A DNA stretch of 63,132 nucleotides, the filler included, from Globobulimina sp. (taxonomy: Eukaryota), in assembly GCA_003354225.1 (NCBI GenBank). It is 50 parts of 50 records of this genome, joined end to end, with 100 filler letters (N's around TTAATTAATTAA, not from the genome) between each part and the next. Parts side by side here need not be neighbours in the genome. Positions count along the whole stretch, not along the records: positions 21,510 to 22,674 come from PIVH01021892.1; 49 more parts are not named here. One strand, given 5' to 3'. Below are positions 1 through 63,132 of this stretch, one piece after another. The position numbers were made by a program, and so were the translations under genes. Positions within the stretch are counted from its first letter, which is position 1. Each line of letters opens with the position of its first letter. The notes under the pieces are model-generated. The model was not told where the DNA came from, searched no databases, and saw only the letters and a list, made by a program, of their open reading frames with translations.

Positions 1-378
1 TGATTAAGCCATAACCAGTGATATTCTGCATTCCGTTCGCCATTTCCTATCCATATTCTATCCATATTATACCATACATATTACTTATCCATAATATTTG
101 TCCAAAATAATAACGAACTTTCGCCGGGCATTTATCGTACCAAACTATGTAAAATCATAACATAGAGCCTCCTGGCTTTTGAATGGTACTATTTTCAGGT
201 CCCAACTCCCACGCAATCCATACAAAAAGTCAATATTAATATACACACCAAATATCTCCGTTTTTTTATTTTGTATATTATTATCACTGCTTAATCAATG
301 ACTGTGTGAAATTTATAATGGAATTGGAGCAAATGATCACTCCTTAAAAGCTATCGGGAAAACAGCACAAAAATTCTG

Positions 379-1146
379 TCACAAAAAGTCCGAAAATTCA
401 TGATCAGTATGACCGGTTATTGTGTATTCTGTATTTGTATCTGCACAACAAATGAAGAGAAAATATGTTTTATTTCTTTCAATTCGCAATAACTTCCCTC
501 TCCTTCCTATTGGCTCATCATTATCATTCATGAAAAATTGTACATTCCATTCATCGCAATTCAATCTAACTGTAATAACATCATTCCGTGACCACTGTTT
601 ACCGGAATCAAAGAAAGAAGAACCAATAAATATATATCCCGAAGCAGAAAACCAATATACATTCCCATTTCGAGTGATATCGTCAATGTTGCTATCCTTT
701 TGTTTGCATGATGTCAAATCAGATATTATTCCAATCACACCAGGATCAGTGGTTTTAATTCTCCATTCATGAATACCTGCATTCCACCCCAATGAAGAAC
801 CAATCATTATATAATTAACATCATCCGAATCATTTGAGCGTTTGAAGGTTTTGCCATTGTTTATGATATTTGCGTAATGTGCTTTGTGACAAACATCAAA
901 TATCACGAATATATTTCCTAAAAATAGAATAAATTCTTTGATTAATGATGACGGAAAATAATGATGGTTTTGACTGATTTCAATGAAATTCTCATCAACA
1001 TATCTGGTCACTAAATAATCCAATTTCAATGCTACAATTTTGTTGGCTGACTCCATTATGTTTTGATGATTTCGCTCTAAAAAACTGTTCAGTGTATTTA
1101 CCATTTTCCAGATAAGAGATGGGAGCACTGTCATAAGTCCGAACAT
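379..1146 (-). CDS. SPRY/B30.2-like domain protein
   Basis: C-terminal beta-rich pattern GWNAGIHEWRIK...VIGII...NDVITVRLNCDEWNVQFFMND...TYFLFI is typical of SPRY-like folds. Confidence 0.6.
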   Translation of the reverse strand: MFGLMTVLPSLIWKMVNTLNSFLERNHQNIMESANKIVALKLDYLVTRYVDENFIEISQNHHYFPSSLIKEFILFLGNIFVIFDVCHKAHYANIINNGKTFKRSNDSDDVNYIMIGSSLGWNAGIHEWRIKTTDPGVIGIISDLTSCKQKDSNIDDITRNGNVYWFSASGYIFIGSSFFDSGKQWSRNDVITVRLNCDEWNVQFFMNDNDEPIGRRGKLLRIERNKTYFLFICCADTNTEYTITGHTDHEFSDFL

Positions 1147-1166
1147 TAAGTATACGTAAAAATAAG

Positions 1167-1266
1167 NNNNNNNNNNNNNNNNNNNNNNNNNNNNNNNNNN
1201 NNNNNNNNNNTTAATTAATTAANNNNNNNNNNNNNNNNNNNNNNNNNNNNNNNNNNNNNNNNNNNN
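1167..1266. other. Artificial contig spacer N44-TTAATTAATTAA-N44 (first of 49 identical spacers)
   Basis: The same 100-nt block recurs about every 1.26 kb. TTAATTAATTAA gives stops in all six frames. Contigs are all about 1.16 kb, consistent with length-sorted concatenation. Confidence 0.99.
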
Positions 1267-2044
1267 TTTGATTATTGATAAAATTGATATGAAGTTTCTC
1301 AATAGTGAATAATACGCGTAATAATATCATTTTCTGTTGCTTGCAATGTAGTATCAATTGTACAGCTTGAAACATCAAATGCTAAATGTGCTGATTCTAA
1401 TTCATTGTTTGCGGCATAATTCATTGTCCAATTACCAGTGTCACCTTGTAATAAGATACCACTTGATGGTGACGTGAATTCTAAGGTACTACCAACAAAT
1501 ATCTGAAATTCTTCATGTGCTGAGACCGATCGATTTATAATAATGAGTATTGAAAAAGTAATATTTGATGTCGAATGGCCGGTAATTGTTGAATAATTAA
1601 TGATCTGTTTTTGCCATTGTCTGTAATAAAATGTATATTCAAACCATTTGAAACAATAAACATATCACTTGAAATAAATGTAAATAAGATTTGATCATTG
1701 AGGTTTGTGATATTTGTATACACATAAATACCATTATAACCATTGATATTTACGACACCATTTGTGTTTTGTGAAAATACAGTTTGGACGTCATCAATAT
1801 CAATCTGTCCCCCTCCAATACCATACATATCCGTTGATTGATCAAAGCCAGACATAAATATTAAACATGGATGAGAATTAAATATCACATTTTTGCTGTA
1901 TAATGATGAAAATTCTGTATTATTATCTGATGGTCGAGTAATACCACCAATTGCCATTGAATAATTTCTTGAACATCTTTCTGAAATTTCAAGCGTTGCT
2001 GTGATGCATTTATATGTCTGAGAACATCTATTGATATACACCAC
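1267..2044 (-). CDS. Hypothetical (probably extracellular) protein, multi-exon fragment
   Basis: 169-aa ORF plus further coding-like sequence toward 1267; no family recognised. Confidence 0.3.
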
Positions 2045-2667
2045 TGTAATACTTTATATAACCAATAACATCTTTATATGAAAAATTACCTTTATCATAA
2101 CCCACAGACTCTGATGATTCCACAATCAAATCTCGTAAAACTGAGGGATAATCTTTAAGTGAATCCAAATTTATATTTAATGTTTTTTACTAAATCTAAA
2201 CATATTAAATCATCAATATATAATGGGGTCGATTTATCAGATTCAAACAATAAACACATTATCTCTGCAGCTTTTATACTAAATCTGCGGACTGCTCCTC
2301 CTGCACTTCAAACTGAGATAAAACAGCAAAGAATTTGCCAAAATTGGTCCAATTGGCTGTTAATCGAATTGAAGATATCTCGATTGTCCATTGGCCGTTG
2401 ATAAATAATCTCTCATTCTCTTCCTTAAATTTNNNNNNNNNNNNNNNNNNNNNNNNNNNNNNNNNNNNNNNNNNNNTTAATTAATTAANNNNNNNNNNNN
2501 NNNNNNNNNNNNNNNNNNNNNNNNNNNNNNNNTAATCACAAAACACAAAGGGGAGGAATATAATATATACAAAAAAAAAATATTCAGCACATATACAACA
2601 CACTCGATGTATATGTGCATATACAACACATATTTAATTAATAACATTAACAAGCAATCATTGTATA

Positions 2668-3645
2668 TCATACTTGGACCGTTGTGGAGGCGGAAGTGGC
2701 ATCAGCAGAACCATCCGATTTCGTATTTGATGATTTTGTGGCTAATTGCATTTCAGTCTTCAAATTTTTAATATTTATTACATGCTCTTCCCAATACGAC
2801 GACATTCGACCGCACATTTTATAAAACACAACTTGACCGCATGGGAATTGTAAATAAAGGCAAAATAAATTAACACATTCATCTAATTGCAAAAACATTA
2901 CATGTGAAACCCAGATAATTTCGCCCGTCCCATCAAAGTATCGAACCACACTAATAATGCTTACTAAATTGGACGATAATAAGCCAATGGCGGCGCAAAT
3001 AATTAATTTAAGTGCTGATTTTACCAAAGATTCATCTTCTAAAACTAATATTTTCTTAAAGAAAACTATCAGCAAAATACTGGTAAAAATTAAATTTGTA
3101 ATTTGAAATAAAAAAATAGTTAAATTTGCCCAGTGCCAATGTTCCATTGACATACGAAAAAATACCATCACCATACATGCTAAAAACATTTGAATCACCA
3201 AACCAAAGATAAAGAAAAGAAATAAGTATCGCGAGGTGGCCAATGTGGTCCCTTTGAAGGCGTAGGTCAATCTCACCACAAATAATAAATATAACAATGA
3301 TAAACCAATTTGATAACAAAGCGTAGCGACTAATCCTAAATCTAACCACAATACGAAATCGTAAATGCAATAAAGACTCGATGTTAAATGAATGGAATAT
3401 AAAACAGTCGACAACATAAACAGTACAACAAGTGTACAAAAAACACCTTTAATAAATTTCATTATTGTATGAATTGTGTCCATTTTGAACGATATTACAT
3501 ACATAAAATATGCTCCAAACGAATATACAAAAAGGGTCCCTAAATTGGTCATCACCCATGCTAATGTTGAGTATGGTAACGGATCAAAACAAACAATATT
3601 CCACTCAGCTGACATGATAATTGCTAATTGATACTTTCTTCGCAA
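2668..3645 (-). CDS. Seven-transmembrane (GPCR-like) membrane protein
   Basis: About 7 hydrophobic helices followed by a Ser/Thr-rich cytoplasmic tail. Confidence 0.6.
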   Translation of the reverse strand: MRRKYQLAIIMSAEWNIVCFDPLPYSTLAWVMTNLGTLFVYSFGAYFMYVISFKMDTIHTIMKFIKGVFCTLVVLFMLSTVLYSIHLTSSLYCIYDFVLWLDLGLVATLCYQIGLSLLYLLFVVRLTYAFKGTTLATSRYLFLFFIFGLVIQMFLACMVMVFFRMSMEHWHWANLTIFLFQITNLIFTSILLIVFFKKILVLEDESLVKSALKLIICAAIGLLSSNLVSIISVVRYFDGTGEIIWVSHVMFLQLDECVNLFCLYLQFPCGQVVFYKMCGRMSSYWEEHVINIKNLKTEMQLATKSSNTKSDGSADATSASTTVQV

Positions 3646-4019
3646 CGAAGGAGCAGTTGTAAATTGGCTATGAAAACTGAAAACTAGTCTGCTATGAANN
3701 NNNNNNNNNNNNNNNNNNNNNNNNNNNNNNNNNNNNNNNNNNTTAATTAATTAANNNNNNNNNNNNNNNNNNNNNNNNNNNNNNNNNNNNNNNNNNNNTG
3801 TTAACTTTTTTAACTCGGAGCAACCGTCCCATAGAGGCTCGACCAAAATTTGTGCCCGAGATATATAGGTTCAAGCATCTCAAAAGAACCGGTGAGTCCC
3901 AGAGAACCACGAATGACCCTCAGATGAACTACCCAGTTCTTAATATATAGCAAGGCATTGCAGTGCAATGAGATCAAAAACCAGTATATCAGATTGTATT
4001 TGAAAAACTTCCCAACTGA

Positions 4020-4964
<945 letters not shown>

Positions 4965-5064
4965 NNNNNNNNNNNNNNNNNNNNNNNNNNNNNNNNNNNN
5001 NNNNNNNNTTAATTAATTAANNNNNNNNNNNNNNNNNNNNNNNNNNNNNNNNNNNNNNNNNNNN

Positions 5065-5931
5065 TTTGGCGCGGTGGTCGACGGCGCCCGACCGCGCAAT
5101 GGATTCGCTGCCGGCCAAATCCACCAGATTCAAAGTGCCCGTCTTGACAATCTCCTCCGTGTTGATTGTGCATTTTATGCGAATGGTGATGGTGAAGATG
5201 CAGTGGCTGCGCGAGGACCGGTTGTTGAGATTGGTGGCGGCCGTCTTGCGTTTACTGGTTGATTTGGACAGTATATCAAAGATATGCTGCGGCGATGACA
5301 CAATTATTTCCTCCAAACCTTGTACGAACACACCGTGGCCGCCTTTGATGTTTTGCTTTTTGGTGTCGTTGTAGATGGTTAACTTTTTCTTTTTTATTTC
5401 CAAGTCGCACAGTAAATCGGTCAGCTCTTCGTTGTAGATTTCCAAATGGGAAACGATTACGGTGGACTCTATGGAGTCACGTGCCAGTTCGTGGAATATT
5501 GCTTTTATGGCTCGGGGAATGATGCCATCGTCGTCGTTTTGGTGGTTGTTGGCGTGGTCGTTATTGAACCGGTTGCCTTCCATTGTGTAGGTTTTGCCGG
5601 AGCCGGTTTGTCCGTATGCGAAGACGGTGCAGTTGTAACCAGATAGAACGTCGCTGATTATTGGCTCAATGGAATGCGAGAAGACTCCGTTTTGTTTGGT
5701 GGAGGTGTTGTAGACTTTGTCAAAGGTGTACAGTTTGTTACTATCGCGGCCGCGCGCACGCGGAATTACGACACCGATCTGGTTTTTACGACTGTTGCAG
5801 ACAACTTCGCAGAGACTCTTCTCGCCGGGCAATAAGGGACGACAACGCACGGCGACTTTAATATTGTCTTTTACATGTTGTTTTTTACGGCTCTTGTTGT
5901 TGTTGTTTTTTACGCTCGAAACATCCGACAT
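5065..5931 (-). CDS. KIF11: Kinesin-5 (BimC/Eg5-like) motor domain, 3' truncated
   Basis: NIKVAVRCRP, GYNCTVFAYGQTGSGKTYTMEG, LEIYNEELTDLL, SSRSH, LNLVDLAGSESIARSGA. Confidence 0.88.
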
Positions 5932-5994
5932 TATGGGGATAGTAACTACTTCACTGAAAATATATGATTTGAATATTTAAAAAAGTGGTTTTTT

Positions 5995-6229
5995 ATGATG
6001 AGCAAACGAACGGAAACAAAAACAAAACAACAACAGACATGCTATGCTTTGGAGGCATGTGGTGAGGATGAACTGCTTGATATATTTGAAGAATCATTTG
6101 GTTATTTATCATTTGTTGAGAGATTTGTGGATAGAATTCGACGGCAACCAATTGATTATTTATCGTCAGATGCAAAAGATACTATTGCAACATCACCACA
6201 ACCACTTATTATTTTAGATATTGATAATA
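5995..6229 (+). CDS. Probable HAD-family (FCP1/SCP-like) phosphatase, N-terminal fragment
   Basis: Ends in PLIILDIDN, a DxD HAD motif I, at the contig edge. Confidence 0.4.
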
Positions 6230-6329
6230 NNNNNNNNNNNNNNNNNNNNNNNNNNNNNNNNNNNNNNNNNNNNTTAATTAATTAANNNNNNNNNNNNNNN
6301 NNNNNNNNNNNNNNNNNNNNNNNNNNNNN

Positions 6330-7276
6330 CCTTTATTACCGTGTTTCCCACCAGATCGATCGAGTGATTGAGTCTTATTGTCATCGGTTAAAACTCCAAA
6401 AACCACGGGAATGCTATCAACTTCACTTTGTTTAAAAACCCAAAGCCGTCTATTATTAAGACTCCATGTCCTTCCTTCATATTGAACTACTGTAATACAC
6501 GGAATATCTTCCACATCGATTTCACCATTTCTTAAACTTTCTGCTGTTTCGCTGATTGATATGCCACAACTAAATTCACTATTTATTGATGAATGGAGAT
6601 ATGAAATGTTATCAGGCGACATATATTCATCACATTTCATTGCATTATCAAAATCTATGGGTGCATTTCCGCTCCATGTTGAGCTTCCATCATCAAACAA
6701 TACACACCAAATATCAGAGCTTGCAGATAAAAACACTTTGTTAATTGACTTTTCATCTCGCAATACCTCCTCAAGTTGTGACGCAGTGCTACCTCCCCAA
6801 TACGAGGAACCATCACTAAACAGTAAGAAATAAGATCCTTCATAACCCAATGCAGCCCATATAAGACTTGCATTATTTTTAGTCGCTCGCTGTGGAAGAC
6901 TTGCATTATTTTTAGCAGCCCATATAAATTCTTCCGCTCGCTGTGGAATCCCTCTCCAATGTATAACATCACTTATTATTATTATGTAACTCCCATAAGG
7001 ACCAAGCGTAACACACGAGATATTATCAAGTTCATTCTGTTCTGGAGTGTCTGCGACAGACCGAAACGCCCAGCCACTATTTTTATAAACGGCAAAAAAT
7101 CCATCATCTTCATCCATGGCAAGCGCACGAATAGGCGAATTTGTTTGACCTTTATTGTAACGACCATCCAATAAATTATGTACTTGTGTTGGCAAACCAC
7201 TAGAATACGTAATATCATTTGTTGTTACTAGCACCCATCTGTCATCCGGGCCAAATGCTACATGCTTAACAGACAT
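6330..7276 (-). CDS. Beta-repeat protein with C-terminal ParB/Sulfiredoxin-like domain
   Basis: Repeats of the form (V/A)xLG/FGxxxxW/YF; C-terminal ISYLHSSINSEFSCG-SI-ET...L-NG...IPCITVV-YEGRTWSLNNRRLWVFK matches ParB-like domains. Confidence 0.6.
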
Positions 7277-7594
7277 GGTAAGAAATTAAAGAATGGTAAG
7301 AAATTTTTGTGTAAGATAGGAAGGAAAATAGGTTAATAATAAAATGTTATAATAGATGTAAATAAGTGACTAACTTGTTTTTTTTTTTTTAATGGCACAA
7401 ACAGTTTTTCGTTCGTCTATTGGATAGGGGGAGGACTAACCACATTGCTAACATATGACGTGTACAGTATTCCTCCGATGATTGATGAATTAATNNNNNN
7501 NNNNNNNNNNNNNNNNNNNNNNNNNNNNNNNNNNNNNNTTAATTAATTAANNNNNNNNNNNNNNNNNNNNNNNNNNNNNNNNNNNNNNNNNNNN

Positions 7595-7735
7595 CAACAA
7601 CTGCAACACCAACCACTGCAACACCAACAACTGCAACACCAACCACTGCAACACCAACAACTGCAACACCAACCACTGCAACACCAACCACTGCAACACC
7701 GACCACTGCAACACCAACAACTGCAACACCAACAT
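7595..7735 (+). repeat. 15-bp coding tandem repeat (PTTAT)n
   Basis: About 9 copies of CCAAC(A/C)ACTGCAACA. Confidence 0.92.
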
Positions 7736-8301
7736 TTGCAGCTGGTCCTACTCAACGTATTGAGAGTTCTGAGAGTTTTGAGAGTGATGATAGTGATATC
7801 AGTATTGAGAGTTCTGAGAGTGATGATAGTTTCGACCGACATAATAAAAGTATTGGGAGTTCTGAGAGTGATGAGAGTATTGAGAGTGGTGAGTGGTTAA
7901 ACTTAAATGAAGAGAGTTCTGAGGGGGAAGAACGTATTGATAATGTTTCGGACGACGATGATAATGATTCAGAGTCAAATATGTTCAAAAAAAGAAAAAG
8001 AAAAAAGAAAAAAGGAAATAAAAAAAACAGGGAAGATGCAAGTGATGACAGTGTTGAATTTGCGTCACAAAAAACTCAATTGTTTGATGAATATAACATT
8101 TATAAGACCGATCCTAAGGATATGTCGCATCGTATATCAGTACATTTCCGTTTAAGTCCAAGAGTATTGAGTGTATGCGGATTATTTGCTGTATTTATTA
8201 TTTTTAATTCTGTAATATTTTGTTATTATGTAAATTATAAATGTCCTACAGAGACAGAGACAGAATTTGCCTCATCTGAAGCACACAGAATTGTCATTTA
8301 A
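7597..8301 (+). CDS. Mucin-like membrane protein (PT-rich stalk, acidic/basic region, C-terminal TM), 5' truncated
   Basis: Frame is open from the contig edge (TTATP repeats, then ESSESD-rich, KKRKRKKKK, and TM VLSVCGLFAVFIIFNSVIFCYYV) to TAA at 8301. Confidence 0.7.
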   Translation, partial: TTATPTTATPTTATPTTATPTTATPTTATPTTATPTTATPTTATPTFAAGPTQRIESSESFESDDSDISIESSESDDSFDRHNKSIGSSESDESIESGEWLNLNEESSEGEERIDNVSDDDDNDSESNMFKKRKRKKKKGNKKNREDASDDSVEFASQKTQLFDEYNIYKTDPKDMSHRISVHFRLSPRVLSVCGLFAVFIIFNSVIFCYYVNYKCPTETETEFASSEAHRIVI

Positions 8302-8379
8302 ACAACTTACTCAGCATTGTTATTATATTATTTTGTTCTTATTATTTTTTTTTTATTATTTGATTTAATTTATGTTTTT

Positions 8380-8416
8380 CTTACTTACTTACTTACTTTT
8401 ACTTACTTACTTACTT
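8380..8416 (+). repeat. (TTAC)n microsatellite
   Basis: CTTACTTACTTACTTAC... run in the intergenic region. Confidence 0.8.
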
Positions 8417-8863
8417 AAAAATGCAAACTCCAAGAAACTTTTCACAAACATCACATTTTTCGAGTTTAACATTTTCACGAATGGAGACTGAGACTGTAGC
8501 CGAAGCACAAAAAGAAATGAAACAAGAATAGTATTCGATCACCAAAAGATTTAATCGATCACCAGGTATTTATAGATAAAAATATACAAAAACACACAAC
8601 AAACAAACAAACAAACAAAAACAGAAATTATTTAAAAACACCATCGAATCGATATCTACCAATGCCATCTGCGGCTGCCACACGTACAAAAATGAGGTGT
8701 TAGGTGATATTAAATGTTGCCTTTGGATCTGGCTATTTTGGATGGGGATTCTCGTTGGCNNNNNNNNNNNNNNNNNNNNNNNNNNNNNNNNNNNNNNNNN
8801 NNNTTAATTAATTAANNNNNNNNNNNNNNNNNNNNNNNNNNNNNNNNNNNNNNNNNNNNTGAT

Positions 8864-10024
8864 TTGAATTATCGAATGACAACAAAACAAAAAGAATTTG
8901 TTGCCGAAAACAAAAATAATGAGAATACGAAACAAGAAAAAGACGAAATTGTCCGAGAAATTATATTGGATTCAAAATTACAGAAATTAAAAGAATTAAA
9001 AAATAAAAACATGTTCCTCAAAGAGACGAATATTAAACAGAAAAAATGTTTGAACGAGAATGGGTTGGGACATCCATTTAAATATTGGAAAAAATATCGT
9101 TTTAATTTTTGGTTCATTTCACCAAAATATTATAATTTAAAAAGTGAACTTCTATTAAATAAAAATAAAAATATTTCAGTAGAACAATTTACGGAAACTC
9201 TCAAAGAGGCCACGCATTTCAGGCAAAGTCAATTTGCAAAGGAAAATTTAAGAGTCACAGATATCGATAAATTCGAATTTTGTGGATTCACAGATAAAGA
9301 ACTTATAAGTATTGACCATATTTTATCTGTTTTATTTTTCTTAAATTACACAGAAATGGCAAATCTTTTGACATCAACATTTAGCAAATCAGAGAATGAA
9401 TCAAATGAATCGTTAATAAAAAGAAACGGTGAATACTGTCATTGGAGCAAATATTTGTATGAATCAGTAAATTGTTTTGGTTGCCAATATAAGAAACGAA
9501 GGGTTTGGTGTACCGTAAATAGCGATAAATTGTTATTTTCTCGTTTTGTATGTTTATTTCATTCACCACTGAGCGCAACAAACAGCCATCAGGTTGCAGT
9601 TAATGTGGTTAATGATGGTGGAATGATATTAAATTTGGCACCCAAGAACTCTGTTAATTTTTTTAATGGTTCGGTATTATCACATTTTTCTGCTGAAAAT
9701 GAATATATTCTATTTGGCGATATGCATAACATTAATTCGATTACTTTGGTTGGTTTGGGTGAGGATTATAACAGGTTTCAAAAAGCCATCCGTGCATTTA
9801 GCTTGATATTGAAATCTGTGAGATTTAAATTTGACAAAATTATACAGGAAAAATGTTTAACATATTACAATGCTATGATTAGTGGGCAATATAAATATCC
9901 AAATAAATTGTTTATGAATGTTGTCCAACAGATTGAAGAGATTGATTGTAATCTTTGGATATGGACTCATCGCTATTTAGCATTTAGTGGTTTGTTTATA
10001 TTAGATACAGAACATAATTTTGTT
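8864..10024 (+). CDS. Hypothetical protein with ADP-ribosyltransferase-like domain, truncated
   Basis: FHSPLSATNSHQVA...GMILNL...VLSHFSAENEYIL resembles the S-T-S and E-x-E elements of R-S-E ARTs. Confidence 0.45.
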
Positions 10025-10234
10025 NNNNNNNNNNNNNNNNNNNNNNNNNNNNNNNNNNNNNNNNNNNNTTAATTAATTAANNNNNNNNNNNNNNNNNNNN
10101 NNNNNNNNNNNNNNNNNNNNNNNNTAACCGTTACAATTACAACTAAACTACTCAAGTAAAACTAAAAAACTTCTATTAAAAATTAACAATTATTGGGCCG
10201 TTATAGAAACGCAAAGGATGTATTTGTATTTAAT

Positions 10235-10693
10235 TTAGATCATTAAGATAAAACTACTCGACACAATGATAAACGAGAATACTGTGAAATACTTAAACGA
10301 TGAGAATATGGTTGGAAATGTCCATAGAAACGATTTTGCTGTTGTTTGGATGTTATTTTCGACGGCTTCTTCTGCATTGAATATATCTGCATAATAATCT
10401 ACACTCAGTGTATGCTTATTTGTGATGAATTCTTCTTTATCAAAATTTAATGCTGCTTTTGTTTGAGCATCTTCTAATTTGGACAGGTTTGCTTGTGAAT
10501 CGACATCATTTTCCATAACATCGACATCCATTGCTACTGTTTCTGTTACCAACAAATGCCGTTTTTGGTTTCCATTTCCATTGCATTCTTTACCAAAAAT
10601 ATCATTTGAACAATAATTCTTTGTCCAAAAGGCGATAACTAACAAAGATATAATCAATCCTCCAAATATATATCCTGTACATGATTGTCTCAT
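10235..10693 (-). CDS. Small membrane protein (N- and C-terminal hydrophobic segments)
   Basis: 152-aa ATG-started ORF with two hydrophobic stretches. Confidence 0.5.
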   Translation of the reverse strand: MRQSCTGYIFGGLIISLLVIAFWTKNYCSNDIFGKECNGNGNQKRHLLVTETVAMDVDVMENDVDSQANLSKLEDAQTKAALNFDKEEFITNKHTLSVDYYADIFNAEEAVENNIQTTAKSFLWTFPTIFSSFKYFTVFSFIIVSSSFILMI

Positions 10694-10934
10694 AATTTAA
10701 TATGATCAGATGTTAATAATTTAATAATTTAATAATTACACGATTCTCTCATAATTTAATATCTTGACTCGGTTATTTTAATAATTGTTCATCTCCAAAT
10801 GCAGATCAGATGCTATTTGTACAATTCTTGTAGCCCTTTAATTTGGTTTACTGACGCCGTTGTGAATGTATAAAGTTCTGAGTTAAGTGTGAAGGTGATC
10901 CGATTGAATAAATTAATCACACAATGTCAGAATG

Positions 10935-11289
10935 TCAGAATATTTCCCTCATGGCAAGTTTAAACTCATCAAACGAAATTTTACCGTCGGGAGCAAAATT
11001 TTGCGCACAATCACAAATCATGTTTCTCAAACTAAACAAAACATCATCATCAACTGGATTGTCTGTATAATATTCCATAATAATTATATCCACAATATAT
11101 CTCGGCAAAGTCGTATATTGCATAAAATACTCTGTGATCAGTTTTCTTAACTCCTCCTCCTCATTATCACCATCCATATCTTCTATAATCTGCATGCTGT
11201 TTGGCCCTATGCCCATCACCAATTCTACATCAATACTTCCATCACCATCATCATCTAATATATCAAACACGCCATGCATAAATATATAA
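10935..11289 (-). CDS. EF-hand calcium-binding protein, C-terminal part
   Basis: FDILDDDGDGSIDVEL and DGKISFDEFKLAM. Confidence 0.75.
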
Positions 11290-11421
11290 NNNNNNNNNNN
11301 NNNNNNNNNNNNNNNNNNNNNNNNNNNNNNNNNTTAATTAATTAANNNNNNNNNNNNNNNNNNNNNNNNNNNNNNNNNNNNNNNNNNNNATAGAGCTCGA
11401 GTCGAAACAACCGACCAATGT

Positions 11422-12554
11422 TCAAATATCATCCACAATATGGTACAAAATGTCGCCATTATCAAGTCTTGCTTCATGGGTTATTATTTTCCTATCCCTA
11501 TTGATTCTAGTTTTATTTTCACAATGTTTCTCTTTAAACGCAATTAAAGCATTGTTAAACATGGGCACGATTCTCCGAACAACTTGATATTGTTTGTATC
11601 CCTTTCTATATTCACTGTTTCCATTTGTATCATACTTTTCGAAGCTATGAATCTCGGGCATTTCAATCAAAACCGGCGATTCACATTCGATCATCCATAA
11701 TTGCTGTTCCTTTGTGTGGCGATTTCTTCTGGCTTTGGTCCAATGTTTATTAAAGGTATAGATCGGATCACCGCCAATCTTGGCCACCATATCTTTAAAT
11801 TGAGAGATATCCACTTTATACGAACTGCAATAATGAATAAAAAGCGTTTTATCATCTAAAGGATGTATTTTGTGGTCCATTGATTTCATGCAAGTGGACA
11901 TAAATTGTTCAATTAATATGTGTTTTAATCCCAGTTTATAAGCAGCTATAATGTAGGCATACATATCACTCTCTATTCCATCATATTTGCTGTAAGCAAA
12001 TGAGATCCATGACATCCATTGCGGGATTAAGTCATACCAATCCATATTGTGTAGGATGTATGGAACGCCTGCTTCGGAATTGTGCGCAGTCGACGGATGA
12101 ATGGCGGATAAATTCAACCAACGGAGCCATTTATTTCCTAAGCCATAACGAGCTGCGATCGGATGATGTAAAGCTAATCCATATCGATGTAAATCTATAT
12201 TGTTGATTGATTTTAAGAATACAAAATCTGGATCGATCATCATCATATAATCCTGTTTAATGTAACTTAGATTTGCAAAATTTGTGCAATGATAAAGTAC
12301 ATATAATGCCAATATGCGATTTAGCTGCGGATATCGTTGGATATTTGCACCGAATATATGCGGATATTCTTTCTTTATATCATCGAATGATGGAACAAAT
12401 ATTATATGAAATCTGCTTTTCCAATTCCATTGCAATGGGAATATATTAATGTCATTGTTTGTGTTTGTTGCATTATTATAGTTTAATAAACATTTATTTG
12501 TCAAATGTTTGTCAGTTAATGTGTGTACGTCTGGTTTTATTGGAATAGACGTTT
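11422..12554 (-). CDS. Hydroxyproline O-arabinosyltransferase / peptidyl-serine alpha-galactosyltransferase-like glycosyltransferase, 5' truncated
   Basis: MMIDPDFVFLK (DxD), PIAARYGLG, AGVPYILH..D...L.P.W, ESDMYAYIIAAYKLGLKH, FIHYC. Confidence 0.7.
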
Positions 12555-12654
12555 NNNNNNNNNNNNNNNNNNNNNNNNNNNNNNNNNNNNNNNNNNNNTT
12601 AATTAATTAANNNNNNNNNNNNNNNNNNNNNNNNNNNNNNNNNNNNNNNNNNNN

Positions 12655-13563
12655 ATACCACAATGCATTCGGTTTACAGCTATGATTTATGCGACAAATT
12701 GAAGCAAATAATCCTTTGTAATTATCCCTCATTGAAACACAATTCGTTGACATAATATCAATAATAATATCCAAAATATTACTACTTTCATTATTGACCG
12801 ATATGGAATGACTAAAACTTTCTATTATTTGCATATCTTTTTTAGTCAAACTTTTCAATGCATTTTTTACTGAATCACCCATCAAACCATTTACTGTAAA
12901 AAAGGGTGCCTCGCATAAAATGATTCTTCCTTTTTTTATATTTTGTAATGCCATCAAACCATGTCCTTTGTAGGCAATTTGAACCAGCTCATATAACAAA
13001 GATTTTTTATAAATAATATCATTCATTGTTTTTGTAATGGAAAACATCAAATTATTATCATATGTTTTACATATTTTTTTAGATTGTAATGCTGACTGAA
13101 TGTTATTTAAAGCTTTCTTAATTTCTTTGCTTGGATTGATGTTATATGCTTTTTGAATATCTAATAAGGCATTGGATAAATCATTTATTTTTTTATAACA
13201 TTGACTCCTCCGAAATAATGATTTAATATCATTGCCATCATAGGATAAAATTAATGCACATTTATCAATGCATTGATGCCAATTTTTTAGTTTAAAATGT
13301 ATGGCAGATATATTTTTTAATGCTGTGATTCTTATTTCGCTAAATTTAATTAAGAGGGCTTTGTCAGTTACAATGTAATTATAGAGTTTGGTATCAATGA
13401 CTTGCAACTCTTTTTTGTTCGATAATCCAACAAATTTTAATATTTCACAATAGTAAGCTAATGCACGCGAATATTCTCTCTTTTTAAAATTATTGTTTCC
13501 TTTGGTTTTCCATGATAACAAGCTTTCAAATAATTTATTCGATTTTGTTTGCAATTCTTCCAT
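12655..13563 (-). CDS. TPR + SET domain lysine methyltransferase (SMYD-like), 3' truncated
   Basis: TPR (KTKGNNNFKKREYSRALAYY...KSLFRRSQCY), SET N-term KGHGLMALQNIKKGRIILCEAP, and RINHSCKPNA. Confidence 0.85.
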
Positions 13564-13921
13564 TTGACATTTAAACCTCGCTCACATCAACTGTCAGTGA
13601 AAAACATTGTTTATAATGACAGCTTTGTTTGAAACGAAAATAACGAAGCGCGTACCCTAAACTAAGCGTGTGTACACCTGTTACCATAGGACGTTTAATT
13701 GATGTACAGGTGGTCGAGCAAGTCTAGTTGATAAACCATCCACCACATTAGGGCTTTCCGATAAGTACTGATTTTTTGAAAAACTTATCAAACAGTTCTC
13801 AAAAATGCAATCAGTTCAANNNNNNNNNNNNNNNNNNNNNNNNNNNNNNNNNNNNNNNNNNNNTTAATTAATTAANNNNNNNNNNNNNNNNNNNNNNNNN
13901 NNNNNNNNNNNNNNNNNNNAT

Positions 13922-14461
13922 GATAATAATACTGTAAACAATGGGATCGATCTAGACTTTAAAGACGACAGTAAAGACAATGACGACTTAAATGAAATTA
14001 ATTTATGTCAAGCATTGCCTCAAAGGAAAAAAAAAGAAATAAAATATGAATACTTGGATCATACCGCGGATATTCAATTACATTCTTGGGGCAATACAAT
14101 AAATGAATCATTTGAACAGATTGGAATTGCAATGTTTGGATATATGACCGAGTTAGAAACCATTGATTATGTAAAATCATTTGAGATAAATGCAAAAGGC
14201 CACGATTTACATTCATTATTATTCCATTTTTTAGATGAACTTTTAGTGGCATTTAGCATTGAGAATTATTTGTTATTTCGAGACATAGAAATCACTGAAT
14301 TTGATATTAAGAATTTTTCAATAAAAGCAATTGGTTTTGGCGAACATATGGATTTAAAAAAACATCCACAAGGAACTGAAGTAAAAGCAATCACATATTC
14401 TGCAATGCAAATTAAACACACTGATAAAATCACAGAGTGTTGGGTTGTTGTTGACATTTAA
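13922..14461 (+). CDS. ZBTB8OS: Archease (RtcB tRNA ligase cofactor), 5' truncated
   Basis: YEYLDHTADIQLHSWG and KHPQGTEVKAITYSAMQ; frame is open to the contig edge. Confidence 0.93.
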   Translation, partial: DNNTVNNGIDLDFKDDSKDNDDLNEINLCQALPQRKKKEIKYEYLDHTADIQLHSWGNTINESFEQIGIAMFGYMTELETIDYVKSFEINAKGHDLHSLLFHFLDELLVAFSIENYLLFRDIEITEFDIKNFSIKAIGFGEHMDLKKHPQGTEVKAITYSAMQIKHTDKITECWVVVDI

Positions 14462-14611
14462 GCAAAATGTAGCCACGCAGCAAAAATAAAAATGTTTTTA
14501 AGTACTGCATGGTCAAAAAAACGATATAAATCTATATTTTGACGATCGGAGTTTAACGGTACAAAGTCCAAACTGCTCTCATTTTCAGTGCAAACATATG
14601 ACAACGAACAA

Positions 14612-15084
14612 TTAATGAAGAAAACCATATTTCGACCACTCCGAAGTATCCACCTCATCCATCTGATGATCAACAACCTTCACAACACTTATTAGGAAAT
14701 CAGCAGCTTTCACAAATTTTGAATGATGACAAGTAAATCGAATAAAATTGCTATTGCCATTTCTATATCTAACACATTTGCGATAGCATGCAAATAATGA
14801 CTTATTTGTTTCCGATTTAAATTCAAATTTCATCTCAACATTGCTAATTTTGCATGGTATTGCCATTGGTTTGACTGCCATAAATATATTAAATTCATCC
14901 GTACACCAAAACATATCAAATCCCTCATTTTTAAAACTCTTACAACCGATCATATCCTTCCAATTGAAATTATTAATTATCTTCATTTTATAATATTTAA
15001 TAGTTAATATATCCACACACAGTGACACGTCAATATAGCAGTTGTTATTACAATTTATAAATTGCTGTTTTGTTATCGATTCAA
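14612..15084 (-). CDS. Hypothetical protein, possibly MATH-like C-terminal domain
   Basis: 138-aa ORF with beta-sandwich-like pattern; weak. Confidence 0.3.
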
Positions 15085-15241
15085 NNNNNNNNNNNNNNNN
15101 NNNNNNNNNNNNNNNNNNNNNNNNNNNNTTAATTAATTAANNNNNNNNNNNNNNNNNNNNNNNNNNNNNNNNNNNNNNNNNNNNTGTGAGTATTTTATAA
15201 ATTAAAACTAAAAGAAAAGTACAAATTAATTTTTAAATTAT

Positions 15242-16075
15242 TCAGTCTCCTCTCTTTGCGCTAAATACACTAAATCGTATTGTGCCGATTGCGAAGCCAA
15301 TCCACATGAATACCACAGATATTAATGATAACCATAAATATGAATTTCCTCTGCAAACCATCTCATATAAACCTTTCCGAGTTAATATTGATTTTAAGAC
15401 ATAAATCCAAAAAATTGACACATTACTTGTCCAATCCTCTGTTTTTACATCTTTGTAACCAAGTTTATCAAAGTGTGATTCATATATGTTTTGCCTGAAA
15501 TCCATGTTAACGAACTATTAAAATATTTAGAAACCATTCTTAACACAAACCTATCAATCATTGTTAATTCACTTTCTGTTTTACAGCACCAAGTCGCGCA
15601 TAAAAAATTTCCATTTGGTTTTAAAATACGATAATTTTCCTTCAAAAATGCATAATGATCCGGAATATGTTCAGCCATCTCGCAGCTCCAAATAAAATCA
15701 AATTTGTTATCTTTGAATTGCGTTTCTTTTCAAAAACTCATTATTTGATGTCTTACTAATTTTATTTGCAATTTCCAGCTGTTTATTGCTAATGTTAATT
15801 CCGGTAACTTTGCTGTTTTTGTATTTTTGTGATAAATATTCGGTCGAACCACCGACGCCGCAGCGTGTATCAAGAATTTCTGTCTCTTTTTTACCATCAA
15901 TTTCAGGGCTCCCAAATGCTAACATTAATTCAATTAAATTGATTTGCGCTTCGTAAGGGGTCTTATTATCATTGATAGAGTCAAAATAGCCATGATGACA
16001 ATGGTTGCCCCAAACAGAAACCCATGATTCTGTTGTTGCATCATAAAATTCACCGATTCGATCGTAAACGCTCAT
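15242..16075 (-). pseudogene. Gamma-tocopherol methyltransferase (VTE4)-like SAM methyltransferase, two frameshifts
   Basis: IGEFYDATTESWVSVWGNHCHHGY, ILDTRCGVGG, FDFIWSCEMAEHIPD, LKPNG..LCATWC, VKTEDW. Homology is split over three frames, with breaks near 15718 and 15485. Confidence 0.75.
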
Positions 16076-16450
16076 ATTTGATTATATAGATATTAAATTT
16101 TCCAGACCAAATTTATATAAATCACAATTCAAGCGAATTGCCGATATGAGATTCACACAACATGCAGCTACAATAAATAAAGATTTGTGACTTATATATA
16201 CCCACAAATGCTTTCATTTCCACTGTATCTCCTGCTAAATATTGGACACCATATTTAGAGCCGCCATCACTGTCCCATTTCTGTGCCCATCTTACATATG
16301 CATAATGTTTGATTGTTTGGTGCCTTCTGCGCTGTAAAAAGAAGTGTCANNNNNNNNNNNNNNNNNNNNNNNNNNNNNNNNNNNNNNNNNNNNTTAATTA
16401 ATTAANNNNNNNNNNNNNNNNNNNNNNNNNNNNNNNNNNNNNNNNNNNNG

Positions 16451-16672
16451 TTACATACGCTAATTTGGGTACGTTATAATGATCATCTAATTGAACCGAT
16501 CAATTTTATTAAAACTATTCAATTAAAAGATAAAAGTTGTATTGAATGTTACGAAAATATGCAAATTCGAAAAGATCAAAATGGCAATCAAATTGTTCAG
16601 TATTTACAAACTACAACTGGGCGAGTTATTTTTAATCATACAGTTCAACGAACATTAAATCTTCTGTCATAA
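16451..16672 (+). CDS. rpoC1: Plastid RNA polymerase beta' subunit, 3' end
   Basis: LHTLIWVRY...IVQYLQTTTGRVIFN...* lies 38 nt upstream of rpoC2. Confidence 0.88.
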   Translation, partial: LHTLIWVRYNDHLIEPINFIKTIQLKDKSCIECYENMQIRKDQNGNQIVQYLQTTTGRVIFNHTVQRTLNLLS

Positions 16673-16710
16673 ATAATTTATGTTAATTCAAATAAAGAGA
16701 TACAATTTTT

Positions 16711-17614
16711 ATGAAAAATTACATATATCAAAATACATTAATTAGTAAAAAACAACTCAAGCATTTACTGGCATGGAGTTTTACAAAATATGATTCGATG
16801 CAAGCATGTTTACTTGCTGATGAATTAAAATATTTAGGTTTCAAATACGCTAGTAAAGCTGGTATTTCAATTAGTATTGAAGACTTAAAAGTACCTTTCA
16901 ATAAAAATTTGTTATTACAAATTGCAAATCAAGAGATTCAAAGTGCCGATAAAATTCATGCAAAAGGTAAACTTACCGATGTTGAAAGATTTCAAAAAAT
17001 TATCGATACATGGAATTTGACAAGTGAATCATTAAAAGATGAAGTTGTTTCATATTTTAAAAATTATGATCCACTAAATTCTGTTTATATTATGGCATTT
17101 TCTGGCGCACGAGGGAATCTATCGCAAGTGCGACAATTAGTCGGAATGCGTGGGTTAATGTCTGATCCAAGTGGTGAAATTCTTCAACTACCAATTAAAA
17201 AGAACTTTCGTGAAGGTTTAACAATTACTGATTACTTAATGTCAGGATATGGAGCACGAAAAGGAATTATTGATACAGCTTTAAAAACAGCAAATTCCGG
17301 TTATTTAACGCGTCGTCTAATTGATGTTGCTCAAGATATCATTATTCGGGAGAAAGATTGTTTAACAACACATTCTTGCCTAGTTGAGAATAAATTACAA
17401 ACAAGTAATTCAATTTACGATAAAATTTTAGGACGTTTAATTAATAAACCTATTTATGATTCACAAACAAACGAATTAATTGCTGATATTAATACACAAA
17501 TAACTCCCAATTTAATTAAAACGTTAAAACAACGGCAAATAAAAAGTTTTTATATCCGTTCCCCATTAACCTGTAGTTTATATCGTTCAATTTGTCAGAA
17601 ATGTTATGGTTGGG
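16711..17614 (+). CDS. rpoC2: Plastid RNA polymerase beta'' subunit, 5' part (diatom-type)
   Basis: MKNYIYQNTLISKKQLK, MAFSGARGN, GARKGIIDTALKTANSGYLTRRL, IRSPLTC...ICQKCYGW. Confidence 0.96.
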
Positions 17615-17714
17615 NNNNNNNNNNNNNNNNNNNNNNNNNNNNNNNNNNNNNNNNNNNNTTAATTAATTAANNNNNNNNNNNNNNNNNNNNNNNNNNNNNN
17701 NNNNNNNNNNNNNN

Positions 17715-18879
17715 AAAGACGAAGAAGAAGAAGAATATGAAGAGGATGAAGAGGAAGAGTATGAAGAAGAGGATGAAGAATTTGATGTAACGCATGATAT
17801 TTATGATAAAATTAATTACAAAACAACCCAACAAATATTATCGGCACAATTTGTATTAAAATTGTCACTAAATAATCCTGATGATAATGCGAATGATATC
17901 GGTGATGACGATGATATTTACCAATGCAAAAAAATAGACAATTTTATAATTACATTACCGCATTTACCCAAATTTAATGATAAAAATGTGATTAACACAA
18001 TACATTCATATAAATTATACGTAAAATTATTGAATACAAATATTTGGAGATTGTTTAAAACATTTTATTTCACAGAATACATCTTTGATGATCCAAATAA
18101 TGATGTTTTGATTTCAAAGCAATTAAATATTAACAGAGTAGAAGACGGTGGCGGGTCAATACAAATATTCTCCAAATCATCAATCATTATAAAAGAAAGT
18201 GGCATTATTAATGCTAATTATTGTGGTTTCAACAATGTCCAATTAGTAAATGATTATGAAGACGATGAGGAGGATAAGGCAGAGATTGAAGATGATATAT
18301 TAAAATATGGTGCAACCCAACGAAGCGATGATGATTACGATTCCTATATTTTAGGCGGAGGAATTATAGAATTGATTTCAGAAAAAAATATTGTAAACAA
18401 TGGCAAATTAATCACAAATGGTGGTACAATTAAACTTTTTGCTAAAAACGATTTTGTAAATAATGGACAGATATTGTCAAGCAACGATGGAGACATTTTT
18501 ATTCAATGTCGGGGTGAACAAAGATATGATAAATCATCAATCGTTCCACAGCCAAAAATACAGAATGTTCATACTAAAATTGATGGATTCACAGACATTG
18601 AGAGAGTGATTGCAAAAAATGCACATAAAATTGGTATAAAAGTGCGCGAAAAAAATGGAGCCAGCCGAGATGCAACGGGTCCAAATAATTTATTGGATGC
18701 ATCGGATCGTTATTATTTAAGCAGAGATTTAAAGACTTTTGGTATTGACAGTGATTGGATAATATTTGAAATGGAAAACGCACATTTTATTACCGGCATT
18801 TCGATACAAAATCATCCGCAAAAAAATGGTATCAAAAATATTGCGCTATATTTAACCAAAGAAATGTATGTGCATAAAA
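17715..18879 (+). CDS. Hypothetical protein (acidic N-term, GGGII/INNG repeats, possible discoidin-like domain), partial
   Basis: Frame is open across the whole contig; PNNLLD...YYLS...DWIIFEM resembles the start of an F5/8-type C domain. Confidence 0.5.
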
Positions 18880-18979
18880 NNNNNNNNNNNNNNNNNNNNN
18901 NNNNNNNNNNNNNNNNNNNNNNNTTAATTAATTAANNNNNNNNNNNNNNNNNNNNNNNNNNNNNNNNNNNNNNNNNNNN

Positions 18980-20144
18980 AGAGCTTTACTAATTTTCTCC
19001 AGCATCAATCCATATTTTACACTCTCAAATGAGATATTTAATTTACAATTTATTACATAAATAATGAATCCAAGTATACAAAATACATAACAACCCGTCA
19101 TACAGCACACAAAAACCAATTGGGATGAATCAAACAAACCATTATTGATAATAATCCATATCAGCCATACAATTGGTGACATCAAAGAAATAAATGATGA
19201 TAAAACATATATAATCCAACCAAATTGCTTCCATATTGGTATATAGCACACTTTATTTTCAATTACACCAATATTATCATCAATGAATTGCTTTTTTTCT
19301 GTGTTTTCCATTTGCAAATATTTATACTGTTCCATCACTATTTGTTGCAGCGACATTGCATTGATTTTATTTAATAACCCTTGCGATTCTCCATTAACAA
19401 TCGTTGTTTTCCCTGAAACACATAATAAAATACAAAATATTTTCTGCATTCGAATCAAAGAATTTCTATCTTTCAGCAGATACTGCAAAGGCACATTGTG
19501 CCGAATTACAGCGCAAAAACGTTCCACCAAAAAAGATTTTGAAAACGGTAAATTTGGGAAAAATATGTTAATAAAACATATCAATAATAGAATATATTGC
19601 ATCTGTTTAAAATCACAATGCCACAAATCCATAAAACAAACAATAAATATCATAGTTAAAAGTAATAAAATTTCAATGCTTATCATGCATGGAAAACAGT
19701 ATAAATATTTGGTGTGAGATCTATATTTTGGAACCAAATCAAAACTAAAAAACGTAATAATTATCAAATATGTAATTCCGACAAGAAACGCTATCATACA
19801 TAAAATTGTGACAATAAAATGAATGTTTAGACAAATAATAATAATTTGCATAATTGTACTTGGTATAATCAATGATAATTGATAATAAATCCAAAATGCA
19901 AATGTGTTTTTTGTGAGGATAAACGTGACTGAATATAATGGAGAGAGACCCACAAATATGGGCATTAATAATATAACAATAATATAGTTAATAATTTTAC
20001 AACATCGATTGGCCTGATTGCAACGGGTAAAAGTGTCATATATCGGATTTCCAGGTAGTTCGTATTTATGCGCAGATATAAAGTACACAATAAATGAAAA
20101 GGGTGCTATTGGATTTGCTAGTTCGCCATTATCATCATCCTCGA
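18980..20144 (-). CDS. Multi-pass membrane protein, partial
   Basis: About 8 hydrophobic segments; open through the contig. Confidence 0.55.
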
Positions 20145-20245
20145 NNNNNNNNNNNNNNNNNNNNNNNNNNNNNNNNNNNNNNNNNNNNTTAATTAATTAA
20201 NNNNNNNNNNNNNNNNNNNNNNNNNNNNNNNNNNNNNNNNNNNNT

Positions 20246-21190
20246 CACAACAATTTTAATCAGGCAAATGAAAAGTTTCTGTATATCGTCAATATTATAC
20301 AAGACATTACCTTTAAGCACGTCAACGAGTATAAATGTTTGCCTTTCAATCAAACGCAAAATCGGAATATTAACAATTCGCAAAAGATCACACATCAAAA
20401 GGCGCAGCATTTATACATAAAATGCAGGAAAACTATGCTGCGGTTATGTCCTCAGAATCAATTGAAAAATGTTGATAACAAAGAAGAGGAACAGGATGAT
20501 GCTGACGATGACGATGAGAGTTCTGATGGGAATGCAGCACAATTGCAGCATAATATATTTTTATTGGTTATTAATTTTGTTGTTTTTACGCTTTTTATTC
20601 CCGTGTTGGCGCAGATAATGCAGGTTATATTTGGTGGTAAAAAAAGAAAAAGCTCCAGTTATAAAACAAAAGGATATGCATCAAAAATGTCGTATTTTGT
20701 CAATCCGTTTGATAATGTTAATATAATTCGATATATTATTGGCGATTTGGAAGCATTGTTTGAAATCGGGCCGCAACAACAACAGAGTTTGATGAATCAG
20801 TCGATTATGTATGAACCATCGCAGTCTGTTACAAATTCGCCCAATTTAGCATTGAAACGAAGGGAAAAGAGACCGAAACATTGTTATAATTCTAATGATA
20901 ATAATATATGGAATCAGCCTCAGGGCGAATGGGAATCGTATTATGTGTTAAAAATATCGCAAATGGTTTATAATAGATTAATATCAAAAAATGAAGGAAT
21001 TAAACATTTTTATTGCAAGTACTTGGCAAAATTTCATCGGAAATATTTGACGGATTCAAGAGTTATTGCATGGATTTTAATGTTAGTTATAACATTTTTA
21101 TTTTGCCATTATATCCTATTTTATATGGTATTCTTTTTATTTTCATTGGCTGTGATTATCCCGCAACTGCAATTAGCAATTAATTATTGA
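20246..21190 (+). CDS. Membrane protein, 5' truncated
   Basis: Frame open from the edge; one central and two C-terminal hydrophobic segments. Confidence 0.55.
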   Translation, partial: HNNFNQANEKFLYIVNIIQDITFKHVNEYKCLPFNQTQNRNINNSQKITHQKAQHLYIKCRKTMLRLCPQNQLKNVDNKEEEQDDADDDDESSDGNAAQLQHNIFLLVINFVVFTLFIPVLAQIMQVIFGGKKRKSSSYKTKGYASKMSYFVNPFDNVNIIRYIIGDLEALFEIGPQQQQSLMNQSIMYEPSQSVTNSPNLALKRREKRPKHCYNSNDNNIWNQPQGEWESYYVLKISQMVYNRLISKNEGIKHFYCKYLAKFHRKYLTDSRVIAWILMLVITFLFCHYILFYMVFFLFSLAVIIPQLQLAINY

Positions 21191-21509
21191 GTTCATTTTT
21201 TGTTTTTTTTATTTTATAATTATTGGATTGATCATGACATATAACAGTATTTAAACAATTTTATTCTATTTTCACTTAAAACAAATTCCAACATTTCTAT
21301 TTTGTCATTGTCAGTCATCGTTCACATCAAAAAATGGCACAATTAAATTAAAGTAAAAACACTAATATTTATATATTGCTAATTGTTTTTGAAAATTTGC
21401 CAACAAACTNNNNNNNNNNNNNNNNNNNNNNNNNNNNNNNNNNNNNNNNNNNNTTAATTAATTAANNNNNNNNNNNNNNNNNNNNNNNNNNNNNNNNNNN
21501 NNNNNNNNN

Positions 21510-21628
21510 ATGAATACAATTTCAAAGCTAGTAAGCTTACCAATGCGAGCCTTACATTCACTAGCACCCATATAATCCCTAGCCTTAAGAGCCTTGTACA
21601 TCTTATCTATCAACTCTTGTCTTGTCAT
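21510..21628 (-). CDS. Small hypothetical protein (MTRQELIDKMYKALKARDY...), truncated
   Basis: GAGGTG at 21637-21632 precedes the ATG at 21628. Confidence 0.6.
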
Positions 21629-21766
21629 ATACACCTCATTCCTTGTTTGAGACCTCATCTCACATAGCCTAAAATCGCTATTAGCGAGCCTTAGTGCCAT
21701 TTATATGCACATTAGGTCATACACCGCCTAATCGCAAGCCTTATCGCTTACACAGAGCCTCACCGA

Positions 21767-21782
21767 CAAATTATTAAAGAGC
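21767..21782 (-). promoter_or_regulatory. boxA-like antitermination motif
   Basis: GCTCTTTAATAATTTG versus the rrn/lambda-type boxA context GCTCTTTAACAATTT (one mismatch). Confidence 0.45.
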
Positions 21783-21789
21783 CTGACAT

Positions 21790-21854
21790 GATCTCATCAG
21801 CATACGCATAACGTATGGCTACCTAGTAATATATATATACTAGGCATTTCGATC
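21790..21854 (-). ncRNA. Type II hammerhead ribozyme fold with variant core (G at position 16.1)
   Basis: Minus strand: GAUC-GAAA-[UGCCUAGUA UAUAUAUAU UACUAGGUA]-G-C-[CAUACG UUAUG CGUAUG]-CUGAUGA-GAUC. Both core boxes and all three stems are present. Confidence 0.8.
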
Positions 21855-21856
21855 TG

Positions 21857-21946
21857 TTAAATATTATGCTTATAATGTAATCCACATACTTGACATACAT
21901 AGCATTGATATAACCTTGAATATTTACGATATAGACATAAGCACAT
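21857..21946 (-). CDS. 29-aa Cys-rich small protein (possible zinc ribbon)
   Basis: AGGAG SD 8 nt before ATG; MCLCLYRKYSRLYQCYVCQVCGLHYKHNI*. Below the size cutoff of the supplied ORF track. Confidence 0.55.
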   Translation of the reverse strand: MCLCLYRKYSRLYQCYVCQVCGLHYKHNI

Positions 21947-21967
21947 GGTATTATCTCCTATTAGGTT

Positions 21968-22002
21968 ACAGTAACCATAGGCTATTAACCTATGGCTACC
22001 GT
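21968..22002 (-). promoter_or_regulatory. Intergenic 14-bp stem-loop (possible RNA processing site)
   Basis: ACGGUAGCCAUAGG-UUAAUAG-CCUAUGGUUACUGU; no U-tail; directly precedes the SD of the sORF. Confidence 0.55.
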
Positions 22003-22012
22003 TAGTTATATA

Positions 22013-22243
22013 TTAGAGCTTAACTACTTTGCCTTTAGGCTTATTACTACTCTTGTTATTATTTACCATTAGGCAAAACTTAACTTTGTATTCGCCTTGT
22101 TCGCTCATACCAAAGTTATTGCCATACGATTCGCCGATTTGTGTATTAACTTTGCCTTTAGCATTAATAGTCTCAACACCTTGACCAAAGTTAATATCTG
22201 TAAATGTTACTGTACCCGCTTGTTTATTGATTACCATACCCAT
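22013..22243 (-). CDS. Small hypothetical phage-like protein (76 aa)
   Basis: GAGG SD upstream of the ATG at 22243 (MGMVINKQAGTVTF...). Confidence 0.6.
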   Translation of the reverse strand: MGMVINKQAGTVTFTDINFGQGVETINAKGKVNTQIGESYGNNFGMSEQGEYKVKFCLMVNNNKSSNKPKGKVVKL

Positions 22244-22774
22244 GATTTTAGTCCTCACTATTTAACTACTGTTAATATATACAGTCCACAATAACTGTAT
22301 TCACTATTCACAACTGTTATCGATTGATATATCGCTATCTGATACCCGATTAACCAGTACCATATAAGCCAAATACGCTTTTGGTGTCATGTCGCTTAGT
22401 CCTTTCTGTCGAGTTTTCGTTCTCTTTCGACATAACCCAATTTTACAGGATTTTCTCGAGCTTTTCAAATCGCATTTTTCTATTGACAAAACGGCAAAAA
22501 ATATCTAACTTTTGAGGCGTAAATACTCGGTGTTTTCGAGGCTTTTGTATTGAGACGTTGACTGGTAAAAACAAAGTCTCCAAAAAATCGAAAAAAATCT
22601 TTTCTCCAATACAAATCGTGTTTTGAAGTACGATTCTATCGATTAACATTTCAAAAAACTTCCATCCGGTATTTNNNNNNNNNNNNNNNNNNNNNNNNNN
22701 NNNNNNNNNNNNNNNNNNTTAATTAATTAANNNNNNNNNNNNNNNNNNNNNNNNNNNNNNNNNNNNNNNNNNNN

Positions 22775-22847
22775 AGGCTCTATCAAAAAATTGCCTGAAT
22801 ATTAGTGATGCATCAGATGTCTTTTCTTCTTTCTTTTCCTGTGCCAT
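22775..22847 (-). CDS. Possible N-terminus of an ETHE1-like persulfide dioxygenase
   Basis: MAQEKKEEKTSDASLIFRQFFDRA at the contig edge; LIFRQxF is the ETHE1 start motif. Only 24 codons are visible. Confidence 0.35.
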
Positions 22848-24041
22848 TTGTTTTTTTAGTTTTTTAAATGTGCGTTTTTTAGTTGTCGGTTTTTTTAAGT
22901 AAGAATATGGAATATGATAAATAATAAAATCAAATGGGGTACAAGGAGTACACCCCCACAGTATTCTGATATATATATAAAAAAAAAGTTAATTAAAGCA
23001 CAGTATGAACTATCCAATTTCAATGAATATTGGAACACGTGTTTGCAAATTTAAACGAGCGTCCTCCGGCAAAAGAGATAAACTCTGCAGAGCAGAGGAC
23101 CTGTTTACAAACACTTGTTTATTGGTAAGTTCATAAAGCACAGGAACAACCTAAAAACAAATTTAAATTACATTTACAAAGTGTTTTTGATATATATATG
23201 TGTGTTAAGATCTGTGTTAAATGAAATTAACTGTGTTATTCTATTCTGTTACAAATATATTCTATGTTCAAATGTTATAACTTCAATTTCAATGATGAAT
23301 GAATATATAGATTTTAAAATAAATAATAAATTATAATTATATTACTAACTCTGTCGAAGGGAGTGTATCTGAGACAGACATACTCGGTCGGAGCAGATAT
23401 ATAATAAACAATCTCTTAATATTCAATATCATACGTTGTAATTAAAGGGCGCCAATCAATAGTTGTAAAAAAGCATGCATATGTTACTGATGCTGATGTT
23501 ACTGATCCAGATGTAGTATACATTTTAATTTACAGCAATAAAGATTTTCTATCACCAATAAAGATTCTATCGATCACCAAAAGTAGCTTTAACAAATGAT
23601 GTTGAAAGTTCAGAACTTATTACAACTTTGGCAAACTAATAAATTTAATATCGCGGTCCATATGTATTTAATTAAGGAATGATATGACAATATGTAACAA
23701 ATAATAATAGATAATAAACCCGGAATAAATATATTAATATATGTGAGGGAAAATGTACATGTATAACTAAATTAGTATTATAAATGTTGTTTGCTAACAA
23801 ACAAACAAATCAATAACAAAGATTGAAGTGAAGTGTTATAAATAACAAACGCATTTAATGACTACCAACTCACTAATACTGTAGTTGCGAACACTGCCAA
23901 TTAATGTATTAAATTACAAAATAATCTCAATAAAATATANNNNNNNNNNNNNNNNNNNNNNNNNNNNNNNNNNNNNNNNNNNNTTAATTAATTAANNNNN
24001 NNNNNNNNNNNNNNNNNNNNNNNNNNNNNNNNNNNNNNNAA

Positions 24042-25204
24042 ATTGAAGAATTGCAAGCATTGATTGGAGAGCAACAAAAGTCATTTAAAAATAGATTTGC
24101 CTCATTCAAACATCAAGATAAGAAAATAAAGGGAATGTCAACTGAAATGCGAGGTACATTGGCTCAAAAAAACACGGAAATCAGCACACTAACCACACAA
24201 CTTCGCAATAATGTAAGTAAGGAAAAAGATTTTCAGAAACAAATAAAAACTTTGCAAGATGCAGTAGAGAGCACTGACCACAAAAATAAGTTGTATGAAA
24301 AACAAATAGAAACTTATAAACAGAAACTTTATGTTTATAACAACAAAATCAATGAATTATCAAACGAGAAACGATTAGAAGATCATGTATTGAATATTGC
24401 AAATAGCGATGATTTAAACACGGAAATTGAAACATTAAAAGCAGAGTTATCCAAATTAAAAGGCGAAAAGATGTCAGACATTATCAAGATAGAAAAATGG
24501 CAAATATCATCACAAAGTTTGAAAAACGAATTGAATGAAATAAAACAACAACGATTAAAAACAAAAAGAGATATCGATTCTAATCAATTTGAGAGAAAAA
24601 ACCAAAAGAAAAAACCGATAGAAAACTTAAAAAAACAAATGGATGGCATACGTGAACAATTTAGTTTTAATGATATCACAAATAGTGATCACGATGCGGA
24701 TGCAGATAAAATGCAATTGCAACCAAAGAGAAAGTCCGTATTTGCCGAAGCTGTGCATTCATTAAATTCGTTGTTTAGTGAACCAAATAAAAGTACAAAT
24801 GCAACACCATCGCAAGTGAGCTATTCATATCCTGTAGAAAACGCGAAGTCAAATTTAGCAAAACTTTTGGAGAATTCACCGATTATAAAACATCAATCTG
24901 CTGAATATTTGGAAGACGATTCGTGTGATAAGAACGAAAAAGCAATAGATCCGCATTCCGTACATCAGGCAGAACAGATTCAACATCTACATCAACAATT
25001 ACATAATAAAGAGGATGAATTGCAGCATAAAGAAGAAATATTATCTCGTTTAAGTGAAGAGAATAAAATATTTAGACAGCAGATTTTTGATTTACGAGAC
25101 CAACTGCATTACGAAGAGAAACTGAATGAAATGAATAAGTCACAGCATCATATGGAAGGATTGTTGGAGACGTTGTATTCGGAAAGAAAACAACATAATA
25201 AACA
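24042..25204 (+). CDS. Coiled-coil protein, partial
   Basis: Long K/E/Q/L-rich heptad ORF open across the contig. Confidence 0.65.
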
Positions 25205-25745
25205 NNNNNNNNNNNNNNNNNNNNNNNNNNNNNNNNNNNNNNNNNNNNTTAATTAATTAANNNNNNNNNNNNNNNNNNNNNNNNNNNNNNNNNNNNNNNN
25301 NNNNAAATCCCCCCCCCCCCCATTCATTTAAACATGACAGAATCCAACACACCGTGTCATTGCCTACCAAGCAACAATCAGCATCCACAGATATCATCAC
25401 CAGACGACCTGAATGGCAGAACGCAAATAGCATTAAACGTTAAATGGTATTGTCCCAAACGAGCCCTTACCCATCACACATCGTCATGTGTCCAATAACA
25501 ACATCAACACACAACAAACCCAATGTGTATGCAATCAATTTATTAACAAAAACATGAATGACATTGAGCGACATCGCGTTGTCTGTTGCCACAAAAGTTA
25601 ATAATAATTTGTTGTATTATTTTTTCCGGAAATTTCTCACACAAATTCCACAACAAAAACACTATTTTTTTATTCAGTTTTTTGTTGCCGACAATGTTTT
25701 CGCATTTTTGGTGATAGAGAAAGTTTAATATCTCATCAAAAAAAT

Positions 25746-26219
25746 ATGAATGTTTTTAGTATCAATATTAAGAATAATGGACAACTATACATATGTCCGT
25801 ATGTCGGATGTGTCGGATTTGAAAGTTGTGAGTTATGGAAAGTGAACAAACACAAAAAATTACACAACAAACCATACAAATGCACACATATTGGATGTGG
25901 TAAATCGTTTGGTGACAAAAGGAATTTATCAGTGCATAATCGGATACATAGTAATGAGAGATGTGAGAAATGTACATTTTGTGAGAAATCATTTACGGAT
26001 CCAACCACTTTGCGACATCATATTAAATACATTCATGCTACAAATAAAGCGTATGTTTGCAGGAAATGTCATAAACCATTTAATAAGAAAACAAGTCTAA
26101 GAAATCATTTAAACTCACATTTAAAAAGGAATAATCGCATATTGTTTAATTGTAAGCAATGCAATGCGTCGTTTACAGTCAAATCAAACTTAAATCGACA
26201 CACATTAAGTTTCCATTGA
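25746..26219 (+). CDS. C2H2 zinc-finger protein (5 fingers)
   Basis: CPYVGC..H..H, KPYKCTHIGCGKSF..L..H.RIH, CTFCEKSF, CRKCHKPF, CKQCNASF. Confidence 0.9.
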   Translation: MNVFSINIKNNGQLYICPYVGCVGFESCELWKVNKHKKLHNKPYKCTHIGCGKSFGDKRNLSVHNRIHSNERCEKCTFCEKSFTDPTTLRHHIKYIHATNKAYVCRKCHKPFNKKTSLRNHLNSHLKRNNRILFNCKQCNASFTVKSNLNRHTLSFH

Positions 26220-27835
26220 CTCTTTAAGTTATTGCTTCTTTAATTTTTTTTTTGCATTATTTTATTGTTTTTGCATTATTTTATGTGGTGTTTTGCTTAC
26301 TAATAATTGAAATAATGTTCAATTTAATGAGTACGTTCCATTCTCCGTATTTTGTGGAGATATAAAAGTGCATCGTAAGAGCGAGGATGAAAGGCAAATC
26401 AGATAAAGCAAACTGCAAAAATGCCTATTAAGCTCAGTTCGTTAATTTTTAGCCTGTCGCCTGTGCTTTNNNNNNNNNNNNNNNNNNNNNNNNNNNNNNN
26501 NNNNNNNNNNNNNTTAATTAATTAANNNNNNNNNNNNNNNNNNNNNNNNNNNNNNNNNNNNNNNNNNNNTACATCATGCATTATGATAAATAACAATACA
26601 TTTTATCTTTAATCTCATTTATTCCCCAAATTTGTAATCCAGTTCCATATTCTTTGATATTCTCTCTATCCAACCAAATCTTACTTTCATTACCATTTAT
26701 TCTTCAAAATGTGTTTGTGCATTATTTCCTCACTTTAATTGCACTTATAATGTCTGTATGTGATGTGGATTTACACGAATTGCACGAATTACATTAATCA
26801 TGACACCTAAATGATAATATATATATTCATTTAGTGATCAAATAATATTTTTTCCGAAAGTCATGATGAATGACTAGCTAATCCTTACTGAAGTTTTGTT
26901 TCAACACATTTTGCATTGTGTGCCCGATAAGCAAACACAAAACAAGTACAGGGTTGGAAACACTTTCTATGTATTGATTATGAGATAATGCAGCTGAAAC
27001 ACATGACATTATCTCATAATCAATATGAGGATTGACTTTAAGGTGTTTTCCATATTTAAAATCCGACGACTCACAAATGAAATACATGCAAATCATAGGA
27101 ACTTGGATTTAATTCTAATTATTTTTTATTACCGGATGTCTTAGATATAATACATTGTTATTTTATGCATTCCATAGAAATGTAGGAATTTTATTATTTG
27201 CGATTATAATTATGAACAACATGTAGGAATCAAATATAATAATATAACAGAAACATATTCTTTCTCCCGTTCTCGATAAAGCCGTCTGTAAACAACATAT
27301 GTATTTATATCATACAATAAGTCATTTTCTTGCAGCAAATATTTATAAATAAACATAAAATTATCATCCACCATAGTTTTATTCATTATATCCTCATTCA
27401 AATGCTAGTCCAAAATATGATGGTATTTAATATATTACTATTTCCATCAAACAATGAAATTAATCAGTTTTCTGTATATTTGGTGCTGTACAATGTTAAT
27501 CCGTCTGCAATATATAGTAACGGATAAACATTGTGGTCTCAACTATTTACAATTCCTATTTTCCTTCAAAATGTTGAAATTCAGAATGAACGCAATGAAG
27601 ATGCAATAATGCAAACACAGCAAACATAAACACTGTCATAAAATTCGTTGATTCAGCGATGCCAAACAATGGAATAAAATCAACAATGTATATTGTTGTA
27701 TGCAAAGGCACTAAAATCAATAAACACGTATCCGNNNNNNNNNNNNNNNNNNNNNNNNNNNNNNNNNNNNNNNNNNNNTTAATTAATTAANNNNNNNNNN
27801 NNNNNNNNNNNNNNNNNNNNNNNNNNNNNNNNNNA

Positions 27836-28999
27836 TGTACTGTATATTTAAGGAACCAATGTGATCCAGACGCGAAAAGTACCAACACGACCATATGCCA
27901 GAGACTGATCCAACATATCAATTGGTGTAAAATCAATAAATACAATACGATAATTATGGGAGATTTTAATGCCCATATAGGTAACGATGAATATGGAATA
28001 AATGGTAATCATGATGAAATCAATAATACGGGTTTTATAGTACGAAATTTTATAAATGATAGTAAATTAAATCTTTTAAATAATAGTAAAAAGGCAAAAG
28101 GTCTATGGACTTGGGGTTTTAATAGAAATGCAAAACCGCAAATTCTTGACTTAATACTTGCTAACGATGAAATAGAGACAATACAAATAGAAATAGATGA
28201 GGAAAATACCAAATACGGCAATGGAAATGGTGACCACTGTTTTATTTTGGGTTCTTTCCAATCGAAATTCATAAAATCCATTGAATCTATAATAGAACCT
28301 AAACTCAAATGGGACATACGCGACGATACCAATTGGTCTAATTACAAATCAGATATTATTTTGAACTTGAATAATAAAACGGTACATAATGAAAACCTCG
28401 ATATGAAGGAAATCATAGGAATTATAAATAAATCGGGCGAAAATACAATAGGATATAAAAAACGTAAAAATTTCAAAAAGAAAATTTCAAAAAAAGTTAG
28501 AAAATTAAAAGCAGAAATAAGGGAAATTAGAAAGCAATTAAGACAATCAGATGTTGAATTTAAAGGTGCAAAATTAGATGAATTATTTGAAAAAATACGA
28601 ACAATTAAACAAATTAATACACGAACAGAAATGGCCAGAATCGAAAAAGCTCATAATAAATGGATAAATAATCCTAAACGAAAATTTCATCAATTATATG
28701 ACACAATGAAAACTTTAAAACGTGGAATCCGAGAAAATGTAACTTTAATAGATGAGGATAAAAATCCAATTATAAAACCGGATGAAATAAAATCTCATTT
28801 ATCTGGGTTTTGGGATGATATTTTCACTTTAGGCATTTGGCCCAAAGCAGATGACAATATGAAACGTTTAGGACTTTGTAACCTAATAAACGGGACAGAT
28901 AAACTAAACTTAGAAAATGAAATATCATCAGTTGAAATGATACAAGCGATTGATAAATTAAAAAACAATACATCAGCAGGGACGACCAATATTCCAGCT
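27836..28999 (+). mobile_element. Non-LTR retrotransposon (LINE) ORF2: APE endonuclease and linker, partial
   Basis: IIMGDFNAHIG, LNLLN...GLWTW, ILDLIL, GDH, then EISSVEMIQAIDKLKNNTSAG at the start of the RT region. Confidence 0.9.
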
Positions 29000-29099
29000 N
29001 NNNNNNNNNNNNNNNNNNNNNNNNNNNNNNNNNNNNNNNNNNNTTAATTAATTAANNNNNNNNNNNNNNNNNNNNNNNNNNNNNNNNNNNNNNNNNNNN

Positions 29100-30248
29100 C
29101 ACATAATTATGTATTAAATAACATAACAATACAATCACACACTGCATTACAACCAACTTCAAAATCAAGTGTAACACACTTCTTTTCCGTGACAAATCAT
29201 TACAAACACCAACAAAATACCCAACATATTGCCCAACCATATAACAAATAAAATATCCAATGCAAGATATCAATCCTTCCTTATTTTGTGATATAAAATC
29301 TCCAGACACCCTCTCTGCATAAAATATATAATCACTTCCAAATAAACATAAAAACATTTGGTACGCAATGCATACTATCACTGCTACTTTCAATCCATTC
29401 TCAGCTTTGATATTCATTAAAAAACCGAGAAAAGTAACAACAAACATCGTGAAAAAAAAATTCCAATGAACGCCATATTCAGAAACATGAGATTGATATC
29501 CAACAATCCATGTCGATAACAAACGAAAAATACCAAATACAAACAATGGGATGGATGATCTGAATGCAATCAAAAAATTTGAAGATTTACTTCCTTTTTT
29601 AACAGCGGAAATGAGACCAAGTGCAACGATAAAACAACCAACGCCAACATCCATCAATGAAAAGCCATACCTTTCACATTTTGCATATTGTCTCGGATAT
29701 ACTGTAAAGTCAACCGACAATATGGAGATAACGGTGTATATTAACAACGCAGTGCGATAGAATGAGATGAATAACTTTTTGGATTGATTACATCCGTGAG
29801 ACAATGCATTCAAATTTAGATTGAATATTTCCAGCTTTTGTGAATAAGAGGTTTGTATTATAAGGCAAATGGTGAAGAGATGCGTTGCTATCAATATAAA
29901 TATGAATGATGTGGAGTTATTGTTATTGAATATGAATATTGTTGGAATAATAAGAATGATAAATTCCAGAATGAATCGCGAATGTGATGATAATATTATG
30001 TTATGTGATATTGTTAAATAATGATAGAATGCATTGATTAATAAGAATGATAAGGGCAACAATGATATTATAAGTATGGTTTCTATCCAATGAGAACCAT
30101 TTAAATCAGAAACAAATTTTTCTTTTGCTAATTTGTATAATTCTTCATCAACATCTTCAAATATTGATGTTTGACCTAGTTTATCTTCAAACATGTGTTG
30201 TATTGTGAACTGATGCATTTGTTCAAAGTTTACTTTGCGAGTTGACAT
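29100..30248 (-). CDS. PIGW: GPI inositol acyltransferase PIG-W/GWT1, 3' truncated
   Basis: KEKFVSDLNG, ILSVDFTVYPRQYAKCERYGFSLMDVGVG, HVSEYGVHWNFFFT, QNKEG. Confidence 0.95.
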
Positions 30249-30364
30249 GATCCACCAACCCTAGNNNNNNNNNNNNNNNNNNNNNNNNNNNNNNNNNNNN
30301 NNNNNNNNTTAATTAATTAANNNNNNNNNNNNNNNNNNNNNNNNNNNNNNNNNNNNNNNNNNNN

Positions 30365-31530
30365 TGGCAAACATATAAACATATCTTTCAGCAAACTCTT
30401 CGTCCAAAATACCAATCCAATCTTCAAGATCTTTACAACTCCACGCCGTATAATCCTCATCCATTGGCCAGACATCATCACACAATCCAACAACACCTGT
30501 TGATTCTGATGCAGATTCATTATCTTTCTCATCTGTTAATCCCTTCCCTTCATTTCCCACCTTATAATTGCTATGCTTTTTAACCGGTACCTCTTCATTC
30601 CGAACAATACATTGTTTTAAATGAGAATGAAATTCCGATGCTTGAAAGATTTGTTTACAATAAAAACATGCCCTTGTACTTGGTGGTGGTGGTTGTGGTG
30701 GTGGTTGTGGTGGTGCTTGTAGTGGAGGGTGGTTGTATTGTTGGTTTGGTGGAGGCTGTGGTTCTGGTTCATTTTGCTTTGCTTTATTATCTTGTTTCAA
30801 TCCCATAGCTCCACAATCCACCACATCAATATACTGTTTTGTAACATCAACACTTCCTCCTTCTTGCGCATCATTCTGTGCATTTTGTACTTGTTGCACT
30901 TGATTTAAAATTTGAGCCTGAGCCTCTTTTATTTTATCATCTTTTTGTAACTGTCTCATTCTAATATCAATTCGAGAATATACTGCAACTTGAACTGCAT
31001 AGCGCACATAAAATTTACTTTTATTTGGTTTCGTTGCAATTTTACACGATAACAATGCAATTAATAACCACTCTCTTTCTCCGTCATCTACTTTCTGCTG
31101 TAACTATGTATATTTATTCATAAAAATATAATATAATATAATATAATATAATGTAATGCATATATTATAACTTTAAATGTGTCTTTATATTCATTAATAT
31201 CTTCGTCGGCAACTTGACTCAATGAGTTTTCGATCGTATTTGTCAATGCAGTCAAATAATGATCATACACACCCGTTGGCATTGAATGATCACTATTCTT
31301 ATCCCCAAATACAACTTTCTCAAAAAAATCTACATATTTCGGTACAATGTCGTCATGCATTCCAGTATGAAGCACCTGCCGCTCCATCAAAATGAATATC
31401 TCTTCTTTGCTCCAACCATAATCAGTAATCGTTGAAGTAAACTTATGTTGAAATTGCGCTAATTCCTCACCACTCAATGCCAAAGGTATTGCAATTTTAT
31501 ATGCTTGTTCTTGTTTTTCCTGTGCTTTGN
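30365..31530 (-). CDS. Hypothetical protein with Pro-rich linker, zinc-finger-like motif and probable SAM domain; intron 31104-31171
   Basis: A 68-nt phase-0 GT-AG intron joins the two tracked ORFs (FK|LQQKV). Contains CFYC...H...C and WSCKDLEDWI. Confidence 0.55.
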
Positions 31531-31784
31531 NNNNNNNNNNNNNNNNNNNNNNNNNNNNNNNNNNNNNNNNNNNTTAATTAATTAANNNNNNNNNNNNNNN
31601 NNNNNNNNNNNNNNNNNNNNNNNNNNNNNCATCTATTAATTACGGTTGGGCTCCAAACATTGACATTGCATAACGAGCGAATTAATTATATGAAAAAGGC
31701 CCCAAAATCGCGTTTTATATGTTATTTGCATTTCAGTCCACTGTGGGAATGTTAAAGGCTCCAATTAGAGACTAACCCGTTATC

Positions 31785-32070
31785 ATGTAAATGAGGCAGA
31801 CTACGATGATGTTTAAATGAAGTTTTTTACACAACATTCCATAGAGACAGACAATATGCAAATGAAGCAGACTACAATAATGTTTAAATGGAATGAGGCA
31901 TACTACAATGTTGTTCAATGTGACCAGTATATGGTATTAAAAGGGTCCAATTAGGTGTCTTTGATATTTGCCGACATAGACTTTATGCAAATGAGACTAC
32001 GATAAATGAACCTTTTTATACAACATTCTGTAGACAGACAATATGGAAATGAGGCAGACAATGTCTAAAC
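31785..32070 (+). repeat. Degenerate direct repeats in a non-coding contig
   Basis: AATGA(G/A)GCAGACTAC occurs about 4-5 times and TTTTTA(C/T)ACAACATTC...GACAGACAATATG twice. Confidence 0.7.
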
Positions 32071-32894
32071 ACAATAAATGGAAGGCCTTTAGTGTTCGTG
32101 GTACCCACAATATAAAACTAAAAAAGTCATTCCAATATTATATAAGCAACTGCTCCTGTAGTTGTCCGTACTACCTTCATTGATGCAGTAAATAACACCT
32201 CCAACTCTTACCAGCCTAATTATGCGGCCTCACGTTTTTGTGGCCTGGCTCTCCATCTTACATCTTAGCATTCAGTACTATCCTATTATCGAGTTAGGTA
32301 AAAGTGTTTCTACTGCATGTATGACAACATATGTATAACGACAAACTGCTATGGATGAAAGAAGTGATATGTCCTTTAATGACATGAAAAGGAAACGAAA
32401 GAAACTGGTATTGTTATTAATTATTACTACACGTTAATTATTACACCACTAAATGATGTATATTTAATTCTAACATGATTTAAGGCCTCCGAAACAGATC
32501 ATCTGTTAGAGCAAGACAATGGTAGATCAAATGATAATGAAGTAAGTTAAATGGTTTATGTACCTACACTTGTTTATGTACCTACATATGTACTATTTTT
32601 AAAAGTTATAACTGAAATATGTTTACATACCATACTTTCAATAAATCCCTATGTTTATAACATCCCCATGTTAGATAGAATATTATCCCCAGTTACATAA
32701 ATGTTGTGCAATGATGTTCTATAAATTGTTATTGTACATACATTATAAATAGTAAGTACATGTTTTCAATTTAGATGACCAATGCGGAAAGTTTNNNNNN
32801 NNNNNNNNNNNNNNNNNNNNNNNNNNNNNNNNNNNNNNTTAATTAATTAANNNNNNNNNNNNNNNNNNNNNNNNNNNNNNNNNNNNNNNNNNNN

Positions 32895-33401
32895 TTTGTT
32901 TTTGTTTTTGGCTTTTTTTTTATGTGTGTTGAATTTGTATGGTGTGGATGTATAATGCGGATTGTTGTACTGGTTTGAGATTATTATGTTGTGCTTATTG
33001 ATTAAGGATTTGTGGTGTTTGTCGGCGATGATCCATAGCGGTTTTATCAATGGAAAGCCTATGATTATTGAATAGAGCGAGTACGAGATGTATTGAATAA
33101 AAAATGGTTTGTTGTAATTGTAATGTGAGTGTAAATCTTGCATTAAATATAAGATCCATTGGTATGATAGAACGAAGACAATGATACATAAGAAGCCATA
33201 AAATATCTTATTTCTTCTTGTTTTTACCGATGTTTGTAGCTTGCGTAATAGTTTTTGTTTATTTGTCTGTTGGTAACGTTGCGCAGTTGAATACAGATTT
33301 TGGGGGATTGTGTCTATTAATGATTGGCGCGCTGTTGATAAATCTGATATTGAAGAGGTACTTTCAATACCACTGCTTATAGACTGTGACGACATTACCA
33401 A
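32895..33401 (-). CDS. SLC35F-like (DMT family) transporter, N-terminal part
   Basis: TM followed by YNKPFFIQYISYSLYSI, typical of SLC35F3/F5. Confidence 0.55.
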
Positions 33402-33427
33402 AGTTCACTCAAAAAAAAAGCTTTGAG

Positions 33428-33784
33428 TCAGAGATTTTTATGTATTTTCGTATACAAAAGTGTTTCTGAGCTTGTACGTAGTTGTTTGGTGCTACTATTT
33501 TTATTTGAATAACAATAAATTTGAATTGTGGATCCATCAAATATATCAAGTAATACATTCTCAATTCTCTCAATCACTACATCTACTTTACAACTTATTG
33601 GAATATTAATAAAGTGAGCAATATGACTTTGTTTATATTCTTTTTCTGGCCGTATATCAATCAATAATTTTTGTGACAAAAATTGTAGTGCATTGTGAAT
33701 ATCCATTTCTTCGCAATATTGACATGGGAAATCAGTTTCTTTTATGTCATCTTTTAGTGCTGGTTTGACAAACATCTCCAACAA
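33428..33784 (-). CDS. Rhodanese-like domain protein
   Basis: LLIDIRPEKEYKQSHIAHFINIP...IYCY. Confidence 0.65.
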   Translation of the reverse strand: MLEMFVKPALKDDIKETDFPCQYCEEMDIHNALQFLSQKLLIDIRPEKEYKQSHIAHFINIPISCKVDVVIERIENVLLDIFDGSTIQIYCYSNKNSSTKQLRTSSETLLYTKIHKNL

Positions 33785-34255
33785 CTAAAAACAGCTTAAA
33801 TAAATTGCTTGAGTTATACATCAAGTTCAGGTTAAAGAACCTGTTGTACTTTGCCTTTTGTAAAATTTATATTTCCCCTGACGGTTATTCGCAAGCTAAA
33901 GGTAAAACGTCCATGTGAGTGGTACCAGAGGTCTCTTCTGGTATCCTTGCACAATTATCAGATATGATAATGATATCATAAAGCTTTTGAATTTAATTAA
34001 TAGAGTTTGTGCATTTAAGTGAATTGAAAGTAAAATCACTAATCGAATTAGTTTTCACTNNNNNNNNNNNNNNNNNNNNNNNNNNNNNNNNNNNNNNNNN
34101 NNNTTAATTAATTAANNNNNNNNNNNNNNNNNNNNNNNNNNNNNNNNNNNNNNNNNNNNTATAATTGCTATAATAACTTTTCTATATGTAGACGTTAAAA
34201 ATAATTATTATATAAGCTGTAAGTTTTGAGTGTAGAAACCATATTATCTTTAACC

Positions 34256-35324
34256 ATGACGTTCAGTGCAAAAAACAGAGCGTCACAAGCGGCAAATTAT
34301 TTACAATTGTTGCAAGGTCCTGATTTCTGTGATGTTACGTTTGTTATTGGTCAGCAAAAAGAAGAAATTGGAGCACATCGCCTATTATTAGCAACCGTGT
34401 CTCCTGTATTTAAAAGGTTGTTATTGGAAAATGTAGAAGAAGAAAAAAAGACAAATAAGAAACAAAAAGTAGAAATGGGCGATATAAATGTCACTGCATT
34501 TGAATGTGTATTAAAATATGCATATTGGAATGATCCAAAATTAAATGAAGATAATATTGCATCCGTCAAAAACATTTGTGACCAGTATCAAATATCATCA
34601 TTGTCAGCATTATGTGATGAATATATAGAAAAGAAAAAGATAAAAAACATCAAAAACGTTCGTAAACAAGTAATCAATGCGTATAAAAAAGATAAAACGG
34701 CAAAAGATGACTGGAATGGGGTGACGAAAAAATTAAAATATGGCAAATATAAAAATCGTAGAATTGGGCAATTTGCAGTTCATCATATTTTAGATAGTGA
34801 CGGTATTCGAGATAAAATGGGTGCTATCATTCCCTCAGAGTGCAGATTAAAATTTACATTTGATCCAATAAATAAGAATGAATATAAATCATTGGAAAAA
34901 GCATTCAGATTATCAGACAAATTCGAGCATGAATCTGAAATGATTGTTTGTATCGACGATCGTTTATATAATTCGCAACTTTGTATTGATATTAAAGGGA
35001 CTGAGCATTCATTTTGGTGTAAATCGATTGGTAAATCTGCGTTGGATCATGCAATGGGTATTGAAGTTATGTTAATTGTATACATTTCGTTTTTGTTGTA
35101 TAATTAATTTGTTTTTTGATTTAATAGGTTTGTGATTATGTGATGAGATATCGTCCGCAGATAGTAATTCATTTTGAAAATGATGATTTTTTAATGGTAT
35201 TATCAGGGATTAATGTTGGTGTTGGTTTTTGCAATTTGTTTGAAAGAAAGAATAAAGTCTCTGGTCACCAAATGATACAATTTGAACCAGGCGATATGGA
35301 TAAAGTTAAAGTTGAATTTTTTGG
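34256..35324 (+). CDS. BTB/POZ domain protein; intron 35066-35127; 3' truncated
   Basis: FCDVTFVIG..AHRLLLATVSPVFKRLL..FECVLKYAY; a phase-0 GT-AG intron joins the next ORF. Confidence 0.85.
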
Positions 35325-36688
35325 NNNNNNNNNNNNNNNNNNNNNNNNNNNNNNNNNNNNNNNNNNNNTTAATTAATTAANNNNNNNNNNNNNNNNNNNN
35401 NNNNNNNNNNNNNNNNNNNNNNNNATACAAAATAATTACAAACACCAGTTGTCACGACAGCGTGATAACTGCAGCGTGTTTCTAATTTGGTTCTAACGCA
35501 CACGTGTCAAATGGGTGTTTTCACCACCTATCAACACTACGTACCACCCAGGAGTTAACACGACAAAAACAAAAGTTAATTAAGTGTTGTTTGTAAAATA
35601 ATATCAATATAACGACGTATAAATGATAAAATCTTGCGACTTATATAGAGATTCAGACCAATGAGGTCGAGAGTATTTGAATCGTTGTGACGTTTCGGTC
35701 TGAACAATGACCTTTACGAACACGTTGAGTTTTGTAAATTAAATTAGAAAAACATTAAGTTCCACACTAACAAATAGACAAACACACAAAATAAAGTTAA
35801 AGAAATATATAATATAAAAAAGTTTGAACCCAGGACAAAAGTAAAAAATAAAATTCAGGGATGTTTCGACGTAAAAAAACAAAAATAAAACTCCCTATAA
35901 ACAAAATATAGAATTCGAACAGATTTATAAAACACACAGTTTTGACAAAGATATTTACAAATAAAAAGAGAGAATATGTATCTATACATTAATAGAGAAA
36001 AGGGTCTCTGTTAATATTTGAAAATGAATCAATCATAAGATTTATAATATCAATCAATCATAAATCATAATTCATACTTAACCATAAAATAACACTTAGT
36101 TTGCATGGGACCAAATCATAAGCAGTCAATCCAAATAATTTGAGTGACCTTTAATATAATAATAATGATAAAAGATAAATAATCAAACACTAATTGATAA
36201 TGTACATAGATTTCAATGGAGAATGACAAATAAATAGGTGCTCCATAATAAAATTGTGATAATATCTATACAAAAATAATGGATTAATGAATTTGTATCG
36301 AAATCAAATGTAACAAATGAATTTGTATCGAAAACAAAAGTTAATGGTTGTAACAAATGAATCAGAAATTATGAAACAAAAGTTGTTGAATGCTGGATCT
36401 GAATGTAAAGAATGTGACAAAGGGAAATTAGAAAGAATTGTGCAGCATATTGAAACAGAGATGATTGTGTGGGACACGTCGAGATATTTAGAATGGTCAA
36501 GTGATGCTGTTGTTGAAATATAAACAATACGAAAATAAATTGCGTGATGCATTTAAAAAACAAGGTGTTGATGGAAGTGCATTACCGCNNNNNNNNNNNN
36601 NNNNNNNNNNNNNNNNNNNNNNNNNNNNNNNNTTAATTAATTAANNNNNNNNNNNNNNNNNNNNNNNNNNNNNNNNNNNNNNNNNNNN

Positions 36689-37852
36689 TTCTATGCATCG
36701 GCTGATTATACGTTCGGAAATAATCACTTTCTCCGTTTGGATTCCTATAATCATAGAAATAGCCGCAGCCTCCGCCAAAATCATTAGAATCATAATAATT
36801 GCCATGCGAATTTTTACCCACATAAACAATCGGATGGTTCCCTTCCCGATACAATTGATCATAATTCAACGTATAATAATTGCCATGTTGGAAATATGAA
36901 ACATAAAATCCTGGCTCAGGTAAATCATTTGGCGAAACATGGACAATTATCCATTCCCAATCAGCAAAATGTGCGCCTTCACCGGACATACATTCATGTT
37001 GTCGAGCTGATGTATGTGTTATTATATATTTTATTATTTTATATATATGCATACATACCATAGAACCATCGATATTGAATCGTAAAATGGTGGTTTCCAC
37101 ATTCCGTCACTTTAAAAAACGTCTCAGCTTTTTTAATATCTGCATTTTCATACAAATTCGCGTCTGCCTCAGTCACATCTGGCGCATTTACAACATTATC
37201 ATCATAAAAGCCTTGTACTTGTGCAGCTGTACAAGGATATCCTTTGCCGCCCGCAGCTCGGTCAAACCTTAATATTGGCGCAAATTTGGCCGCCAAAGCT
37301 TGCTCATACGCTACAATTTCGGCAGACGTCCGTAACCACACTGATCCAACCTCTTCAATGGCATATAAATAGTTATCCGCACTTCGGGTTAAACTGTTAA
37401 TATATTGGTTACCCCACACAGTGTGCCATCCTTTTGCATCAAAAGAAGAATACCAACTATTGACACGCGCGCCGTTCTGTTTATAGCCAGAAAATGTACA
37501 ACATCTAATTTTTTCAATGCATTCCAGTGTTTGACAGCCGTTGGAATTTAATAAAAATCCGGTTAATACATAATCGGAATTACACGAAACTGTGCCAGCT
37601 GTATCAAAGGAGCCACTTATATCATGATTGTAACATGAGGCAGCTCCTGAAGTGGTAGTAGGTTGAGCACAGATTAACGATTCAATACAGTCAAGTGTTT
37701 CGCAGTCATTTCTGTAAATACCAATCACACCATAACCGTCAGAGCATCCACAATATTTATGTCCCTCCATTTGTGGTCCCTGATGGTCATCATTTCGATG
37801 ATTAGTATCAAAACAACCCCATAAATCAACTCTAGAATTCGCCACAATGCCA
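36689..37852 (-). CDS. Cys-rich repeat + NPP1/Vps62-like (NLP-type) domain protein; intron 37007-37058; partial
   Basis: FAPILRFD..GYP..IQYRWFY|ARQHEC..GAHFADWE..YFQHG..HPIVYVGKNSHG..GGCGYFYDYRNP; a 52-nt GT-AG intron restores the frame. Confidence 0.65.
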
Positions 37853-37952
37853 NNNNNNNNNNNNNNNNNNNNNNNNNNNNNNNNNNNNNNNNNNNNTTAA
37901 TTAATTAANNNNNNNNNNNNNNNNNNNNNNNNNNNNNNNNNNNNNNNNNNNN

Positions 37953-38121
37953 ATGCCTTACCAATGCCAGATGTAGCTCCAGTAATCCATATGGTTCTGT
38001 CAACAAAATATGAATTATTTAGTTTGCATTTCGCTGTACGCCAATCCGCATCTAATGTACGATATGTGTTGAATGTATAAGCACTAAGACCAACGACAGA
38101 AGCAAACGCAACAGCTTTCAT
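37953..38121 (-). CDS. Short-chain dehydrogenase/reductase (DHRS7-like), N-terminus
   Basis: DAD...F.DRTIWITGATSGIGKA. Confidence 0.8.
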
Positions 38122-38397
38122 TATTTTCGACCAGCAGTTTTTCACTGCAAAAATTTGAATCTTCTGTTTCTGTTCGAATCATGGCAGTGAAACTCGATCG
38201 TTGATAGGATGATTCCGATTCAGATAATACAATCTGAGATAATAGGTAATTATTGGTAGCAATATACCATAAAATACAATGAACCAACAGATTAAAAATA
38301 TCAAAACAAACGTTACTATTACGTTGTCATCCTATCAATCCTTGTCTTAATATTACTAATTGCAGGAGACAAATCATGTTACATTATAGCACTCTCA

Positions 38398-39116
38398 GTG
38401 TCCAATGAACCGAGTGATTTACAGAATAAAAATAGCGGAGTAGCCTACATATTTTCCATTATTAGTACAGTCATATATTTGATAGGCACTCCCTCAGTCG
38501 GCTGTGCCTTTGCTGCTCGTGCTTACTTATTATATTATGATTATAAATGGATGATAGCTTCAAACAAAGGTCGCTGGGCACATTTAATTACAGATTATTA
38601 TAAATCACATACAAATTGGTATATAAAGCATCGTGCCACCTTTGGCAGTCCAAAATATGTGTTCTTCAAAATATTGATCCCAGTATGTACTGCTTCCAGT
38701 TTTTTGCTATTAATGGCAAAGTTTATCAGTAACTCAGTGGGAACAGTGGTTATCAATTTAATCTATATATTTTTAATCATCTTTGTTGTAGTTATTTATC
38801 GCAGAATCCCCAGTCATTCCACTGACTGTTTTTTAATAAAAAAAGAAATGAAAATAGAACTCGTGATACTTACGACCGTTTATGTCATATTCAGAGGTAT
38901 GTGGATTGATAAATATATTTTGTTCATACATTGTCAGCAACAGAAACAAAAACATTTTTATGTACATGTAAGTGCCTTTTTTTTTACAAATAATATAAAT
39001 TAAATACAGATTTTGTATTTGCAGTGCTCAGATTATATTTACGACCATTTAGGTGTTGCTAGCACTAATATCAACCCGATGGGTCATGATAGACAGTGGA
39101 TTGTCATTGAATTCGT
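38398..39116 (+). CDS. Multi-pass membrane protein (possibly 7TM-RGS type), fragment with probable intron near 38898-39010
   Basis: Several TM helices; DCFLIKKEMK motif; GTATG donor and ACAG acceptor. Confidence 0.4.
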
Positions 39117-39216
39117 NNNNNNNNNNNNNNNNNNNNNNNNNNNNNNNNNNNNNNNNNNNNTTAATTAATTAANNNNNNNNNNNNNNNNNNNNNNNNNNNN
39201 NNNNNNNNNNNNNNNN

Positions 39217-39861
39217 TTGGTTTACGCGATGAATATCAAATGTATTGATAAATATATTTAAACCTTGCACGTTGGCACAGATAATATACGGCAGACACGA
39301 TACAAATTGCATGTATGCGGGGATGACATCTGACAGTTTGAACTGTAGCAGTTTTTCAAAAGTTTGATCAAAGCAATTGACAGCGATGCCGCTGGGGAAG
39401 AAATTAAATATTTTCACGATATGTTCAATTATATAGGTTTGGAGGATTGTGGTGTTTACAGATTTCAAAGTGTTTGTTAAACCGTTTGGGTTTAATGTGT
39501 ACAGTGTGCCGCGTGTTTGTGTAGTGGTGGCAGTGACGGCTCTGTGTGCAGATAACAAATAGTTCAAATCATGATTTACGCAGATAAATTCACCAAAAGC
39601 GTCATGATAAAATGTAGCTAATTCTGATTCAAATACACCATGTGGATGATACCGAAATAATAGCAATAATATGTTGCTTAACAAGCGTCGGATATCAGAT
39701 GCCGCCTTCATTTGTAACTCATTTATTTGTTTTTTGCTGAGGTATGATGGTAATATAGCCGCAGGTAATATTAATGATGGCAATGATTCAATTGACGTTG
39801 GCGTGATTGGTGATTTGCTAGTCTCTATTTTGTTTGCTTGCTCTCCTTGTTCTGCACACAT
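39217..39861 (-). CDS. Protein with tandem OST-HTH/LOTUS-like domains, truncated
   Basis: HPHGVFESELATFYHDAFGE and FPSGIAVNCFDQTFEKLLQFKL resemble two LOTUS starts. Confidence 0.45.
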
Positions 39862-39893
39862 GGATCAAGCGAATGAGAAAAAATATACTTAGT

Positions 39894-40214
39894 TCAGAGT
39901 TTCACTGTTTGAATGTTTGAAGCACGTATGTTAATATCATACTTTGCGAGCAAATCCAAAATGTCCTGTTTCATTTTATCATCCATGCCAAGTTTTGCTT
40001 TGATTGCCCATCTCCATTGTTTTCTAAATTTACCATTCCCATCAAGTATATTCTTCAATTTTTTATCAAATTGTAATCGCTTCCCCATTTTCAGTCTATT
40101 TTCATACTCAATAAGACGTAGCGATGGCTTTATTCCCCATATTAAAAACTTAAATATGCATCCTTTATATCTGGCAATTCTATCTTTGTAGTTTTGCCGA
40201 TGTTTTGCAACCAA
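39894..40214 (-). CDS. Hypothetical basic protein (exon or fragment)
   Basis: 106-aa ORF; no family recognised. Confidence 0.3.
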   Translation of the reverse strand: MVAKHRQNYKDRIARYKGCIFKFLIWGIKPSLRLIEYENRLKMGKRLQFDKKLKNILDGNGKFRKQWRWAIKAKLGMDDKMKQDILDLLAKYDINIRASNIQTVKL

Positions 40215-40480
40215 TCAATTGCATTGATTATAACTGGAGATATAAAATATTGCATCCACATAATAAGTATCATGAAAACAATATTATTGCAGTGACGGAT
40301 ATTTATAATAAGATATTAATTCCGCCATTGTTAAGAATTATAAATGAACAAACTGCGTGCTTTTATAAATGAACCAAATTNNNNNNNNNNNNNNNNNNNN
40401 NNNNNNNNNNNNNNNNNNNNNNNNTTAATTAATTAANNNNNNNNNNNNNNNNNNNNNNNNNNNNNNNNNNNNNNNNNNNN

Positions 40481-41034
40481 TCATAATTATATCTCGGCGC
40501 ATTTATTTGTTCCATAATTGAATCTGAATAATTGCTGTAATGTTTATAAAATGACCAGATAATATCACGAAAATCACGTGCTACGAATATATATTTACAA
40601 TCTGATTTAAATGGTAAACTTTCGACGGGTTCATGGAATCTGAAAATTCGATGTTTAATATTATTATTCATTAACTGTCCATTTGTACTTTCCAACATTG
40701 CTATTTTTGCATCTTTTGTGGGTCCACCAACGCGAAAAGAATTAAATTGTGGCGACAAACATAGCTCAATTAATGCGTTATGTCCATGATCAACATTATG
40801 ATATAATAACTGTGCAATTATTTCATACATCCAGGTTGAGCCGGATTTAGCAGATGCTACAAGAAATATATCTGAATCTACAATATCAATTTCATCCCAA
40901 ATTGATGTATCTAAATGATGGTTCTGCAACACAATTGATGCTTTATTGCTGGGACCTGAATACTTACATTTTGGGTATGGTTTAATCGATGTGCATAAGT
41001 TACGTCTTAAAACAGAATGCAAAAAACGCGACAT
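40481..41034 (-). CDS. Sulfotransferase family protein, 3' truncated
   Basis: 5'PSB DIFLVASAKSGSTW and 3'PB KYIFVARDFRDIIWSFY; N-terminus resembles a mitochondrial transit peptide. Confidence 0.85.
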
Positions 41035-41342
41035 TCACTTTACAATTTTAAGCTAAATTAAAGTTAACTAAAAAAACCTTTTTACAGTGATGTCAGAGTT
41101 CAAGACATTTTTAGATAAAGACAAATGCAATGTTTAGTGAATGTTTGTATTACATTTATCTCAAAATACCATCCACTATAATGCAGTCATTGGTGCATGG
41201 TTATATTAGAAATATTCAACAGTTATTGACAAAACAAATCATTCCAGAATCGATAACTCGGATTTGCTTTCAATTCTATTTCATCAGTTAATATATTTAT
41301 ATATGAGAATATTGCATTAAATTCACTGCATCAAACCATTAA

Positions 41343-41644
41343 GTGATAGATTCTGTAATTCTGGATGATGGAACAATGAATGTATTTGTAAATCTGTTTA
41401 GAAAATATAATAAGGTACATAATGACAATGGAGCATTGGAGTTTAGTTGTTTAGATTTGATATATAGAGCCAGCGTAGACGGATGGGGCTCATCTGACTT
41501 CCACAAGAAATGTGACAACAAATCAAATACAATCACCATAATCCATAACAGTGCAGACAATATATTTGGTGGATATGCGTCGATTCCATGGACCCAAGAC
41601 AGTGGTTATAAATCGGATGAAAAAGCTCTTATATTTTTGATAAA
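41343..41644 (+). CDS. TLDc domain protein, fragment
   Basis: LIYRASVDGWGSSDFHKKCDNKSNTITII..NIFGGYASIPW. Confidence 0.88.
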
Positions 41645-41744
41645 NNNNNNNNNNNNNNNNNNNNNNNNNNNNNNNNNNNNNNNNNNNNTTAATTAATTAA
41701 NNNNNNNNNNNNNNNNNNNNNNNNNNNNNNNNNNNNNNNNNNNN

Positions 41745-42908
41745 ACTGATTATAATTATAATTATTATGGATTTTTGGAGAGTCAGGTGTTTCGCAAAAA
41801 TTACATTCGATTTGCCATAATAGAATATGTATATGATAATCTTGGCAGATTAACTGAAAAGACCACTTCTGGAATAGAGTCAAGTGTCAAGTCTAAAATC
41901 AAGGAAAAATATTATTATTCAGGAACAAAAATCACATGTTATGAATGCATTAATGTAAAAGGGCCTACTTATAAGTTGACAGAAAAAAACGCCTATATAG
42001 ATTGGACATGCCCTCCTATGACAGATGGTAGAAATACAAAGGAGACTAACGTGGCAGTACAGAACTTTACATATGATATTTTCGATAATATTGTTGAAAT
42101 GGTAACACTATCAAATAATAATCAAAAATTAACCATCAACTATAACTATGCAGAACAACCTCCCACTCGTCTGCTAAGTGCTATATATAAAGGCTATGGA
42201 TTTAGTACTGATATCGATTATCAAATTATATATAAATATGATGGTGGTGGAAATGTAATATCTGCAATAAACAATGAACAAAAATTCTTCTATTCTATGA
42301 AAAATAAAATGGATCCACTGGATAAACCTTATTTCACTGAATATAAATTCAATAATCAAGGCCCAAAACATGAAATATTTCGCTTCCATGATGAGATTGG
42401 CAGTCTATATCACTATAAATACAAACAGAATGAACAAACAAAACAAGATATATACTTATTTCATGATCATAATGGGGTTTTGATTTCTGAGCAGCGACAA
42501 GAAAGCAGTGGTTCATACATTTATGGAGGTGGGCAGAAATTAGGTTTTATTGAAAAATATGATTTATTATCATTGACATATTTCTATCTGGATTATGCTG
42601 GGACTGTGTCTTCTTCGAAGAAATATAGCATTAACCAATTATTCAAACATGAAACATTCCTGCCATTTGGTTCATGCAGTGCAAACTCAACTAATGAAAG
42701 AGTTGGTTTTCAGAACATGTGGACCGAGGATCTCCAGCAAATGATGAATACAGACAATGGTAGGATCTATAATCCTACACTTGGAAGATTTCTACAAATT
42801 GATCCTGTAAATATATTCGAAGATAATGAAGCAATCAATCCTTACAGTTATGCATCAAATTCTCCTGTTTCATTTAGAGAGACAACCGGAGAAATACGGC
42901 ATATAAAT
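41745..42908 (+). CDS. RHS/YD-repeat protein with RHS-associated core, partial
   Basis: YVYDNLGRL, FTYDIFDNI, YKYDGGGNV, FLPFG, GRIYNPTLGRFLQIDP, NPYSYASNSPVSFRETTG. Confidence 0.88.
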
Positions 42909-43689
42909 NNNNNNNNNNNNNNNNNNNNNNNNNNNNNNNNNNNNNNNNNNNNTTAATTAATTAANNNNNNNNNNNNNNNNNNNNNNNNNNNNNNNNNNNN
43001 NNNNNNNNGGAAATGTACGCAAAACGAAGATTGTATGATTTTCCATCATTTTTATCTGTTGAAATATAATTTCCACCTTTTCTTTCAGCTATTCACTCGA
43101 CAGACAGGATGCCCTGGTATCAAATCAACAAGTGCTCTGTGATGTAATGAAAACCGATGGTCTAACTCCATTCTGTTTCACTGTCCGACCTATCAGTTCC
43201 GTTGTCCCAGTAGCAACCATGGAACAGGAAATAACAATTTTCATGAGAAATTATCCGGCAAACATTTGCATAAATCCAGTAATACCTATCCCAACCTTTA
43301 TCATTTTTTAAAAACTACTTTTTTCTTCCATTTCTAGGGCGAAATTTGGACCGGAATGTGTTGCATGGTCAAGTTCCCGGACAACATTTACAAAAGAGCG
43401 CAGGTCAATCATCATCCATCGATCAATGACACGGATTGTCATGTTTTCCTCTACGATCATGGAACAACCATTTACACCCCCCTCAACACCATATTTTACC
43501 TCCCCCATCGATTTGGCGCCTTCCCCTCACCCCTCTACAATTGCAAACAACAGAATAATAGATTAGCATCCGGAACAAGATTGGCTGTGGCAAAAATTAA
43601 TAATTGGAAAGAACAATTGGAACGAACAAATTATCGCGTCAATGTGACCTTGGTCAAACAGATCGACAATTACTACGAGGTCCAACTCT

Positions 43690-44151
43690 TTGCGCAAACT
43701 GGACAATGCCGCACGGATATTCCTTGTCTACACGGTCGTGCTCACCGCGTTCGTTTTCTTTCACAATCAGACATGGCCATACGTATTTGCCATGGCATTA
43801 CCATTCCTGGCAGTCTACGGCGCTGCAGCAGCAACCTTTTTTCTGCGGCACTCGAAAAGATGGAGCGCGATTATGGTGGGAGTACTTATAGCTATTGCCG
43901 TGCAGAGCACTGTGCGAAATGTGCAGTATCTGAATCACGACAACCGCGCTCAACTGGTGCTTGTCCAGTTCGCAGAGGCGCAGCTTGCTAAAGACGATAC
44001 CTATTTCGACGGCATCGGCATGATCCCCAGCCGTCGCATGGAGCCCCGCCTATGGCTCGATGCCCAAGGCGTCCGCAAGACCAAAGAAGAAGGGCAGAAT
44101 TCAGCTCTCTACAGCGCGCTCACAGGTGCTGAACCTCAACTTGTGATTTAG
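43690..44151 (+). CDS. Bacterial-type membrane protein fragment
   Basis: GC-richer codon usage than the rest of the window; TM segments, FHNQTWPYVFAMALPFL, YFDGIGMIP. Confidence 0.5.
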   Translation: MRKLDNAARIFLVYTVVLTAFVFFHNQTWPYVFAMALPFLAVYGAAAATFFLRHSKRWSAIMVGVLIAIAVQSTVRNVQYLNHDNRAQLVLVQFAEAQLAKDDTYFDGIGMIPSRRMEPRLWLDAQGVRKTKEEGQNSALYSALTGAEPQLVI

Positions 44152-44289
44152 ACCTATCGCACAGAAAATTTGNNNNNNNNNNNNNNNNNNNNNNNNNNNN
44201 NNNNNNNNNNNNNNNNTTAATTAATTAANNNNNNNNNNNNNNNNNNNNNNNNNNNNNNNNNNNNNNNNNNNNACGAATATTTAATTATT

Positions 44290-45436
44290 ATGGTCCACGA
44301 GTTTTGTGTGTTAAATAACAACAACAATAACATGCCGATTAAACACCCGATCATATTAATGATCGACCTGCGGAATATTAACGATAACATAAATTATAAT
44401 AATTCCGATGTGAAGAATAACCATCGCAACATATTTAACATTAAGTTTTTTTATGGATTTAAGCAACATCGCTTCAGATTGCAATGTGGTTTTGGCGGCT
44501 TTCAATTGCCACCGATTTCAAAGCAGTCGCATGCGTATCAACAGTATAAATATAAAAATATAGAAAAAATCAAAGAGAATCGGCGTTTTATTAAACATCA
44601 AACACAAATTGAATTGAAAAAAACATTGCATTTGAATAATAATAGTGAGTATAAAAGAAATCGACGGAACACGAATAGGAAATATATCAATAATAATAAT
44701 AACAATGTGAATAATAATCGCATCTATGGCCTGCACTTCAGATTAAATAAGAATGAATTGCGGAATTTACGCATTCCATTTGCTCAATCATTGCAATGTA
44801 AGAATTTAAGCAATCGACAAAATGAAATCAATCATCGAGTGGATAATCATTATCATGGCTTAAATATAAATAAACATGAAAATAAACGTAAAAATAAAGC
44901 TAAAACTGCTACGAATCCGATGCTGAATGAAGCAGACGAAAAAGAAGAAAATAATAAAGAATTAATGATAGCAAATATGATAAAAATCGCGTTAAAATAT
45001 CCCGAATTTTTGCCCTCAAAAATGATTCAAGACTTTGGGTGTAATATAAATGAAGGCATCCATGAGAATGATAGACATAAACTTGAACCAATAATACACA
45101 GTTTATTCAACACCTTACCGACGAACATCGTGTCCAAACTATATAAATTTATGCGGAATAAAGTAAATATAAATAATACAAACGATATGGTACGAATTGG
45201 AGCTCACAGCGAAGGCAGAAATATATCGGCAAAGAAGCAAATATTATCCAAAGAGATATTGAATGCATTTAAATATAAAGAGATATCGGACATAAATTGC
45301 GATTATGAACAATTAGATTCGTCCTCTTCCACCGCCACAGCCACGGCGACGGCCACTGCGCTGTCCAGTGGTTCATTGAATTCATTGTCGCATTCATTGA
45401 ATAATAATAAATATATTCACAAAAATAATACAAAGT
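44290..45436 (+). CDS. Asn-rich low-complexity hypothetical protein, partial
   Basis: About 380 open codons with poly-N tracts. Confidence 0.55.
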
Positions 45437-45536
45437 NNNNNNNNNNNNNNNNNNNNNNNNNNNNNNNNNNNNNNNNNNNNTTAATTAATTAANNNNNNNN
45501 NNNNNNNNNNNNNNNNNNNNNNNNNNNNNNNNNNNN

Positions 45537-46552
45537 GGATGACGCGGAGGTGAATAATGGCGATTTTGCTCCAGACCAAGTACAAGAACGTGAGAGCAGT
45601 GAAGAGGAGGAAACAGCGCCAAAACGCACAGTCAAATCACGCGCGAGTCGGGAATCGAGACAGTTGGATGACGAGGAAGTTGCCTATGGCGTTGCAGATG
45701 ATGTTAAGTTTTAAGTTTATTTCATTCCTTTGCACAATAAGTGTTATGACATCGCTATTTGCTTTGTGTCGTACATGCTGCCATTGCTTTGGTCAGTCAT
45801 TTTTGAACTGAAGTGCTTTAGTAAAATGTGTAAAAAACTTTGCGTGTTTGCATTTTTACAGGCTCCACCGAAACGAACTACAAAATCAAGGGCGAGTCGG
45901 GAGTCCAGACAGTTGGATGATGAGCAAGTGACTTATGGCAATGGCTACGATGTTAAGTTCAAATTTGCATATAAATAATGAAGGGCAATATTGATTTTGT
46001 CAACTTCCAGGATGCTCCAAAACGAACTACAAAATCACGAGCAAGTCGAGACTCGCGACAGTTGGATGATGCCGACGTGACTTATGACAGTACAGATGAG
46101 GTTAAGTCAGATATTAATCCATTATAACTAACCAATGTCAACGTTTATTTTGTTAGGATTCTCCACCAAAAAGAAGCAAAAAATCGCGTGCGAGTCGGCA
46201 ATCGCGACAGTTGGACGACGAAGATATTGATAATTATGGGTCGGAGGATGAAGAGGAGGACGAGGATGAAGAGGAAGATGACCGCATAATGACCGTACAA
46301 GACGACCCTTTGGGTAATAATATGCAGATTGACTCCAGCGACAAACAAGTAAAAAGGAATAAGGCTCGCGGCAGTTTCCAAGTGTCGCAACCTGTTTTAT
46401 CTGCCACTTTTTTAGAGACTCATAATGAACATCATATGGAGGAGGAAGCGGCGCAGATCAATGGACCTAAAGATGGCGCGCCAACACATAAAAAAACGGA
46501 TACTATGACCTCGGATTCGTCGGCGTACCGAGCATTTATGTCTGTTGATTGA
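45537..46552 (+). CDS. Repeat protein built from tandem 90-nt exons; introns 45703-45861, 45952-46010, 46101-46156
   Basis: Four copies of PKRTxKSRASR(E/D/Q)SRQLDD, separated by phase-0 introns that all begin GTTAAGT. Confidence 0.85.
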
Positions 46553-46956
46553 TGGAATAAACTTTAAATTTTGTTTTTAAATGTATTTATACGTTTTTTT
46601 TAATGTACCAAATTGTAGTTTTTATTATTCTTTCTTTTATACATTTTGTTGATTTTGAACGGATAGAATGATGAAATTTTTTTTTTAATTTTTATGTCTA
46701 NNNNNNNNNNNNNNNNNNNNNNNNNNNNNNNNNNNNNNNNNNNNTTAATTAATTAANNNNNNNNNNNNNNNNNNNNNNNNNNNNNNNNNNNNNNNNNNNN
46801 GTGAAAAAAAAATCAAGCTGAAAATCGTTGCTTGATACAGGCTTTCTAGAAATTCTGAGCAATGGCAAGAAATGGTCTACTGTTTTGAGAAAGTCATTCT
46901 AAAAAAAAAAATCCTTAGCGACAGACTCTGAATATTGACAGAGTAAGAACCCAAAC

Positions 46957-47172
46957 TCACACATTTGACAAAGGCATTGAAGGCAATCCAAACGAGAGTG
47001 ATAGAATCACGCACAAATTCAAAGGCGGGGGTAATAGTGCATTTTGGTTCAAACACGCGATAGTATGCGCGATACGATTGAAATTCACTTTTTTATGGCC
47101 CAATTCGCGCACTCTCTCATATGTGCTCGCCATCAGAGCCATCAATAAATTCAACAAAGACATTGTGAAGAC
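46957..47172 (-). CDS. TRP-type ion channel exon (S6/TRP box region), possibly degenerate
   Basis: LLNLLMALMASTYERV...LLPPPLNL. Confidence 0.6.
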   Translation of the reverse strand, partial: VFTMSLLNLLMALMASTYERVRELGHKKVNFNRIAHTIACLNQNALLPPPLNLCVILSLSFGLPSMPLSNV

Positions 47173-48064
47173 TGACGAGTCGTTTTTTGTCGATAAAAAA
47201 AAAGGTTCAAAATTCAATCGATTCACCTAATTTCGTGTAATTTGTTGAATTGATTCGCACGGATATAAATCTTTTGTTTCTGTCATTGTTGTGTTCTGTT
47301 GAGTCGAGTTTTTTTAATTTTTTGCTACAAACCATGTCTTCGTCGGAAAAAGATATCGATCTGATATAAAAACACTGAAGCAACACACCCAATCAGCTAC
47401 AATTGCTAAATATGTGCGGCATAGATGATTATGAAACTAAATATAGCAAAGTAAAACAAAAAGAAAAATTTAGCGATTATCAAAAAGAGAAATAAATAAT
47501 CAAACAGAAAAATAATGATAATGATATCGAACAGAACAATAAAAACATTCTGTGTTTTTGTATTGTTTCCAATTCATAACAAAGCAGAAGTTGAGGGTAA
47601 AAATCACGTGGTAAAAATGAATCAGTGATGTTAAAAGAGCTGAGTGTCATCGTAGTAATCATTACGATATTATTTTGTCATGCATTACACGAGATACTTC
47701 AGACACAAATGACAATGCAGTGTTGGAGATTAAATTGGACGCATTTGTGCAGATATTATTCAAATATTTATTTTATGCATTATCGAAAAACAATATATTT
47801 GATCTGGAATTGTAAGATTGTCACATTTATTAATTATTTTTTTTCAAGAGAAAACTGCAACTAATCTTAACAGTTGCTGGTCTATAATTTAAATTAAAGT
47901 GTAAAACACCACAAAAAGGAAGGTGCGAACAAAAAGAAACCAGAAACATAAAGTTTATATAGAANNNNNNNNNNNNNNNNNNNNNNNNNNNNNNNNNNNN
48001 NNNNNNNNTTAATTAATTAANNNNNNNNNNNNNNNNNNNNNNNNNNNNNNNNNNNNNNNNNNNN

Positions 48065-48490
48065 TTAGGTAAAGATATTAACCCATCACCAAATATTCAA
48101 GAAATTCAAACAAAAATAAAATTTAAGGATATATATTGTGGACGTTGGCATACCTTAGCAATTGATGATAATTATGGTGTTTGGTCGTGGGGCAATGGTT
48201 ATTATGGTAGTTTAGGCCATGGCGATGATAATAATAGATATTCACCAACAAGAATACAATATTTTATTCAAAACAATATTAAAATTGGTAAAATATGTTG
48301 TGGTGTTTATCATAATATATTATTATCGTTAAATAAGAAAGTTTTGATCTTTTTGTGTTGTGTTTACTTATTTTTATTGTTTTGTCTGTCATTTACAAAT
48401 ATATTTTAATAAATAAATAAGATATATTGTTTTGGAAGGAATGCGGAGTATCAATGTAAAGTAACATTCTCTCAAAAAACTTTGAGCTAA
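48065..48490 (+). CDS. RCC1-repeat protein fragment; intron 48341-48421
   Basis: IYCGRWHTLAID..VWSWGNGYYGSLGHG..P..I..ICCGVYHNILL..|IYCFGRNAEYQC. Not in the ORF track because there is no start codon. Confidence 0.8.
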
Positions 48491-48493
48491 AGG

Positions 48494-48885
48494 CTATTTT
48501 CTCCATTTAATATTCATACAAAGTTCACGCAAATGATTTAAGTCAGAAAAATTTGCCCATTGGTAAAACGCAACATTATCCATTGTATCAATCGGAATGT
48601 TAAATTGATAGCGATGCAACAACGCAGCCAAAATGCAAAACAATTCATTTTTTGCCAAGTTCTGTCCCGGACAATTTCGTTTACCATGTCCAAAGGCAGT
48701 AAAATTGACATGTAATTCGAACCTATTCTGTTCGTCCAGAAAATGTGCAATATCAAACAATTTCGGATTTTCCCAATAATTTGCGTCTGAATGAACAAAT
48801 GCGGTGTTTCCAATTAAAGTGGCTCCCTTAGGAATATTATAACCATCCAATGTGAAAAAATCGGTGGTCACAGTCCTCGAAACAA
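48494..48885 (-). CDS. Cytochrome P450, C-terminal part
   Basis: GYNIPKGATL, YWENPKLF, heme motif FGHGKRNCPG. Confidence 0.92.
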
Positions 48886-49137
48886 ATGCAATTGATAAGA
48901 ATATTGCTGTTAAGTGACTTTTTTTAGAATTAAATCGGAAATCTTGCATTTTCCAATGTTAATGATGATAAAAGCTTTGTTCACAAATTCTTCAATTCCG
49001 TCTTTTGTGGATCTTGATTGATAATGAGAGATGAACCCGTTCTCAGACATTCTGATATTAAATAGAAATCATTTTTTGATTGGTGGTTGCATTTTATTTT
49101 GCTGATTCGAATTGAATTTATTTTGTTTTCTATTCAG

Positions 49138-49228
49138 TTGAAAAGCAGTAAGGAGAAAGTACGCGAATTTGAAAAGACATTATTAAATTCGTATCAATTA
49201 TTTCTGAAACATATATTCGAATTGGCTC
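49138..49228 (+). CDS. Possible NOC3-like exon fragment
   Basis: After a TTCAG acceptor: LKSSKEKVREFEKTLLNSYQLFLKHI. Short, so weak. Confidence 0.25.
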
Positions 49229-49328
49229 NNNNNNNNNNNNNNNNNNNNNNNNNNNNNNNNNNNNNNNNNNNNTTAATTAATTAANNNNNNNNNNNNNNNN
49301 NNNNNNNNNNNNNNNNNNNNNNNNNNNN

Positions 49329-49687
49329 GACAAGGATTGAGTTGAATTATTGTATATTATCGCTGCCGATGTTTGTAATTGAAATGTAAATGCACATATT
49401 ACAGCACATACACTTAATAATATAATAGATGACAACCATCCTATTTCTTTCACAGCATATGCTAATCCTAAAATGCCTGACCCCACTAATGAATTACATA
49501 AATTTATAACTGACGATAATATAGTTGCCTTTTGCGGACATTGTTTCAATGTGTAATTGGACGGTTTTGTTGTATCAAATGTTGAACAATAATTTTCTAT
49601 ATCTTCTAAATCACTGAATAATGAATCGTTGGTAATTTCACTTGATGTTGATTTGGCTCTCTCTTGTAGTGAAATACTTAAATCCAT
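49329..49687 (-). CDS. Amino acid transporter (AAAP/SLC38 family), N-terminus
   Basis: ATILSSVINLCNSLVGSGILGLAYAVKEIGW. Confidence 0.88.
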
Positions 49688-50142
49688 GTTCGTAAAATAC
49701 TTATTGGGCCCCCTTTGCTGTCACAGTAAACGTGGCCACTACAGTCACAACTATTGAGCTAATTTTCATTGTGGTGATCGGACTGCAACTATTTAGGAAA
49801 CCTAGGCTCCAATAGTTGTGTCTGCAGTGTATACTGATATGGTGATAACATAATACAATCCGTTTTTTCACACATATCACAAACAATTATATAAACACAA
49901 ACAGGAACTAGCACAGATTATCGGTTTATATGATGTTGTAATTGATCTGAAAGTTTATGGTAAACGTCACAATTGAATTTTACGTCATGTTTGGGTTGTG
50001 ATGTTCAGAAGTTGGTGAAAATATCGTATAATTGATTTCATGTGTGTTCAGGAGTTCTGTCTGGCCAGGCAGACTCATATATAATCGTTGACCAAAGATG
50101 TTTTTGGTACTAAAACTCGTCGACTTTAAGATCATTTTTCGA

Positions 50143-50492
50143 ATGGCGAGTACAACATTTGTAATTCTATTTTATTTATTATATTCAGTGAATTGTACCA
50201 GTTGTTCAAATTATAAAGAATGCACAGGACAAGTCATTGATAACAATGCACATTGTGACGGTCTAAGTGCTTGTTCAGAGGCAATTATTGACACAAGAGA
50301 GTCGATTGATTGTAACGGCCAAATAGCATGCTATAAATCACAGCGTCTATCATCAGAAAAGAGAATATTATGCCAAGGATACAAAAGTTGTCGTTATTCA
50401 CAATCAATAATTGCAAAAGGTAATATTGAATGTAATGGCTGGACATCATGCGACCATGGAAAAGAAGCAAATTATGAATTTATATCTGATTC
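50143..50492 (+). CDS. Secreted Cys-rich repeat protein, truncated
   Basis: Signal peptide followed by repeated I-x-C-x-G-x-x-(S/A)-C units. Confidence 0.7.
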
Positions 50493-51929
50493 NNNNNNNN
50501 NNNNNNNNNNNNNNNNNNNNNNNNNNNNNNNNNNNNTTAATTAATTAANNNNNNNNNNNNNNNNNNNNNNNNNNNNNNNNNNNNNNNNNNNNAATTCCTA
50601 TCAGAACTCATCGGGGTGCTATCATCCACATTGTAGGGTGTCGTAAGTAGCTGATTCAATGATCTCTCATCATTCGAATTAAATGCACTCAAATAAATAA
50701 CATACAACATACCATATCAAATAAAAGCTGCAACGTACAAAACACTGTTTATTTTAAAAAGAAATTCCGATAAAAACATTTCAAAAAATCAGATAAAAAA
50801 ACAAAAAAATGGTAAAAAATGCGTTCAGTTTAAGTGCGGTGTATTCATTCATATTGTTTCAGATATCGGTATAAATTTATTCATCATTCAAAAAAACACA
50901 CAACAAAGACATACCACGTAATGGCGTATAAATATTATTCCAAACAACTCTCCGCCATTAAACAGTTAACAGTCCACCATATAGTTAATTATCGGTATCG
51001 TATTAAATTGCAAATACGTTTAAAAAAATATCACAAAAAAGTATCAAAAAAAGCGTAATATTATAAAATGGCATGTGATCTGATCAGAATGTGATAGTGT
51101 GGTATGGCATGGTAAAAATCCTCAACGTCGTTCGTAAGAACTCAGGTTTGGGAAAAATCATCAAATTAAAAAGAAAAGAAATATAAAAACAGAACATACG
51201 CGAAATGCAATCAACACATCTTTTCTCAAAGCGGTTGCAACCGTACTTTTGATACAATTTCTCATCGGCGATGGTCTCAATATCGGCTCATCGAATAACA
51301 TCTTAGCAAAAGCAAACAAAAACGTTACAATCCAGAATCCAGAAATATATCAAATAAACAGAATATAAAACTGTGCAATGATCAGTCGCAGTGCTACGAT
51401 TATTAATCAATGTATTAAACTCATTATATCAGTCAGTTTTTTGTCATCTTTGAATATACAAAATACATTATATACATATTGACATACCCAGTAAACAGCC
51501 CATAATATAATTAATTATCTGTATAGTGATTGAAAATGCGTTCGGTATCCATATTAAATATAATAATCAATCAAAATTACAACAGATATGTATATAACGT
51601 CAGTCTGCTTAATACATTTTATTTTATAGACAATTTCAACAGATATTATTTTGCTGTAATTCCGTTTGATCATCACAATAAATACAAAATCATAAAAATA
51701 ACACAAACTTTAAATATCTATGTATTCAACACACAAAATTACATTAATTAATAGCTNNNNNNNNNNNNNNNNNNNNNNNNNNNNNNNNNNNNNNNNNNNN
51801 TTAATTAATTAANNNNNNNNNNNNNNNNNNNNNNNNNNNNNNNNNNNNNNNNNNNNGACATAGACGCTGCCATTGCTGTGATCTAGTCATCTTTAAGTAT
51901 CTAGTAACTCAAATCTTTTATAGAATGCC

Positions 51930-52940
51930 ATGTCAGACCCGGAGCGTTTCGTAATAGAAAAAATTGATGACGAGTATTATTGTCCAGAACAGAAAGAATT
52001 TCTTTACAAAACCCATTGGAAAGGATACACCGAAGTTACGTGGCAATCAGAAGAATCAGTAAAGTCAACAATTGGCTATGAATCATTTATTTCCAGCACT
52101 GCGATTAAAATAAAAAATTGGAAAAAAGGTAATTCGATATTATACAATATTGATTTAGCAGAACATCCAGACGATGAAAACATATGTGCAAAATCTACAT
52201 TTGAATGGATTTCTGCAATAATTACACGTCGTGGTCGGAAAAAAAGAACCCTTGACATTAAGTACAATTTCAAAAATAGTAAATACACTCTCAAAAACAT
52301 TGCCTTTGGAGACTCCAGAATTAAACAATCATATGACTCCGTATGTTATTTTGATTGATTGCAATAAATACAAACCACACAAACCACAAACCAGCAACAC
52401 AAAAATAATAAGCCGAGTCATCGTCAAATCTGCAGAGACCACAAAGCTACATCGTCAAATCAGCATAAAAACGACCAGAATTCACAAAAAGATCCCGATG
52501 AAAATAAAGTGGAACAATTAATTAATGATTTAAGTATTAATACAAATGAATCTAAATCTGATTCTGATGACATTCAAGTCTGTGTTGGTGATAATCATTG
52601 GATTGCGGCGTCTCCATTTTTGAGGAATAAAGATAAATTTAAAAAAGCTGTCACTGAGCAAAAACAAATTGAATGTAATAAGTTAATGGGAGATATGGAT
52701 GATAATGATGAGGAAATTGAAGATGATATTTTAATATTAAATAAAAACAAGAATGACAAAGATAACAATATTTGTCCATTGACCTTGAAACGAATTATAA
52801 TTCCGATGAAAAATAAATACTGTTCACATTCCTTTGAAAAGAATGCAATTGTTGGGCATCAACAGTATTTGGCGACACATTGCAAACCTCTCATATGTCC
52901 ACAAGGTGGGTGTTCTGCTATTTTATTCGTTGACAAATAG
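51930..52940 (+). CDS. Chromodomain + SP-RING (Nse2/Mms21-type) protein; intron 52341-52394
   Basis: FVIEKIDD..FLYKTHWKGYTEVTWQSEE (chromo) and ICPLT..IPMKNKYCSHSFEKNAI..ICPQGGC (SP-RING). A 54-nt phase-0 GTATGT...CCAG intron joins them in frame. Confidence 0.72.
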
Positions 52941-53120
52941 TATTGTTTTTAGTATGTTTGTATTTTTGCTTATTGTTTCTAATTTTTTATTTTCAAAGTA
53001 TGCATACCATACAATACATCNNNNNNNNNNNNNNNNNNNNNNNNNNNNNNNNNNNNNNNNNNNNTTAATTAATTAANNNNNNNNNNNNNNNNNNNNNNNN
53101 NNNNNNNNNNNNNNNNNNNN

Positions 53121-54284
53121 TGCATTGTTGCAACAGTACCGGTGGTTGATCTATACAGTACTACGTCACTAGTTACGACTGAGCTAAACTTAGTGTTTAG
53201 GCTACAGTCATTATTTATACACACGTTGCAAAGTGTTTTGAAGTTATTTTATTACACTGAGCCACAGATTATCATTTGGTATTTTATCATTTGGTATTTT
53301 ATTAGATGGTAAACTGTGGTCAAGTATATGTTGGTCAGTTATAATTTTCTCTCATTTTCACAAAACACGCGCACCTACCCACACACAAGTGTATTACTTT
53401 TTCAATTATTATTACTTTTGTTTTGGTCACTAAATTTGTTTTAGTAACTAAACCAAAACGCGTGCATCATTGCAAACGATCCTAACGATATTCAACATTT
53501 TAATTTCGGTGGTAACTACCTTGCAGACGCAAACGCTATTGCAGCAAGAAGACATAATCGTGCACGCTCACGCTCGCCTAGAGGCTCGTCACCTTCAAGT
53601 TCATCTGATAGCGACGTTGATTTTAACCCACATTTGCAACAGAATATAGACATACACAACGCAGATATGGCAGAAGTTGCACAACTACAAGAAAATTTGC
53701 AGCATGCATTGGATCGCCTACAGCTATTAGAGGGACAAAACCAAGCACTACAGCAGAATGTTGATAATGCAACCCGTGTACAACCAGTAAACACAATAGT
53801 AAGCACAGCTGGAGTAGCAATAGGTTATTTTGAAGGTCGCAACAATGAATCATTTAGCGCATATTTGGACAAATTTAATACTTTTACTGCTGCACTTGGA
53901 GCTGATGATGTCATGCGTCATCAGGTTTTACCTCATCTTCTCAAACCCGGTTCCAGAGCCTTTGACATTTATCGTGAACTACCAGAAGACGTACGCGCCG
54001 ACTATGAACAACTCATCATTCAGCTTAGACAGCGGTTGGAACCTCCAGGGTACACAAACAGATGTATGACCGATCTACTTGGAATGCACCAAGGCCCTAC
54101 AGAAAGTGTAGCTGAATTCGTGACTCGACTCAAAGCACGCGCCAGAGCTGCTACAGTTGGAGTAGCCCCAAACATGCGAGAAGCTTTACTGCTTGGACTG
54201 TTTAGAAGTGGTCTTCGTCAAAATTTGAAACTTCATTATGATATCAGTGGCCACATCAATAATTTGCATGATGCAGAGATGACA
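53121..54284 (+). mobile_element. Ty3/gypsy-like LTR retrotransposon 5' region and gag (ATG 53667), partial
   Basis: FEGRNNESFSAYLDKF, DYEQLIIQLRQRL, MHQGPTESVAEFVTRL, FRSGLRQNL are the retrotransposon gag signature. LTR boundaries cannot be defined. Confidence 0.8.
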
Positions 54285-54482
54285 NNNNNNNNNNNNNNNN
54301 NNNNNNNNNNNNNNNNNNNNNNNNNNNNTTAATTAATTAANNNNNNNNNNNNNNNNNNNNNNNNNNNNNNNNNNNNNNNNNNNNTGCTGTAACACTTGAA
54401 ATATCAGAAATTGAATTTTGACTGACACGTACTTTCCCTGACATGATTTGACTTAAAAAAAGTAAAAACAACTGCTTTAAAC

Positions 54483-55548
54483 ATGGCTGCCTTAAACATG
54501 GCGCAAATAATGGAGGACAACAAATCACGTGTCCCACCACAACTGCATTCAATGATATCAGGGGGCTATTCAGAAGAGCGAAAAAGACCAGCCCACTCAG
54601 ATTGGAAAAAGATGCAAAATATTCGAGTAATTGCTCGATTTCGCCCAGCAAATACAGTCGAAAAGGACGAATCACGCAAACATGGAATACGTAATGTCCC
54701 TCCAGACATTAACAGCAACGTAATCACATTGACAAATATTCCAAAAGACAGCAATGCCGGTTTTTTTAACAAAATTCGTAGAAAAGAGAAACGAATGCAA
54801 TATAAGTCCGTATTAGATGACGTTTTCAATGTTGGTACTACCCAAAAAGAAGTGTTTAAAATCACTGGCAAACCATTGATAAACGCGGCTTTAAACGGTT
54901 TCAACGCAACTTTATTTGCATATGGTCAGACTGGCTCTGGCAAAACATGTTTAGAAATATAATGATATATACAATTTGAACCAATATATGCAATTTGACC
55001 CAACCTACTGTAAAATACTCAGATTCCATGTTTGGCGCAAACGATGATGGCAGCGGCACTGATTTGGACGCAATGGGGATGATCCCGCGTGCCTTTGTAT
55101 ATTTGTTCGACAGCTTAGAGGGGCGTTGCAGTGACCAAACTATACAAAACTTCAATGTTTCTATCCAGACATTGCAAATCTACAACAAACGTTTATTGGA
55201 CCTATTGAACCCAAACAGTACAACCAAATTACAAATAAAAACTGACTTCACCAACGATTCCATCTTCGTGAAGCACCTTCGTACCATCCAAATAACCTCA
55301 GCTCGAGAAGCATTGGCTGTGCTCATCGAAAGCAGCAAGAACAGAATCGTTGCTTCGCATAAATTGAATCAAACTTCATCTCGATCTCACATGTTGGTCT
55401 TACTCAAAATCAGACAGATTCGAATCGATGGCTCATCCACGCGGTCAAATATAAACTTCGGCGACTTGGCCGGCAGTGAGAATATCAGCAAAGCGCATGG
55501 AAAGGGTAGAATTAAAGGGCAGACTGACGAGGAAAAGGCGACCAGTGA
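54483..55548 (+). CDS. Kinesin motor domain protein; intron 54949-55022; truncated
   Basis: NIRVIARFRP, FAYGQTGSGKT|YSMFG, QIYN, SSRSH, DLAGSE. Confidence 0.92.
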
Positions 55549-55648
55549 NNNNNNNNNNNNNNNNNNNNNNNNNNNNNNNNNNNNNNNNNNNNTTAATTAA
55601 TTAANNNNNNNNNNNNNNNNNNNNNNNNNNNNNNNNNNNNNNNNNNNN

Positions 55649-56812
55649 GGCAAATGCAGCTACGATGGACTTTCAATTGGAATTGGATATGATTGGCTTA
55701 TCAGAGGTCGATCCGAATATTAATGACTGTTATATTGACATTCCGATGGATTTTGTCATAGATTGCATTGGCGGATCAGATATATTATCATGTTCCAGTA
55801 AAGTGTACAATGACAGCAATCACATATGTAATCCATTTCGATTAATAACCGAACAAAAGGGGTATTACGACGCCAATGGATATTGTAGTGGCGAATATGG
55901 ACTGCAGTTATTTACAAATCCAGACTCAACAGACGTATCATGGATGAATCAATGGATGGGAGCTACCGGAATAACAGAAGCATGGATTGGCATTGAAAGG
56001 GTATTGAAATCCAGTGCTGATTGGCAATGGCTTGAAACCTATGCAAATAGCACGCCATACACAAGCAGTGTGGTGCCTGTATGTGGCAGTAATGATGATG
56101 GCTTACGGAATCCACAATTTTACGTTGAAATTACAGAAAATGCAACATTTATAGATTGGTATTCAGCGGAGGCAGAATGTCTGGTGGACTATGGCACTCA
56201 TTTAGCGTCCATGCATTCCGCAGCTGATGCAGCCAATATCGAAGCTCTGTACGTAGGCAGTGGTTGTAGTACAAGTAAAGCCTGGATAGGAATGAATGAT
56301 AGAGAGAGGGAAGGGATTTTTGTATGGAGTGATGGCACAAACGTTGATTATACAAAGTGGATACCAGGTCTGTAGGTGTTGGAAAAGCGTTTTACACGCA
56401 ACTTTTGAAACATTTGCTGCTTATTCAGGCAAACCCGATGACCGCAACACTGGACTGAATGATTGCAGTGAGTATTTATTTAGTAATCAAACCACTGGAA
56501 TAAGCGATGTGCGCTGCGATTATGCAAAATCGTGTTATGTATGCAACGGTATGTTATATTATATCCTTTTTGAGTTTTTTATTGGATGTAGTCAACATAT
56601 TGAACATATAGGAAAATATCAAAAATCATGCCGATATTATGACAGCAGCGGGTGTGTTTCGTCGGCGATATGTGATGAAAGAAGAGCTTTTTTCTGTGGA
56701 AATGATTGGGAGCATGCGATTAATTTAGGCAATGCACAATGGATTGATTTGCCGGGTTGTATTCAGAATAAGTTAACCGGATTTGCCACGATTGTGAACT
56801 TTTCTGTCTCTC
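55649..56812 (+). CDS. Multi C-type lectin domain protein, multi-exon, partial
   Basis: WYSAEAEC..HLASMHS..AWIGMNDREREGIFVWSDGT..YTKW.PG, plus a second WIG domain upstream. Confidence 0.85.
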
Positions 56813-56912
56813 NNNNNNNNNNNNNNNNNNNNNNNNNNNNNNNNNNNNNNNNNNNNTTAATTAATTAANNNNNNNNNNNNNNNNNNNNNNNNNNNNNNNN
56901 NNNNNNNNNNNN

Positions 56913-57916
56913 AAATTGCAAGTTTTGAGTGGTGCATATAATTGCAACTCGCATGCCTTTTCTTTTAAAAGTTGTTTCATAATACATGCTAATTCAAACG
57001 TTACCACTGGGTCTGACGCTGCATATTTGTACCACTTATCTGGATGCAGTTTCTATGTAGTTTTAATGTATAGATTATACAAATGTATTTTTTTTCCGAT
57101 GAAAGGCAGAAACAAAAACACCATTTCACTTTGTATTTGTTGCGGTAATAGCTTTTCGCCAAGTATGTGCTGGGCATATTCTTTCAAAGTGTGTTCTTTG
57201 TATGTTCCGCGAGGATTATATTTGATGGACAATGCTTTTAAACTGTTTTCTGGCGAACCAGCATCTAATAAGCGAGCCAGATGCATACAATCCGCAGCAA
57301 ATCCACCTAATTTGCATACGTGGCCAGGCTGAAGCTCACGCAATGCATTGTTTATAACATGTGCATCCACGCTGTAGTTATGGAACACTTTGGAGTATTT
57401 TTGGTCAGTAAGGAATGGTTTAATTGATGCTAATAAGTCATGCTTTGTTTCCTGTGTTTCAGTGTCGTACAACTGAAATATTACTGGTTTGTCCATTATG
57501 TTGTGTGAGTTTGCTTGATTGTCATTGGACCAATTTCCATAAATTTGCAACATTCTGATTTGTGTGTTGTTGTACGGTGATCGAAGTGCTGTAAAAAACA
57601 GACAAACAAAAAAAAAGGGACTTGAGATAGAAATGAAAAACATACGTTTGTGTTGCGTGAATTCTGTATCAACGCCGAACCAAATAGAATCATTGACGTT
57701 GTGTAATTGTGAGCAATGCTGGTTGTTGTTGTCTGATTGGTTTGTGTCCAGTTTGTTTTGTATGGATTCCATCCATTTGCGACCATCTTCAGCTGTTTCA
57801 ATTAGATCATATTCAATGGCATGCGCCTTAGTGGTGTAATGATGGGTTGCCTGATTTAATGATACAATTGACCTTAGACATAATTTATGATTGTATTTCA
57901 TGATAATGGAGAGCAT
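56913..57916 (-). CDS. POP-type organellar DNA polymerase, N-terminal 3'-5' exonuclease domain; in-frame intron 57589-57645
   Basis: FGVDTE (ExoI), PFL..KVFHNYSVDAHVI (ExoII), GFAADCMHLARLLDA, SLKALS; transit-peptide-like N-terminus. Confidence 0.8.
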
Positions 57917-58176
57917 TGAAGACGGACGGTGTCTGTTGATGAAAAGCTTAAGGCGGAAATTTCACGTTTTTTCTGATTTAGTGACATTTTAGTGTTTATA
58001 AAAACGAAAAATGGAGTGACAACATAAAAATAGTTAAAGAAATTCATGCTAATATTAGATAACAACAACATTAAAANNNNNNNNNNNNNNNNNNNNNNNN
58101 NNNNNNNNNNNNNNNNNNNNTTAATTAATTAANNNNNNNNNNNNNNNNNNNNNNNNNNNNNNNNNNNNNNNNNNNN

Positions 58177-59241
58177 TTTGAGCATCAAGAAAAGCAGGTT
58201 GTAGTTTATTTGTGTATAAATAATTTGTCGGAAAAAACAAAAATTTCATCAATATTTGTAGATTGGACATTGGTCATTCACGAAATAAATTTTTCATATA
58301 TTGTTAGGGACCGACACCATTCCGACATGGTAAAATGTCGCGGGTTTACAATCTACGATCATGCACAAATTATGGAACCATTAAAAAAATTGTCTGAAGA
58401 TAAACAAAATCCATTCGAAAAATTATCATTTGGTGTAACTATCGCTACCAAAACAAGATTTAATGCTCAACAAATTGCTGACAGTCAAATCCCAATAAAA
58501 ATAAATAAACATAATAAATTTGTTTGGAATATTGAAAACAAAGATATTTTACAGGGAATATTGCTATCACAGCACCAACAAACCTATGTATCCAAGTTAT
58601 ATAATGACTTGTTTTATTTATCTCTGACACCAAATGGTTATCACGAGAACGCACATAATTCACTCGATATGTTTTTGCATTTAGTATATTTACCAAAAGA
58701 GATTAGCAAATTGAGAATGAAATGTATATTCAAAATATCTGAATTGCAGATACTTCATCAATTTGATGCAGAATGGACGAATTTGGACAAAGGATGGGGA
58801 TGGCCGTCACGCAAATATCCAATTGATATCTTACAATTATATGCCTCCTCATCAAAGCTTGATAAATTAACAATAATTTCGGAATGTGCTACAATGGATA
58901 TTTTTGATGAGGATGGAAATGCAATGGAAATGAATAAGAAGTGGAAATATTTTAGAATTTCTGCAAAAAATGCAAAGGTGAACTCTGAATCTCCGCTACA
59001 TCTTCAAAGACTACTTAATGATGATGACGGTAACAACAATAATTATTGTCTTGAATCAGGAAATATGAGCAATAGCTATCATTTTCAAAATATTAATAGA
59101 ATATTAGTTGATATGTCGCAAGATATGGATGTAGTGAGACAACAATTATTAATAACTATTGGCATATTTACAATGAATTTTGGGGTAACTATATTTATGT
59201 TTTCTGTGTTAATTTCTTTATTGTGTTGTGGTTGTTTTTAA
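58177..59241 (+). CDS. MATH-like domain protein with C-terminal TM, 5' truncated
   Basis: FVWNI..FYLSLTPNG..MFLHL..LP..GWGW; hydrophobic C-terminus. Confidence 0.5.
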   Translation, partial: FEHQEKQVVVYLCINNLSEKTKISSIFVDWTLVIHEINFSYIVRDRHHSDMVKCRGFTIYDHAQIMEPLKKLSEDKQNPFEKLSFGVTIATKTRFNAQQIADSQIPIKINKHNKFVWNIENKDILQGILLSQHQQTYVSKLYNDLFYLSLTPNGYHENAHNSLDMFLHLVYLPKEISKLRMKCIFKISELQILHQFDAEWTNLDKGWGWPSRKYPIDILQLYASSSKLDKLTIISECATMDIFDEDGNAMEMNKKWKYFRISAKNAKVNSESPLHLQRLLNDDDGNNNNYCLESGNMSNSYHFQNINRILVDMSQDMDVVRQQLLITIGIFTMNFGVTIFMFSVLISLLCCGCF

Positions 59242-59867
59242 GCCTGACTTACTAATAATTATTTAATAGATTTCATTTTTGTTTTTCTTTGGTTGAAAAG
59301 ATCAATTTTTCTCGTTTGCATCGTAAGATATTATGTAGTTNNNNNNNNNNNNNNNNNNNNNNNNNNNNNNNNNNNNNNNNNNNNTTAATTAATTAANNNN
59401 NNNNNNNNNNNNNNNNNNNNNNNNNNNNNNNNNNNNNNNNCCATAAACAGATTGATCATCAGCAGCTGTGTCTTTTATTTTCTTTTTATTTGCATTTATT
59501 TCAATTTTTCCTTCATTAAAATTACTAAAATGTTCAGTCATTGTTCAATTAACGTTTTCTAGCTTAATGTTTTCTAGCTCACTCAGACTGTCTACACTCT
59601 GTTTTGCATACAAGCTGTTAACTTTCCATTATTTTTGTATCATTGGGATCAAAATATATTGCTGCATCAGGCAACAATTAACAATAAGACACCAATCACC
59701 TTATCACCAATTTCCAAGCGATCAAATAAGCACAAAGTCAACAAACAACAATTTAAAGCATTCAGTAATCTCACTCACATTCCTGTTTATCTATATATTG
59801 TTTTACATTTTGTATCACAGCAAACCTATTTCTATACGAAATATAACATAGAAAAAGCTACCAAGTC

Positions 59868-60604
59868 ATGCGCCCAGTCATGATCACTGTTCTTTCGATA
59901 ACTGTATGGTTGTTGTTTTTGCCATGTCAGGTTATTTCAGTTGAAAAATGGGGACAATTTGAACTTGAAATGAACGGTCCATCAAATGGTAATCCATTTG
60001 TTGATATTCAACTATCTGCAGATTTTACCAATAATATTACAAAATTCCATGTTGCTGGTTTTTATGATGGCGAAGGAATCTATAAAATACGATTCATGCC
60101 AACCACCGTTGGAAGCTGGTCCTATATTACATGGAGTAATGTTGCTTCAATGAATAATACGAAAGGCTCATTTGCTGCGACAGCACCAACGGGAAATAAT
60201 AAAGGACCGGTTGTGGTGGATAGGTCAAGCAATAAATCCTTCATTTATTTAGAAACCAAAGAAGCATTCTTTCACTCTGGAACCACATCATATGCTTGGA
60301 TCCATCAACAAACTTACAACCAAACCCTCGAAACACTCAAATACGTGGCGGATAATGGCATATTTAATAAAGTTCGAATGATGGTCTTTCCAAAATGGTA
60401 TCGTTATACTTATGATGAACCTGTTTATTATCCGTACGTTGGCACTCCACCAAATAACTGGGGCAACTTTGATAAATTCAATATTGATTATTGGCATCAT
60501 TTAGATTATTGTTTACAATCAATGTTAGATATTGGTGGTATTATAGCTGATGTCATTTTATTCCATCCGTACGATGACGGACATTGGGGCTTTGATTGTA
60601 TGGG
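59868..60604 (+). CDS. Secreted DUF5060/apiosidase-like (DUF4038) glycoside hydrolase-like protein, truncated
   Basis: VEKWGQFEL..GPSNGNPF, GFYDGEGIYKIRFMP..G.W.Y, GTTSYAWIHQ, FNKVRMMVFPK, ADVILFHPYD..HWGFD. Confidence 0.82.
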
Positions 60605-60711
60605 NNNNNNNNNNNNNNNNNNNNNNNNNNNNNNNNNNNNNNNNNNNNTTAATTAATTAANNNNNNNNNNNNNNNNNNNNNNNNNNNNNNNNNNNNNNNN
60701 NNNNGTTGCTT

Positions 60712-61611
60712 TCATTTTAAATCAGTTTCCCCCAACCTCCACAATAAAGTTTTGAGCTGATATTTTTGCGCAAATGGCTTCATTGATTGTAGCAAAGACA
60801 TTGAATCATTATGTTCAAAATAATCACTATCCAATGTTTTAACATTATTTATCTCATTTTCATCCAATTTAACTTGATTATCAAACGGAATTATTTTGTT
60901 ATAAAAAAATTCCAAGAAATCTGCATTATCATCAAACAATTTGGCCTGTTTTGTTGATATTTGCCTTTTCCATTCATCATTGTTTAATAAATAAGAAACA
61001 TTTCCATATTTTAACAATTTCCTAGCTCGAACAGGACCAATTCCTTTTATCCCATTGATATCATCACTTTTTATTCCAATCAATGATAAATAATCAATCA
61101 CTAAATTATTTTCAGGCAATTCAAATAAATTATTCTTTGTAACTGCAAAGGAAAAATTTAATTCATTATCCTCGTCATTATCCTTTCGGATTACTTTCAT
61201 ATAATTAACGTTTCTTTGGTTGTTATGGGTTTTATCATTGAACGATAATAATTGTTCAAATTTCTTTGGTTGAGCCAGTACAAATATTTCATCATTATTC
61301 GTAGTGCATTGATTGATTATCGTCGACATTAAATCTCCAGATTCATTGTGTTGCAAAGGGCATTTAATATGATTTATTATCGGAATATGCTCAAGTAATT
61401 CATCTAAAATATTTAGATTTCTATCGTATATTTGATACTGTGATGATGATAAAAAAGCAGCTTGATATTGGTTGAATAACTGACGACGCCATAGATTATC
61501 AATTGGTGATGATGTTGTTGTGTATATTACAGATGGTTGGGTGCGTACAATTGATTCAATCAATACATTGTAAAATCTGTGTGTTGCATGCGATATTTCA
61601 TGAATTTTCAA
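60712..61611 (-). CDS. 5'-3' exonuclease-like protein with H3TH motif
   Basis: IDYLSLIGIKSDDINGIKGIGPVRARKLL.YG.V; WRRQLFNQYQA echoes the FRxxLYPxYKA motif. Confidence 0.72.
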   Translation of the reverse strand: MKIHEISHATHRFYNVLIESIVRTQPSVIYTTTSSPIDNLWRRQLFNQYQAAFLSSSQYQIYDRNLNILDELLEHIPIINHIKCPLQHNESGDLMSTIINQCTTNNDEIFVLAQPKKFEQLLSFNDKTHNNQRNVNYMKVIRKDNDEDNELNFSFAVTKNNLFELPENNLVIDYLSLIGIKSDDINGIKGIGPVRARKLLKYGNVSYLLNNDEWKRQISTKQAKLFDDNADFLEFFYNKIIPFDNQVKLDENEINNVKTLDSDYFEHNDSMSLLQSMKPFAQKYQLKTLLWRLGETDLK

Positions 61612-62007
61612 TTAATGATCTAAAATATGGAAATATGAAGTATTTTACCTATCAAATGGGTAAAATGGAGTTTTGTTTTGTGTGTAAAAGTATGAATATC
61701 GTTTGATTATACCATTGCAATCTGCAATTAATATTCTTCTTGTCGCAGGAGCAGACATTGTTAATGACTTTTTCAGACAATGTATGGGGCTGATGGGATG
61801 ACTACACTTGACTCACTTGACTCACTTGCTCACAGTATGTCAATTACTTCTTATGATGTCAATTTTTGNNNNNNNNNNNNNNNNNNNNNNNNNNNNNNNN
61901 NNNNNNNNNNNNTTAATTAATTAANNNNNNNNNNNNNNNNNNNNNNNNNNNNNNNNNNNNNNNNNNNNAATGATTTTTATGGCAAGGCAGCCCGTCTGGC
62001 TTGAAAA

Positions 62008-62486
62008 ATGCAGCCCGGACCAAAGGCTCTCCAAAGAAAAACTTCCCGCCCACCTGTGTTCACTCAACCATTTCACAATGGAAACACCTTTACTCTCTCA
62101 TTTGTCAAAGATGTCTGGGCTGCTGGTTCCAAGGCTAAGGAATGCAAACATTGCAAAGTACATAAAATTATTATACATACTAAATACAAAACAGTACATA
62201 TAAATTGTTTTAGACTTATTTCATTTTGGATCACCTTGTACCCCCAGAAGATATGTGTTTGGTTCACAAAGAACGGATGACTGTACCAGAAGCGCATGGA
62301 GGATTCCACTACACTTCAAAAGAAAATCCAGCTTTACTGCACTGTCGTTACAGCTGCATTATGCAGCGATATCCATATTTCCGATCAAGCTGGGTTGAAA
62401 CCTCTCCTATTGTTAAACAAAGATTGAACCAAATTCATAAAAATCATATCAAGGAACAATTAGGCAATGTTTTCATGTGTACATAG
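62008..62486 (+). CDS. Zinc-finger-like hypothetical protein; intron 62158-62213
   Basis: CKHC|...PPEDMCLVHKER...LHCRYSCIMQRYPYF; a 56-nt phase-0 GT-AG intron joins two tracked ORFs. Confidence 0.45.
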
Positions 62487-62965
62487 TTGTGTACTTATTA
62501 TATGTGAACATATTTGTTGTAATGTAGTCGTGTATAATCTAGTGTCTAGTGTGTATTCTTGTCTGTTGCTTTTTGAAAATAACGAAAATTTAATAATTTT
62601 AAATGCAAATGTTCATATTGTCATGAAGCATTATTAATGTATTTGTTGTTTGTAGAAAAACGTATTTCTGATGTAATTCTGTTTTGCTTCCTTATTTTAA
62701 TTATTATATGATTTCGCGAATTTGACTTTTTGAATTGAAATTGATGATTTTTGATTTAAATATTTCTTTTCTTTGCAGAGTAAAAAGTGTTGATTTGTAT
62801 AAATAAAATGTATTTGCGATTCTAATTTGCTTGATTTTTACTAAACACATTAATTATTAAATGAATTAATTTTTTTACGCAATTTTTATTTAAAATTCAA
62901 TTTCGAATTTACCGCATTTTATGTCTGCCGTCGTATAGTTTTCTATTTTTACACGACTTTCGAAA

Positions 62966-63047
62966 TACCGTAATCAGGCGTGGATTACGGTAAAATCGGC
63001 GTTGGTGGCGTAGTTGGCGTAGGTGGCGCGGTGGCGTAGGTGGCGCG
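62966..63047. repeat. 10-bp inverted repeat followed by GTGGCG(TA/C)G tandem repeats
   Basis: TACCGTAATC...GATTACGGTA, then about 5 copies of (G/T)TGGCG. Confidence 0.6.
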
Positions 63048-63132
63048 TTTAAGTTTTTGCCAGAAATTCATTTTTTAATAATAAACAGGCAACTCCTAAT
63101 CAATGCACCATACCATGCAGAAACCTACAACT

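Follow-up and report, generated by a model that had tools for sequence, protein, structure and literature searches.

The window, by which we mean the whole stretch of DNA analyzed (63,132 bases), consists of 50 unrelated contigs of 1164–1166 nt each, arranged in order of length with N44-TTAATTAATTAA-N44 spacers between them. Several of the other pieces carry eukaryote-type genes, among them GWT1, Rpb1 domains of RNA polymerase, SET/TPR and an endonuclease-reverse transcriptase. Because the pieces are unrelated, any reading that draws on "neighbouring genes" across a spacer is invalid. The contig that holds the hammerhead-like element has a GC content of 35.4%, compared with ~28–33% in most other pieces of the window. 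Read along the minus strand, it starts with ~430 nt in which we saw no convincing open reading frame (ORF), followed by three ORFs, with the element lying between the second and the third. The features of the contig and of the element are as follows, with bases and stems in hammerhead numbering.

21510..22674, minus strand: contig holding the hammerhead element, 1165 nt, the sole relevant context in the window
22243-22013, minus strand: 76-aa ORF, the first in the minus-strand order of the contig
21968-22002, minus strand: perfect hairpin (16 bp, 3-nt loop) in the stretch that separates the 76-aa ORF from the 29-aa ORF, just upstream of the ribosome-binding site of the latter
21946-21857, minus strand: Cys-rich 29-aa ORF, with its stop codon TAA at 21859-21857, 2 nt before stem II
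21855, minus strand: unpaired A 5′ of stem II, invariant in the family alignment
21854-21851, minus strand: 5′ strand of stem II, GAUC, positions 11.4-11.1, by direct reading
21850-21848, minus strand: core G12 A13 A14 (GAA), matching the consensus
21847, minus strand: A15.1, matching the consensus and facing G16.1
21846-21838 with 21828-21820, minus strand: stem III, 9 bp with one G-U pair, by direct reading
21837-21829, minus strand: loop III, 9 nt of alternating U/A, by direct reading
21819, minus strand: G16.1, the sole departure from the hammerhead consensus and the sole non-standard pair flagged by the family model
21818, minus strand: C17, non-G as position 17 demands
between 21818 and 21817, minus strand: predicted cleavage site, placed by alignment of the core
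21817-21812 with 21806-21801, minus strand: stem I, 6 bp, or 7 if a U-G pair is counted, by direct reading
21811-21807, minus strand: loop I, UUAUG, identical with its closing pairs to the relatives L024, L091 and L108
21800-21794, minus strand: core CUGAUGA, C3-A9, matching the consensus
21793-21790, minus strand: 3′ strand of stem II, GAUC, positions 10.1-10.4, by direct reading
21789, minus strand: A after stem II, at least 90% conserved in the family
21510..21628, minus strand: first 39 codons of a truncated ORF that starts at 21628, 155 nt past the ribozyme, the contig end cutting off the rest

Direct reading of the minus strand at 21854–21790 gave the type II stem order, with stems I and III capped, stem II open, positions 10.1 and 11.1 paired as G10.1–C11.1, and all core bases in place except 16.1. 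The first-pass annotation had described a type II hammerhead fold with a G at 16.1, and these features indeed lie at the coordinates listed above; the cut that it had predicted between 21818 and 21817 agrees with the putative site given by our core alignment. Its extension of stem II by an ACA/UGU pairing has to be dropped, as this is no feature of the family: in the relatives described below, the 4-bp stem II is flanked at both ends by an unpaired A. At 16.1, where hammerheads require a non-G base in an A15.1–U16.1 pair, the locus carries an A–G mismatch. Because this one defining feature of an active hammerhead fails, we filed the element as a core-mutated copy and not as a working ribozyme. 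In type II hammerheads, the tertiary contact is usually a pseudoknot in which loop I and the 3′ tail form at least 4 bp (excerpted text of PMC3088659). Here, judged by eye, the 3′ tail offers one 4-bp, all-A/U match to loop I ~13 nt downstream, and a 5-nt complement of loop I sits on the 5′ side at 21868–21864; both lie within chance expectation.

We then considered the kind of genome from which the contig derives. Shine-Dalgarno-like sequences precede both the 29-aa ORF and the truncated ORF, and for this reason the contig looks bacterial or phage-like. Searches against Pfam and PHROGs gave nothing significant for five ORFs of the contig, a word-based search limited to near lengths returned no homologue of the 76-aa ORF, and none of 50,697 phage records matched the contig by blastn. 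Scans for promoters and terminators stayed at chance level. The earlier description of a "phage-like contig" draws its support solely from the ribozyme family and the bacterial-style gene starts; the three ORFs are without homologues, and the contig in question is only 1165 nt long.

Downstream of the ribozyme, the 164-nt leader was no more stable than its shuffled counterparts (z = −1.44). A cluster of eight same-strand copies of AGGCT, five of them as AAGGCT, adjoins the ribozyme on this side, spanning 233 nt of the minus strand (21552–21784) and running into the next ORF; ~0.77 copies would be expected per whole contig, and the maximum in 2000 shuffles was five. Within the cluster, GCGAT followed by AGGC occurs three times.

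Upstream, the hairpin at 21968–22002 shares the 10-mer GGTAGCCATA with the cleavage-site region of the ribozyme. A single exact repeat of this length in 1165 nt is close to chance expectation (our own estimate is ~0.65). A second, decayed hammerhead carrying an identical G would have made a base error less likely, and 21986–22013 was considered for this role; the candidate was rejected, because the segment belongs to a perfect 16-bp hairpin and MAFFT produced no alignment to the element.

The published record bears directly on what a G at 16.1 should do. According to the excerpted text of PMC3923133, which cites Kore 1998, hammerheads need an NHH triplet and do not cleave when the first H is G. 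The same U16.1-to-G change is among the escape mutations selected in phage MS2 against an inserted hammerhead, as reported in the available portion of PMC4075628. The excerpts of Perreault et al. 2011 (PMC3088659) give losses of 10-fold or more for 15.1/16.1 mutants; weak activity is recorded for a U15.1–A16.1 variant, and matches with a mispair at A15.1–U16.1 were rejected from the hammerhead collection; core variants in phage or prophage contexts are described there as sometimes active and often worth testing, and slow phage variants as possibly regulated. PMC7092961 sums up a proposal in which U16.1, together with G12 and C17, contributes to a Mg2+ pocket.

Folding calculations pointed to a further possible effect. 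Over 72 nt, the hammerhead fold was placed at −18.9 to −20.1 kcal/mol, compared with −20.4 kcal/mol for the minimum-energy fold, in which A16.2, G16.1 and C17 are predicted to pair with U4, C3 and G2.1. In this model, separated from the hammerhead by a small energy difference, the G16.1–C3 pair extends stem I and would bury C17, C3 and U4; a U at 16.1 is unable to make this extension. This one energy calculation suggests that G16.1 may favour a misfold through its pair with C3. With the background above, we infer a loss of activity of the G16.1 copy.

The energy of the 83-nt fold was unremarkable (z = −1.75). Its centroid structure shows the three-way junction, and its minimum-energy structure instead pairs CUGAU with GUCAG of the 3′ tail. 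In six relatives (L005, L025, L041, L082, L109 and L131), AUCAG directly follows stem II and is able to pair with the core CUGAU; in the window copy (21782–21800), GUCAG lies a few bases further on, where it is predicted to pair with CUGAU in place of stem II. Such a CUGAU–(A/G)UCAG pairing may act as a competing "off" helix in these relatives and in the window copy.

To gauge the chance expectation, we applied our own type II descriptor, with one core deviation allowed, to both strands of the window, and the locus at 21854–21790 was the only match. Among 539 dinucleotide shuffles of the window, 57 contained at least one loose match (stems of 4/3/3 bp or longer, no more than one deviation), one contained a zero-deviation core, and none reached stems of at least 6/6/4 bp. 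A rough hand estimate gives ~1e-5 matches of such quality, with one core deviation, per window. A scan of ~250,000 windows could yield a few of these by chance; shuffles are therefore insufficient, and evidence from relatives is needed.

Such relatives were found in viral contigs. From the window locus we derived a search pattern in which the stem II strands, together with the core motifs that adjoin them, are separated by an unconstrained gap. This pattern matched at least 119 viral contigs in IMG/VR, where a rough estimate puts the chance expectation at ~20, and among the matches listed 118 of 129 had a type II hammerhead fold under a loose parser. We refer to these IMG/VR loci, L001–L131, as the GAUC-stem-II subfamily. 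Strict parsing of the matches listed gave 92 elements, of which a longer, overlapping L027 match was dropped, leaving an alignment of 91 unique members; from these, with the window sequence left out, we built a covariance model, R1. The subfamily shows several features of its own. Among the matches listed, the A before stem II is invariant (91/91 aligned members; 140/143 model matches), the A after it is kept in at least 90% of aligned members, and stem-loop I consists of 6 bp with a 5-nt loop whose first base is an invariant U. The window locus has the As flanking stem II, the 6-5-6 stem-loop I and the loop I beginning with U, all of which lie outside the search pattern. So do two further shared traits, the loop I sequence common to L024, L091 and L108 and the stop codon placed 2 nt ahead of the ribozyme.

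With filters off and the whole window searched, R1 scored the locus at 45.7 bits (E = 6.7e-10), the runner-up in the window reaching 12.6 bits. Because 19 R1 positions are fixed by a pattern derived from the window locus, this score is high partly by construction, and the useful benchmark is the set of non-hammerheads matching the same motifs, which score at most 33.2 bits. Members with the exact pattern score 48–79 bits among the matches listed, a range below which the window locus falls, and weaker true copies reach down to ~38 bits. Among bacterial genome contigs totalling 596 Gb, just 5 of 120 matches to the pattern have a hammerhead fold and the others are attributable to chance. On this ground the subfamily is essentially viral, and the bacterial matches gave no guide to the host. 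In this respect the first-pass reading is supported, since nearly all members of the subfamily to which the element belongs lie in viral contigs. On the strength of these sequence comparisons, the window locus is a homologue by descent of a common viral type II hammerhead subfamily. The relationship is confined to the ribozyme: when the contig and its three ORFs were compared with the 119 viral hammerhead loci by blastn and tblastn, the ribozyme alone matched, and an exact 34-mer of the hammerhead locus was absent from the viral contigs searched.

The Rfam models gave a different picture. At gathering thresholds, no hammerhead model was reported anywhere in the window, and the Hammerhead_II search proposed as a check by the first-pass annotation returned no hammerhead match at E ≤ 10 in 21650–22000 (351 nt). 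The same is true of bona fide members: ten viral loci, each with at least one canonical copy, had no Rfam match at gathering, and the canonical copies of L013 (7782–7841 and 8316–8375) receive 28.8 bits from Hammerhead_II (RF02276), whose gathering score is 37. With canonical relatives falling short as well, the Rfam miss of the window locus is uninformative. In L013, sub-threshold 25-bit matches to the freshwater-2 model (RF02980) at 7761–7834 and 8298–8368 overlap the hammerhead and the next ribosome-binding site.

Many contigs of the subfamily carry several hammerhead copies, as judged from R1 matches. A dense array in L093 has seven R1 matches within 3 kb (3327–6297) between small genes.

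We next analyzed how often position 16.1 departs from U. Among the matches listed, all 91 aligned members have U16.1. In the 143 model matches listed from 100 viral loci, which include ~35 extra copies outside the pattern selection, G12, A13, A14, C3, U4, G5, A6, G8 and A9 are each found in 143 of 143, and A15.1/U16.1 in 142 of 143. The one exception, a weak 22-bit match in L004 (1086–1162, minus strand), has the pair swapped to U15.1–A16.1. Across 181 model matches in 137 loci, the only G16.1 was in one non-hammerhead that the pattern had chosen for its G. A complete scan of viral contigs for a non-U base 19 nt before C3 gave 20 matches, which we sorted by eye into 12 non-hammerheads, seven canonical copies with a different stem I length and one true C16.1 variant. 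This variant (L120, 384–451, plus strand) has A15.1/C16.1 in an otherwise perfect family member scoring 62.4 bits. In a scan of 241 million metagenome records for a G at this position together with the family stem I geometry, six loci were recovered, none of them folding as a hammerhead. Both the non-U viral scan and the metagenome scan demand an exact GAUC stem II, and thus cover a subset of type II hammerheads.

A full-text literature search, with the supplementary alignments of PMC3088659 lying outside its scope, found no pairing of "G16.1" with "hammerhead", and no value for 16.1 appears in the examined part of an eLife 2023 pairwise-mutagenesis study. One suggestion of the first-pass annotation was that the G marks a natural core variant, for which viral and metagenomic homologues with a conserved G16.1 were to be sought; none were found, and a count of 0 in 91 aligned relatives together with the empty viral and metagenome scans speaks against it. 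Judged from the sequences compared, G16.1 is a one-off among the relatives sampled and not a conserved natural variant.

The gene context of the subfamily is highly regular. Counting as the upstream stop the one that closes an open frame of at least 40 codons, measured relative to the first base of the ribozyme, we found it at −1 to +7 nt in 78 of 91 relatives among the matches listed. A downstream start with a Shine-Dalgarno-like sequence lies 8–37 nt after the ribozyme in 75 of 91 (median 24), and 10 of the 85 relatives with a detectable downstream start place it more than 37 nt away, again among the matches listed. The window locus fits the 5′ rule, its stop lying 2 nt upstream of stem II, and breaks the 3′ rule, with the next start 155 nt away. 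In its usual layout, the ribozyme of the subfamily takes up the space that separates one gene's stop codon from the ribosome-binding site of the gene after it. It would presumably cut a long transcript after C17, yielding an upstream message predicted to end in hairpin III and a downstream message predicted to start with hairpin I. From this placement, we infer a processing role for the GAUC-stem-II subfamily.

Finally, we assessed the read support for the G at 21819. One public run, of unspecified kind, contains the contig 21510–22674 (share 0.94), and no RNA sequencing run containing it is listed among public runs. Two other runs of the same sample gave merely 36–38-nt matches at <90% identity. 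The word depth of the contig is ~3–6, with 3.02 in the bin holding 21819. None of the run contigs bridges 21783–21802. The run contig over 21803–22241 has one differing letter, whose position was not located, and lists none at 21819. Because the run contigs were built from the same reads as the assembly, their agreement at 21819 gives no independent support. Core-mutated copies and natural non-U16.1 are both very rare, and a low-coverage base error therefore gains relative weight.

With these results in hand, we lean modestly towards a real U-to-G lesion in a descendant of the phage type II hammerheads, that is, a recently disabled single copy and no conserved variant. Such a change would replace the essential A15.1–U16.1 pair with an A–G mismatch, G16.1 might in addition pair with C3 in an extended stem I, and the RNA as sequenced would most likely be non-cleaving or far slower than its relatives. 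The element is free of decay outside 16.1, its stems being perfect and its other core and family-specific bases intact. An intact remainder fits a very recent mutation, a base error and continued function equally well. A smaller but appreciable share of our belief goes to a base-calling or assembly error at 21819, in which case the true base is U16.1 and the element an ordinary, active phage type II hammerhead. The low depth, the unbridged interval 21783–21802, the single unlocated difference in the run contig and the otherwise canonical element all suit an error, and natural non-U16.1 is so rare that an error is not much less likely than a mutation. Against it stand the run contig, which lists no difference at 21819 even though it was built from the same reads, and the coincidence of an error hitting one specific, functionally critical base. 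We find it unlikely that the G is genuine and the RNA still works, either slowly or only in some conditions, as a ribozyme that naturally departs from the NHH rule; its cleavage might then, for instance, be damped, or be switched by conditions or by a partner. This reading would account for the perfect preservation of the remainder, the atypical layout (155 nt to the next start compared with 8–37 nt) and a 3′ tail able to pair with CUGAU, and has precedent in the weakly active natural core variants, including U15.1–A16.1, that the excerpts of PMC3088659 describe as possibly regulated. It is opposed by the absence of a second G16.1 in the viral and metagenome collections, and hence of conservation or covariation, by an unchanged 15.1 that does nothing to restore the pair, and by the lack of "G16.1" alongside "hammerhead" in the full-text literature search. 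Moreover, G is the one base not tolerated at 16.1 in the available text of PMC3923133, and U16.1G is a selected loss-of-function change in that of PMC4075628. It accordingly seems quite doubtful to us that a genuine G16.1 RNA cuts itself fast enough to be of biological use, be it perhaps in certain conditions only.

The two remaining explanations deny the assignment itself or its register. A chance look-alike, in which two unrelated hairpins happen to lie between CUGAUGA and GAAA with no hammerhead ancestry, is very improbable. Such a view can point to the one deviation allowed, the few matches expected from ~250,000 windows, the loose matches in 57 of 539 shuffles, the silence of the Rfam hammerhead models even at E ≤ 10 and the ordinary fold energy (z = −1.75). 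Yet stems of this length appeared in 0 of 539 shuffles, the R1 score of 45.7 bits exceeds the limit of 33.2 bits for motif-matching non-hammerheads, the family-specific bases and the stop-codon placement agree with the relatives, and the Rfam silence says little when canonical relatives score 28.8 bits against a gathering value of 37. We give practically no weight to a different register with a canonical core, a zero-deviation alignment also found by our type II descriptor, in which the cut would follow AUA in the U/A run, stem III would have 4 bp, and stem I would have 5 bp and enclose 25 nt. As drawn, it amounts to −0.2 kcal/mol, and at best −3.9, against about −20 for the main fold (~16 worse); it breaks the 9-bp and 6-bp hairpins, lacks the stem I geometry of the family and is a product of the low-complexity U/A loop.

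A recent U-to-G lesion thus remains our preferred reading, under which the window locus contributes a single damaged member to a ribozyme class that is already well known, and illustrates the strictness with which phages retain U16.1. The wider point concerns the relatives, a large phage type II subfamily that sits exactly between a stop codon and the next ribosome-binding site. Routine annotation probably undercounts this subfamily, because the Rfam model scores its members below the gathering threshold. Should the G16.1 RNA be active, it would be the first natural hammerhead to break the 25-year-old non-G rule at 16.1, and would represent a processing site, naturally attenuated or switchable, ahead of a leader that is unusually long and rich in AGGCU.

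As far as the excerpted text of PMC3088659 describes type II hammerheads (RF02276, clan CL00010), the window locus shares their core order, topology and G10.1–C11.1 pair, and like them it lies on the coding strand, with small genes of the same orientation on either side. The clustered copies that flank single genes in prophages, according to the same text, resemble the multi-copy contigs of the viral subfamily, and processing of long transcripts into gene-length messages was proposed there for the clustered prophage hammerheads. The window locus differs from RF02276 in lacking the required A15.1–U16.1 pair, having G16.1 instead, and from type II hammerheads in general in that, judged by eye, we saw no clear pseudoknot of at least four strong pairs between loop I and the 3′ tail. 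Compared with the GAUC-stem-II subfamily, it has U15.2–A16.2 in place of the usual C–G (C in 129/143 among the matches listed), and its stem-loop III is unusually long and AU-rich. The core variants in the excerpts of Perreault et al. 2011 (among them U15.1–A16.1, and A6C in phage Bcep176) each have a single core departure and lie in phage intergenic regions, as here. These variants had low but detectable activity when assayed, and the 15.1/16.1 case retained a Watson-Crick pair, whereas the pair of the window locus is broken and the locus is known from its sequence. The closest parallel in the base itself comes from the MS2 escape mutants (available portion of PMC4075628), which carry the identical substitution at the identical position. 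Those mutants arose in a laboratory construct under selection against cleavage, whereas the G16.1 of the window stands in a natural, DNA-phage-like contig without evidence of such selection.
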